Assembly: GCA_907165135.1 (NCBI GenBank)
Contig: OU015566.1
Coordinates: 1,674,001 to 1,738,000, forward strand
Direction: 5' to 3'
Source of the DNA: Oikopleura dioica
Taxonomy: Eukaryota; Animalia; Chordata
DNA: 64,000 bases
Shown in pieces: positions 1 to 64,000 of the stretch. Every line of letters starts with the position of its first letter. Within the stretch, counting starts at the first letter, position 1. Position numbers and translations under genes: made by a program. Under the pieces are notes generated by a model. The model was not told the DNA's origin. It saw only the letters and a list, made by a program, of their open reading frames with translations, and searched no databases.

Positions 1-132
1 ATGACATTCTCAGCGAGTCATAAAATTTCTCTGAGAAAGTGACATTCTTCCAGCAAAACCACTACAATGTAATTGACCGGCAAAAGTACATTTAATCAAC
101 CCCGGGAAGTCAAAATAAATCATTTCCTGAAA

Positions 133-322
133 ATGACAAAAACCGACGAAATTGTTTTTGAGGCTCCAGAGATCAATATGGCCTCTGAGTAAGTCGTGAT
201 TCTGGTGATACGCTTTTTACTAAATTTTCAATTTCAGCATCGTCTTTGACGCCCGCGTCTCAATCGTGACAGTAACTAAGCTTGTCGACGTCTGGGTCAG
301 TGGACAGTGCCACTGCCCTTGA
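133..322 (+). CDS. 3' exons of uncharacterised protein, tandem paralog 1 (5' part unresolved or outside window)
   Basis: Exons 133-188 and 238-322 joined by a 49-nt GTAAGT..TTTCAG intron give ..KTDEIVFEAPEINMASDIVFDARVSIVTVTKLVDVWVSGQCHCP*. This aligns with 1161-1349, with mostly third-codon differences. Confidence 0.7.
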
Positions 323-547
323 AGAAACCGACTTACTACTCTGCTATTAGATTAAATCACGATTTTCGACCTCTTAGAAGGGACTGACTTCCCGATACTT
401 GCTCATTTCTTTACTTTTTCTTTACATTTCTTAATTTTTATTGTTCGTTGTTGCCATGACATTTATAAAATAAACTTGCTGAAGGAATAAAGACAGAGTT
501 AAGTTGAAAGTTGCGACTGTATTTTCAGAAGTGGAACGTTGAGAAGC

Positions 548-1349
548 ATGGACAAATTCTGGCAATTTTGGCAGTTTTTTGCAGCTGCCGTTTCGGATAA
601 TTTGCTTCTCATTGATCCTTCAACGCTATCTCCAAGACCTCCGGTTCCCATTCGGCTCGTCGTTTTTCAGAGTTCTCTCGATCTAATAAAATTTATTCGC
701 GTGCTTTTATCGTAAAAATTTACCTCAAAATTTCGCCCCTCAGACTTGAAGAAGTTTCTCGAACTGAGGCGTTCACTTCAAAAAGGCAGAAGTAAACGAA
801 TAGTCTAGAAAATATTTGCCACCATCAAACTCGTTGAGAACGATAGTTTTCGCACATCTAGAGACTTTTCTCCTTATTCGCCGATCTGGCAGACTGAGGC
901 CGGCGCGTCTAGAAAGAATTTCATAAAATCTGCAGAAAATTCTAATGAAATGATAATTACGGGAGAGACTCTCTCATAATCATAAAAAATCAAAGAATAT
1001 TTCTTCCCAAAAAGCTTCCTGAGGAAACATCCTTTTTCTTCAATTTATATGTCTTCGGAACAATTAAGAACCCGCTAACTATCCGGCAAAGATGCATAAA
1101 ACCAGCCGGCGCGGATTTCTTCCTTCACTCAGAAAAGAGCATCTTTGAGAGTTGAAAAAGATGCCGAATTTTAAGACGGACGAAATTTGCTTCGAAGCGC
1201 CTGAAATCAACATGGCTTCAGAGTAAGTGAAAATCAAACCGATTGAGAGTGAGTTTATTTCTAGCATCGTCCTGGATTGCCGAGTTTCTGTCGTTACCGT
1301 TTCAAAGCTGGTTGATGTTCGAGTCAATTCAAAGTGCCTCTGCAACTGA
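548..1349 (+). CDS. Uncharacterised, possibly secreted protein, tandem paralog 2
   Basis: ATG 548 (MDKFWQFWQFFAAAVSDN..) follows a TTTTCAG acceptor. Last exons 1161-1222 and 1265-1349 (42-nt GT-AG intron) give ..KTDEICFEAPEINMASDIVLDCRVSVVTVSKLVDVRVNSKCLCN*. Middle exons only partly resolved. Confidence 0.6.
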
Positions 1350-1573
1350 CTCTGCTGAAACTACCATAAAAATGCCTGTTTTTTGACCTAACGCACCGGA
1401 ATGACGATCCTTTCTCCCATTTTTCTCTACTTTCCTTCTTTTTTCAGCATGAATTTCATATTTATCCTTCGTTGTTGCCAGATAAGTGAATCAAAAATAA
1501 ACAAAAAACTGCTCTCAAGATATCATTTTTACATTTCAAACAAAAAGATTAAAAAGATCAACAGTAAGAAATT

Positions 1574-4105
1574 TTAAAAAGAACTCGAGCTTGAACTTTG
1601 GCTGCAGAAATGAACCAAATCTTCGCCAGTTTGAGAATCGACATTTTTTGTTTTCCCGTTATTAATCGTTTCTTAATTTTAATTGAAAAAAATACAGCAA
1701 AAATCAAGGAGGAGTACCTTCATAGCTCGTTATCGAATTCGCCGAATTTCTTTTGCTAAAAATCGGTGGTAGACAAAGGGGCATTTTCTGAAAAAAAAAC
1801 GTTTACTCACATTTTGAATCTATCACCAGTAGTTCTGCAAACCCAGACTGAAGCAGTTCCAACACACTTGGAATTCTCGTTGATCAACGTCTTGTGCCTG
1901 AAAACGAAATTGATCTAGACATGTTTTTGGAAACTCAGCACTTGTGTCGCGTTTTGATGTAGTTCGTCAGTTTTGTCGATATTCCGGAGAAGACCTATCA
2001 ATACTTTATTTAGCCGCGAGTTTCAAGGTGGGATGTTGTTACTTTGATACAGTAGCAAATGCTGCAATCCAAAGCGCCAAGGATTGTCGCGACGCTCATT
2101 CCGAGAAACAGTCCTGCTGCTCCTCCGGTATCGGAGAGATATTGGGAGGAGATGTAGTCTTTGTTGTGCTCAAAAAAGATGCGTAAAAAGGTGATTATGA
2201 AAAAATCAGAAACAGTCCTGGAATTTCGAGGTTCGTCACTTCTCTGACTTCTTGCATGTATGCTAGCGCAGAGAAAAACTTGTCTTTTCCGAATGCCGAT
2301 AGTCCAGTTAGCCGCTCATTGGACTTGCCATACTGAATGAGTGCCGCTTCTGGTGTTATATGCGAGCAGGGAACCCCGCAATCACATGATGTGTAGTCTG
2401 AATTATGCTCTTGAAATTGCTTTAAACGGATTCTTACTGAATCGTTTCATTTGTGGAAGAACACAAACAGTCATCTGGAGCAAAGAGCAGCTTGATCCGT
2501 TAAACAAGGATTCTTCGGTGGCCAGATAGACGGGGGTGCAATTGCAGGTTTTGTAAACTTTGTCCGCCATGCATTCGGAAATGCAATGATTTGGCGTGTA
2601 GTGGCCAAAGATTTTGAGTTTATGCTTGTGAGAGTCGACACAATCTGAGTAGGGTTTGCCCAGCTTCAACTCATGAACTTGTCGAAATGCGACGATTGGC
2701 GTTTGTCCAGGGCTATTTTTGGTCCGAAAATGAAATCGAAATTTGAACTCGCTCTTCGGACCTCTTTCCTGAGCGAAATGGAAGTTAATGGATCGAGAGT
2801 CAACTCGGTTGAACTCGAAAAGAACATCGTCAATCCAGTGAATAGCTGATTGAATCCACCCATCGTGTCTGCTGCATCATTGTAAATCATGAATGAAAGC
2901 TGTGCCTCTCTTGCCGATGCTTTTCCCGAAGTTTTTATGGAGAAAAATTATTTTTCAAATTAAAATAAGACTTTTTCCTTCAGTTGGTTTTGGAAAATGC
3001 TGGGCACTTTCGAAAACAATGCATTCTCCATACGGACTTTTTATCAAATTCCACTGAAATCATGAAATACAGACGAAAAAACATGGTAAACCCACCTTCC
3101 CTGTGCAATTATACGTCAAGTACTTGCAGCCAATTATCGCCATATCCGTCGAAGTACTTGCTAAAAAGTCTTCGTAATCGACCTCATCCAGCTTCGCAAC
3201 TAGCTTTTCTCCGTATTTGAACTTCAGCGCTTTTATGGTCATCAATCCGGTGTACATTCTTTTGATTATCCCTTCTGGAATCGAAAAACCGTATTCTTTC
3301 TCGATCTTCTGCAGTTTTCTTCTAGAGTGAAGTCCGTTCGGGCAAACAGTGATTTTGGGAAATTCAATGACGTTTTCTGACTCGAGGATCTTTCAAAAAG
3401 CTCAGAAAAAAAAATCTTCCTCCTTGATTTCAAATAAGAGGAAAAGATGATTTTTGACCTTGTCATTGGTTTGATAGATGAAGGATAAGAAAAGTACTTG
3501 ACTGAGTTTTGATAAATCGTTACGGTTGAATAAATGACTCCAACTGCCATCACGATCGCCCAAATTATTCGACGGAGATAACCGCTGGTCGTGCTAGAAT
3601 GGTGCTCGTTGATTTGGAAATATGTTTATCAGAAATATGGCATATGTATGGCTAGTGATAACTAGCCTCCTAGTCACTCCTTAAAAAGAGAACAACCTGT
3701 AGTTAGAGAATCATCATGGTAAAGAAGGAAAAAAATTGATAATAATTTTATTTTTGATACATTTATGGTCTTTGAATTTCAAACCTGACAATGTAGCCAT
3801 ATCCAACCGGCGCAGCATTTTCTCTGAACAAGTGCATTTCCCTCGTTCCGCCGTGCCGCTTCAAGCTTTTCTTGATACTTTTCAGCACAGTTCTTATTCT
3901 TCCCATTTCGGTCAGCTTGGGATGCGATTATACACCTGATTTGAATTTGTCAATTTCAAATGACTATTTTCTCAATAATCCACCTTTTTTCACAATTAAT
4001 TATTCATAAACGCTTCTTTTCATACTGGTATCGTACTCGGGAGAGTTACAGTCATTGAACTCTCTGTATCTTTTTTTAAAAGACTTTCATAAAGGAGTTT
4101 TCCAT
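1574..4105 (-). CDS. DEG/ENaC (ASIC/ENaC-family) ion channel subunit, multi-exon
   Basis: TM1 IIWAIVMAVGVIYSTVTIYQNSVKYFSYPS. Cys-rich thumb KLGKPYSDC..YTPNHCISECMADKVYKTCNC. TM2 YLSDTGGAAGLFLGMSVATIL. Spliced cytoplasmic tail ends ..SQSSSSSSF* at 1574. Start (MENSFMKVFKK, 4105) is tentative. Confidence 0.9.
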
Positions 4106-4233
4106 TAGCTGTAATTAAAATCATTCTCTGAAAGGTCATTTTCGATGGTTTCCGCGAGGTCATTCGATATCGGCTTTTTTATTAAAGAAAAAAGAAGAAC
4201 TGTACATGACTTGATAAAAATGAAGAAAAATCC

Positions 4234-5701
4234 TCAGCATCTCGGCTTCAAAGTAAATTTTCCAGGCGCGAGTTCGCAACATTTCAATTTCGATGAGTGG
4301 GATCGTTCCAGCGAATTTCCAATCACACTTGAGCAGCACTTTTTTCACGCTGGAAAATTCGCTCCCTTTATGCAAATTTTCAAAAGAGAGAAGAACGTGT
4401 TTCTCATGCCATTTTTCTATCTGACCCCTCCGCCCTCCGAGTAAATTCCAACGCAATAATAGGTGATTCTAACTCTACTCCTGACTCATCCTATTTTCGA
4501 ACGTTGCCTTAGAATGTCGTTGTTCTTTCTCAAAGAGGAAATTCGAGCTGTCGAATCGTGCGTCCATCGCGATATTTTCTTCTAGCGACGTTTTGCCTGG
4601 CCGGGAAGAAACGTGACATGAACTTGATGGATCGAAACTCGCGACGTTGTACTTGTAGTTGTAGATGATCCCACTGTAGGCGGCGTGCAGAAGATCTCGG
4701 TAGAACTAAGAATGGGCTAAAGCATAATTTTCAGGAGAAAAAATATACCATAGCATCACATTCGCAAATATTTTTTTCGCAAGTTCCATCGTTTTCTGTG
4801 CAGACGACTCCAGAATCGTCCATGACAAAATCGTAATTAACGCTTACCTAATTATCACGAAAGTTATTTCTGTAATTTTTTGGAGGACTTTTTGAGGAGG
4901 ACCCCTTTCTTGTGGAAGAAGGGCTGTCTTCCAGCAAAGGATGTCTTCCAGTAGGAAGGTCCTCCGGGAGTCCTCCGAGAAATAACGTTATTTATTACCT
5001 GACAATTGGTGACTTTTTGAACACATTTCGTACACTCCAAATAATCCTTTTCAAAAGTGTTTTCAAAAAAATGAAAGATAACAAAGAAAGCAAATGGTAC
5101 TTCTTTTCACGTAGCTCGCTAATTATGGGGATTGAAAATTCGAAACACTTGAATGAGGGCTGACCACGTGCCTCCGATAAGCGAGGATAGTTTCTTTTTT
5201 GATAAGAAACCTCCGCTTGAAGACCATGAGGTCGCGCTACTTTCGAGACGTTTTTCGGGTCAGCCCCTTTCCTGTCCTTGCAAATCATGTCCAGGGCATC
5301 GACCGCAGCGCCGTAGCCGGAGATTTTTCCGGAAAGAAGGGCAGAACAATGACATCCGTAGTCGAAAGCACCTTAATTTCCGTCAAGCCAAAATTAAAAA
5401 AAAAACCGCAGGGAAACCATAAGTGATATTTTTCAGACAAATAAATTGATTAATTGCCAATTTTTTAATGAGTTCTATACAGAAAGCTTTTGCTTTATCG
5501 ATGAGATAATATCACTTCAAGGTCTATAACGAATTAGTTACCCATATTTATTCCAAATCTTTCAAGCCCAACAGCACTCCTCTTCTGCGTCGGTTTCATA
5601 ATCACTTCTTTCAGTGTTTTCTCTTGATCCACCGCCGATTCTTCTTCCGAAGATGATGTTTCTAATGCAAGAACAGCTGGTAAAAAACTGGCAAACTTCA
5701 T
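4234..5701 (-). CDS. Secreted PLA2-like (catalytically degenerate) protein
   Basis: Signal-like MKFASFLPAVLA at 5701. DYGCHC..GYGAAVDALDMICK|DYLECTKC (GA-AG intron 5276-5047), then VVCTENDGTCEKNICECDA and FDPSSSC. Probable C-terminal CC..KCC..C* ending 4234 with AATAAA ~4180. The 3' exon structure is uncertain. Confidence 0.75.
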
Positions 5702-8237
5702 TTTTTCAAGATCGTTTTTGCTCAGTCAGTATCGATGGAGCAGTTATGATGAGAAGAGTTAAGCGCGCGGCGAGCGAAACGGCGCGCTCGTGAAAATTCA
5801 TGAAAATGAACGCGAGCGCCACCATTGTATTTTATTCTAGAATCTTTTATGGACAATTTTTTTGGGATTTCGAATACTCTTCATGAAAATTATCATGAAA
5901 TTATATTCACAAATTTCTCAAAAAGGTTCCCTTTGTTAAAGTTATCGTTCAGAAGCCCTTAATAAAAGCGAAAGTTAAGCAAATTTAAAGTTTTTGAAAA
6001 CATCTAGAATTCGACAAATAAAGAAATATGCCCTATTTTGGGCTTACAAATATACAACGAACGTAACGATTATAAAATGAAAATAACCGGCGGAAGCTTG
6101 CTTGGCTTCGTTAGTCAAGTTAACAATTACCAGTGTAAAAAAAATTTGGTAAAAGTTCGAAGCCGCCAGATTTATGGTCCCTTATCTTTTGCTTTCTAGA
6201 AGATACGATGAAAGATAATTTCGATAAATTAGGAAAGGACTATTGATCGTATTATGTCGACTTTGCGTCGTCTCCGGCTGACGAAGGAAACACCGTGTTC
6301 CGTCGAGCTTTTGAGTGGGCAATTAGTACACGATTCGTGTTTTTCTAATTTTTCTAAATGCAACTTTTTAATTTTCGAATTTTAGAATACTGTCCTTTCT
6401 GCAAGATCATCATGGATATTCGTCATGATTTCGAGTTTTCCTTCTTTTTTTATAAAATAAAATACCCCACGACGGTTTCTGCCAAAAATGGACCTAGCGG
6501 GAACCAAAATTTTGAGAAACCTAGATTAAGGGTATCCTTCCTTATACTCTTATATTGAAGTTTGAACGCTCGACTATGGGAATATTTATTTATGTCATCA
6601 TAACTTAAGGAGATATAGAACACAAAAGATAGCTTGGTGCGAACCAAAAATTTAAGAAAACTATCTTAGTGACACCCTTATTTGCACTCGACTATTTAAG
6701 GAGACTCCCTTACCTAAGGGAAGATCTATCGAAGTAGCATTTTTATTTTTTTATCAAATAAATTCTTTAAAAAAATATAAATAGAACAAAAACTTATAAT
6801 CTTTGGTTATGCTTATTGAGCACTCAAAACTTGTGTAAAAACAGAAATTGTTCACACCTGCAGTTCAAAATTACAACAATAGTTGACAGACCTTTAACGC
6901 CTTGTTCATTTCATCTCACGAGCTCAACACGTGACTTCGGAGCACCCAAGCACTCAAGAAACTTCCGACTTTTGAGTTTAAGTCGGAGAAAAACGTTTAG
7001 AAAAAAGAAGCGTCTCCCTGACAAGGGATTTCAAAGATGAGAAGGGTAAATGGAGATATTTGAATGGAGCCAACATGAATTGAAAATTTATGCGGAAGCC
7101 GGATTAAAATTCCGCCCAAGGGACAGATTCGTCGAATTCCGTTCTAGTGAATTTGACCACGTTCTTGTTTTTTTCTGCTCAAAGAAGACCTCAAAAGTTC
7201 ATCTGAGAATATATCTTAAAAAACAATCTATGTTGCAATTTTTTTTAATAGAATATTAAACTCAGTAGTTTTCTCTTTTTTTTTTATAAATAAATAGGTG
7301 ACCCATAAATAATGGCCCACAAATCGTTTCTAAAAGGCCCAAAAGTCTGGCGGACGAACTTTTTTCTTCCTCTAGCGCGATAAGCACAATTTGGCATCCT
7401 GCGCCGGAAAAGACTCCTGTTTCCGATCCAGCAGCAAATTCGTTTAACAAGCGCTCTTGTTGCTACATCATCGACTCTAATTGGTGATCCATGCCCGTTC
7501 AACCTTGACTCCTTTGCGGTCCAAGATCTGCCTCTGACGTCATTCGAGAAAATCAGTAAAAGAAAACGGAGCTTTTTCGCTGATTTCAGCAGATTTCCAA
7601 AACTCGTGCATAAATTCAAACTCTAAAATTAAGAGACCGGATATTTTTAATTCAAAATCACGTGTTTTTTGTTGCGAATATTCTCGTGAATATGGATAAA
7701 TCTGAGGGTCTGGAGAGTAGTCTTTCTAGTAATTTATACTCAGCAGGCCTGACTTAGGAGTCCTGAGTCAGGACACGCATTATTGGAAAATTCAAAAAAG
7801 AGCAAAATTTTCAGAAAAAAAATCAAAGTTTTTAGAAAAAAATTAAAATTTTCAAAAAATAAACTAGGGAAATTTAAAAACGCAAGTACTCGAAAAACAG
7901 ATAAAAATGAGAGCAACACGTTAACTCGTGTCGATTTTTTGATTTATGTTCAATTCGTCGACCCCGACCGCGGTGACAGTTCGTTGGCAGGATAGAAAAA
8001 CTCGCCGCGCGGTTATTAATTCTTTCGTTTGAAATTCAAGGGCAGCGAATTACGCGCATTCTAGTGATTTTTGCTCAAATACTCGAGCAGGGATCAGCCC
8101 TGATTCTGAAACGTGGGCTGGCAACTAGGGAGATGCAAATTTTATTTTGGCGAGAGCGTCTTAGCTTGATTTGGTTCACTCTTCAGATTCGGGGATCATT
8201 CGCTCCAAACAGGTGGCGAAAGTTAATCACGTCTTAA

Positions 8238-8574
8238 GGGGGTAGCGTCAGGATCCGAAAATAAAATCTTGAGTCGACAAATTTTTCTTGGGCGGCTACT
8301 CGGCAGCTGATTGGCCGGTAAACAGAATTAAGGATGCTGGTTGGCTGATTAGCCGAATCCAGGCTTTTGATTGGCTGATTAGCCGAATCCAAGCTTCTGA
8401 TTGGCTGATTAGCCAAATCCAGGCTTCTGGTTGGCTGATTAACCGAATCCATGCCTGTGATCGGCTGATTAGCCGAATCTTCTGGTTGGCCGATAAGCCG
8501 AATCAAGGCTTCTGATTGGTTGGAAATTTCCACGCAAAATTTGTCGAAATTAAGAGTCGGTTCCTGACACCTCC
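8238..8574. mobile_element. MITE family A copy 1 with internal minisatellite
   Basis: TTAA on both sides. Imperfect TIRs GGGGGTAGCGTCAGGATCCGA / TCGGTTCCTGACACCTCC. Internal sequence matches copies at 45001, 48545 and 58725. Confidence 0.85.
8310..8515. repeat. 30-bp tandem repeat (~6-7 units) GATTGGCTGATTAGCCGAATCCAGGCTTCT
   Basis: Units start near 8340, 8370, 8400, 8430, 8460 and 8484. It explains the ORF-track DSANQPIRSL repeat. Confidence 0.9.
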
Positions 8575-9318
8575 TTAAGGGTGTCAACATCGCTTTCCCT
8601 ATTTTTCGAAAAAAATCTCTCTTGACTCTTTTGAACTCTATCCGGAAACAGACAAGAACTAAAAGTCGTTTAAAATTGCAATTCAGCAGCATCTCAAAAT
8701 TTAAATCAGTTCAGCGAAAGTGCTTGGCGAAAACCAGTCGAGCTCGAGAGCAAGTCCTTGTGCGGACAATTGAGCGGACGCCGTGTTTTGTTTTTAATAC
8801 TGTCTCTAACAAGTTTGTCTAAAATTGCTATTTGCGGAAAAATATTGTGCAAATTGCGAAGAAATTCACCTTCAGTCTTTCTCTATAAACTTAAGTATAA
8901 AGGAAGCCTCTTAGAAAAGTTGAGTGATTATTTGTTCGAACACTCGAGTCCAGCTCATCAACACTTGAGTTTTCATATACAAAAGTCTTGCTCCTTAGTT
9001 GATTTCCGCTTTCTTTCTAAAAAAGTTCATTTCAAGAAAGAGCTTCAAATTAAATCAACAAATACATTTATTTAACGATTGTTTTGGGTAATTAAAGAAC
9101 TAATCAAGAAAATTGGATAATTATGCCTAAATTTTCCCATTTTCGTCATTTTCAAGCGACAAATCCAGTTTCCAAAGGCAATTTTTCGGGTTTTTGAGTG
9201 GAGATCGACAAAGATTTTTCTTCATTTCCAAAGAATTGTCGAAATCGCGGGTGAAAAATTTCGAAAAATTCGCTCTAGAGAAGGTTGATCACCTCCGATC
9301 ATGAACAATTTTCCGGCG

Positions 9319-9345
9319 TATATAAGCGCGCTCTCAGCTCAGTCA
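9319..9345 (+). promoter_or_regulatory. TATA box plus initiator-like TCAGTC upstream of AT-hook gene
   Basis: TATATAAG at 9319-9326, TCAGTC ~9338, ATG at 9413. Confidence 0.5.
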
Positions 9346-9412
9346 TCGTCAAAAGGAGATTCGAACAAAAAATAAGGAAAAAAAGCATTTTTCTTTGACT
9401 GCGAGATCAAAA

Positions 9413-9941
9413 ATGCCTGAAATCAAAGCTGAAAAGGTAAAATCCCTCTTTGTTTTTTAAAAATAACAATTTTGTTTAGGGAAAAAGAGGTCGACCAAAG
9501 AAGACCGCGCCAGTCGAAGAAAAGCTTTCTCGGCGAGAATTAATCAAGTACGAATTCAACATGCTATTCTCTCTCCTCAGAGCAACAACGGCAACAGAAA
9601 GCTACCAGAAAGATTTTTGCGTGACGACGGCCGCATCTTGCATTCGCGGCTCGAAGCAATTCGGAGAATACCTTGAAGATCGACGAAAAGAAGTTCGAGA
9701 AGCAGAGAGCCAACAGGGCGAGTCGGCTTTTCTTTTGGCAGAGGAGCGATTCTTGAAAATTTGCGAGAAGATTCAGCAGAGCAAAGATGACAGAATCCTG
9801 CGCGACAGAAAATTTCTCTCGGAAGTGCAATCGCTGAATACTTCAGTTGCTGCGAAACACTTGTATGAAACGAGCAAAGGCATCTACATCGATTTAATTC
9901 TACCACACCTGAACAACAACAGAACTTCCACTCAAAACTGA
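9413..9941 (+). CDS. Small AT-hook protein (~161 aa)
   Basis: Exon 9413-9436 (MPEIKAEK), 43-nt GT-AG intron, then exon 9480-9941 starting GKRGRPKKT (AT-hook core RGRP), in frame with ORF 9561-9941. Confidence 0.75.
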
Positions 9942-10061
9942 AAACTGTCTTCTATTTTTCAATAAAATCTAAAATAGAAAGTTTCCTTTGACCATTTTTT
10001 CTTGAAGATTGATTCATTTTGAGTCATCATTTTCTGATTGGATAAGAGAAAATATTCAAAA

Positions 10062-11740
10062 ATGAACGAATTTTTGATTTTGAAAGATTTTTGCGATGAG
10101 TACCGAGATTTCGGGAACGCTCACATGGTCGATTTTATTCACGGCGATTTCTCTCAAAAGTAAGATGCATAATTTTGAAAAATCATCCAAAACAAAGATT
10201 TTGCTTTGAAGGTATTTGAATTCCGGCATGCTTGGAGATGAATTTAGAAGAAAGATTGACGCTTGCAAAGAATTGATTGAAAAGAAACTGACGAAAGTTG
10301 AAGATTTGAAGAAAGAGCTGAAATCAGAGAATGAAATTTTGGCACCAGATTCACCGAAAGTCAAGGATATGCCAGGATTGGGCTTATAAAAAGGCTTTAT
10401 TACTATTTGAATAGTTACTTTAGGAAGGCAATCCATAGCCCCTTGCAGACAAAAAATCATACGAGATCAGCCAGCTCTCACATTTGATCGCTGATGTCTG
10501 CCAGACAACGGGGGCAGATCACGTGATTGATGTTGGTGCCGGAAAAGGGTATCTGTCGACGTTTCTTTCTGCAGAATATGGATTGGAATTAACTGCTATA
10601 GGAATCGAATTGACAAATTTTTATTGAAACAAGCCCTTGTTTCTTAATATGATCAAATCAAAAGAGCCCTTGTTCACTCAACATTTTGAAATTCGAATAA
10701 TGATTGCGTCAAAAACACCCTGGAAAAGACGCTTGAACGAGCGAAATCCTTGGAAAAGCACTATCATCATCGATCAAATCAATCCGAAAAGAACAATCTC
10801 AGAACTTCAACAGAAGTCAAAATCGACTGCGTGGGTGATGTTGTTCGACCAGATTGTTTGCCAGGCGTTGTTTCGGGGAGAAAATCAGTTCTTGTGGGGC
10901 TTCATTGCTGTGGCGATCTATCAAGTGTGCTTTGCCATCTATCCGAAATCATAGAAGAGATTGTTGGGCTCGTTTTGGTACCGTGTTGCTATCATCATTT
11001 ATCGGAGGAATCGGAGTTGGAAGGAAATTCAAAAATAGGCAAGGGCTCAAAAACTATAACGAAAGATGCTTTTTTTTCTTATTTTGCCGCCCCCTAGAAT
11101 AGATAGATACAGTACAGGAATCGCTCGCGGCTTGACAAAAGAAGAAATCGCCAATTCTGAAGTCCAGAAAACTGATATTTGCGAGCGTTTTATCGGATTT
11201 CCGATGTCAAACATCTTCAGGAACCAAAATCTTATTCTAGGCCAAAATGCAAGAATGCTCGCTTGTCACTCTGAAGACAGAATTCAGTCGGATTCGAGTC
11301 TCAAATCTGTGTTCTTTCGTGCGCTGCTGAAGGAGTTTCTGATGGAGTTTTTCCCTGATTTTGCGGTTGATGCTGATGGGAAAGATGTCCGAGTTGGAAA
11401 GATTTTCGCAAAAGCAGCGAAAGTCGAAAAGGATGATCGAAAAATGTTCGAAGAATACGTCAAACTGGCAGGAAAGAGACTGAAAATTCCGGATATCAAC
11501 GAAGAATACCTGAAAAAAGCTGGGGAAATGCTTGAAAAATTCACTGCCGGTCAAAAATACGAAGATTTGCGAGAAATTGAAGGGCTGCGAAATCTGTACG
11601 CGAAAATTGCTGAATATCTGATTCTTGCTGACAAGATGAATTTTCTCGAAGAAAGCGTAAAGTGGCGGAAATCTGCAGGGATTCAAATCTTTGATCCCAA
11701 AATGAGCCCTCGTGCTTACTGTCTGTTGGCTTACAAATAA
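10062..11740 (+). CDS. METTL25: Methyltransferase-like protein 25
   Basis: Family motifs in order: KKSYE, VIDVGAGKGYLSTFLS..YGL, LVGLHCCGDLS, VPCCYHHL, ARMLAC, FFRALL, IFDPKMSPRAYCLLAYK*. Includes a GA-AG intron at 10376-10448. Confidence 0.88.
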
Positions 11741-12468
11741 AAAAATCCTCCCCTGAAATCACAAGAATCCGTGAATAAAAACAAAGACAACGCGTTTTAT
11801 TTTCGAAAAAAATCAAAATAACTCGAAGAAAGCATTTCCGAAAGTCTACCAAGAAGTCTATCTTCCAAGAATCTCAATAAAAAAACTTAATTATAAAAAA
11901 GTGAGTCAAAATATTTCATTTGAGAGTCCTTCCTTTGACGACTGGTGATGGAGTAAAAGCCATTCTTTTCTCTTTTCTCATGAGAAAAACAGAATTTGCC
12001 AGAAGAAAAAAATGAAAAAGTAGTTTCATCATTCTATCCCCTGGTTCTTTTTAACTGGTCTTATAAATGCACTAAGCAGTTGCTTGAATATGCAGCATGA
12101 TTACTCAGGGATGACAGTTTTATTATTTCATGATTAAAGCATATGATCAAGAAGTAGGGAAGGCGGTTCATCCATGGTCAGGAGAATCCGAACAAAACAC
12201 AATTTGATGGTAGATGTTGAGCGAATTTTCTTTCAACTGAATCCAAAACAGACGACAAAATCATTTTTTCAGTAATTTTGGTCGGTATTGTATCGGTAGA
12301 TTCGATTATCTAGAAATATAATCAGACAGTTTTATCGTTAATTGAGAGTCCGTACCAGATTTGGATCGTCGATCAGGCGAGAAAGAAGGTTTTTCTAATG
12401 CGAATTTGTCTAAACAAAAATACATTCACGCAAAAAGTAAATTCTTGCATCGAATGAACATTCACACA

Positions 12469-14518
12469 TCATTTTCTTCTCCGAGGCTGGGAGGGGATAA
12501 AACGCCCGTCGTCGCCAGTCACCAAATCTGCAACACAGAGATTTAGATTTCAAGGTGCCAGAGCTCGAGTTTTTGGAAAGAAAAATTCGAGGTATCAAAT
12601 TTCCCAAGATTCCAAAGGAAATTTCTGGCAAGAGATTTAAGGGTGTCTCAATTAAAAAGAGACCCCTACTTTATCTATCCAAAAGAAAGTACCTATCGAT
12701 TCACCCCGTCTTGACATCATCTTCATCCGATTATTATGCGACTGCATACCCTTAAAATAACCGCTGGCACTCTCCAATCCTAAGAGATCCTTACCACATC
12801 CACTGAAGACCTTCTTGGCGCAGGTGGCGCTCTTTGTCTTGGTAGCGACCCAGATTGTCCCAATGGTGGTTTTTGCTTTTCCTTCCGGTCGAATTCCTGC
12901 GATTGTTGGAGGATTTTTGCATGGTCAAGCATTTGAAAAGACAAATCGGCGATAGAAGGTCTTTGCTGCCTCGTTCTAGAGATTTTTTCTTAAGAAAATT
13001 TTCTTTTTTAGCGGGATTACTTTTGATAAGCGAGTTGTTCTTCAGTTGGCTTCGAGACTGATGTTTTTCTCCAGTTTTTCTTGGGCATCTGGGATGATTC
13101 TTCTCCAATTGATTTTCTTGCGGTTGTATTTTTATAGACACCAGCAGGGTTTTGACAAATGCTTCCACGTGGACCGCTTCTTTTGGCAGCTTTTGAGGTG
13201 TTACAGGAGAGGAATCTCAGAGGGACCCCGATCCGTATTCAAAGAATAAAGAATCTCTTTTCGTTAGGTACACCCTTAAGGACCCCCCCCCCTCGTCAAC
13301 AATTTTCCTCAAAAAATCGAAAATTTCAAAACTGCGATAATTTGGCTTCTTAGTGTTCCTGGAAGTTCGATTCATCATTAAAACTTGTTTGGAGCACTTT
13401 TTGACCAAAAAAAATGAAATTATAACAAAATTGGGACTTTTTCGTCATTTTTCGTCAAAAAGTCAAATTTTCAAACGCGATTTTAAGGGTGTTAGAGTCG
13501 AGATAGACCCCCAAAAAATGCAGCCTCAAAATCGTTTTTTGACCTGTAGAATCCATTTCCGGGGTCAAAATTTTGAAATTCCGAAAATAGATTTTTCGAT
13601 AATTGTTGAGGGAGGGGGGTCCTTAAATCTTAAACACCGTTCCTTTCAGACCAGCATAAACATCATCAACATCGTCCTCATTAACTCCATTCTTGCCATT
13701 GCTGCTCCCAACCCTGCTTCTGGAACTAGAACTGTTCTGCTGCGGAGATTGGAGATTGGTATTGTCGCTGCTAGTCTTTTCTTTTTTACTCGCTCCTTTC
13801 ATCCAGCTAAAAAGATGAGAATGATTTGGAAGCGCTGAAGGAGAGAACGAGTTGATTTGCAGCGTTTACGAGCGAGAATTATGGCGAACGTGTTTTTTAT
13901 CCTAATGTTTCCTCGAAGATTTACCAGTTGCGCGAAAAGTCAAGATCGAGCAAAGTTGAATACTGTAACTAGGAGTCATAAACGCGTCTATTTTTATATT
14001 TTTGAAGGGAAAATCGGCTATTGTCGACAGTTTTACGGAATAATATATGGAAAAATCTAGACTCAAAGGCGAGAACTATCGAGAAATCGTCAAGATACCC
14101 TTATTTTTTTTATTAAAGGCTTTCGATAAAAAACAGTTAAGTACAGTTTATTTTCAAAGAGAGAACAATGATAAGCCGATTCTATTTTTCCCTGATCAAC
14201 GACAAAAAATTTAATCTCAAGAATAAAAAAAATCAATGATTCCCAAAAATATTATTTCATTTCAAATCAAAAATTTCAATAGTCATTTCTGTGAATTTCA
14301 TATATTCTCAAGAAGTCTTAAAATTGATCTATTTTTTAGGGCTAACACCATATTTCTTACGATAAGCAGACTGAACCTGAATAACCCCATATCTTCTTCG
14401 AGTTTCTCCTGCTTTTCTCTCTAGAAAAATAATCTCAATGGAATTATTCTTGCTTCCGTTCATCTGTTCCTGCGGCAGCGAGCTGAGTCTTAAATGCTTT
14501 CACCACCTCATTTTTCAT
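12469..14518 (-). CDS. Hypothetical low-complexity multi-exon protein
   Basis: Spliceable exons such as MKNEVVKAFKTQLAAAG, ..VQSAYR.., WMKGASKKEKTSSDN..EDDVDDVYAGLKG and ..PRQRAPPAPRRSSVD with GT-AG ends. No recognisable domain; termini tentative. Confidence 0.45.
13280..13622. mobile_element. MITE family B, full copy (intronic)
   Basis: TTAA|GGACCCCCCCCCTCGTCAACAATT ... AATTGTTGAGGGAGGGGGGTCC|TTAA. Related copies at 58619 and 59794. Confidence 0.9.
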
Positions 14519-14601
14519 GTGCTAGGCTATCCTGTCACCTCTTTCGCCCACCCTCGACCCTTATGCTTCATTTGAAATTCATCCATTGATATTTTATTTT
14601 C

Positions 14602-16950
14602 TTAAAACTGATAGCAAAAGGAATCCGGACATGGAGTTGAGCAGGTGTCAGGATCTGACTGGAAAATAATCGGCCGATGACAAATGCCTTCGTGATCATT
14701 AATTTTTTCGGTCGAAGTTATTTTTTCGCCATCCCAATTTATTCTTTCGACAACCAAATCTCTTGATTTTAATTAAATTGCCAGTTTAAAAATAAAACAT
14801 ACTCATAAGCTCCGCCAAAAATCAAGAAATAAGTACCGTAATTGATCATTGAGGCATACCCATATTTCTAAAATTATGTCACGATAAATAACGTTTTAAA
14901 TCTAACATGGTTCAGCTCGCCAACTTTCTTCCACAGCTCCTCTCGAAATAAGTAGACATCTTTAAAAAATCCATCCGCGGCTGAATATCCTCCAGCGACA
15001 ATAATGCCATCATCAAGAGACGTGCAAGATGCCCTGTAGCAGAGTTCGAAATTTCCCGCGCCACAAGCTCCCGCGAGCGAGCCTCCCTCGAGATTTTCTT
15101 GAGATCCTTCCCCCTCCCCCCCGCTCCCGCCGTAAATTTTCATGCCTTCTTCCCGCCCCTTCCCGCGCCGCGAAAAATCAAAAATGGGAGCAGCGGGGAA
15201 GAAGGTTTTTAAATATAAAGGCCGTCTCAGCCCCGTTCCTTGGTTTTTAAATTTAAGGGGCTTGACAAAGGCCGGGGAAGTCTGAGTTGATCAATCTCAG
15301 TTTCATCCTTAACCCCACCCACCACCATTCAATGTGAAAGTTAATATTGTTCATGTTCTTAGCTTTGTTATGGTTTTTATTTATTTTTTTTTAATTTTAT
15401 TTCTCAATTATCGAATTTTCTAAGGGGCCTGACTCAGGCTTCTTCCTTAGTGGAGACCTTTTTAAACAAGCCCTCACTTTTCTTTCCCGCGGGCTCCCGC
15501 GGGAGCAAAAGGGAGGGGGAATCCTTCCCGCGCCCCTCGCTCCCGCGCAAATTTTCAGGCCTTTTTCCCGCGCCGCCCTCTTCCGCGCAAAATTTTTGAC
15601 CTCCTCCCCCGCCCCCCGCTCCCGCGCAAAATTTTTGGACTTGCTCCCGCTCCCCCCCGCTCCCGCAAAAAATTTTCGACCTTCCTCCCGCTCCCCCCCC
15701 GCCCCCGCGAAAAATTTCAGTCATGGTTCCCGCTCCCCCCCGCACCCGCAAAAGTTCGCGGGAATTTCGAACTCTGTCCAGTAGAGTTTTCCTAATGGAT
15801 GGGACGGCTCGAGTTGCCAACCACTGAATTGAAGCGCTTCAACGGTTTCAGTTCCTGAACCAGCAATTACAACAGCCTGTCCTTCATATTGACACATTGG
15901 TGCATGTTGGTGTTCCAGTCTTGTTGGTGCGATGGCAACTGAAACGTCACCATCAAATGATTCACACTTTGTGGTAGACCCTTGGCATATAATTACTTCG
16001 TCATGGATCTCAGAAACAGTGACAATTGATCCAGAAACGCTTGTATGATCATTTATCAGCAACAAATTTGTATCGACAAAAGAGCATTCTTCAATCCTTA
16101 TAATCTAAGTGAAAAAATGGAGAAACGGTTTTTCAAATACTCACCTGTCTTGAATTATAATAGCCCCCAAAAATATGACCAACTCCATTCAACAATGCAA
16201 ATCCAGCACGGTCTATAAATTTGCTACTTTCTCGCGGGGGAGAGTTATAGACTCGATTTTCCTTATAAAGTTGGGAAAAACTTACTTTTAAAAACATCTT
16301 TTTTCGCCAACAATCCTTGAAATTTCCGCTTCCAGAAATGACGTAGCTTAAAATGGCAGTTTCTTGACAAAGAACAGTCGTAAATTCCTCGCAATTGAAC
16401 CCACTATTGCATGGGCAACCACGATCACATTCTTCCATACAAGGGCATTTTTCTGACTCATGAGAAAAATCAGCAAAGCACTCATTGTAACAGGTTCTGC
16501 TGGCCGTGCAATTTCCAATGCAATCATTGAACGCAGTCAACACTTCCTTCACACATTGCTGATAATAAGTATTGTCGGTTTGAGGGCTTGAACAGGTGCA
16601 GATAGAATTTCCGCAACCTTCACATCCATTTTCGCATTCCGAAAAGCAGGGGCAGGAGTCGTAACAAGCTAAGATTTGTCAAAAAAAATGTAAAAAGAAA
16701 AATTACAAGTATAATCAGAGAGGCATCCTCGCTCACAACTCGTGCTCTCGCAGTTCTCCTTGCAAACAATATAGTCACTGTAACAATGACCGTCGCATAT
16801 CAAAGCCAAATCCTCGTCACTGAACGTCCCTTAGAAAGAGTGTCAATTAGTCATGGCTTACGGGCATTGATCGCGGACGATTTTCGGCCGTAAAGAAGTC
16901 TCAACTAAACTTGCTTCGATTTGCAATAAAATAAAGAAGAATTCTCTCAT
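14602..16950 (-). CDS. Secreted Cys-rich repeat + Kelch-like beta-propeller protein
   Basis: Signal MREFFFILLQIEASL. Repeated C..C..CPC...C..GC modules. Kelch-like blades HIFGGYYNS, VVIAGSG, IIVAGGYS..VYLF....WKKVGEL, FLIFGGAY. Stop 14602 followed by AATAAA. One exon is split by the 15040-15776 element. Confidence 0.82.
15040..15776. mobile_element. hAT-like non-autonomous element inside a coding exon
   Basis: TIR CAGAGTTCGAAATTTCCCGCG / CGCGGGAATTTCGAACTCTG. Flanks CCCTGTAG (15032-39) and TCCAGTAG (15777-84) are a 6/8-matching 8-bp TSD. GC-rich subterminal CCCGCG/CCCGC repeats. Confidence 0.85.
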
Positions 16951-17049
16951 CTCTCTGTTTTTTAAATGAGCAGCGGAAAGAAATTATGATGGGTAATTGA
17001 CATCTGTTTTTTTTTATTTGCGTATCATCAATGATATTTGCTGAGCCGG

Positions 17050-17833
17050 CTATTTGAGAATTTGATAAAAATAAAACAAGGAAGAGTATCACCCAAGAGA
17101 CACATTTATTTTTTCTCACGCAGTCAGGAAAATCTAACTTCTACATCGAGTACCAATAATCAGGGAAAATTGGTTGATCGTCATCAGAAAATGCAGCTTT
17201 CAAGGGATCGACAGAGTAACAAGCGCTTGAAAAAAATCCTTGCGAACCCCCTTATGGTTCTTTAGCGATTTCCATCGCGAAAATATTATCCAGAAGATTT
17301 TGAATGTCTTCTTCGTCCATTTGTGTATCTTCTACTGGAGCTCGTTTGTATGCATTCTAATGCATTATTATTTCTCCTTTCTTTAGCAACTTCTAACCTT
17401 CGACTCATAAAAAGGATGCGCCATTCTGGCCTCAACCCGCCAGTTTCGTTTTCCGAGTCGATATCGTCGTTTTGTCGGAACAACTCTGTGATGGTTTCCC
17501 TCGCCAAAATCTTCATCGCCATTCCAACCATATTTTTCTCCGTGTTCCCAGAGTTCCAAAACAGGAAATTCAACCCCCTTTCAAAAGTGAAGCAAAAACA
17601 AAAATGATGAAAACGACTTGATAACAGTAAGATTTTAGATATTAAAGCTTTGGCCAATCAGATTTGGAATTGACCATTATTGGAATTGACCAAATGAAAC
17701 CGTCCCTGTCATTTTCAATTTCCTTCAAAAATGATGCAAAAATATAAACGTAACTTATTTTATTGAAAAATTTGACATCACTTTCCCATGAAAAGGCGAC
17801 GACGAAGAGAAAAACAAAAACTTTAAAATTCAT
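17050..17833 (-). CDS. Hypothetical secreted protein
   Basis: Signal-like MNFKVFVFLFVVAFS. Exonic-looking segments RDGFIWSIPIMVNSKSDWPK, GGLRPEWRILFMSRR and GFFSSACYSVDP. 3' end approximate. Confidence 0.4.
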
Positions 17834-18059
17834 TTTTAAAAGTGCGCAGTTCCGACTCGTTCCGTTCACTTTATTGGGTTCACTTGAAAGTAATTGACAA
17901 AGACTTTGACGGGAGAATACAATTAGATCAAATTATGTCGAAGAAATATTCAAATTGAGGCAATTTTATAAAAATCTGGCAAAAGTAAGTTTTGCAATCA
18001 ATCGATTTTGAAATGGAAACCTTTTTTGAATCCGATTTTTATAGCTTGAATGAAAAATT

Positions 18060-20211
18060 TCAAACGTGGAAAATTGTTTATTCAAAAACCCATGCGATTC
18101 TCGCCTGACCCGGAAAATATTCACCGCATAACTCTGATGGTTGAATTTTGGCATAAACAGAATTTCTTGTCCACGGATCCTTTGATTGATCTGATTCAGC
18201 AAGAGATTTAAAAAATGAAAAGGATTTGTTTTGTTTTATTTTTTCTAAAAAATGTTTCTTCGAGATCAACTGGGAATAAAAAAGAAAATTACAAAAGCTT
18301 GTGTTCAGCAGGTTCGATTTTTTAAATGATTTGTTTAGCAAAACTTTTTTTCTAGAGCCCTGTTTAAACGGCGGAAATTGCACAGAAATCGGATCTTCCT
18401 ACACTTGCTCTTGCCCAGGAGACTTTTTCGGCGATAATTGCGAAAATGACCCTTGCTCTTGGACGCCCTGTATGAACAGCGGAACCTGCACTGTAGTCGG
18501 GTCAACTTACGAATGTGCCTGTACAGAAGGATATGAAGGCGACAGATGCGAGATAACCCCATGTCATATCGCTGGAGGATTGAAATCCGATGCGGAATTT
18601 GCCGATTTTGAGTATTTTGATCTTTCGGATTATGACTTATCAGGAACGAGGGCTCTTTTTTCGGTTAGAGCTTTACCTTTTTTCAAATAAAAACCCTTTA
18701 ATCAGGTTATCAAGTCTACCAATACTTCTACTCCCCTGATGGAAACAAAGCGATTGCTGGACCTTGCCTCAACGGCGGAATATGCGTCAACAACCCTCCG
18801 TCTGGCTACATCTGCCTCTGCTGGGGCTTGGAAGGAATCCACTGCGAGATCACTCCCTGTACTCCAGAACCGTGCCAAAATAACGGAACTTGTTCTTTCC
18901 CAAACTCAAATTCTTACGAATGCACTTGCGCTGAAGGCTACTCTGGATTCAATTGCCAGATTGGCCCGTGCAATGACGATCCTTGTCAAAATGGCGGAGT
19001 CTGCCAAGAAATCGGGGCGGAATTTGAATGCTCTTGCGAAGGGGGATTTACTGGAGTGACTTGCGAGATCCCTCCGCTTTCCACAACGTCAGCGATTGTA
19101 TCATCAACTTCATCCATAGCAACAGTAAGTTCTACGTCGACAAATGCAGCTTCGTCGACGGCGACTTTATCCACATCATCAGCAATGATATCATCGACAA
19201 CAATCATTTCGTCGACAACAATAATTTCATCGACATCAACAGCATCCTCAACATCGGTTTCTGCTTCAACGACACCGGTTATATCCACATCATCGACAAT
19301 TGCCTCCACAAGTATTTCGTCCACATCGACGATTTCGTCGACTTCATCCTCTGTCACTTCGACTGCAGTCTCGACAACATTGCCCGTTTTAACGACATCA
19401 TCAGTCTTGTCGACATCTGAAGCTCCAGTAACCTCGACAATCGGCGCGTCGACAACGAATTCTGCCATTCAAACAACAACACCATTGCTTTCGTCCACCA
19501 CAAGCTCAATACCACCTTCATCATCAACCTCATCTGCTGTTTCCCAATCCACCTCTTCCTCGCTTGCAACGACCATCTCCTCGACGCTTCCTCCCCTCGT
19601 CGACTGGATAATCTGGCGACTTGGCGATGATTTTCCAACAGAAGTCGTCAACTCCCTCCTCGGCGCTTATGGCTGTGCAAGTAGAGGTTTTCCGAATGAT
19701 CCATTTGCTCATTCTCTAGGCTGGCCTGTGGATGGAATTGACAAAGTTTTGCTAAGATGGAAGAAATGTATTCGCTGCGCGATGAGCGTGGAGTTTGATG
19801 GAAGAACGGAAGTCCCGACGTATATTTGGCCTGAAAGCGAAATTTGTGGTTAGTGTAGAGATCGCTAGAAATTTTCAAGGAATTTAAAAATTTTCCAATT
19901 TTTTAGATATGACTGGACTTGAACGAGAAATCTGCGAGTGCGACAAACACGCGGCAACCGAACTTTTACAATTTCAAGACGAAAATGGAAACCTTCTCGC
20001 GACAAACTCAAATTTCGACGAGTCCCTTTGCATAAAAGGCCCGAACGAAGGAGAAGGGTTTGGAAGAGACGAGTTTTGCTGCAAAAAGAAACATGGGGCC
20101 TTCCAGATGTACAATGCTCAAAGGTTCTGCTGCGAGTTTGAAAGCCTGCATATAGCTGGATCATGTGTTTTTGATGAAGGACTGCAATATCGGCCAGAAT
20201 TGTTTGTGTAA
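18060..20211 (+). CDS. EGF repeats - Ser/Thr mucin stalk - PLA2-like domain protein
   Basis: About five EGF units (PCLNGGNC..YTCSC..G.NC) and a ~175-aa S/T-rich stretch. Then YGCASRG..PVDGIDKVLLRWKKCIRC..REICECD..NFDESLC..CC..CC, stop 20211. 5' start not resolved. Confidence 0.82.
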
Positions 20212-20515
20212 AAATTATTGACGATACATGTCGCTGTACATTAGGGAATTGCTGTATAAAATAAATATTCTTTTCTCCGTTTCTTTATTTGAGAAAAAGA
20301 GACTTTCTTTCTTTTTGTATCATTTCTCTTTTATGACAATGGCAACAATCGCAGGGTGTTCAGAGCAACAGAGGTAGCGCCACCTTTGAAGCCTCGTGTG
20401 CCCAAAAAACTGAAGTGCCACTTGAGTTAAATTCGTTACTCCTCCAAGCAAATTAATCGCATTTTACATTTTTATTGAAACATTGAAATCAAGGAAGAGA
20501 ATTTCAAACAGGAAA

Positions 20516-22555
20516 ATGGTCTCGAAAGTCGACGATTTTGAAAGAATTCCAAGAGGAAAAAGCTTAGCGGCTGTTTTATTCAGGTAAAAAATTGACAAAT
20601 TTAATAATTTAATAAAGAATTTTTTAAAAAATTGTAAAAAAATTTAATTTAAAATTTTATTTTTTTTTTCTAATTTTTCGATTTTGAAAAGACGAAATTA
20701 CTCTGAATCAAAATGAAGCCTTCAAAAGCGCCAAAACACGAAATTTAATCCACAATCCTGAAATCCATTCTTTGGAAAAGAACAGACGCAAATGTTTGCG
20801 CACAAGCCTCACTTGTTTGGTGCTTAGCCCAGGCGACTAACAAAGAGCATCTCAGATTGGATTTTTTCTTTTTCATTTTTCAAATGGCGAGAGATTTTCT
20901 AGAGGACTCAAAAATTTCAGAGAAATCAAATCAGACTACTAATAATTCTGGAATTGATCAGAAATTAAGGAGTGATACGAATCCGGTTATTCAACGAGCT
21001 CTCAGGTGAAAAATTAAAGAAATATTTTTGATACGAAAATTGAGACTTGAAATGAGGACGTTCTTATTTTCAATGATTCTAGAGTTCTCGCCGAAAGCAG
21101 CGCGCGAGACATAAAAGAGACGAATGAGAAAGTCATCATCTACAAACCAACATATCAGTACGTATTTAAATGAATTCCGCGGGGACAGATTTACAAACAA
21201 AAATTTAAGATACTGCGCCGATAACGAGCGACTGAAGTGGAAGCTCGATCTGGCGGAAGCGCGGCTGAGGCGAAAAGAAAGGGAATTGGTGACGTCGGAT
21301 TATGAAGAAGAAAGAGGTCTGTTTGACGAGAAGCGGCTCAGGCGAAAGAACAAAAAAGTAAGGCTTTATTTTTTGATTATTCGGCACTTTTAAAAATGCC
21401 CATCAAAAACCGACATTTTCTAGTCTGAGTCATTGGCAGCTCTAGAAAGAATTGAGCGCCGATTATCCAGCGTCGAAAAAGCTCTGCCGGAGAAAAAATA
21501 TATTACCCAGCTAAACACCTCTCTTGAAAAAACTCTCCCTTCAAACTTCGGAGAGCCCGTTGAGCTGGCAAAGATCAGCACGAATCCTCCCGGCCCGCGA
21601 GTCCATGAGAGCAAGATAACGATCGTTCCAAACTACCGATCCCGAAGCCGAGGCCGAGGCCGTTCAAGAAGCAGAAGTCGAACTCCGAAATCTGTTCTTG
21701 AATCTTCTGTTGAGCGACTTCGGGCGTCTTCTGAACGATCGAGTCGGATTTCTAGAGCAGGTATTCAGAAATGAAAGATACAGTAATTGACGGAAATTGA
21801 TTTCAAGAGTCTGAGACAATCGCGGCGAAAAACATCGAGATCGGAAGTTTGAAAGAGCAAATTCGCACGCTACAGAATCAGATCTCCGTGAGTGCTTTTG
21901 GATTTTATGGACGGATATAAAATTTCTTTTTAAATTGGCGTTTAGCAAACACAGTCCACCCGCTCGATTGCGCTCTCATCGTCTTCCGTTTTTGTCGATG
22001 ATGATGGACCGCCAATGAAAAGAAGTGAGATCAATTCGTCAAGTCAGACAAGTGTGAGTCCAAGATTGCTTATAAAATTTCAGTAAAAAGGCCAATAATT
22101 GACATGTTTTCGGGAACATTGTTTTGATTTAACGAATCAAAATAGTTTCAAATTCAGAATGAGTGGATCAAAACCTTTTTTGAATCGGTATGTTTTAGTT
22201 CTAGAATCTAGAAATTCTAGAACAGATTCTAGGGCCGACAAAATACCCTCCTCTAACCCTCCATTTCATATTTAGTTGATGAAGCATCTGGACGAATTGC
22301 AGTATGAAAACGAAAGTTTGAACAATACAGTCAGGTAAAAATGAAGAAAAAATGTTCCTCCATGATTTCAAAAACCTCTTCAGAGAGCTGCGAGATCGAC
22401 TGATGCTGCATTCCCAAGCCGATGATTCGGAAAACGAAACCGAAGAGCCCGAAATCGAAAAATCCGAAAACTCCGCCGAGGAAAAAGCGAAAAGTAACCC
22501 TTCAAGCTACGCCGCACCATATTATCCGACATCGAACATTTTCCGCACTCATTGA
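20516..22555 (+). CDS. Coiled-coil protein with RS-rich segment
   Basis: About 10 short exons with GT-AG ends: RLKWKLDLAEARLRRKERE, LERIERRLSSVEK, RSRSRGRGRSRSRSRTP, LDELQYENESLN, ..SNIFRTH*. Confidence 0.6.
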
Positions 22556-22856
22556 AAAAAACGAGCTTCACAACTCCACGAAAAAAGCACGTTTTTAGTT
22601 CAATCGCCGAGATTCCAATTTCCATCTGTTTCACCGACATTTTTAATGAATTCCGATTTGATTGCGAAAACCAGCAAATCGAGAGAAATTTTGAACAAAA
22701 AGCTAGATTAGTTCAGTTTTAATCAATTTTGAATTTTTTTTGAAACAAGAAAAATTTTAGAGCGACTTGCTGGGGATCATCTTACTTTTGTTACGAAAAT
22801 ATAACTGTACAATTATTGTCGTCGATATTTTTAACTCAATAAATTTAATTTCTTAA

Positions 22857-23242
22857 GGGGGTAGAAACAGCTTTTTTCCGAAAAAGGCGATTTTTGACCG
22901 GCGCTACAGAGAAGAGAATCTTACATTTTCAAATTTTTTCTTCAGGGTTAGATAGATACATCTTAGATCTAGGAACATCTCTCTCGAAATTTGTTTTAGT
23001 CATCAAATTTTTGAGTAAGCGGGCTCAGAGGCAGCTCATCTCTCCGAAATTCTCGATTTTCGCAAATTTTTAAACACGTATATCTCGAGTCACGTAATAG
23101 TTAAACAAATTTCATTCACATTTTTGTTAAGCTCAACCCTTTTTCTAGGAACATTTATGAGGAAATTTCGTGAACGTAAATAAATCTTATACTTTCTTTT
23201 ATGTAGCTGCAGTCCAAAATCGAGAAAGCTGTTTCTACCCCC
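22857..23242. mobile_element. MITE family D
   Basis: TTAA|GGGGGTAGAAACAGCTTT ... AAAGCTGTTTCTACCCCC|TTAA; perfect 18-bp TIR. Confidence 0.92.
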
Positions 23243-23282
23243 TTAACTTCAGAAATGCTCTTAAAGAGCAGTCTTATTTTAA

Positions 23283-23664
23283 GGGGGGGGGGTCGACGAG
23301 AATTTTTTCAGGGGTGATCGTAATTTCGCTTATACACTTAGTCAGGATATGAATCTTATATTTTTGAAATCTACAAATTCTCCCGAATCTGTTGAGCCTA
23401 AAATCATTTGATAAAAATGAGATTTAGAGATCGAAATGAGCAAAATTGTAAAAAAAAAATTGACCATTTTTGGTGCATTTTCGCAAAAATGGCCCTACTT
23501 TGACGGGATTTTTGACCGATTTTTTCTGACCAAAATTTTTTCTATATTTCGCCGCCTGATTTTACAACCCTTTTCTATCCACCAGTAAAATCAGACTTTG
23601 CCTATCTTATCAGGTTTTCCCGCATTTTTGGTCTCGGAAATCCCGATTCTAGTCGACCCCTTCC
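23283..23664. mobile_element. MITE family E
   Basis: TTAA|GGGGGGGGGGTCGAC ... GTCGACCCCTTCC|TTAA. Confidence 0.75.
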
Positions 23665-23867
23665 TTAAGAATAAGAATTTTCTAAAGTCGCATTATGCAA
23701 AAATGCTCATTATCTGAATTTATCGTGAAAAGGCCAAGTACCAAGACCGCCCGCGGCAATTCTAGCGTCTATCCGCTGCACATACTGATTCGTCCACCAT
23801 TTGTACGAATTCGACTGAGGATTATACCTATTTTAACTCAGCTGAAAATTTCGGATTCGAATCAAGA

Positions 23868-25000
23868 ATGAAACAGCTGTACATATTTTTACTTTTACAG
23901 AGAATAAAAGCCCAACTAGAGGTCATAAAAGAGGATGAAATTTTTATCAGAAGAAGACGCGCTGGCGCTGGAATAACAACAGGAAATCGGGTTAATTTTT
24001 TTCACAAGAAATTTTCAAAAAAAAAAAATTTTTTTTCCGCAAAAAATGAAATTTGACCCCTAAAAAAGTGGATTGCAATCGCGGAGCAGAGCAAGCCTCA
24101 GCTCTAGAAACAAAATATCTCACCTTTCCCGACTTTCCAACTCCAATGTACAAACCCATGAAATGCTCGTGGACCATCACCGCCAGCCCCGGAGCCTTCA
24201 TCCAAGTGATGATAAAAGACAGCATCCCCTGCGCCGGAGGAAATGGAATTTATCTCGAAGAGGGATCAGCCAAAACTAAGGCGATCTGCGGCGCGAACCC
24301 GAAAACGCTGACTTCAAAAACGCAGAAAATGAAGTTCACTGTTCAACTAAATAAGCCTGGTCCAAGGGTAATTACTTTCGTTTATTATTTGACTAAAAAT
24401 GCTAAAAATATCAATGTGAAAATCTCAAAATAGATCAAAAAGCTCATTTTCTAGGGCGAAGTCGTCCAAATCGGCTTCAAACAGCAAGCTTTTCCATCTG
24501 GCTGGACAATTGCCGAGTTCAATAAAGGTAAAAAAGCAAAGCCAGCTCCTGTCAAACCCGCTCCCAAAAAACGACCTCCGCCAAAGAAAAAACCCATTTT
24601 GAAATCCGCCAAAAAGCCAAGCAAAAAGACGAAATCCCCGCCAAAGCGACTTTCTGTTACAAAACTTGGGAAACCACCGGGACATAAAGATACGATCGTT
24701 TATGGCGATGCGGACAGGTGGGAAGTGAAGGATAGAAGACATATCATCGTGATTGGTGGAGTTTGCTTTTTACTCCTCCTTGTTGGCGCGGCTTTTTACA
24801 TGGGAGTCGCGATGAAGAAAGATGCAGAGGAGCAGGATCGACTCAAAGCGGAAGGAAAAGATCAGCTTCCAAAATTTCAGATAAGCGAAAAAGGTGACCG
24901 AATCGAAGAGTCCTTGTTAATAAAAAATTCAGATCTGCCAAAATCCATGGTCAAGACCGAGTCACAAACTCCCATCGTTTCAACTTCGTCACATCAGTAA
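23868..25000 (+). CDS. Type I membrane protein: CUB-like domain, Lys/Pro-rich stalk, TM
   Basis: Signal MKQLYIFLLLQRIKA and a RRRR site. CUB-like FPDFPTPMYKPMKCSWTITASPGAFIQV..C....ICG..LTS. Stalk KKAKPAPVKPAPKKRPPPKKK. TM IIVIGGVCFLLLLVGAAFYMGVAM. Confidence 0.78.
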
Positions 25001-26377
25001 AAGAAGAAAACACTTCTCGTCTTATTCAGTTTATTTGCGATGAAATGAAAATAAAGAATTCTTCTTTCTTCAGTAATGATCCAGTATCGTTGTTTTTTTT
25101 TGAGGGAATTAAAAAAGGTTGATGGAGTTTCCCCAGTTTAGATCAGAGGCGAGCTGATTTCGCCAGTTTGAAGAGGTGATTACGGGGCCGCGTTTTTGGT
25201 TTTTAAAATAGGTCGCTCTTGAAATATTTTTAAAATGAAAAATCTCTTCAAAATCGGTTAAAAAGACACTGAACCATATAGAAATGGGATTCGAGTTTAC
25301 CTTGATAGCAATCCAAAAGGGCTAAATTTAGCCATCGATCCAGTAAAAAGACCTTTTTGTGAGTGATTCTCGGCGGTGACAAGATTCCCCAAAACAAAAA
25401 TATACACAAAGAAGAAATTCATTTTGCCTGTGTTTTTGTAAACCTGGCACCTGGGTACTCCTGGCTTAATCTACCCCGTCGCCCTGACTTATTTAAATAG
25501 AGCTTTTGCTAAGGATTATTAATAATCGAGTGGCAGCGTCCTGTCGCGCATCGAATAAATTAACGGAAATGCGAAAGCGCTTTTCGCATGATCAGAATTG
25601 ATATTCCTGTCAAGATTGGTTCAATTAACGGACTGATTGAGCGGTTCAGTTTGCACCCTTCATTAGCCAATTTTATGCAAAAGGATTGATATCAATCGAA
25701 GAAGTGATTTGAAATCTACATATAACCCTGTCAAAAAACACTTTCTCATACGTTTTTTGAAAAGTTCGTATTAAGATTTTTACTCTTTAAAGAAATCCAT
25801 AAGTGCCTTTTACCACGTGACCATGTTTCGAAATCATAAATATTTAGAAAATCAAGAGCACAATTAACCAAACAAAGTGTTCCTCCTTTTTTGAAAATCA
25901 AAAATTAAGCTATGCCAAAATATGTCTGAAAAGATGAATTGATGCAGTCTCAAATTATGACTCTCAATTGTAGCATTTTCTTCTTGTTCTTCCTCATATC
26001 ACTTATCAATTACCATTCATATAAGAATAAAAGATGACGTCTGAGCATCATTATCATTTAATATGTTCTATTACAAGTCTCGCCGGACTCATTGTCTCGA
26101 TTCTCCTTTTCAATTTGGAATTGAGGCAATCTGGGAACATATTCTGACAATTTCAATTGTCTGTGACTATATATTTTTTACAGAATTGACAGTAAATTTT
26201 GAACTTGCAGAGAGAACCTTGAGCCCTTATTTCAATAACAGATCACAACTGACAGGCCAGGCCAGGGATCTGTTATTAACTCAATCTTTCCCCTCTTTTT
26301 TAAAAGAAAATTTACAGGCAGAAAATAAAGAAAAAAGATTGTAGTTTCAGGCAGAGTTCATCGGTCTTGGTAATTAA

Positions 26378-29300
26378 TTACCATTCGAGTGTGTTTTGCT
26401 TGAAGACTCTGTCGAAGAGAATGTCGAATTGGAATTGAATTCGGCATTTGAAAGTCGCTTTCTTGTTTGCATTGGTGCAGGTTTCTCCCGTCGCATCTGT
26501 CGCGTCCAAAGGATCGTTGCCATAACCTGAGCTTGGGCAATTCCAGAGAAGAAGCTGCTGCCAGTGATTGTAGAGATAGACTAGTTCTCGAAGAGCATCG
26601 TAGTCTCCGATGTCTTCGGCGGATTGAGTCTGGAAATCAGCATAGAGAGATTCGTGAGCTAGTTAATATAAAATTAGAGTACTTTAACATTTCTATAATA
26701 CCTCCAATGAAGTCGCTATGGATGCTTCTGCCTCTCTTTCCGCACCCCGATTTCGCCTTATTGATCGCCTTCTTCTCCATGTTATCAAAAAATCGTTCGA
26801 AAGCAGCGAGCCGTTTATCATTAATTGTCGAAAGAGTTCCAGTAGAGTGGATGTGAGTCAATCGAGCTTGGATTTCAACCATAAGCCTATCGCCAGCATC
26901 ATTTTTGACGTTATTCCAGCTTGTGCATCCTTTTTCGGTCATTGTGTAGCCAGATTTACATTCACAAAGGCCGGATCCAGAATTGTATTCAGCAAACCAA
27001 TCTGTACAATCTGCATTGGTAAGAGAAGCATCGTTGCACTTTTCAGAAAACTTGAATCTGAAGCAATCTCGGCTCCACCATGGTGCGCTTGTAGATCCTT
27101 TATCTTCCCGTGCACAGCTGTTTACTTTGCGATGACGCCAGCCTCCAGTGCAGCTACCCCAGCTATCGTCCCACCAAGTGAGAACATTTTCACTCGCTGG
27201 TCGGCAATCTCCAACAACTGTCATCTAAAAAAAATTTGTATTGTAAAGAAAAAAGACAATCATACGTAGAAACCGGAATCACAGGTGCAGGAATTCGACG
27301 AACTATCATAAGTCATGTTATCGCCGCATGCACATGACAAACCATCAGATGAGATTTCCACACCATGAATATCGAAACAAACGCAGCTTGTGCCGTCGTA
27401 AGAAGATTGACCAGAGCATGGACTTGTGGTTGTTGTCGCTTCCGAGGTTGTAGTGGTAGTTGTAGTCGTTGTAGTAGAAGTGGTGGTCGTTGTAGTGGTA
27501 GTCGTAGTGGTAGTTGTTGTGGTCGTTGTCGTTGTTGTCGTGGTAGTTGAAGTCGTTGTTGTAGTAGTGGTGGTCGTTGTAGTGGTAGTCGTAGCGGTGG
27601 TTGTTGTTGAGGTAGTCGTAGTTGTTGTCGTTGTCGTAGATGTGGTTGTTGTTGTCGTTGTTGTTGTCGTTGTCGTAGTCGTTGTCGAAGTCTTCAACGA
27701 GAGATTATCTTTTATTCTTTGATAAATCATTTTTTACATTATATTGCTTTTTGATGATATAATTTATTAAAAAAATGTTTGGTTTATCGAAACGGGAAAA
27801 ATCAAGGAGCCCTTGTAGCAAAAGCGGACAAATGTAAATCTTTAAACTATTTTTGCAAGAGTTTTAAATGCCTTGAATTTCCATTTTGTGGAATAAATAT
27901 TTTATTTCTCGATCCGCTAAGAACAGGTGGTCAAATACTTGTATCAGGTCGAAATTTCAATAAAAAGAGTTCAAGCTTATATTCAACCTGATAATCATTA
28001 CTGGATAAAAGTGTTTGTAAGGAGTTTAATTGCTGGATGTTATCTATACAGAATAATTTACGAGCAACACAATTAATTTAATTTTTCCTTTTGAATTTGG
28101 TTTTAAAATAAAAAGGTAAAAATCGATTTTCACAGACTTCAAGATCAATTCTTATATTGTTCTTAAAATTCTATACTTCGTATTTTCGCAGGGCTAATAG
28201 TTTGATCCTTCGACAATGTCCAAGTGCGCTCCGATTTTTACTGATTAATCCTTTTATCCCCCTTACAGGCGCAAAAGAGCAGGTGTTTTGAAAACATTAC
28301 CTGATCTTATCGATATGGGTGAAAAGAGAATTTTTCCAGCTTTCAGAAAATATATAGTTTGACATATTATTTATATCATATATAAAATCGGAAATTGAAA
28401 AATGACCTTTCTAACAGTGCAATTCTACTGAGCGCTAGTGCATAAGCGCACCCATAGAAAGTTGCGTATCTCGTGATCAAGATGAGATACTTCAGATCCG
28501 AAAAAAGATATGGAATCCGCATAAGCTAAATAAAAAGAAATGATTTGGTCGACTCTTAAGACAGACCGTTATCCGATCGTTGTTAACACCCTTAACATAA
28601 CCCAGGGGGCTAAACCCCCCGGGACCCTCACCAGGGCTGCACAATTGGCAAAAAAAATTGGATTTTTCCAACCAACTGCCAATCCAATCCAACCCAAATT
28701 TTGCCAATCCAACCAAATTCCAATCCAATGCCAATTCCAATTGGAATTTGGATGTCCAATTGGCAATTGGAATCAAACTTCCAATTGGCACTAGTTTTCC
28801 AATAGGACAGCCGAATTACAATTGAATCGGATTTTATTGGTAAATTCAGTTTTTATGAGTTCACTTGGCATAAATTACAGACAAAACGGACAATTCCGGA
28901 AGTTTTTTTTTCGGGGAAAAGCGCCAAATCTCCGGAATTGTCCGAATTCTAATTGAAAATTTTTTGCTTCCAAAGTGCCTTTTTAAGGGTGTCAACCAGA
29001 AAATGGGCTTTTTTAGTGCTACTCATGGCTTTTTTGACCCTTCTCTCATTTCTTTTCTGAAAATTCTTCGTAATATTTCGCGAAAAGGTGGTCCTATATA
29101 CAAAATAGACCTCTCAGTTGAATTTTTTGTCTGAAATTTCCGGAATTGTGCGTTTACAAAAATTTTACCGATTTCCCTCAAATCTCCGGAATTGCCCGTT
29201 CCGGAATTGTCCGTTTTGTCTGTATATCATATACAGTTGTGTGAGGAGTTTCCGCACCCATAAAGTGTGGGTAAAGGGTGCGGTAGCGCAGCACTCACTT

Positions 29301-32300
29301 TTGCTACTTCTAGAAGAAAATAGTAGAAAAAGTGCGGCCTAGGGGTGCGGGAACGCAGCACTCAAAAAGGGTGCGGAAACTCCTCACACCACTGTAATCC
29401 TTTAACCTTAGCCCGCCAGGGTACACCATCTATGGAACAGGGGTCAAAGAATTAGGTCTCTCACCGAAGTGATATTCAGTTTCAAAAAACGGAAGAAACT
29501 AGGGCTATTTATCGACAGACTAAGGGCTATTTATCAACATAGTTGGAAAAAACACACGCAAAACACGCAAGCACTCGCACGCGGGATTTACGAATACTCG
29601 CACGCGGCCCGCGTGACGCGGGTTTTGAAAATCTGCGCACACGCACGCACGCTCACTTGGATTTTGAAAAATTCGCGCACGCGCACGCGGTTTTCGGGTG
29701 TTCTTTCCAACTACAGTGACAACCCATTTTAAGGCCGACCCTTTTAAGGCCACTTTTTCGGAAAATCCCAAAAATCTGTCATCCTCGAAAAATCCATTTT
29801 AAGGCCACTTTCTTTCAATTTCTATTCAATATCTGCAAGTTGCAGTGTCAATTGAAAAAACTTATATAATTCGACTGCGGGATGTCTTGTGTTTTATCCA
29901 GAGTTGGTAAAAAATGAAACTTTTTATTTCTCTTTTTTGGTACTCTTCGGTGATTTTGTCTCGAATTTTTTTATTGATGATGATTTCTTACGGTCCTCTT
30001 AGAATTTTTACTTAGATTTTGAGTCCAAGAGTTCAAATCTATCATTATATAGGCGTGCTTAGACACGCAGACGAATTTATAGACCATTTTTCTATCGAAA
30101 AAGCTCAGTTATTGGGGTGTAGGGCGGCTACGTAACAAGTAGTCAAAATTGTAACGGCGTTACAAAAATTCAAAATCAAAATCATTGAACGAGTGTGCGC
30201 TTCGCGCTTGAATTGAAGGAAACTACTTTTTGGTATACCTTATTGCTTATTCTGTTCGAAATAAAAAGAATTGAGGGATGTAAAATAATATTTATTGCGA
30301 AAAAAATCTGAGTTTTTGTAACGGCGTTACAAATTGTAACGTAGCCGCCCGTCCCCCAGTTATTGTCTTCTTCAGGTCACTATTCTTTGACGTCTTCGCT
30401 AGAATCTCTTCATATCTTTTTTTCGCATTTGTCAAGTTGATTTTTTTAAGACGTGTTTTTCGAATATTATTTTTGAAATAATGAAAGAAAGAATCACCTT
30501 GAGTTCAATTCAAAGAACACATTTGGAAAAAGTCCGTGATTTATACTTTTTTCGAGCGAAAGAAATATGCGATAACCCTGTTACCCTCATTCATCATTTT
30601 TTATCCCAAGAAAGGAAAAAAATTGTTGTCATCCGACTCGAGACAAAAAATATTCAATTTAAGGCCACTTTTGAAACTCGCTGTCATCCGAAAATCGGCC
30701 TTAAAATGGGTTTTCACTGTATGTTTATCGATAAGCTATCCTAAGGTTACCTTTGGACTACTCTCGGTTTGGGTTAGGGTTTGGAAATAGGCTTATTTGG
30801 AGAATTACTGCATGCACCATGTATGGTGCAAATGCAATTGCTACAACGGCGCAATTGCTACAACGGCGCGGACCATCTGAAGGTGTTTTTGACCGGTAAG
30901 CAATATTTTTCCGAAAACTTCGCCGAATAACCTCCCCCTTCGAACTGGAGAGCTTGAACTGATGCTGAAACCTAAACCAGAATCCTCAACCTAACCCAAA
31001 CTCAAACATAAATCAAAATACGAGCCCAAAGACGAACGTAATAGGAGGAATCTCAGCCCCGTTCCTTGATCCTTTAAATTAAAGGGGCCGATCGGCTATC
31101 GGAAATTCGGTTTCCGATGTGGAAGGAGGTGGCTCGATCCAATCATTTTGCGAATTTACCAATTGGCGACCAGTTGCCAATTAGACCCCCATTTTCCAAT
31201 TGGAATTGCCATCCAATTGGACAGACCCTGATTTTCTCCCCCTTTTTCCAACCAATTTACCAATCCAATCCAATTGGAATTGGAAACCAATTGGATTCCA
31301 ATCCAATTGTGCAGCCCTGCCTTAACCAGAGGGCTTTGCCCCCCTTACCCCCGTTGAAAGTTTAAAGTTCCTAACCCTTGCTTCTTGCCCAGATTCAAGA
31401 GATATTGGATGGCTCGAATCATAGGCTTGAATGATAACTCCTCTCTTCGAAGGAAACATCGTTAACCGATCCCGAGTTTCTAAGAAATATCTTCATATCA
31501 TCTTTTTCGTCAAGTTCTTTTTGATGCTGATATTGCTGCATCTTTTCGCGTGTTCGTTGATTGAAATTATGCATTGCAAAATTTATCTTTATTCCTTACA
31601 TAGACTTTCTGAAAATAAAAAGCCTAAAAATAACACCGAATCACCGACCGAGACCTTTTGAAACCCATTTAAAATCCGACAGACCATTTGCAAAAAAATG
31701 TGTGAGAGAAAAAATAATAGAAAAATAAAGACTCTTGAACATGTGATGTTTACACCTTTCGTATCGCTCTAAATTGTGAAAAGAAAAAGCAATTTTTACC
31801 GTTGTAGTCGTAGTCGTTGTAGTTGAAGTTGTTGTTGTGGTTGTTGTTGTCGTGGTCTTAAAATTGGGTTATCGCATTGAAAGACAAAGAAAACTATATC
31901 GTTGTTGATAAAATTGCTTTTAACAAATACCATTGTCGTAGTCGTAGTTGTAGTCGTTGTCGTAGTCGTTGTCGTAGTCGTTGTAGTTGTAGTTGTTGTT
32001 GTGGTTGTTCTTGTCGTGGTCTTAAAATTGTGTTATCACATTTAAAGACAAAGAAAACTTTGTCGTCGTTAATAAAATTGCTTTTAACAAATACCGTTGT
32101 CGTAGTCGTAGTTGTTGTTGTTGTCGTAGTGGTTGTTGTAGTGATTGTTGTTGTAGTTGTTGTTGTGGTTGTTGTTGTCGTGGTCTTAAAATTGTGTTAT
32201 CGCATTGAAAGACAAAGAAAACTATGTCGTTGTTAATAAAATTGCTTTTAACAAATACCGTTGTCGTAGTCGTAGTTGTAGTTGTTGTCGTAGTCGTTGT

Positions 32301-35300
32301 TGTTGTTGTAGTTGTTGTTGTCGTTGTGGTTGTGCTTGTCGTCGTTGTCTGAATATTTGATAGATCGATTGATTGATATTTTTAGTGTTTTTCTGCTTTC
32401 TAGCGCCAACATGAGGCTGATATTTCTAGTTCGGTTATAATATTCTATTTTAGTGCGTTCTTAGCTTTCGATAGACCTCTTATATGTCTTATTTCGCTGA
32501 CATTGAAAAATCGAAAAAATTCGGTTTTCGCGTAATTTCAATATACAAATTACAATTAACATGCATTTTTGAAATTTTTGAAGGCTTAAATTTTGAGACA
32601 AGATGTTCGTTAAGGGGTCATATGTACATCATAATGATCCTCAGAATACGAGTAATCTAAAAATATCAAATAAAGACTCTTATCAAGTACAAAAAAACAA
32701 GGGGGATCCCTTAATCGTCGAAAAAAAATAAGTTTTCCGAGATTTTTTGGTAAAGAGATGCTCTCACTCCGACCCTTATTTTTGAAAAATATTTCAAAAA
32801 ATTTTTTTGTCTTCGCCGGTGGAATCTTTCAACCCTTCTTTGTACAACGGATAATTCGAATTTTGTAAACGGTATACCGAATCAGGTTTTCCCGCCTTAA
32901 TTGTTAAGAAAAGCCCCGATATTGACGACCTCCCCCTTAAGACTTACCGTTGTTGTAGTTGTCGTGGTTGTAGTTGACGTGGTTGTAGTTGTCGTTGTAG
33001 ATGTGGTGGTTGTTGTGGTTGTAGTGGTCGTCGTTGTTGTGGTTGTAGTTGTGGTCGTTGATGTCGTAGTCGTTGTGGTGGTTGTGGTGGTCGTCGTTGT
33101 TGTAGTGGTGGTCGTTGTTGTCGTTGTAGTGGTGGTCGTTGTTGTTGTAGTCGTGGTTGTTGTTGCGGAAGTTGTTGTCGTCGTTGTCGTAGTTGTAGTC
33201 GTTGTCGTGGTTGTGGTGGTGGTTGTTGTAGTAGTGGTGGTGGTTGTAGTGGTGGTGGTTGTAGTGGTTGTCGTTGTTGTTGTCGTTGTAGTTGTTGTTG
33301 TTGTTGTAGTTGTTGTTGTCGTAGTCGTCGTTGTGGTCGTCGTCGTGGTTGTAGTCGTTGTAGTAGTTGTTGTAGTAGTGGTTGTCGTTGATGTCGTTGT
33401 TGTCGTTGTTGTGGTCTTAAAGTTACTATGAGAATCAACATGCAAAAATTGTAGTCCAAACTTCCGTAAATTATAGTTTCATATCCGAGTGGGTCTGGAT
33501 TTTCCGCGGAAATATTATTCTAGCTCTACGCTTTGAGAAGAGCAAACTTTGAGCCAAAGTCGAGAGAATTGAAGAGCAAAAATATTTTTGAAAAAACTTT
33601 TTAGGGCCATATCTAAGGATTTTTATATTTTTTCAAATAGATATAAATAGTCAATTTGGTCAAGAATTCTTTTTTTTATTCCCGTTTACTCAAATTGAAT
33701 ATGCGACAAAATCTATCAGAGTGTCTTTATTTTTCTGCAATCACTTTGAGCGAGTCTAGAAAGGAAAAATAGAGAAAGCGCGGGCAAAGGGGCCACCAAA
33801 GCTGCAATCGCAAAGGGGCAAACAACTGCGCAACCCACTGTATCATAAAAAATCTTTGAGTCACGAAAAATGAACTCAAAAACCTCTTGAAGAGACGAAG
33901 CTAGGTTTTGAGCAAAAAGCCATAGTATTTATCCTTTTAATGTTCATGACTTGGCTAAGAAATAAGTGAAGACGATTAAAATGATGGTCTTAAAGGTCTT
34001 TTACCTTTCCTTTCAAAATTATCATTCTTAGCGTATCCGCAAAAAACACTTCAAGAGGTTCTTAGAGCTAATAATATATATTAACTGAAATATATTTTAT
34101 AATAAGCATTATAAAAGGACATTTAATATATCATATTAAAGCATATTTTTCAAGAGAAGCTATGTGATGTGGAAATAAATTTCTTATAACTGGGAAAGAC
34201 ATTATCTTTTTCGGCGAGAAAATACTTGGCCCCGTCGATAACACCTTAGGATGTGCATGCAATTATTCTCAACCTTATGAAAGTACCTTACTCTACAAAT
34301 TCGTAGACTAACTTTTTAAATTTAAATTTTATAGATTTTAACACGGAACTTGGAAATGAGCGCTCCCTCGAAAAACGACATAAGCAAGAGCGCAGCGTGA
34401 GAAAAAGGCGGCCGCGGAGTGAGAGCGCTCATTTCAAAGCTCCGTCTAAAATCTATAAAATTTAAATTTAAAAAATTAGTCTACGAATTTGTAGAGTAGA
34501 CGGAGCTCTACAAAATGGTTCTTATTTGGGAAAAATCGGACGAAAATTGTGGGAGGAGATAGACTTTGAGCAAATCATCCCATTTTTTCATATTTCTACG
34601 CTTACGATTCTTTTCAGAATTGTCTTAATGAAAGTGAAGGCCTTTATGATCTTAACACAAAAAGAATTATGAAAAATACTCAGATTTGACGGACCTCTGA
34701 AAAATATGTCACGGCGGGGCGCTGAACGGGCAGCTGCGCCGCGCCGATTTCATGTTTAACCCTTAACCTAAGTTGCTAGCACGTGTTGTTTTTGAGATAT
34801 GAGCTCTTGAAATCTTGTCGAAAATAATTTTTTGTTTTAATTTTCATCATCAACCTAAAATATTGACGAGGAAATAATAGATATTTATAAAAGAAAATAT
34901 TTAAAATTCCAATTTTTGAAGCCGATTTTCGTCAAAATTTATTATATCAATAGAAAAATTTTTTGACTAAAACTTTCACCTTGTAATCTTATCTACCTAA
35001 AATGGTAAAGGATACTTAAAGAGTAACGAAATTCATATTTATCGCGGGTTCTTAAACTTAATTATTACAAATTTTTCTTGGAAACTCAGAGTAGCCATAA
35101 GCTATGAAAATTTTTAAGAAACTAAGATGAAAGAGCATAAATAGACTATATAAAATAGTTTAGTAAGTATACAAAAAATAACGATGATCGAAAAAAATAA
35201 GCCAGCTGAAGAGTGAGAATGATAAAGAGCGAGAAGCGCGCGCAGAGCTCGGTCGGTTGGGTCCCTTAACCCGTTAACTGGGCGTGCGATATTTTACGTT

Positions 35301-38300
35301 AACAGACGCGTGGAGATCTTATCTCCACGGACGTTTTGACGATTTCTGTAGAGTATGGCCAATCTTAGTAAATTCTAAGAAAACAGGGTGATTCAGAAGC
35401 GTCTGCTCTTGCATCTGACCATTGTTTTTTTGTTTCTCTTGGTCGTCTTATGACTGAAAATTGGGTTCAAAGTAACGTCAGTTTCGGCGCTGACAACCAT
35501 TGAAAAGGGAAAAAAAGAGAAAAGGCGAGCGTGTTGCATTACTCTTTCCCTTTTTTTCGCTGAATGAAGTTTTTCTTTTGCTTCTCTTGAGAAGAATTTC
35601 ACGCAGAATATTTTGAAAATTATACTAGCGGATAGAGAATCGATTAAATTTTTCAAAAATGCAAAAATTTTCAAAAAAATTGAGTCTGGTCCATGTTAGA
35701 GCGCTTCATAGGCGCCGTGGAGATTAGATCTCCACGCGACTGTTAACGGGTTAACTACAGAGAAGAATAAAAATTTTTTGCTGCAAGCCTTGCCTCACTT
35801 TTCTATTCAAACCAGGGCTATCGGTTTCTAGTTGATTCAAATAATCCGCAATATTTTCTCCGCGTAACACGCAAGTTTTCATGCTTTACAATTTTTAACC
35901 GAAGGGACCCGGAATTAAATGCCTTTTAACGAGCTCCTTACTCTTCTAGAAGCATTTTATACAAGTGCTGCGTCTTCGCACCTTTTATAAGTTAACAAAA
36001 GTGCTAAAAATTTTCAAAGAACTAGAAATGATTGAGTGAAAATTTCTTTTCAATGGACAATGAATCATTCGTATTTTACCGTAGTTGTCGTTGTTGTCGT
36101 AGTTGTTGTTGTCGTAGTAGTGGTTGTAGTGGTAGTTGTGGTTGAAGTTGTTGTCGTTGTTGTTGTCGTCGTTGTGGTTGTTGTCGTAGTTGTTGTTGTT
36201 GTAGTGGTGGAGGTTGTTGTGGTTGTTGTTGTCGTCGTCGTCGTGGTCGTTGTCTTAAAATCATCATGATAAATATTCAATACTTTTATTCGAGTGTTTT
36301 AGATAAGACTCGTTTATATTTTGATTGACAAGGGACAAAATAAATCCAAAGTATCGTGAAAGTGTAAAATTTCTTGGATCATTTTAATTTTCTTCCCATC
36401 GGATTCAGCGTATTTGAAAACCCCGGAAAAAATGGTACTTTTTCTCTTCCGCTGTGAAAACGCGATAAGCGCGGCATTTCAAAGGCCGAAAGTATCCAAC
36501 TTTGTTCCAATTGATTTACAGAGAACTAATACTGACAATAAAAATCTAATTTATCAGACTTTTAGATAAGGGTCTGAACTACTTAGCAAACTTTTAAAAA
36601 CTAAAAATATTAATCCTAACCCAGTCATTCAGTCATTCAAAATGTCCCCATTTTACAAAAGCGCGCGCGGCTCTTCCTTCCTCCCTCTCACCTGTAAAAA
36701 TGACCCTATATTACTGAAAATTTGGCCACAGACTAAATTTTTTGTTCCTTATTCAATCGTAAAAAAATTATCCTCAGAAAATAAGGTATTGCTCTGTTTT
36801 TTGGCGAGAGAAGACCTCAAGTTCAAACCTACATAAGTACTCAAAATAATATGTTTATCCGTCTGTAACTTGATTCATCGAAAAGCGCATTCTTTACTCG
36901 ATTAAAATAATCTTTAAAAATCTCATGGAAGCATTTCTTTATTTGATTATCGAAGGAAAAATGCTTGCCTCCTAGTGCGCCTGACCTACTTCACGAGCAC
37001 ATGATTCCCGCTGAGATATTTGCAAGTGCACTAACGACCAGCGCGATTGTGCTTCCAGATATAATTCTGAGCAAATACCAATGAAAGCATTTTTGTAGAG
37101 TAAAGAGCGGTCTTTTCGATGAATCTAGTACCAGACGGATAAACATATTATTTTGAGTACTTATGTAGGTTTAAACTTGAGAGTCTTCTCTCGCCAAAAA
37201 AAAGAGCAATACCTTGTTTTCTGAGGATAATTTTTTAACGATTGAATAAGGAACAAAAAGTTTAGTCTGTGGCTAAATTTTCAGTAATATGGGGTCATTT
37301 TTACAGGTGAGAGGGAGGAAGGAAGAGCCGCGCGCTTTTGTAAAAATTTGGACATTTTGAATGACTGAATGACTGGATTAGGATTAATATTTTTAGATTT
37401 TAAAAATTTGCTAAGTAGTTCAGACCCTTATCTAAAAGTCTATTAAATAAGATTTACATTGTCAGTATTAGTTCTCTGTAAATCAATTGGAACAAAGTTG
37501 GATACTTTTGGCCTTTGAAATGCCGCGCTTATCGCGTTTTCACACCAAAAGAAAAAGTACCATTTTTTCAGGGGTTTTCAAATACGCTGAATCCGATGAG
37601 AAGAAAATTAAAATGATCCAATAATTTTACACTTTCACGTTAATTTGAATTTATTTTCTTGAAGATTATGCAAACCAAACCCTTTTTACCCGTTACCAAG
37701 CGAATGGCGTAAATAAGCCTTTCTCTCCAACAATTATGCCGTATTTCGAGTCTCCGAGCATGTCTTAGCATCGAAACTGCTACGCTCTTGGCAACGGAGG
37801 AAAAATTTTATCTTATATGATTTTATGATTCTTGTTTTATTAGCAAAAAATTAATACCGAGTTTTTCAGACTCTAAACCCGAGAAGCGCTGCCACTTAGG
37901 CTTTCCAGAGCTTTGATTGGCTGACCAGCAAATTTGATTTTCAAAAGTCGACATATACGTCTGACAACTTTTGATTTTCTCGGGGCAAACGCTTGAAATT
38001 CTCGGTATCAAACATGGAAAATTAAAATATATTTCTTTAAAAACTTTCATTTTTTATAAATTTTTTATTTTATTACCGTTGTTGTCGTCGTCGTCGTTGT
38101 TGTTGTTGTTGTTGTTGTCGTAGACGTCGTTGTCGTAGTTGTCTAAAATTTTTCTTAAAAACTTGGTCGTATATAGAGTACAAGGATTTCATGTTAAAAG
38201 TGCGATGCGAGCGAACTTGAGCCATCAAGTAACGTTTTTGTTCGCGTACTCAGCAGAAAAAAATTTCTTTCTTGACAAGCTCGCTGACTGAAAAATATCA

Positions 38301-40484
38301 AAGGGTCTTTTCTTATGGTCTGTGCTTTTTCTAGCTTTTTGAATGAAAAAATCGGTCTATTCTTCACACATTTTTATTTTTGCAAATGGTCTGGTTGGTC
38401 GGTCTCGGATATCCCCCGGGTTTATTAGATACCAGGTCGGTCTCTCACTGATAGGAAAAGGTTTTTCATGAGCTCATAATGACAATTTTTATCCTGCTGT
38501 CATTTCATTTGATTCCCATGATATGCAGGGCGGGTCTTCCTCTCGGAAAACCATTGTCATAGATGTGATCTGAAAAATTAAAAGAAGCAAAATTGTAAGC
38601 AATCACCGTCGTGGTTGTAGTTGTTGTCGTGCTTGTAGTTGTGGTTGTCTAAAAATAATTGTATGCATGTGATTTATTAAATTATAATGAACGAGAATTC
38701 TATTTGCACCAATTCTATCAACTCTGCTCTCATACCGTAGTAGTTGTTGAAGTTGTCGTTGTTGTCGTAGTTGTGGTTGATGTAGTAGACGTGGTCGTCG
38801 TTGTTGTAGTAGACGTGGTCGTCGTTGTTGTAGTAGTCGTAGTCGTCGTTGTTGTAGTAGACGTGGTCGTCGTTGTTGTGGTAGTCGTGGTCGTCGTTGT
38901 TGTAGTAGACGTGGTCGTCGTTGTTGTAGTAGACGTGGTCGTCGTTGTTGTAGTAGACGTGGTCGTCGTTGTTGTAGTAGACGTGGTCGTCGTTGTTGTA
39001 GTAGTCGTAGTCGTCGTTGTTGTAGTAGACGTGGTCGTCGTTGTTGTAGTAGACGTGGTCGTCGTTGTTGTAGTAGTCGTGGTCGTCGTTGTTGTAGTAG
39101 ACGTGGTCGTCGTTGTTGTAGTAGACGTGGTCGTCGTTGTTGTAGTAGTCGTAGTCGTCGTTGTTGTTGTAGACGTGGTCGTCGTTGTTGTAGTAGTCGT
39201 GGTCGTCGTTGTTGTAGTAGTCGTGGTCGTCGTTGTTGTAGTAGTCGTGGTCGTCGTTGTTGTAGTAGACGTGGTCGTCGTTGTTGTAGTAGACGTGGTC
39301 GTCGTTGTTGTAGTAGTCGTGGTCGTCGTTGTTGTAGTAGACGTGGTCGTCGTTGTTGTAGTAGTCGTAGTCGTCGTTGTTGTAGTGGTCGTGGTCGTCG
39401 TTGTTGTTGTGGTTGTTGTGGTTACTTCCGCACAGCCACTTCCATTATCGACATATCCATCTGGACAAACACAAAGACTTGTGTCAGTATCATCAAGAAT
39501 AGCGCCGCTTGTGCACGTGCATTCTCCATTGTTCTCTGTTGCACCTGGTCCTGAGCATGCAATACAAGGCGCCACTGCGACGGTCGCACTATTCGTGTTG
39601 TCAAAATATCCAGGAGCGCAGACACAATCGTACGATCCATCAGTGTTCTCACAAGTTTGAGAAGTGAGACATGTGTTGAGACTTGAGTCTGAGCATTCAT
39701 CGAGATCTTCGCAAGTGAGACCACCATCAGCCATGGCAACTTTATCGTCGACATCAACAGAATCCCAGTAGCCAGTGTCGCACTGACAGTAAGCAGTAGG
39801 AAGACCACTGTTATCTTCTGTCACGCAAGTTTGGTTACCACCACAGGTATCCTCCAGGCAGGGAAAGGAGGGGTTGCAGACTTTGTCTGTTGCAGTGTTG
39901 GCGAAAGTGGTGTCTGAGCTTTCAGTGTAACTACCTCCCGATTCATCGTAGAGTTCGTAGTTATTGCTGCAAACGCACATGGCTTCTGATTCAGAAATAG
40001 CCGCACATTCAGAATTCGCGATTGAAGAGCAGTCATATGAGTTGCAAGGGTCGATTCGCTGACAACCAACTCCGTTTTGACCGATGATGCCAGTTGAATT
40101 TGTGCTCTCGTAGTTGTCAACGCAGACGCAGCTAGCTTCTGTCTCACCAAGTCCAGGGAGCTGACAGTAGGAGTAGAGGGGGCATTCGCCGTAGGTTTGC
40201 TCCAAAACATCACAAGCTATAAGAAAATGTTACAATTTTGCTACTTGATGATCAATCTTCAACTTACGAGTTTGGACTTCGCAAACAGTTGTGAAAGACC
40301 CTCCGTTGACTTCAACCGCTGTATCGTAGGTGACGGCAACGTAGTCAAGATTAGAAGCACATGCGCATTTTCCAGACAGTTGACATAACGCCATGTATGG
40401 ATAGCAATCTGTGTTAGCAGTACAGTCGAGGTCCAAGACACTCTGAGCTGTCACCAGCGGCACACTCGTCAGCGCGAGCAGCGC
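26378..40484 (-). CDS. Giant secreted mucin-like protein: EGF/cbEGF array, ~680-aa poly-Thr, EGF/TSP1-like, C-terminal helical domain
   Basis: Exons 40484-40268, 40216-38736, 38648-38607, 38142-38077, 36253-36080, 33415-32948, 32348-32259, 32184-32095, 32020-31931, 31856-31800, 27691-27266, 27224-~26703 and ~26659-26378 splice in frame with GT-AG. cbEGF DLDECSDSSLNTC..CENTDGSYDCVC; TSP1-like WWDDSWGSCTGGWRHR. The start-codon exon upstream of 40484 was not found. Confidence 0.85.
28878..29222. mobile_element. TA-flanked MITE (Tc1/mariner-type ends)
   Basis: TA|CAGACAAAACGGACAATTCCGGA ... TCCGGAATTGTCCGTTTTGTCTG|TA, with internal TCCGGAATT repeats. Confidence 0.9.
29234..29394. mobile_element. 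TA-flanked MITE (161 bp)
   Basis: TA|CAGTTGTGTGAGGAGTTTCCGCACCC ... GGGTGCGGAAACTCCTCACACCACTG|TA. Confidence 0.9.
29540..29713. mobile_element. Small TIR element with GCAC/GCGCAC repeats
   Basis: TAGTTGGAAAAAACAC ... GTGTTCTTTCCAACTA; no clear TSD. Confidence 0.6.
29714..30719. mobile_element. TA-flanked ~1-kb MITE (CAGTG ends)
   Basis: TA|CAGTGACAACCCATTTTAAGGCCGA ... TCGGCCTTAAAATGGGTTTTCACTG|TA, with subterminal TTTAAGGCCACTTT repeats. Confidence 0.88.
30114..30356. mobile_element. GGGG..CCCC MITE with perfect 8-bp TSD
   Basis: CAGTTATT|GGGGTGTAGGGCGGCTACGTAACAA ... TTGTAACGTAGCCGCCCGTCCCC|CAGTTATT. Confidence 0.9.
31800..32348 (-). repeat. Tandem triplication of a 164-bp intron+poly-Thr exon unit
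   Basis: Near-identical 74-nt introns at 31857-31930, 32021-32094 and 32185-32258; three 90-nt exons. Confidence 0.92.
34291..34496. mobile_element. TA-flanked MITE with ~75-bp TIRs
   Basis: TA|CTCTACAAATTCGTAGACTAACTTTTTAAATTTAAATTTTATAGA..GAAATGAGCGCTC, mirrored at 34425-34496|TA. Confidence 0.9.
35270..35750. mobile_element. piggyBac-like MITE
   Basis: TTAA|CCCGTTAAC ... GTTAACGGG|TTAA, with subterminal palindrome CGTGGAGAT..ATCTCCACG at both ends. Confidence 0.85.
36338..37655. mobile_element. Foldback element: ~560-bp inverted arms, ~200-bp spacer
   Basis: 36338-36900 is the reverse complement of 37098-37655 with scattered mismatches (e.g. GGCTCTTCCTTCCTCCCTCTCACCTGTAAAAATGAC vs GTCATTTTTACAGGTGAGAGGGAGGAAGGAAGAGCC). 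Confidence 0.92.
38736..39423 (-). repeat. Coding 24-nt tandem repeat (S/T)TTTTTTT
   Basis: Plus strand GTGGTCGTCGTTGTTGTAGTAG(A/T)C reiterated, giving 8-aa periodicity in the translation. Confidence 0.9.
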
Positions 40485-43368
40485 CTAAAATATTTTTATA
40501 ATCCAATTCATTTTATCGCGATTCACACCGAATTAAACTATTCTATCATTATTTGATGTGCGAGTTTTATTTTAACAATCATGAGAAAACATACTAATGA
40601 TAATCATAAAATGGAGCGCGGAAATCAGACTCAATCCACAGATTTTGATCGAACGATATATTTTATCCTATGATTCAAAGTCTGTAGGACTTTTAAAAAG
40701 ACCAAGAGTAGAGCCAAAATTGATAAATATGCAGATAAGTTAATGTTATAGCCGAATCAATAAACTTATAAAAATGTATTTATGACCGGGTCATTAATAA
40801 GTCCGCAGGTCATAATTTCTTCATACATGTTTTCGTCTTTGGCTTTAAAATAACCAAGATGAAGTTGATCTATTGACTTGTTTCGATTCTCTATTCTTTT
40901 AGAGAGAATCGTGTCATAAATTGACTTCAATTATATTTGATCCTGAATTTCGTCAAAGGATAAAACTTCTATGTTTTTGGATCAAGCATAGATTATACCC
41001 TTGACAACAAAGGTGAATTTAACATTTTTCAGGGGGATAAAAATCACTTGAATCAAGGCCGGACATTTTCGAAGTCAAGTTATTCCATAGATATCGACTT
41101 TGAAATCAAGGAAGAGTCATTTTCGAGAAAAAATAAAAAGATATGTTGTACTAGTTGTTAACCTGTATATATCTTATCATTTTGTGAATCCTTCTTCTGT
41201 TTTATTTAAAAAAAAATTGGCACCGTCTCTGGAATGTATCTTGTTGCCTCTCTGAGTTCTAGGACTGAAACAAAGCAGCCAACTTTCAGAGAGAAAAAAA
41301 GATGACAGGAGCAAAAAAGCAGCAAGAGCCGGAACAATGGACTGAGCGTAACTTGCTTTACACTATCTATTTTACTTTTTTTCTTGAGGCGCCACCTTGC
41401 ACCGAGAATGATCGACGTCACGGGCACATTTTTTGTCGCTCGTAACGGCTCCGTGCTGATGATCATAATCAGCTTCGCGCTTCTTTTTTCAAGTCCGGTA
41501 GTGACGCTTGTCATAAAATTTAAAATTCTTAATTAAAGACCCGGACTAGCGCCTTTTTGACGATTCCGCATTTTCTCATAGTCAACATGTCTTGACTCAA
41601 GACTCGTTTGGTTCAAAAATGATGATAAATGGGGATCTTTACCCTTTTTTTGATAACAGGCTATTCCACACTGTCAGGAATAGAATCTAAGTTTTTCTGA
41701 TACTGTAGTTTGAATTTGTATTTGAAAAAAAGATTAGCAAGCTTTTAAAAAAGGGGGCAGAAATGACGAGTTTGGCGAGTTCGGCTCTTAGACTGAAAAT
41801 TCAACATTCATAAAAGGTTTAGCCTTTCTAGGCCATCGAATTCAACGAAGGTAGATATAGTCATCGTTTCGATTAGTAAAATGCCCTTATTCGGCATTTA
41901 TACCGCTTCTTTATACCAGAATCCGCAACAAAACTCCCGAATGATTCGCGCGATCCCGAAAGGTTCGGAAATCCCGAAAGATTTGGGATCCCGAAAGGTT
42001 GAAGTGAAAACCTCCTTATTCATAGATACATCTTAGGTAAGACTCATCGGGTTTCCGCCGTCAACCGACCCATATCCCTAGACACTCATCTGCTTGAGAC
42101 TCATTCTCCCTGGTCTGTGAGGGACAAATTGATGGCTTCAATAAAGTGGACATTTTTGTTAAAGATTGATTTAATCTATCAGCTATGAAAGGTCAATTTT
42201 AAAAGCATATTTTGTTAATGGTATCACCTTCAAATGAAAATTAAATTACTTATTTATCAGATGTTAAGAAATTTTATGGTGCTTAAGTCGATTATTTAGA
42301 AGGAGAATAACGAGGAATTTTTGCATCAAATGTCTTTATGATCAATGATCTAGGAAATCCGGAAGGCCGAAGTTAAGATCTTGAGCTTTAATGACAATTG
42401 AAAAGAAAAAACGCTCCAATTTTCTAGAAAATCGTTTTCTTTGGCGTGACAGTCAGTTATTCAATTTCGCTCCCCGTCTAAAACGTCAGGAGCCACATAA
42501 ATGTGAATTGCACAATTACCAAATAGCTATAGTTATTGCCGGAAAACTATTTCGCGAGTCAGGTTAACCACACCGGATCTGACCATGTTTAAAAGCCTTC
42601 AGCAGATGATGATGATGATGACCAGGATCATAAATAAACAGCTCGTTATTATTTTCTCACCGGATGAACGAGCCAAGGCAATAATTACCCTTGTGAATTA
42701 TCTTGTCAGCATTTTTAATGAGGCTCCGGTTGATCGACGCTTTTCGAGGTTTTTTTAACGGTGTCCATGAGCTTAGAGCGTGATGCAAATTCTGTGATTT
42801 ATAACAGCCCAGAACTGGATTTTTCGGAGCCCTTCTTTGGAAGAAAATATAACAAAGGAGCGCCCTTATTTTATTTCACCGAAATAAAGTTTTCAGGTGT
42901 ATCTTGTTTCCCAAAAGTTAAAAAGGGGAAAGTTGCATGGTTCATCTAGCAGATTCGATCCCATCAGATTTGAGTTTTCGGTTCGAAAATTGAAGACCAA
43001 AAAGGTTTTAAAAATCATCTTCATGTTGACCGATGAAAAAAAAATTTTCAGGACCTTGGAGACTATTTTTAGGCAGACTTATTATGAGCCTATTTTAACA
43101 ACCCAGGGACTTGATCAATAAATTATTTTGCTAAGTTTATGAACTCTCCAGATGTTACATCGCTTATAAAAACAGCCTTATAATTTATAAGTTATAAACC
43201 ACTGATGAACTTCTTGTTTTGAAAAATCTTGAGTTTTTTTTCTAGTTACGTCCTATTTTTGACCTCTGTGTCCAAAGTGCAATGAGTCAAAAATTTATTC
43301 ATCAAATATTTACGCCCGATCAAAGAGTAAATATCTGGACAAAAATTCGCTCATTTTTGCAGAGAAAA

Positions 43369-44800
43369 ATGTTGAAGAAAGGGGCGATCTTCGCCGTTTT
43401 TGTCGCTCTTTTCGCGTATAAATTTCATTTTCGGCCTGTAAGTCTCGAAAATAATTCTGAATCGTTTTCGATCCGAATGCTATTCATCATAAAAATCTTT
43501 AATTTTCAGGTAGACCATGCGCCAGATTATCTTCGCCGAGCTGTTGCTCATAACATTTGGAACTCGATCTTCTTCTTGACGGAAAAAGTCAGAAGTGCGA
43601 CAAGTTCTAGAGCTGCAATCGGCTTCATGCAAAAAGCCATGATGCCAACTCCAACGAACGAGGATGCGATTGAAGAGATCGTTGACAACGGAGAGTACAA
43701 AATTCATTTTTGGCGACGAAAAGACCTTGTTGAAGAGGAAAATCAACCTGTTGCGATATTTTTTCATGGTGGAGGATTTATCGTTGGAGATGTTCCTTCT
43801 GTTTCCTCGTTCTACTCGAGCATCGCTGTTCAAAAGGGAATCACTGTCGCCTCTGTTGAATATCGACTGTAAGTTTTAATCTACAAACTGAAGGAGAAAA
43901 AATTCTAGAGCGCCAAAACACCCGTTTCCAGCTCCATCAGACGATTGCATTGCTGCTACCGAATACATCATCAACAACTCTGAATCGCTGAAAATCAACA
44001 AGGACAAGATCGTTCTCGCTGGCGACTCAGCGGGAGGCGAACTTGCGATTGTCACGGCGATCGAAGTCAAATTCAAAATGCCGGATTTCAATTTTGCCGG
44101 CCTTGTTCCGGTCTATCCTTGCACGCAATTTCTGACGCATCGAATGAAAGGAAATGTTGATAAAAATTATTTTTGAAAAATGAAAAAAATAATAATTCAA
44201 AAGATTCTTCAAAAAATCATCATTGAAAAGCATTCGACGAAAACGAATCCACGGGCGTCCTGACTCAGGATTTCTGGAGAATGGCGGGTGCAAATCATGC
44301 CTTTGGAATTTCGGCAAAAACCGACGAGTTTATTGAAGAGATGAAAAATAAATCTGTTTTCAAGCGAATCGCTCAAGTCTATCCAAACATTGAGGAGCGA
44401 TTTTTGGGGTCAGAAGACGAAGGAGATCTAGAGCCGGCGGAAATGACTGATGAAGAGGTTGAGCTATTTGTTGACCCGAGATTTTCGCCTTTGCTTTACT
44501 CTGGTTAGTCCTCTGAGAAGAAGGAAGCCCTATTTATTTCCTTAATTTCTAGACGAGGCACTCTGGCATCTTCCAGAAACCCACCTGTTCACCTCGGAAA
44601 TCGACATCCTCTACGACGACCAGCGGCTGTTTTACGAGGCCGCTAGCGAAGCCGGGGCAAATATCAAATGGACCGTGTGGAAGGGAGCTGCCCATTGCGA
44701 GCAGAGCTTTTCGACAATCGCAATCGGCAAGACCATTGCGCCATCAGTCGACAGAAACGTCGAAGAAATGATCAATGTGATTGCTGATCTACTTGAATAA
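43369..44800 (+). CDS. AADAC/NCEH1-like HSL-family (GDXG) carboxylesterase
   Basis: N-terminal anchor GAIFAVFVALFAY. HGGGF oxyanion hole, SVEYRLAPKHPFP, GDSAGG nucleophile, SEIDILYDD (Asp), KGAAH (His). Stop 44800. Confidence 0.9.
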
Positions 44801-44867
44801 AGAATGAACTCAAAATTGGCAGTTTATTTTGACCCCGCAGTAGCTTTTTTTTCGTTGTTTTTCATCA

Positions 44868-47800
44868 TCAGTCATCGTCAGATTTGTGCCTCGTGGAAAG
44901 GGTGAAATATGTCCAGTATGCGATATTGAAAGCTTTTCAAGGGTCTTTAAAATAATAAGGGAGGGCACCCCTTAAGTGTGAAGCAGCTACATGGTTACCT
45001 GGGGGTGTCTGGAACCAACAAAAAACCTCGACAAGATTTTCGTTGAAATTTTCATCCAATCAAAAGCCTCGATTCAGCTGACCGACCAGGACGAATCACC
45101 AGCCGAGTAGCTGCCCACGCAAAATTTGGCGAGATTTTTTTGTCGATTCGTGACACCAACCCTTTATCCGACCCTAACCCTAGCCACTCTTGGACTAAGA
45201 ACCCTGTCCTATAAAAGAAATAAAATAAATAAGACGAAATTTCTTCTCCAAGTTCGACGGACTTCTGACCCAATCGGACATTTTGATGTTCGGAAATCTT
45301 CTTTTTCTGATAAAAATTTTTATCAAACAAATTATTGAAACAAAAACGTACTTGAATCTACCGACAGCAAAAAGTTTCGTCTTCTTAGGCTGCGTTTTTT
45401 CTGCTTCATTATGGTTCCCCGTAATTCCGTTGATGTTTCTATTGTCGCTTTTGTATGTTGTCATGTTTTTCAGGTCATCGTCGGCGATATTTCGCCTGAC
45501 AATATTCTGAATTAATCGTTTTCCTCCTTGATTTCGAATTTTGAGAATTTACATTCCAAACAGGAACCGATCCATTTTGGCCGCTATAATTGTTGCATCG
45601 TCCATTCTGCAGTCCACTTTCGTTTGAATGATCGTCTTCATCTTCGTCGAATGAATACGAAGCCTGGAAATAGAAAATCGATTTGGTAAAGAGAGCCGCT
45701 ATCTTACCCTCAAAGTCGCATTTGCTCTCTGGCGCACCATGATGTTCAATGCGACGTATTCTAGAACTGCCGCGAAGACGAATAGAAAACAAGCCCACAA
45801 GTAGATATCCAATGCGGTCAAGTATGAAACCTAGAAATATCTTTTGACTCGAAAAACGTGAAGATCATTACCTGTGGCAGCGAATTCTTCAGACCTTGAA
45901 TAATTGTCGATGTTGTCAAAACCGTCATCACCCCTTTAAACAAAATGCGTGATAAATAATTCAGAGAAGCAGCAGTGCTCACCCATAGAAACTCTCGCTG
46001 GAACTGATTTTGCATCTAGAAACATCGACAATCCACCAAGAATCACCATAATCATTCCAGGAAAGAAGCTTTGGAAAAAGACCGACAGAAGGTAGCGCTC
46101 CAATTCGAAAGATACAGCCAGTTGAGAGACAGTAACTGAAAAATATATTTTGAACGAAAAAACAACCTTTTCATAGTTTTCAGATAATTTTTTGATTTTT
46201 TGTCAAGTTTTTCTGATTTTTCTGATTTTGACGAGAAACAGTTTTTTTATGTAAAATGGAAAGGGCTGTCAGATTATCCGATTCATTGACGTCTGCCGCC
46301 ACGTGACGAGCTCAACCTGCCATTCACGTGATCGATTTTTATCAGCCATTCTTACCGTTATAAAGCTTTCCTCCGTAAGTCCAGTTCTTTTCGTGATACG
46401 AATAGTGTCTGAGTCCGTTTTTTTCAAAATATGATCTAAAAAATTTGGTTTAGCCTAACCGTAGTCCTAACCCTAACACGGGGGAGGGCGCTTTTTTCCT
46501 CTAAAATTGGCTTTCGCCTAACCCTAACCCCGCTGCATATTATCTTTGATGACTTTTCCCACCCTACTAGTACATGAATGGATACCCATATTTATTTTCT
46601 TGTCGCGAAAAAAACGTCCCTGAGGCGAAATTTCGGCATTGATTCAACCATCGTCTTGTCCATGAAGAGCTCCTCATCCCTTTGCCCTGAACAAGCTTAT
46701 TAATAATGAACGGGTTAAGTAAGTCAAGAAAACACCGACTAATGAACATTTCAATGAGCGACCGACCTTTGATCCAAAGAAGCTGGAGATCACTTTCAAT
46801 CAGGGTTCATACTGTTTTTTAGCAAAAATGGAGTTTTTATCTCTCAAGAGAGACTCTTTCCTTAATGTTAGACGAATAATTTATTCAAATAAAGGCCCAA
46901 AAGAGCAACGTTGAACCCTTTCCTGGAGCCATAGCCAAAAGATTGAATGGTAATGGAGCAGTTATTCGTATCCAAAGGGAAATTAAACAGTGACATTTGA
47001 CAGGCAACAGTCGTTGTCATTCTGAAATACAGTCAGTTTTGAATTCGAGAATGGATTTTTCGGGGTATTTTTGAGCGGCTTACTTTAAACTCAAATCCAA
47101 GAATCCTCGTTTTCGAAGTCGAAGAGCACTGCTTTGCGAAATTGTTTGATGGATGACGCTTTTCTTCGCCCCTGTTTAAGAATTCATGAGAAACAGCAAG
47201 GAAGCATTAAGTACCTTGAATGTGTAAGTCTGGCACCCAAACACGTGACTGTAAGCCGGACGGAATGGCGTATGCTTCGTCTGTTTTCAAAAAATCTTGA
47301 AAGGGAGTTTTCCGAAACGAGTCAAAAGGGCATTTTTAACCTGTTTTTGAATGCAAACGGTGATCGTGCCAGGCCTGGTGGATGCAGATGGTCAGGGTCA
47401 TATCCATATTAACCTGAACAAAATTATTCATGCATCGTTTAATTCGGCGAGAGAGAAAGCATAAAGTAAATGGCGATAAATATTCGGCGAGTCGTGCAAT
47501 ATCGACTTTACCTCAGATATATCGGTGATTGACTCGATCATGACCGAAAGGAAGACTTTGAGTGGTTTTCCTGAGGCGGGTCTTGGCATCGCTGTGTAGC
47601 CAACTCCTGAAAAAGAGCTGATGATGGTGTTTTTTCGACCTTATTTTTGAAAGGCATTTAAACCTCAGAACGAGGGGATCTTTTGTAAAGAAGGCTCAGC
47701 CAATCATAGGTCAGTATGGGTTTTCTCAGCCAATCAGAGAAAGTATAGGGTTCAATGGCCTCTGATTGGCTCATTTTTACATTTGAAATCGACTTGATTC

Positions 47801-47984
47801 TTCTGTCATAATTTTTTCTCATTGAAATTTTCTTACCTTCATTGAGAAGAAAGTAAATCTTCTCAGCGACATCATCTTCTGACTGTCGCGGCACGCGTTC
47901 TAGCGCTCGCGGCGCACTCGTTTCGTTCGATCCTCCCGCGGCGGTCGAGGAAGGGATTACAGCCGCGAGAAGCAGAATCAACAT
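44868..47984 (-). CDS. Cys-loop ligand-gated ion channel, anion-selective (GABA-A/glycine receptor-like)
   Basis: Signal MLILLLAAVIPSSTAA. Then MPRP..KPLKV, DMTLT..WHDHRL, LVPD and Cys-loop CQMSLFNFPLDTNNC. M2 VPARVSMGVMTVLTT; M3 SYLTALDIYLWACFLFVFAAVLEY. M4 FRLIYFISFI|AFNIAYWTYF spans a GA-AG intron at 45208-44933. Confidence 0.9.
45001..45162. mobile_element. MITE family A copy 2 (reverse orientation, in LGIC last intron)
   Basis: GGGGGTGTCTGGAACC ... GATTCGTGACACCAACCC; core CCAGCCGAGTAGCTGCCCACGCAAAATTTG. Confidence 0.75.
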
Positions 47985-48544
47985 GCTGACGAGCCATTTA
48001 CATCTGAACTCAAAAACTATTTTTTGATTGAATTGGCTTTGATGGAAATGCAAAATAAATCAAGTTGAAATTCTTGCATGAAAACTCATCTTCAAATTGT
48101 CTTCTTGGATAATTTATTTTTGATGCTTTTATTCAAAATTGATGGTTAAAATGAAAACTTCCTTGAATTTTCTAGATTTTCAAAAAGCCTCAAAAGCTAT
48201 TAATTAATTAATTTTTTGAGGACCTTTTAAAGTTGAGTTATTGCCTATGAAACCAAATAAAAGGCTGATAAAAGGAGGGATCGATTTCTTCATTCTGTGG
48301 TCGCATTAAATATTATTTGCGGGGATGATCTTCGCCAAGCGTAAATCCATGGGATCAGATCAGTTCTGATCAATTTCATGTTGAAATAAATTGGCGAGGT
48401 TCAAAACCGAGCAAAAGAAACAAACAGCTCACGGACTAAGTGGTTCTACTTGGACAGATATGTTTAATTTTATTATTCATTGGCTAAACCTAAGGTTCTT
48501 AAGTTAAGAAACTCCTGAGCTCCTTAATTAAGGGACTCTAAGAA

Positions 48545-48701
48545 GGGGGTGGCGTCAGGAACCGTTAAAAAATTCGACAAATTTTGCGTGGGCGACTACT
48601 CGGCTGCTGATTGGCCGGAGAGCCGAAGGCAGGCTTCTGATTGACTGAAAATTTTCACGCAAGATTTGTCAGAATTTTCGTCGGTTCCTGACACCACCCC
48701 C
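48545..48701. mobile_element. MITE family A copy 3
   Basis: GGGGGTGGCGTCAGGAACCG ... CGGTTCCTGACACCACCCCC. Confidence 0.85.
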
Positions 48702-49598
48702 TTAGAACGTCCTTTCAAATACAAAAGATGAAAAAGCTCTGGGATTGTTGACTTTGGCGTCGAATTGGTTTCTTATTGGCTAAAAGAAAAAATCAAACTA
48801 TTTTTTTCGGAAAACTCTTAAATAAGTCCATCTAATGATTCAACATTGGAAGGCTGATTTCAAGCTAAAAAAGCTTTTTAAAAAAAAAACATTTTCGAGT
48901 CAAAAATTGATAATAAAAAGGCCAAAAAAGCAAAAAGAAAAATTGATTTAACAAACCTGTACTGGCTCTTCTTGCCGAGAATAAAAGCTCTATTTGTCGT
49001 TATAATAATATCAAAAAATCCGGAATTGTAAAGAAAATCACGCTCCGAAAATACAGTAGAGTAATGCAACGAAAAAAAGGGACGATAGTCAGCTTCAAGC
49101 ACTTACGCACAAGAGCTTCGGCGACTCAGGTGCGCCATCAGCAGAGGATTTCGTCTTTAGCTCTGAATATTTTATACGCGCAGGGCGAGTTGAGAATAAA
49201 AAAAATAAATCAGAATATGGAGGGATCAAAAAAGGAAAAGAAATATTCTAATCGATTCTGATGTCTTATTTTTTTCAAGAAAATAAATGATAAAAGCAAA
49301 TTATTTCAATTTGTAAAGAAAATACTATAACTACTGTAATCAGAAAGATTTTCTTCGTAAAAAACCTTGCTGATTTTTCGAGCTGTGGTTGTATTACTCT
49401 AGGACTATTGTTTATTCACAAGTTCAAAGTTTGAGAGAGAGAAAAACAGACACTTATGCAAAAAAAAGATTTGAACACATGGCTATGTTATACTCAACCT
49501 ATAAATAATTAAAGTCAGCAGAGGCAACTCTGAACGTCTAAAAGGTCTAATAGAAGATGAAGAATTCGGATGAAAGAAAAGACTTTCTTCTTGTTTAT

Positions 49599-52123
49599 TC
49601 AGTAAATGTAGAAGTTTGAGTATTTGTGATCTCTGTTAAAGTACTCTTGTCGGATGCAAAAATCTTTTCTTTCTCTTCTTCCTCCTCTTCCATTCATCCC
49701 ATCCGCCTTTTCTCCTTCCTCTTCTTTCTCCTTCATAATCTCGATCGCCTCAAGATTTGTACTAACAATCAAAAATGGGAATCGATCATCTTGAATTTCT
49801 TTTTTCAGCGCTTCGTAAACAGGAGTACTGATGTTAGTAAGCAAGATGTTTTCAAAAGAGACGATGAATTTTCCAAGAGCTTCGGCGGAGTAAAAATCGA
49901 GAGAGGAGCATTTCGAGAAATCGAGAATCAGATTCGATGATTTGTTCAGCCCAGAGATCGACATAATGCTGCTCAATATTCCAGAGGTCGAAACATAACT
50001 GAAAATTTTCGACCCGATAAAAAGGGACATTTTGTTTGTCTTACTTGAGAGCAGATGGAAATCTCAGCAAAAAGATTCCATCCTCTTGAATCGGTTTCGC
50101 TTCGGGAAAGAATTTGCTATCTCTGAAGGATCCATCATCAAGCTGGCCAAGAATTTCTATTTTATTTCCATAATAAGTGAGCAAGTAATTTGCCAGCTGG
50201 AGAACCACTGAACTGAACAGCCCCCATTTTGGTCCAAAAAGAACTTTTTTTCGTGATCTTTTTCATTCATTTTTTGAAAGAATTTTTAAGAAAGACCTGA
50301 TCCTGTGAGCACAAATGAGAGAAGCCAAACAACGCCATCAATTTTTCTGAAATTCCAGGATTCAAGGAAGACTTTGAAATTTTTGAGCGCTCTTAGCTCG
50401 TGAATGATGATGATAACTCCGAGGACGGATTTTGGAAGCCATCTGATGACGTCAGGGAGGAGGTAGTAAAATAAAAGAATGACGAGAATGTTTGTTGTTG
50501 GAACAATTCTAGTTCTCATTTTGGCTCAATAATCATTTTTAAATTTGCGCTAAAATACTCGACCAATCAGTAAACAGCTTTTCTCCTAGTGAAAATTTCT
50601 AGAGCCCTCGTCCTAACATCATTTCCAGCCAAATACGCAGAAAGCGATACAGAGCCCATCGCCGGTAAACCATGAAAAACTCCACTGACGCAATTGGCCA
50701 AGCCACTTATCAGCGCAACATTGACAGGATCCTGCTCCAAGCTTTCTGAAACTCTTTGCTCAACAGCAAGAGTGGTGAAGTATCCAGTAATCGCAATGAC
50801 GAAAGAGTCCAGAAGAACTAGCTCTATCATTTTCAAAGTTACTGGTTCTGGTTGGTCGAAGCCAGATTTGAATTCTCCGACAACGTCCAATGTTGACTTG
50901 TATTGCCAAAAGTAGCCAAAGATGATGGAGAAGATAAGGATGAGAAATTCGGATGGAATTTGATAGTTTCTCAGCGCTTTTTTCTTTCGTGAGTTAAAAA
51001 TTTTGGCCACAAACCAAAAAAATGAGGTGAATTTATGGAAGACCAATAAGCTTCCCGTATTTGGCCTGCCGGCCAATCAAAACGCAATCGAGTAAAATAA
51101 CTTCCTTTTATTGGTTAAGCCAAAATTTTTAACCCTTCATAAGATTTATTGATCTCCAAAAATGACGAGATGAAAATCAGACCAATCGCAGAAATCCTAA
51201 AATCTTATCAAAAAATATCAAAACTCAAAACTCACGTGAGGGATGAAACATTCAAAATCGGCAAGTTCTGGAAACTGGCGATGACGATTTTGACACTTCC
51301 AGCGGGCTCGAAAAGAGAAGGCATCAGATCCTTTGAATAGCCGAAAATATTCTTTAGTTGTCCGATGAAGACTTGAACGGCCAAGCCGCAGATGAAGCTT
51401 GACATGACTGAAGTCGGCATGAAAACAGTCAGCTGATCGATGCGGAAGAGAGCGAAGAGGATTTGAAAGATTCCAGTGAAAACGACGAGGGTGACGAGAT
51501 ATTTGCTGCTCAATTCTTCATAGGTAAAATAATCTGGATCGGTTGAATTTTGAGTGAAGTAGTCGGTCCAAGACGATTTGAAGTCAGAAATTGACGCGCC
51601 AACTTGATAAGGATAAACTGATGAGAACAGACTCAACGATCTGAGACTGAGATTGTTAGGAAAATTTCATTATCCTTTTCATTACAGCCATGACATTCGA
51701 GTTACCAAATGCGACTTTTGTATTCGCCGCGAAAATTGTATAAATTGCCTGAGCAAAAATCACCGTGTTCATTCCAGCATAGGGACTGCTCCCCGAAATC
51801 AATGAAACAGACAAGGCAGTCGGAAAGGAAATCAGCGCATAAGTGATTCCAACGATTAGGTCGGACAAAATATCTTTCACTGTGACTCCCTTAAACTTTC
51901 AGAATAGATTTTCCAAAAGAATAAAAACCTGAAAACTGAGGCAGTAAGCAAAAACCGTTTGTTTTAATTTGATCGAGTTGAAGCACCCTGATTTCAATTC
52001 GCCAAGAAATTCTTTGAACGGATTCTAGAGCCAGTTTAAAAGAAGAAATCAATAAATAAGGACCTGTTTTGACTTTTCATAGCCAAGTTCTGCAAGCTGC
52101 TCATCGTAGGAAATTTCTCTCAT
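49599..52123 (-). CDS. SLC26/SulP anion transporter with STAS domain
   Basis: DLIVGITYALISFPTALS..YAG..IYTIF, TGIFQILFALFR..SSFICGLAVQVFIGQLKNIFG, GLANCVSGVFHGLPAMGSVS, LPKSVLGVII. STAS LILDFSKCSSLDFYSAEAL. Confidence 0.9.
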
Positions 52124-52320
52124 TGAAAAATAAAGTCATTATTGATTTCCGTTTTGAAAAATGGTGATTCATTTTCTGATCTGTAGAAAATATTCTCGCT
52201 TTTGAAATATTCTTGATTCTGAAAGCTTTTTACTAATATTATATTACGAAAAAAGGACCGCAGAATCTGTGAGGCAGTGAAAGAATATTTTAACAATTAA
52301 AATCTTCATCGTCATTATTT

Positions 52321-53663
52321 TTAGTCATCATTTGCTACAGTTATCGACGTGCCACCAAGAATCGCTCCCAAATCGTCCAAATCAATCTTCACATTTCCCA
52401 ACGAGCTGGAAAAATTGTAATCTCGGTCGATTTCTGCCTCGAGTTCTTCTCTCGATCGAGCGAGGCTTTTTCTGCTGCTTCTTCTAGAGCTCTTTTCGAT
52501 TTGTTGCTGAGTGGGGAGGGTGTTTTGCATTATGCTCTCGCAGGTGAAATATGGATCGAGCGAGGCCTTTTTGAAATGGCGATCGGCTGAATTTCGACGA
52601 GCAGTGGAGATGAGCGGCTCGATTCCAGGGAAGATTTCTTCGAGATTCGGTTGGTTGGTCTTTTCGATCTAGAAAAAAAAAGGGTTTTAAAAATTTCTTC
52701 AGATTTCTTTTTATGATTTTACCTCACTTTCCATGCGCTCTTTCAACCCATTCAAACTCTGCCTCAAATCATTGGGTCTCATTTCTGTTGAAATATCCGT
52801 CGCATGAATTGTCGATCTGCGCCCATGCTCAGCAAATCCAGTGGCAATCGCTCCATCAGAATTGGCTCTTCTACTGACTCGCTCAGCATGATGGCCATTT
52901 TGTTGGCCATCCTGATATTCTAGCCTCGTTGGTCCCGAATGGCTTGTGCAGCTGAAAATTATTGAAAAATGTCTAGCAAAACCCCTTACCTATTGCAAGT
53001 TTGAGTCGACCCAGCCAAACTAGCCGCTAATTCGGGATGAATTCTTCTCGGCGTTTCTGCTGCATCATCATGTGGACTTTCTACAAAACAATTGTGCTCC
53101 TCCGCTTCTTCATGAATTTCATCGTGCTTCGAGACCGGATAACGAAGTGCTAGAACGTCCATTTCGCGGTATTTTGAAGCATAATGCTCAATCAGAGAGA
53201 CGACACAGGGAAATCCACGATTCTCGCGCGCGCCGTTTTCTACTCCTGTTGAATCTTGGAATCGAAAAAGACCCTGAATAACCTGTAAAATACCTTTTTC
53301 TTAATATTGCTGACCTGTATAAAAGCGATTCTCGTAGCACAAGGGCCCACGAAATGAAGCGTCTGTTGGAGCGTAAAAAGATACTGAGGGTCATTTGAGT
53401 CTCTTATCAAATAGCAGCCGGGCTTACAGCGTCTCATTTTCTCCCTGAAAATTTTTGTTCAAAATTTCAGAGAATTTCTTTGTTCTTTACCTGGCAGCAT
53501 TTCGATTGAGGGAACCGTGGTAGAAGACGCATTTTTCAAGGCAATGCATGGTTTGGCGCAATCGCCATAAATCACGTGTTGCTGTGACGGAGCTGCCATT
53601 TGAAGACAAGGAAGAGTGCGAATATGCATTTGATCCTCGACGAGAGCTTTCCCGGGAGCTCAT
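52321..53663 (-). CDS. SH2-domain protein (SOCS-type SH2, no SOCS box seen)
   Basis: Spliced FYHGSLNRNAAREKMRRCKPGCYLIRDSNDPQYLFTL..TRI..FRF..FPCVVSLIEHY..LRYPV, followed by a ~200-aa low-complexity tail ending ..VANDD*. Confidence 0.8.
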
Positions 53664-54550
53664 TTTCTTCCTAAAATAGATGTCATTTTATTAAAAATGA
53701 AAAAAAAAATCTGAAAAAAATCTCCATTTTCGATAAAGTCGAAAATAGAAGAGATGATTATCGCTTAGTTTTGGGAAGTTGAAAACGTGATTCGATGGAT
53801 TCGCACGAATTTCGGGAAGTAGTAAAGAGGGAACACGTATTTGTCCGAGCTATGGCGTGGGCGGTGGGCGCTACGGCGGTGGTGGTGCGCGGCGCGGCGC
53901 AGGGAACGCGCGCTCCAGGAATTTCGCGCGTTTTCGCTCTTCCAACTCTCTGTTTAGCCACGCGAAATTACTACCTCCCCACGCCCCGGACGAACTAATT
54001 TTCTCACGTTGCGATGAAGTCTATTTCTAACTTTCTTGTACTTTTGCGGAAAAAAAAGATTTAGAAATTCGATTAAGAAATTTTTTGAATCTATTTAAAA
54101 ATCAGTAGAAATTATACTGAATCGAAATTATAGGACGCCGAATTTTAAGAAAAAAAAATGAGAAAGTTAAAAAACGAAATTGTTTTTATAAAATATTAAA
54201 AATTAAAAGAAATCGACTTTTACTTTGATTGTTGGCTAGTAAAAGCATTTTTGTTAGAAATTTTATTTTAGATTAATTTTTATTGATTCGATTCAAGAAG
54301 AATACAACGATATATTTTTCCTCAATGTTTAAGCTCAAATATCTTATTTTTTAAGGTTTTTAAAGCAATCATGAGTTTGAACGAATTAATGAAGTTCGGA
54401 AAAGATAACTTGAATTTGATGAGTATTTACCTTTTATTGAAGTTTTCTCTTCTTTCTTTTTAGTCCATTATCTTATTCTCTTGAAATTTTAAGAAACTGT
54501 TCTTTTCAAAAAAACCTTGAAAGATATTTTTATATAGAAAAATATTTTTA

Positions 54551-55510
54551 ATGCCCGAACGTCGATAAATTTCGGTTTTGAAGCTTCAGTTAAAAATGAA
54601 AGGTCCAGTCGGGCCCGAGGGCGATTGGGTCAGTTCGGAGGAACTTACGACTCGCTCATTCCTCTTCCTCCGCAAGATCTATTCCACCTAGAAACGACCG
54701 CTACGATGAACTCACGCATCGTCACAAAAAATATTTAAAAAGAAAGGAAAGCCTTTTTAGAATAGTTGATAGGTCCAATCAAAACTTCAATAAAAGGTTA
54801 GGGGGTATTTTTAAGGCCAAATTTTGAAGTTTAACTTTTACTAAATCTTCGATACTGAATTTTCGGAGGATTTTATGAATGCTTTTGATGCACTTCTACA
54901 AAAGTGGACTCGAAATGAAGCCTTACCGCGATCGATGTGAATGTGATTAGCTGTTGATGAACCTTTTGCTTCAAATCTCGGCTAATACGCGTAAGCCGCA
55001 GCTCGTCATATGCGCATTATTTCCCGATCAGAATACTCCAGTCGTAGAAATGTACTTTCCTTTTCAACACAGAACCTCTCAAAGCAGAGAAGAACCTTGT
55101 AAGAAGTTCCAGTACTTGTGCTTCTGCAAGTTTTGCAAGACGCATTATACTTATAATACGATCAGAATTACGAACGGAAGATACGATACAAAACCAAGGT
55201 AATTTATTGAAGAAAAAATGTGAAAAATCCGTTTGATGAAAAAAAATAAAATTTTTTGCAAAAAAAAATTTCCTAGAAACGAAAAAATTTCAAGAGACTT
55301 GGATGACGGACGATTTCATCGACGTAAATCATGCGCAACAAGTAAGCCTTTCATTTGAAACCGCGTTCAAAAATTTTAGTTATCGACCCGCCACCAGTAA
55401 ATGGTCGAAAATGGTCCTTGCCTGGTGAGTCTTCCTTGATTTCAAGCCTTTCACGACTCATTTTTAGCCATCAAATTCAAGAAGCAGAGTCTCCGATGAA
55501 AGAAATGAAT
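54551..55510 (+). CDS. Hypothetical multi-exon protein
   Basis: Exon-like blocks with GT donors and AG acceptors (EFSEDFMNAFDALLQKW, FQETWMTDDFIDV). No domain; frame not fully resolved. Confidence 0.3.
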
Positions 55511-55638
55511 AAAAAAGATGCTGTTATCACATTTATTTGAAATCTAACAGAATAAAAAGGGTCAGGACGAGAATGAAAGAGAAAAAAAGTCAGGTTGGAA
55601 ATGAATCTTATTTGCATAGCGTTGCGTAACGGGTGTTT

Positions 55639-56222
55639 TTAAGAAGACGTAATAGCTGGGCGTTTGCAGAGAGGGCAGGCGTTGCAGTATTTTACTGCAT
55701 TCAGGACACATGACTAGGGACGAGGTTAAAAAGGGCCATTTTGATAAGAGAAGATTTTTTCACAAAATCTTTTTTTTTCGTACCTTGTGGAAAATATGGT
55801 CGCAGTTTTTGAGCTGCACGAGAGACTCATCATTGATAAACGGATTCAAGCAGATCGCACAGTCCTTTGGAAAGTTGAGCTTTTCATCCTCCAAAAAATA
55901 TTCTCGAAAAGTGATGTTTTGCAGTCGATCGATCACTTTTGCTAGCTAAAACACAAGTTTGTTATTTGCACATTTATCCAAGCCGATACCTCTGCAATCA
56001 TTTCTTCTGCATTAAGAATTCGCGGCATTTGTGGCAACTCGTCTATTGTGCGATTTGGGTATTTCGGGACAGATTCGATGAAGGGAGATTTGCCGCAATT
56101 GAGACAAGCCCAATTGATGTGTCTGAAAAAAATTTTCAGAAAAATTATCGAAAAAAGTTTCCTTACGTTTCTTCATAAGTCTTGCAGGCATGGCAATAGT
56201 ACAAAATGTCATTTTCATTCAT
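55639..56222 (-). CDS. RNF126/RNF115-like E3 ligase (N-terminal zinc ribbon + RING-H2)
   Basis: LYYCHACK..WACLNCGKSPFIESV matches the RNF115/126 Zn ribbon. RING-H2 CAICLNPF..LKNCDHIFHKSCVLNAVKYCNACPLCKR. Four exons, GT-AG. Confidence 0.82.
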
Positions 56223-57386
56223 TATTTCTCCCTCCCACTGCTTCTTTTTATTTTCTCTCTGACAAAATTCTAAGTCGAATGAATGCGTGTGAGTTTGCTC
56301 GCGCTTTTTATTTGCTCTTTTATTTCTTCAGTAGGAAATCTGAAGGAAAAATGAAAAAACGCTCAGCGCTCGAATATTGATCTCGCGGTTTTGGCTAAAA
56401 AACGGAGAATGGGCGAAAATGGGGTCGGTGAAGCGAAAAGATAATTACTATTTGGAAACGTATCTTGGAATAAATATATACATTGAAAAAAGAGAGAGAT
56501 AAACAATTGTTTTATTAATAAAAAATAATTATTTAAATTTTAAAATTTATTAAAATTATTACTTTAAATAATTTTATTTTATTAGAAAAAAAAAGATTCT
56601 AATTATTAAAAAATTATTAGAATAAAAAATGTATTCATAAAAAATCTAAAAAATTGAATTGTTTTTTTGGAATTTTCCTCTATGATTCCAAAGCTCGAAA
56701 TTTTTTTTTATAAATTAAGGAAAGATTTCTTAAACAAGATGATATCTGTGCTGATCGAAATTCGAATTAAAAATGGTTTCATAATCGAGCGGGCTAGATT
56801 CGGCGATCTGCGGTGAGCAAAAAACGTGGAGTGAAAATGTTCTCGCATTCCTTTCAAAGCCGAAAGTGCGCCCCTAAGATTGGCCAACTATTCAATTTTC
56901 AGAGAAAGAAAACCGCAACAAGGCGCTGTTCTTACCCACGTTGCAATGTACCGCTAAATTTCTAGAATTATTAAGCTTTCAAGAGTCTTATCAAAAAAAC
57001 TAAACGATGTTTTTTTTTTCGCAATTCGACAAGTCTAAAATGACCTTGTTTGAAAGCGCCAGACTCTGGCAGCCACAGCCTTCGACCTTTGATTTACATC
57101 AGAGTGTGCATTCGAGCCCCATCAACTTGATATTTTGAGGCTTGAATTTGCGAATTCGACTTTTAAAAATCAGCGTCGCTGATTTCATGCAACAAGTGGC
57201 TAGACACCGTGGCCTCATGATGCCCTTTTACGATCTAAGTTTTCTAATATTTTTTCTGAATTGAGGGCTGTCAGTTTTCCTGGACATTAAAGGTTGTCTA
57301 CGAAAGATGAAGGTTTCAAGTGGGTTGTACCTAAGATAAGGTAAGTATAATTTGCAGCGATTATAATTAGAATCGGTCCTGTTCAT

Positions 57387-57990
57387 AGCAAAGTTGCAAA
57401 TTTGGTGAGCTGAGTGAGCTGAGCTGACTGATAGCGTCACTCAGCTCAGCTCAGTGATTTTCGAAAATGCTCTTATTAGGATCTGCTCAGCTCCGCTCAG
57501 CTCCGTGACCTCTTAAAAAGCACAGCTCAGCTCAGTGAGCTCCGAAATGGGCCAGCTCAGCTCAGTTCAGAGAATTTTTCACACAGGTCGCTCAGCTCAC
57601 CGAAAATAAATAATTTGCAATTTTGAACCAGAACTTGGCTTAAATTTTGATTGAGCTGAGCTAGATTTTTTGAGAAATAATTGACTGGGCTGAGCTGAGG
57701 AAACTCTTTATAGGGATGTTGAGCTGATCTGAGTGAGCTGTGCTGAGCAGGATTCTATTTAGTGAAAGAAGCAAAAAAGAGTGAGCTGAACTGTTCACCT
57801 TTTGCTCAGCTCAAACAACTTTCACTCAGCTCAGCTCAGCTCAATAATTTTTAAAATGATCTGTTCTGCTCAGCTCAGCTCAATGATCTCAGAAAAAGGT
57901 CAGCTCAGCTCAGTTACCTCTGAGATAGACCAGCTCAGCTCAGCTAAGAGAAATTTTTACTCAGGCCAGCTCAGGTCAGCTCAGCTAAAG
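57387..57990. repeat. Two adjacent TIR-like elements made of CTCAG/CTGAG pentamer arrays
   Basis: (TGAGC)n then (GCTCA)n, twice. The first block is bounded by CAAAGTTGCAAATT..GGTGAGCTGAG / CTCAGCTCACC..AATTTGCAATTTTG. Confidence 0.75.
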
Positions 57991-58618
57991 CCTAACCCAG
58001 GCGGCTTCGCCCCCGAGACCCTCTATCTGACAATCCGACCTTCTGTAGATCAGAGTGTTCTTTCTCTTTTCCCAAATACAAAGAAATCTTTTAGATGATA
58101 TAATTTCTTGAAGAAAATGACGAGTAAGAAGAAAAATAGGGTAACGAGAAGCGGAAGGGACATGTTTTAACTTCTGGTGGTCTTTGGCTGCCCGCAAGGA
58201 CGAGAATCTTGGGGCAGCTCCAACGTGAGTGGTATCAAACCGCAACATTTTTGGTGCGCTGCAAGATTACGTAATCGACTGCCAGGCGGTGGGGGTTACT
58301 GCGGTGTCTTATCAGCAAGGGCGAGAAAGTTGACTTTCAGAAAAAATGAAGAAAAGAAACATTTTTATTACGCAGCTAATTTAGTGTCTATTTGAGAAAA
58401 ATGGTGTTCTCTTCGTTTTAAGTGTTTCTTTTTGCAACAAATTCTGAGCCACAGTTATGATCGTTACGCGGTCGGGATTTTTTGTCTACAGATAAACACC
58501 ACGTTGAGAACTGCACCCTTTCACGGAAGTTAATTTGCTGACATTAACTTCCCAATGAACATGTTTTCAGATAAGAAATTCTTTCTTTTGAAAGTAAAAG
58601 TTTTTGAGATTATATTAA

Positions 58619-58937
58619 GAACCCCCGTCAGCTTTTTTCGAAAAATCAAATTTTGGAATATCAAAATTTTGACCCCGGAAATGGATTCTACGGGTCAAAA
58701 AACGATTTTGGGGCTCCATTTTTTGGGGAGGTGTCTGGAACCGACAAAAAAATTCGACAAATTTTGCGTTGGCGGCTACTCGGCTGCTTATTGGCCGGTT
58801 TGCAAAATGCAGGCTTCTGATTGGTTGAAAATTTCCACGCAAAATTTGTCGAAATTTTTTGTCGGTTCCAGACACCTCCCCCATTTTTTGGGGGTCTATC
58901 TCGACTCCTTCACCCCCAAAATCGCATTTGAAAATCA
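58619..58937. mobile_element. MITE family B, reverse partial copy interrupted by family A
   Basis: TTAA|GAACCCCCGTCAGC.. then reverse complement of 13480-13620, resuming after 58889. Confidence 0.82.
58725..58881. mobile_element. MITE family A copy 4 with 8-bp TSD
   Basis: CATTTTTT|GGGGAGGTGTCTGGAACCGACAAAAAA..(~45-bp TIR)..GTCGGTTCCAGACACCTCCCC|CATTTTTT. The uninterrupted family B copy has a single CATTTTTT here. Confidence 0.92.
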
Positions 58938-59793
58938 TGTCTTTATTTTGGGTTTCAACGGCCTTTCAGAAGCTTGGAAACGATTTTGCAATAGAAAGCT
59001 TCTTTTCCAAAAAATAATTGTAAGAATTGAAATTTCGCGGTCTAAGTATTCCTTCTAGGGTCTGGCTCTTGACTCGACTAATTGGCCACGTTTCTAGTAG
59101 TGCGCGGCGCCCAGTTTGGGTCGCTTCCTCTTGTCGCCAAAGTTTTGGGATCTTGAGAAGGCCGGAAGGTACCTAATGTCGTTGCATCATCAGAAAGTGG
59201 CTCAGCGGCAGGAAAACAGCGATTAATTCAAGACCACATAAGGGCACTCCGAGAGCACGCGCCCAAGTGGATTCGCTTCTCAGGAGAGGGTCAGACAACG
59301 TGAAGGAAACTGCGTTGATGAAAATAAAATGGAATGACCAGGGGTCACCGATTTTATGAATAAAAGATGTTCTGATCCCTGGCGAGGGCCCTTTTCAGCC
59401 AAATCACGCTTCATAATTTATAACGAGTAGCCAATAGATTATTGGAAATACCCGCTCTCTCTCCCTCTTTTTTCGTTTTCGCCGATCAGGGAAATCCCCT
59501 GCGACAGGGCTCTTGTAGCTGGATCGACCAGCTCTTCTTACTGTTAATTCTTACGTGAGGGATTTATATGAGGAAGGAATAAAGTTTGCCAAAAGAAAAG
59601 TGATGTTGTGCGCTGGGTTTTAGAAGTTACCTGGACCGGGTTTACCAAGCGGCGACTTTGGGGCGATAGGGGCACCTTATCGTGTCTCCAGCGGGGGGCC
59701 CTAAACCGTAGTTTCTGTCGTTGATTTTTTTATCTGATAGCTTGGGGACTTGTATCATTAGATCCTTAATGAAAAAACAAACTATGGCTTTAA

Positions 59794-60051
59794 GGACCCC
59801 CGTCAACAATTTTCCTCCAAAAATCGAAAATTTCAAAATAGCTATATTTTGGCTTCTTAGTGTGCCTGGAAGTTTAAAAACTTCATAAAAACTTGCCCAA
59901 AGTAATTTTTGACCAATAAAAATCTGAAATTTTAGCAAAATTTGGTCTTTTTCGTCATTTTGCGTCGAAAAGTCCAATTTTCAAACGCGATTTTGAGGGT
60001 GTTAGAGTCGAGATAGACCCTCAAAAAATGAAGCCTTAAAATCGTCGGTCC
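59794..60051. mobile_element. MITE family B, internally deleted copy
   Basis: TTAA|GGACCCCCGTCAACAATTTTCC ... GGTCC|TTAA; colinear with 13280-13530. Confidence 0.85.
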
Positions 60052-61608
60052 TTAAAAGTTTGAAATCAGAATTTCGGTCTTCCAAAATTGTTTTTATCGG
60101 AGTTTTTTTGAAGCATTTTTGATAAAGATTTTGTATTATCAAATTAAAGACGCCCTAACGCTTCTCAAATTTTCCACGTGCAGTTATTCCCTCACGTTGC
60201 GGACTAGCCTCGCTTCCGGTTTCACAAGCCACATGTGACTTATAACATTAAGAGCCCCTCGATTTAATAATCCTTGTCGCGCGAGCTAACGCCATTAGCC
60301 ACATTAATTACACTTCTGGCGATTCTGAGGTGGTCAAAGCCACCATAATAATAAAATTTACAGCTAAAGCGCGCTCGAAGAGGAAAATTCGCGAGATCGA
60401 AAATGTTGCGAAATTGGTCTCAAGGTTCTTGAGGCCGGAAGCGAGGATTCAAATTTGGACATAACTGGACGAAAAATTAAAAAGAAAAAAATCAAATCGA
60501 AGCTTCTGGAAAAATGACACCTTGCCCGAAATTCACTATACAAGGTACAGCAGGTCCAAGATTTCGTGTGGGATCTAATTGACATTCAAAAAGCTCGGTT
60601 CTTCAAAACATTCCCACAAATAGAAGCGCTTCTTTTCTGAATTGCGGAAATCCATAACGTGAAGGAAAAAAAGTACCGCTGCCAACCAGGTGGGTGAATG
60701 ATTTATCCCCCGTGGACCGAATCCTGTCCACGTGACCACATCTGGGTTCGCATTCGGGAGGCATAATCGGATCTCCACCAGAAAGAGAACACCCCTCCTC
60801 CCGCCGGAGTCGATCCAAATCTCCGCTCAGCTCTTTTTCAACACGAAAGCCATCTTCCGAAAAATGATTTCTTCTGAAAAAGAAGTGAGATTTATAGCTT
60901 GATGATCTTCTCATTGTTATTTTTCAATCAAATCTTGACATTTGGCCGGTAGGCCAATCAAATTTTAGGAAAAAAAAATCGCATAAAATCGATTTTTTCG
61001 ATTTTTTTTATTGGAGAAAATTTTTTTTCAAAAAAAATTCTCATAAAAATTAGTCAGAGCTTTGCACAAAAACGTATTTCCTGCTCTATCATAATCAAAA
61101 GCACCAGTAGAGCAAACGCAACACTATCAAACGCCGATAACTTTGACCGATCACGTGCTTCTCACGTTTTCTCCCGGTGTACCAAAAGAAGCCATTTCAG
61201 TCGAGTTGGCATAATCGAAAATTGGCAGCGGGCGTAATTATTTTCGGACTCTGATCGGATTTTAACAGCTCAACGTCAATTTCCTACCTTGGCTAATCGG
61301 ATCTAGTTGTGTGTTTTTCATCCAACTCAGGACGAGCCGAGCGATGGTGAATTTCAACGACAGCGAGTTTATATAATTTGAAAAAACAAAGCTTAGTACC
61401 CCCTCTTTTTGCCCTTTTCTCGGGTCAATAGAATACATTCGTCCCTGCCAATCAACAATTAACTGTCTCTTTTTCTTACTATCAAAGTCATACAGTAATT
61501 CTAAATCGCGCTCTTGTCTTATCGTTTATTCACCATTTCATTTGATACCCATTTAAATATGATGCTTTGAGTTCATTCTCGAAAAAAATCTCATAAGCGA
61601 CATAAAAA

Positions 61609-61815
61609 ATGAATATTTTTCTCTTTCTTTTTTCGATTTCCCTTTCCGCTTTTTCTTTGCCGAAAATCTTTGGAATAAAAAAGAAGAGCATGATGGATGA
61701 CAAAGAAGCATTCGAGAAAGTGATTATGTTTCAAAAGTTCAAGTACATGAGGAGAATGTTCGAAGACTCTCTGATGGGGAGCGATTCTTTTGGACCTTTT
61801 GCTGATCTTTTCTGA
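61609..61815 (+). CDS. Small secreted protein / possible prepropeptide (68 aa)
   Basis: Hydrophobic N-terminus MNIFLFLFSISLSAFS, basic sites KKK and RR, AATAAA ~25 nt after the stop. Confidence 0.5.
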   Translation: MNIFLFLFSISLSAFSLPKIFGIKKKSMMDDKEAFEKVIMFQKFKYMRRMFEDSLMGSDSFGPFADLF

Positions 61816-62284
61816 CCAACTGTTGATCGTAAAAATGAAAAATAAAATCAAAGAAACGTGAAAAAAATCTCAATTATTTCCGAAATTCAATGACCGGTTC
61901 AATTCCTTTCCGATGCGGTTAATAAATTCACTTATCTTTCTTTGAAAAATAAGCAAAGAAAAGATAAAGCATTGAATTAAAAATTTTTGAGACACGAAAA
62001 AAATATTTGTTTGTTGGGTATTTTTATGCAGTTGTGCGGTTAGTGCCTCCTCTGGAACGGAAATTTGAGAGCAACCTGATTGTGGCCGTCATTCGATGTC
62101 CCATTCAGCAGCGGTTTGCAAATCCACTATCAGAGGTTGCCAGATTCGAGCGCGCTCAAAAACCATAATGCCGAAAATGGGGGGAGGTTTCCTATTTTTT
62201 CATTGCTTGAAATAATTAAACAGAAACAATTATCTTGGTTAATAATATTTAATAAATCGTCTTGACGTATTAATACTTGTATGC

Positions 62285-62510
62285 AGGGATGTGCCTTTTC
62301 CTATTTTTTCGAGTGCGGTGCGGTGCGAAGTGCGATTTTTTTTGCGGGTTCTTCTGCGGTGCGAAGTGCGATTTTTTCAAATTTTTCTTCGCAGTACGAC
62401 GCAGAGTGCGAAGTGCGAAATATGGGGAAAAACTGCGGAAAATTTTGCGATAGTGCGAAAAGTGCGGAAGAACAGTGGTTTATCCCCATGTACCCTTAGC
62501 AGTCCAAAAG
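62285..62510. repeat. GTGCG(G/A)-rich degenerate MITE-like repeat
   Basis: Starts CAGGGATG; about 12 GTGCG motifs; right TIR is degenerate. Confidence 0.4.
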
Positions 62511-63101
62511 ATTTGATAGTATTAATGTAGCTTATGAAGAGCTGTAGAGCAAAATTGAGTTAACATATTGATACCCTTAAGTTATCACTATCAAATCGAC
62601 GGGAAGATCCAAAAAAAAAAGAAAAGGAGGAGAACAAAAATAGGAAAGAGTCTGCAAAAAAGTTGCAAGCGTTTTAATCCGTCCGATCCACTTCCGAGAT
62701 TAAATTTTCTGCCAATAAGTTCTAATCCGGATGATTAGAAATCGTAGCGTGCGATTATAATTGTTCGGAATGCGTTTTTTCTCTTTGATCAGGAATAATT
62801 CTACCTTGGCAATTATTCAAAAAGCGCTACCTCTGAGAAGAAGGAAACTTCGTTTTAGTTGATTGACGCGGGGTGTATCCCCTTAATCGAGATTAAAGTA
62901 TGCGAGATAAGATGCCTCTCGCCGGGCGGAAGTGGAGCTGAAGGAAGTTTAAACAAGAACTTTAGTACCCCTCTCCCGGGTCAGAAAACTTTCCCTTTGA
63001 ACTTTTGACACTTCCAGTTCCTCCTTGGGCTGTTTCTATTGGTTTTTCCCTCACGTGACTTTTTCGTCAAAGTTTCTAGGGCAGTATTTTTCAACATCTT
63101 T

Positions 63102-63540
63102 TAAACTTGGAATCTGGATTTCAAAACCTGTGCAGAAACCTGTGTCAGGGTTCCAAAAGAGCAGGGCTTTCAGAAAAGCCCAACCCTGACTCAGGTTTTC
63201 TACAAAGGTTATTAAAACTTGGAACCTTGATTTCATAACCTGTGTAGAAACCTGAGTCAGGGTTCAAAAAGAGCACGGCTTTCAGTAAACCCAACCCTGA
63301 CTCAGGTTTTTTACACAGGTGATTAAAACTTGGAACCTGGATTCCAAAACCTGTCCAGAAACCTGAGTCAGGGTTCAAAAGAGCAGGGCTTTTAGAAAAG
63401 CCGAACCCTGACTCAGGTTTTCTACACAGGTTATTAAAACTTCGAACCTGGATTCCATAACCTGTGCAGAATCCTGAGTCAGGGTTCCAAAAGAGCAGGG
63501 CTTTTAAAAATCCCTGACTCAGGTTTTCTACACAGGTTCC
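63102..63540. repeat. Satellite of four 111-112 bp internally palindromic units
   Basis: Unit starts 63103, 63215, 63326 and 63437. Each has arms AACCTGTGTAGAAACCTGAGTCAGGGTT / AACCCTGACTCAGGTTTTCTACACAGGTT. Confidence 0.92.
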
Positions 63541-64000
63541 TGAGCCCTGAGAAAGGCCTTTCCAGAAGATGAAAAAAATGAATCTGCCCCGAGGGGCGTT
63601 CTGGTCATATTTATTTCAGCTGTAATAATCTTTATGGAGCTGTGGTGGAGATTAAAACATTATGGATGGGGTCCGAGATTGCGCGCTACTCCGTCATTAA
63701 CTCTGGCAATAACCAGAAACCAATAACCCTTCTTAAACATTTCAATTATTCAGCGCCAGCCGATCGGATGGCCACAATGGGGTGATGGACGCCAGATTCG
63801 GGCACGCGCCCGCGCGCCCTAGGCACCTGAGCCCAGACGCAGCTGCCACTTCCAGCCATAAAATACTCCCTCTCAATAAAACTGTATTGATCGCGCTATT
63901 AGAAAAGTAACTACCTGAATTGTAGAAAAATCGTCAAATATTTCTCTCGATGTTTGCAAAATCATTGATTTTCTTCGAAATTTTAGGGAGTAAAAACTTG

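What the first reader, a model, noticed from the sequence alone, without database searches (positions are those of the whole stretch)
27266..40216. Mucin built from symmetric phase-0 poly-Thr cassette exons: possible tunable-length glycan spacer
Eight internal exons of 42, 66, 174, 468, 90, 90, 90 and 57 nt are all multiples of 3, start with ACN and end ACG (one ATG) before GT. They encode almost pure Thr and lie between two larger Thr-containing exons, for about 680 Thr-rich residues in total by manual count. Any subset can be skipped without frameshift, so the distance between the N-terminal EGF array and the C-terminal EGF/TSP1-like/helical module could be tuned by splicing. Inference: a structural house (oikosin-like) or filter-mesh glycoprotein with length isoforms.
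Basis: partly seen in the sequence, partly recalled or inferred. Interest (0 to 1): 0.75.

Follow-up and report, generated by a model that had tools for sequence, protein, structure and literature searches.

The report
Oikopleura mucin spacer split into exons
A secreted Oikopleura dioica protein has a roughly 670-residue, almost pure threonine stalk that is cut into ten in-frame exons, unlike any other poly-threonine tract found in this genome, but nothing yet shows that the animal varies the stalk length by splicing.

Summary
On the minus strand, eight AG/GT-bounded, phase 0-0 exons of 42, 66, 174, 468, 90, 90, 90 and 57 nt encode nearly pure Thr. They lie between two larger Thr-containing exons, giving about 670 Thr/Ser-rich residues.

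The window is O. dioica OKI2018_I69 chr1. The public annotation (g380, CAG5102605.1) covers only the last 284 residues and starts at an internal Met.

Paralogues, a Tara transcript and metatranscriptome contigs of a close relative (probably the orthologue) show one gene: signal peptide, Cys-rich/EGF part, mucin spacer, then an unassigned C-terminal module.

The family has four genes in this genome. Two have no spacer, one has about 190 residues in a single exon, and this one has about 670 in ten exons. The nine spacer introns are therefore most likely young gains, and three arose by tandem duplication of a 164-bp exon-plus-intron unit.

In ACN-coded sequence, only a phase-0 donor (ACG|GT) puts the preferred G before GT. 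The symmetry is therefore expected and is not evidence of design for exon skipping.

Splice isoforms and house (oikosin) status could not be tested. The TSP1 label is not supported. This is an unusual variant of a known kind, of moderate interest.

The parts
40999..41025 (-). Tentative first coding exon (Met + 8 residues, donor GTATAA). Joined to the next exon it gives a plausible signal peptide.
   Evidence: the only nearby ATG...GT candidate in phase 0. Paralogues begin with a similar signal peptide (P0064, P0097). Not verified by RNA.
40268..40484 (-). Exon encoding the rest of the signal peptide and an N-terminal Cys-rich module. It ends in phase 1, followed by a 51-nt GT-AG intron.
   Evidence: It aligns with the N-terminus of P0064. 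No Pfam match.
38736..40216 (-). Large exon: EGF-like array (one EGF_CA above Pfam's threshold), a CSGP...CxC module, then 229 Thr/Ser residues. Ends ACG|GTATGA in phase 0.
   Evidence: 45-48% identical to P0064 and P0063. The Thr part is a 24-nt repeat of 26.3 copies at 95% matches (38776-39407).
38607..38648 (-). Poly-Thr mini-exon, 42 nt, TAG|ACA...ACG|GTGA
38077..38142 (-). Poly-Thr mini-exon, 66 nt, TAG|ACA...ACG|GTAA
36080..36253 (-). Poly-Thr exon, 174 nt, AAG|ACA...ACG|GTAA
32948..33415 (-). Poly-Thr exon, 468 nt, AAG|ACC...ACG|GTAA
32259..32348 (-). Poly-Thr exon, 90 nt, CAG|ACA...ACG|GTAT; first copy of the tandem unit
32095..32184 (-). Poly-Thr exon, 90 nt, AAG|ACC...ACG|GTAT; second copy
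31931..32020 (-). Poly-Thr exon, 90 nt, AAG|ACC...ATG|GTAT; third copy
31800..31856 (-). Poly-Thr exon, 57 nt, AAG|ACC...ACG|GTAA; truncated fourth copy
31807..32342 (-). Tandem array of a 164-bp unit (90-nt exon + 74-nt intron), 3.3 copies at 90% matches
   Evidence: Introns are 90.5-96% identical. The 74-nt intron occurs nowhere else in the genome.
27266..27691 (-). Last Thr exon: 87 Thr-rich residues, then a second CSG...CxC Cys module. AAG|ACT acceptor; ends TAC|GTATGA in phase 0. The start codon of the public g380 model lies inside it.
26702..27224 (-). Exon encoding the beta-rich part and the first helices of the conserved C-terminal module. Preceded by a 41-nt intron; ends in phase 1.
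   Evidence: AF2 model of P0045 has pLDDT 89.
26378..26658 (-). Last coding exon (C-terminal helices and Cys motif) with stop TAA at 26378-26380. Preceded by a 43-nt GT-AG intron.
   Evidence: Confirmed by the annotated protein P0045 and the spliced transcript L005.
36337..37657 (.). About 1.3-kb foldback element (long inverted arms, 88-94% complementary) inside spacer intron 3
32368..32715 (.). About 340-bp dispersed repeat (at least 41 genomic copies) inside spacer intron 5

Best explanation
This is one minus-strand gene of Oikopleura dioica (OKI2018_I69 chr1) with about 14 coding exons and about 1343 codons. It encodes a secreted glycoprotein: a signal peptide, an N-terminal Cys-rich module, an EGF-like array with one calcium-binding EGF, a roughly 670-residue spacer that is about 94% Thr, a small Cys module, and a conserved unassigned C-terminal module (beta-rich part plus helix bundle). 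By inference, the spacer is densely O-glycosylated and forms an extended mucin-type rod that holds the two ends apart. The gene belongs to a four-member family in this genome. Two members have no spacer, and one has about 190 residues at the same site inside a single exon. The spacer therefore arose inside an exon and, in this gene, was later broken up by nine introns and lengthened by a 24-nt VNTR and by tandem duplication of a 164-bp exon-plus-intron unit. The uniform pattern AG|ACN...ACG|GT in phase 0 follows from codon structure and splice-site preference: phase 0 is the only phase at which a Thr codon puts G before the donor GT. The exons are therefore automatically symmetric and skippable. 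Whether they are skipped is open. The default expectation is mostly constitutive inclusion, with length set mainly at the DNA level.
For: Exons and boundaries; the total model is in frame at 4029 nt.
Organism and locus: P0045 = CAG5102605.1, 'OKI2018_I69.chr1.g380', lies on a 14,533,022-bp contig, which is the length of C4. The assembly is 64.3 Mb in 19 scaffolds (PMC8008620).
One gene, four lines of evidence:
- P0064 (CBY34348.1/CBY11563.1, 640 aa) carries the N-terminal module, EGF array and C-terminal module contiguously, without a mucin.
- P0009, a Tara transcript, has an EGF_CA array fused to the C-terminal module.
- The paralogue at C4:3.288 Mb has the EGF array, about 190 Thr/Ser residues and the Cys module in one 458-codon open frame.
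- The spliced metatranscriptome contig L005 reads from poly-Thr into the C-terminal module in one 430-codon frame.
Splicing of a phase-0 Thr-region intron (TCG|GTA...AAG|ACA) is seen directly by comparing genomic L008 with transcripts L005 and L006.
Mucin-less paralogues have no intron at the spacer site (L015, L017).
Uniqueness: 7 of 12 genomic (ACN)7-GTRW sites are in this gene, and other poly-Thr loci examined are single exons.
Duplication and VNTR.
The small introns are not mobile. The large ones are inflated by repeats.
Against: No RNA of the Okinawan lineage was seen, so inclusion of each mini-exon and the join across the 4.1-kb intron are inferred.
The public annotation treats the 3' part as a separate gene (g380).
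The first coding exon is tentative.
The young duplicated exons show no cleaner purifying selection than their introns: first and second codon positions vary at 4/60 sites against 7/74 in the introns.
Tiny exons flanked by long introns, in a genome whose median intron is 49 bp, could well be skipped at some rate.
O-glycosylation and secretion are inferred, not shown.
Confidence: 0.7

Rival explanations
1. One reading: the eight symmetric poly-Thr exons are true cassette exons. Regulated skipping makes a ladder of spacer lengths in steps of 14 to 156 residues, tuning the distance between the EGF part and the C-terminal module by stage or cell type.
For: All exons are phase 0-0, so every subset is in frame.
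Four exons (42, 66, 174 and 468 nt) sit between introns of 87-2664 nt, in a genome whose median intron is 49 bp.
Six of nine spacer introns use an AAG acceptor, against 2 of 11 in non-spacer introns of the family.
The 74-nt introns are better conserved than the synonymous sites of the exons they flank.
Against: No isoform evidence of any kind was obtained.
The symmetry is forced by ACN codons plus the preference for G at donor position -1, so it carries no information.
The AAG excess is not significant once the three duplicated introns are counted once, and AAG acceptors also occur in ordinary introns of the family.
The 74-nt introns have a pyrimidine tract and a branch-point-like TAAC, so they look efficiently spliced.
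Short-intron genomes generally favour intron definition, under which exon skipping is uncommon (general knowledge).
Length variation is already provided by paralogues and the VNTR.
Confidence: 0.2
2. Two genes, as in the public annotation: an upstream EGF-plus-poly-Thr gene, and a separate 284-residue protein (g380) starting at the internal Met.
For: CAG5102605.1 (g380) and the Norwegian CBY07143.1 are both annotated as proteins of about 281-284 aa starting at that Met.
Against: A 284-aa Cys-rich extracellular module would have no signal peptide.
In the close relative's transcripts, the reading frame stays open upstream of the equivalent Met through more than 100 Thr codons (L005, L006).
The paralogue has everything in one exon.
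P0064, P0097 and P0009 join both halves in one protein.
Short-read assemblies and gene predictors typically break at low-complexity repeats.
Confidence: 0.05
3. Some or all of the mini-exons are decaying relics or pseudo-exons. They are no longer included, and the mature mRNA joins the big exon more or less directly to the last Thr exon.
For: The young duplicated exons show no excess constraint at first and second codon positions relative to the introns. The long, repeat-laden introns suggest relaxed architecture.
Against: All 16 splice dinucleotides are intact, and there is no stop or frameshift in 1077 nt.
The AC periodicity ends exactly at the splice sites.
The four duplicated copies all keep AG and GT despite 10-18% divergence.
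Confidence: 0.05

Closest known systems
Its own O. dioica family: CBY11563.1/CBY34348.1 (E4XNX5, 640 aa, Bergen), OKI2018_I69.PAR.g10565 (605 aa), the paralogue at chr1:3.288 Mb (Bergen CBY07143.1 is its probable counterpart, inferred from a short sequence match seen by eye), and a fourth copy at C1:0.62 Mb
   Same: Same order of parts: signal peptide, N-terminal Cys module, EGF-like array with one EGF_CA, CSGP/CxC module, conserved C-terminal module. The N-terminal half is 45% identical and the C-terminal module aligns throughout.
   Different: Two members have no mucin spacer, and one has about 190 residues in a single exon. Only this gene has about 670 residues spread over ten exons. All are unnamed or uncharacterised, and two public models are truncated at an internal Met.
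Classical mucins (e.g. MUC1, MUC2, MUC5AC): PTS/VNTR domains
   Same: A long Thr/Ser-rich tandem-repeat domain with a young VNTR (24-nt unit, 95% matches). It is presumably O-glycosylated and extended.
   Different: In those genes the PTS domain typically lies in one large exon (general knowledge); here it is cut by nine introns. There are no VWD, CysD, SEA or cystine-knot domains (Pfam). The tract is almost pure Thr, with no Pro.
CD45 (PTPRC) exons 4-6 (A, B, C)
   Same: In-frame cassette exons that encode O-glycosylated, mucin-like segments, whose inclusion changes the length and glycan load of an extracellular stalk (general knowledge).
   Different: The protein is unrelated. It has three exons and proven, regulated isoforms. 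Here there are eight exons and no RNA evidence.
Titin PEVK, collagen and elastin-type arrays of short symmetric exons
   Same: A low-complexity spacer built from many in-frame exons that multiplied by exon-intron duplication. In titin, differential inclusion tunes length (general knowledge).
   Different: Different composition and cellular location. In those cases splicing is documented.
Oikosins (house proteins; Hosp et al. 2012, PMC3390340)
   Same: Secreted, glycosylated, fast-evolving larvacean proteins. Oikosins 25, 28 and 32 carry EGF/EGF_CA domains and oikosin 1 has mucin-like sequence.
   Different: No member of the 90% clusters around this gene or its paralogues carries an oikosin name. 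No proteomic or in situ evidence was available here.

Membership tests
Mucin-type (PTS-domain) secreted glycoprotein | Long Ser/Thr-rich, tandemly repetitive domain | tested here: met
   670 residues, about 94% Thr and most of the rest Ser. 24-nt VNTR of 26 copies.
Mucin-type (PTS-domain) secreted glycoprotein | Entry into the secretory pathway (signal peptide) | tested here: inconclusive
   A hydrophobic leader ending ...VTAQS is encoded at 40440-40484. The Met exon is only a candidate. Paralogues have clear signal peptides.
Mucin-type (PTS-domain) secreted glycoprotein | Dense O-glycosylation of the domain | not testable with these tools
   Needs biochemistry or glycoproteomics.
Alternatively spliced cassette-exon array | Exons symmetric (same phase on both sides, length a multiple of 3) | tested here: met
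   All eight are phase 0-0. This is expected anyway from ACN codons plus G at donor position -1.
Alternatively spliced cassette-exon array | Transcripts with and without the exons | not testable with these tools
The only transcripts reached (L005, L006, from another lineage) cover just the last ~105 Thr codons.
Oikosin (house structural protein) | Detected in the house proteome, or expressed in the oikoplastic epithelium | not testable with these tools
   No expression or proteome data were reachable. The 2026 single-cell preprint has no matching text terms.
Oikosin (house structural protein) | Sequence identity with a named oikosin | tested here: not met
   No oikosin name among cluster members or hits. 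The searches were limited by length windows, so this is weak negative evidence.
EGF_CA-containing extracellular protein | Pfam EGF_CA above the gathering score | tested here: met
   PF07645, 38 bits against a cutoff of 27, E 1.9e-9. The same domain is found in P0064.
   No TSP_1 hit; the only related model scores E 0.73 on another segment. Foldseek finds no TSR with either the whole module or the beta part alone. A WxxW...RxR-like motif is visible by eye only.

The most novel reading that the evidence does not exclude
The nine introns turned a single-exon mucin stalk into a splice-adjustable ruler. Regulated skipping of the poly-Thr exons would then give a ladder of stalk lengths, from roughly 300 to 670 residues. 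Together with the 0- and 190-residue paralogues, this would set defined spacings in an extracellular structure such as the house filters. It would be a case where intron gain inside a low-complexity exon created new regulatory capacity.
Probability: 0.12. Interest if true: 0.75.

Novelty: new variant of a known kind. Interest (0 to 1): 0.42.

Why it matters
It corrects a split and truncated public gene model, and it defines a small larvacean protein family with an unassigned C-terminal module that is confidently modelled.

It also offers a clean natural series of spacer lengths, roughly 0, 0, 190 and 670 residues, inserted at one site in otherwise similar proteins.

For intron evolution, it is a compact example of several young, lineage-specific introns inside a homopolymeric coding tract. 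Three arose by exon-intron tandem duplication, in a genome known for rapid intron turnover. It also shows why such introns must all be phase 0.

The splicing idea can be tested directly with existing O. dioica RNA data.

Tried and rejected
- All searches were made exon by exon or with database proteins.
- **Other poly-Thr loci:** other loci hit by the 164-bp unit turned out to be single long exons, and the apparent matches through the intron were spurious.
- **First pattern search:** a YAG acceptor pattern missed the gene's own AAG acceptors and was redone.
- **Mobile-intron idea rejected:** the 74-, 87- and 464-nt introns are unique in the genome, and no terminal inverted repeats sit at intron borders.
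- **Weak AAG acceptors as a mark of cassette exons:** not sustained, because AAG also occurs in ordinary introns of the family.
- **Synonymous versus non-synonymous test on the duplicated exons:** confounded, because third positions vary five times more than the adjacent introns.
- **L005 versus L008 differences in the Thr tract:** these look like VNTR or allelic variation, not splice isoforms.
- **Fold and family of the C-terminal module:** Pfam, Foldseek, VIA-align and the ESM Atlas gave nothing beyond a generic helix bundle at Z of 7 or less.
- **Literature:** searches for splicing or mucin data on this gene found nothing.
- **Oikosin primers:** the in situ primers in Hosp et al. Table S3 were not matched against the contigs, to avoid typing sequences.
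Full report
**What is there**

The window has about 39% GC. It is G000:C4:1674001-1738000 of a 64.28-Mb, 19-contig assembly. A database protein identical to the 3' exons is CAG5102605.1, 'Oidioi.mRNA.OKI2018_I69.chr1.g380.t1'. It lies on a contig of 14,533,022 bp, which is exactly the length of C4. The published OKI2018_I69 assembly of Okinawan Oikopleura dioica is 64.3 Mb in 19 scaffolds, with a median intron of 49 bp (PMC8008620). Earlier scan notes had named this organism, and this check confirms it.

**The observation**

All runs of Thr codons (ACN) in the window lie on the minus strand between 27446 and 39422.

| Exon (window coordinates) | Length (nt) |
|---|---|
| 38607-38648 | 42 |
| 38077-38142 | 66 |
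| 36080-36253 | 174 |
| 32948-33415 | 468 |
| 32259-32348 | 90 |
| 32095-32184 | 90 |
| 31931-32020 | 90 |
| 31800-31856 | 57 |

- Each exon is preceded by AG, begins with ACN, ends ACG (31931-32020 ends ATG) and is followed by GT. None has a stop, and all are phase 0-0.
- The flanking exons 38736-40216 and 27266-27691 end and begin in phase 0 and add 229 and 87 Thr-rich residues.
- The spacer totals 670 residues, about 94% Thr and almost all the rest Ser.
- Genome-wide, seven Thr codons followed by GT[AG][AT] occur only 12 times, and 7 of those are in this gene. The mirror acceptor pattern occurs 14 times, 4 of them here.
- Other poly-Thr loci that I examined are single long exons.

The architecture is therefore real, far beyond chance, and apparently unique in this genome.

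**Gene model**

- Downstream of the last Thr exon, a 41-nt intron leads to exon 26702-27224. A 43-nt GT-AG phase-1 intron then leads to the last exon, 26381-26658, with stop TAA at 26378-26380.
- The annotated protein P0045 reads exactly across these junctions.
- Upstream, exon 40268-40484 encodes the hydrophobic end of a signal peptide and a Cys-rich module. It joins exon 38736-40216 through a 51-nt phase-1 intron, and the junction matches paralogue P0064.
- A Met exon at 40999-41025 is only a candidate.
- The 14 exons sum to 4029 nt, or 1343 codons, in frame.
Every search used single exons by reference or database proteins.

**One gene, not two**

The public model g380 starts at an internal Met of the last Thr exon and has no signal peptide. 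Four results show that the two halves belong together.

1. P0064 (CBY34348.1/CBY11563.1, Bergen O. dioica, 640 aa) is 45% identical to the EGF exon. It continues without any mucin into the same Cys module and C-terminal module. Its Okinawan counterpart is g10565.
2. P0009, a Tara Oceans transcript, has an EGF_CA array fused to the module.
3. A paralogue at C4:3.288 Mb has the EGF array, about 190 Thr/Ser residues and the Cys module in one 458-codon open frame.
4. Metatranscriptome contig L005 comes from a close relative (probably the orthologue; 65-77% identical). It reads from more than 100 Thr codons into the whole C-terminal module in one 430-codon frame.

Genomic contig L008 of that lineage has an intron inside the Thr region (TCG|GTA...AAG|ACA, phase 0). 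This intron is precisely removed in L005 and L006. That is direct RNA evidence for this kind of intron, though not for the Okinawan exons.

**How the architecture arose**

The genome holds four family members: two without a spacer (L015 = g10565, and L017), one with about 190 residues in a single exon, and this one.

- The spacer sits at the same site in both mucin-bearing genes, and the mucin-less genes have no intron there. The simplest history is an in-exon expansion followed, in this gene, by nine intron gains.
- L008 has an intron where this gene has none. Its adjacent Thr exon is at least 154 codons long, where this gene has 87 Thr-rich residues and then a 4.1-kb intron. Positions therefore differ between lineages.
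- Three introns come from tandem duplication of a 164-bp unit of a 90-nt exon plus a 74-nt intron: 3.3 copies, with introns 90.5-96% identical.
- The big exon holds a 24-nt VNTR of 26 copies at 95% matches.
- The 74-, 87- and 464-nt introns are unique in the genome, so they are not mobile introns.
- The long introns are swollen by repeats: a 1.3-kb foldback in intron 3, palindromic elements in intron 4, a 340-bp dispersed repeat with at least 41 copies in intron 5, and nested inverted repeats in intron 9.

**Why all the introns are phase 0**

Within (ACN)n there is no GT. A donor needs G at position -1 to fit the usual consensus. Only the third base of a Thr codon can supply that G (ACG|GT); phases 1 and 2 would put A or C there. 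This explains both the ACG ending and the uniform phase. Exons bounded by same-phase introns are automatically multiples of three. This step is inference from codon structure and the general splice-site consensus.

**Splicing isoforms**

Indirect signs are weak:

- AAG acceptors are frequent in the spacer introns (6 of 9). They also occur in ordinary introns of the family (2 of 11), and the excess fades when the duplicates are collapsed.
- The 74-nt introns have a pyrimidine tract and a TAAC branch-like site.
- Third codon positions of the duplicated exons vary at 15 of 30 sites, against 7 of 74 intron sites (P = 1.6e-5). First and second positions vary at 4 of 60 sites. This points to codon shuffling by slippage or conversion, or to intron constraint. 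It prevents a clean selection test.

I rate regulated length isoforms at about 0.2. Some low-level skipping is quite possible.

**What the protein is**

- Pfam finds one EGF_CA above threshold.
- The C-terminal 265-residue module has no Pfam family.
- A profile search of 1.84 billion representatives finds only 43 relatives. They are from O. dioica and from marine metagenomes and metatranscriptomes.
- AlphaFold gives a confident model (pLDDT 89, pTM 0.86) of a beta-rich part plus a helix bundle.
- Foldseek finds nothing, and VIA-align finds only generic helix bundles at Z of 7 or less. The beta part alone also finds no thrombospondin repeat.
- The 'TSP1-like' label is therefore not supported.

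**Oikosin status**

Oikosin status is defined by house proteomics and expression (PMC3390340). No cluster member or hit carries an oikosin name. The length limits of the searches make this weak negative evidence.

**Function, by inference**

The protein is most likely secreted, with its two structured ends held apart by a stiff O-glycosylated rod. The usual figure for mucin domains is about 0.25 nm per residue (general knowledge). That gives roughly 170 nm for this gene, against about 50 nm and 0 nm for the paralogues.

**Verdict**

This is a new variant of a known kind: a mucin-type spacer protein with an unusual multi-exon spacer, in an uncharacterised larvacean family. Interest is moderate.

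Noticed in passing
window 26378-27691 (minus); P0045 = CAG5102605.1; P0048 = CBY07143.1: The public models of this gene (OKI2018_I69 g380, 284 aa) and of its paralogue in the Bergen genome (281 aa) both start at an internal Met just after the poly-Thr tract. They are truncated or split gene models.
   Followed up: yes
P0045 residues 18-284 (window 26381-27224, minus): The conserved C-terminal module of about 265 residues has no Pfam family and no convincing PDB fold match, despite a confident AlphaFold model (pLDDT 89). Only 43 relatives turned up among 1.84 billion representatives, all from O. dioica or marine samples.
   Followed up: partly
window 31857-32348 (minus): Among the three duplicated 164-bp units, third codon positions of the exons vary five times more often than the adjacent introns (15/30 against 7/74). 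This is unexplained; it could be repeat shuffling or intron constraint.
   Followed up: partly
L019 1-3527 = L020 818-4344 (G000:C4:3231500-3235026 and 3286317-3289843): A 3.5-kb stretch holding the 5' half of the paralogue (signal peptide, EGF array, mucin, Cys module) is present twice, 54.8 kb apart, at 100% identity. It is either a very recent segmental duplication or an assembly artefact.
   Followed up: partly
window 36337-37657: About 1.3-kb foldback element with long inverted arms (88-94% complementary) inside intron 3.
   Followed up: partly
window 32368-32715: About 340-bp dispersed repeat with at least 41 copies (72-88% identical) across all large contigs. Here it sits 20-30 nt from the acceptor of intron 5.
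   Followed up: partly
window 34289-34498 and 35297-35748: Two small palindromic or TIR-bounded elements in intron 4: 52-nt arms at 98% complementarity, and 34-nt arms at 94%.
   Followed up: no
G000:C5:6598282-6605080: The same poly-Thr-plus-GTGA string recurs four times at a spacing of about 2,260 bp. It looks like a tandem array of a Thr-rich unit or gene, unrelated to this locus.
   Followed up: no
L015 1192-1507 (G000:C1:7693187-7693502): The annotated g10565 protein (P0097) jumps 315 nt at the point where its relatives encode the W-rich beta part of the C-terminal module. An exon may be missing from that public model.
   Followed up: no
L007 (Ga0206687_1341646): A third transcript type, 83% identical to P0002, goes from poly-Thr almost directly into the C-terminal module and lacks most of the small Cys module. 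It is probably another lineage or paralogue rather than an isoform.
   Followed up: no
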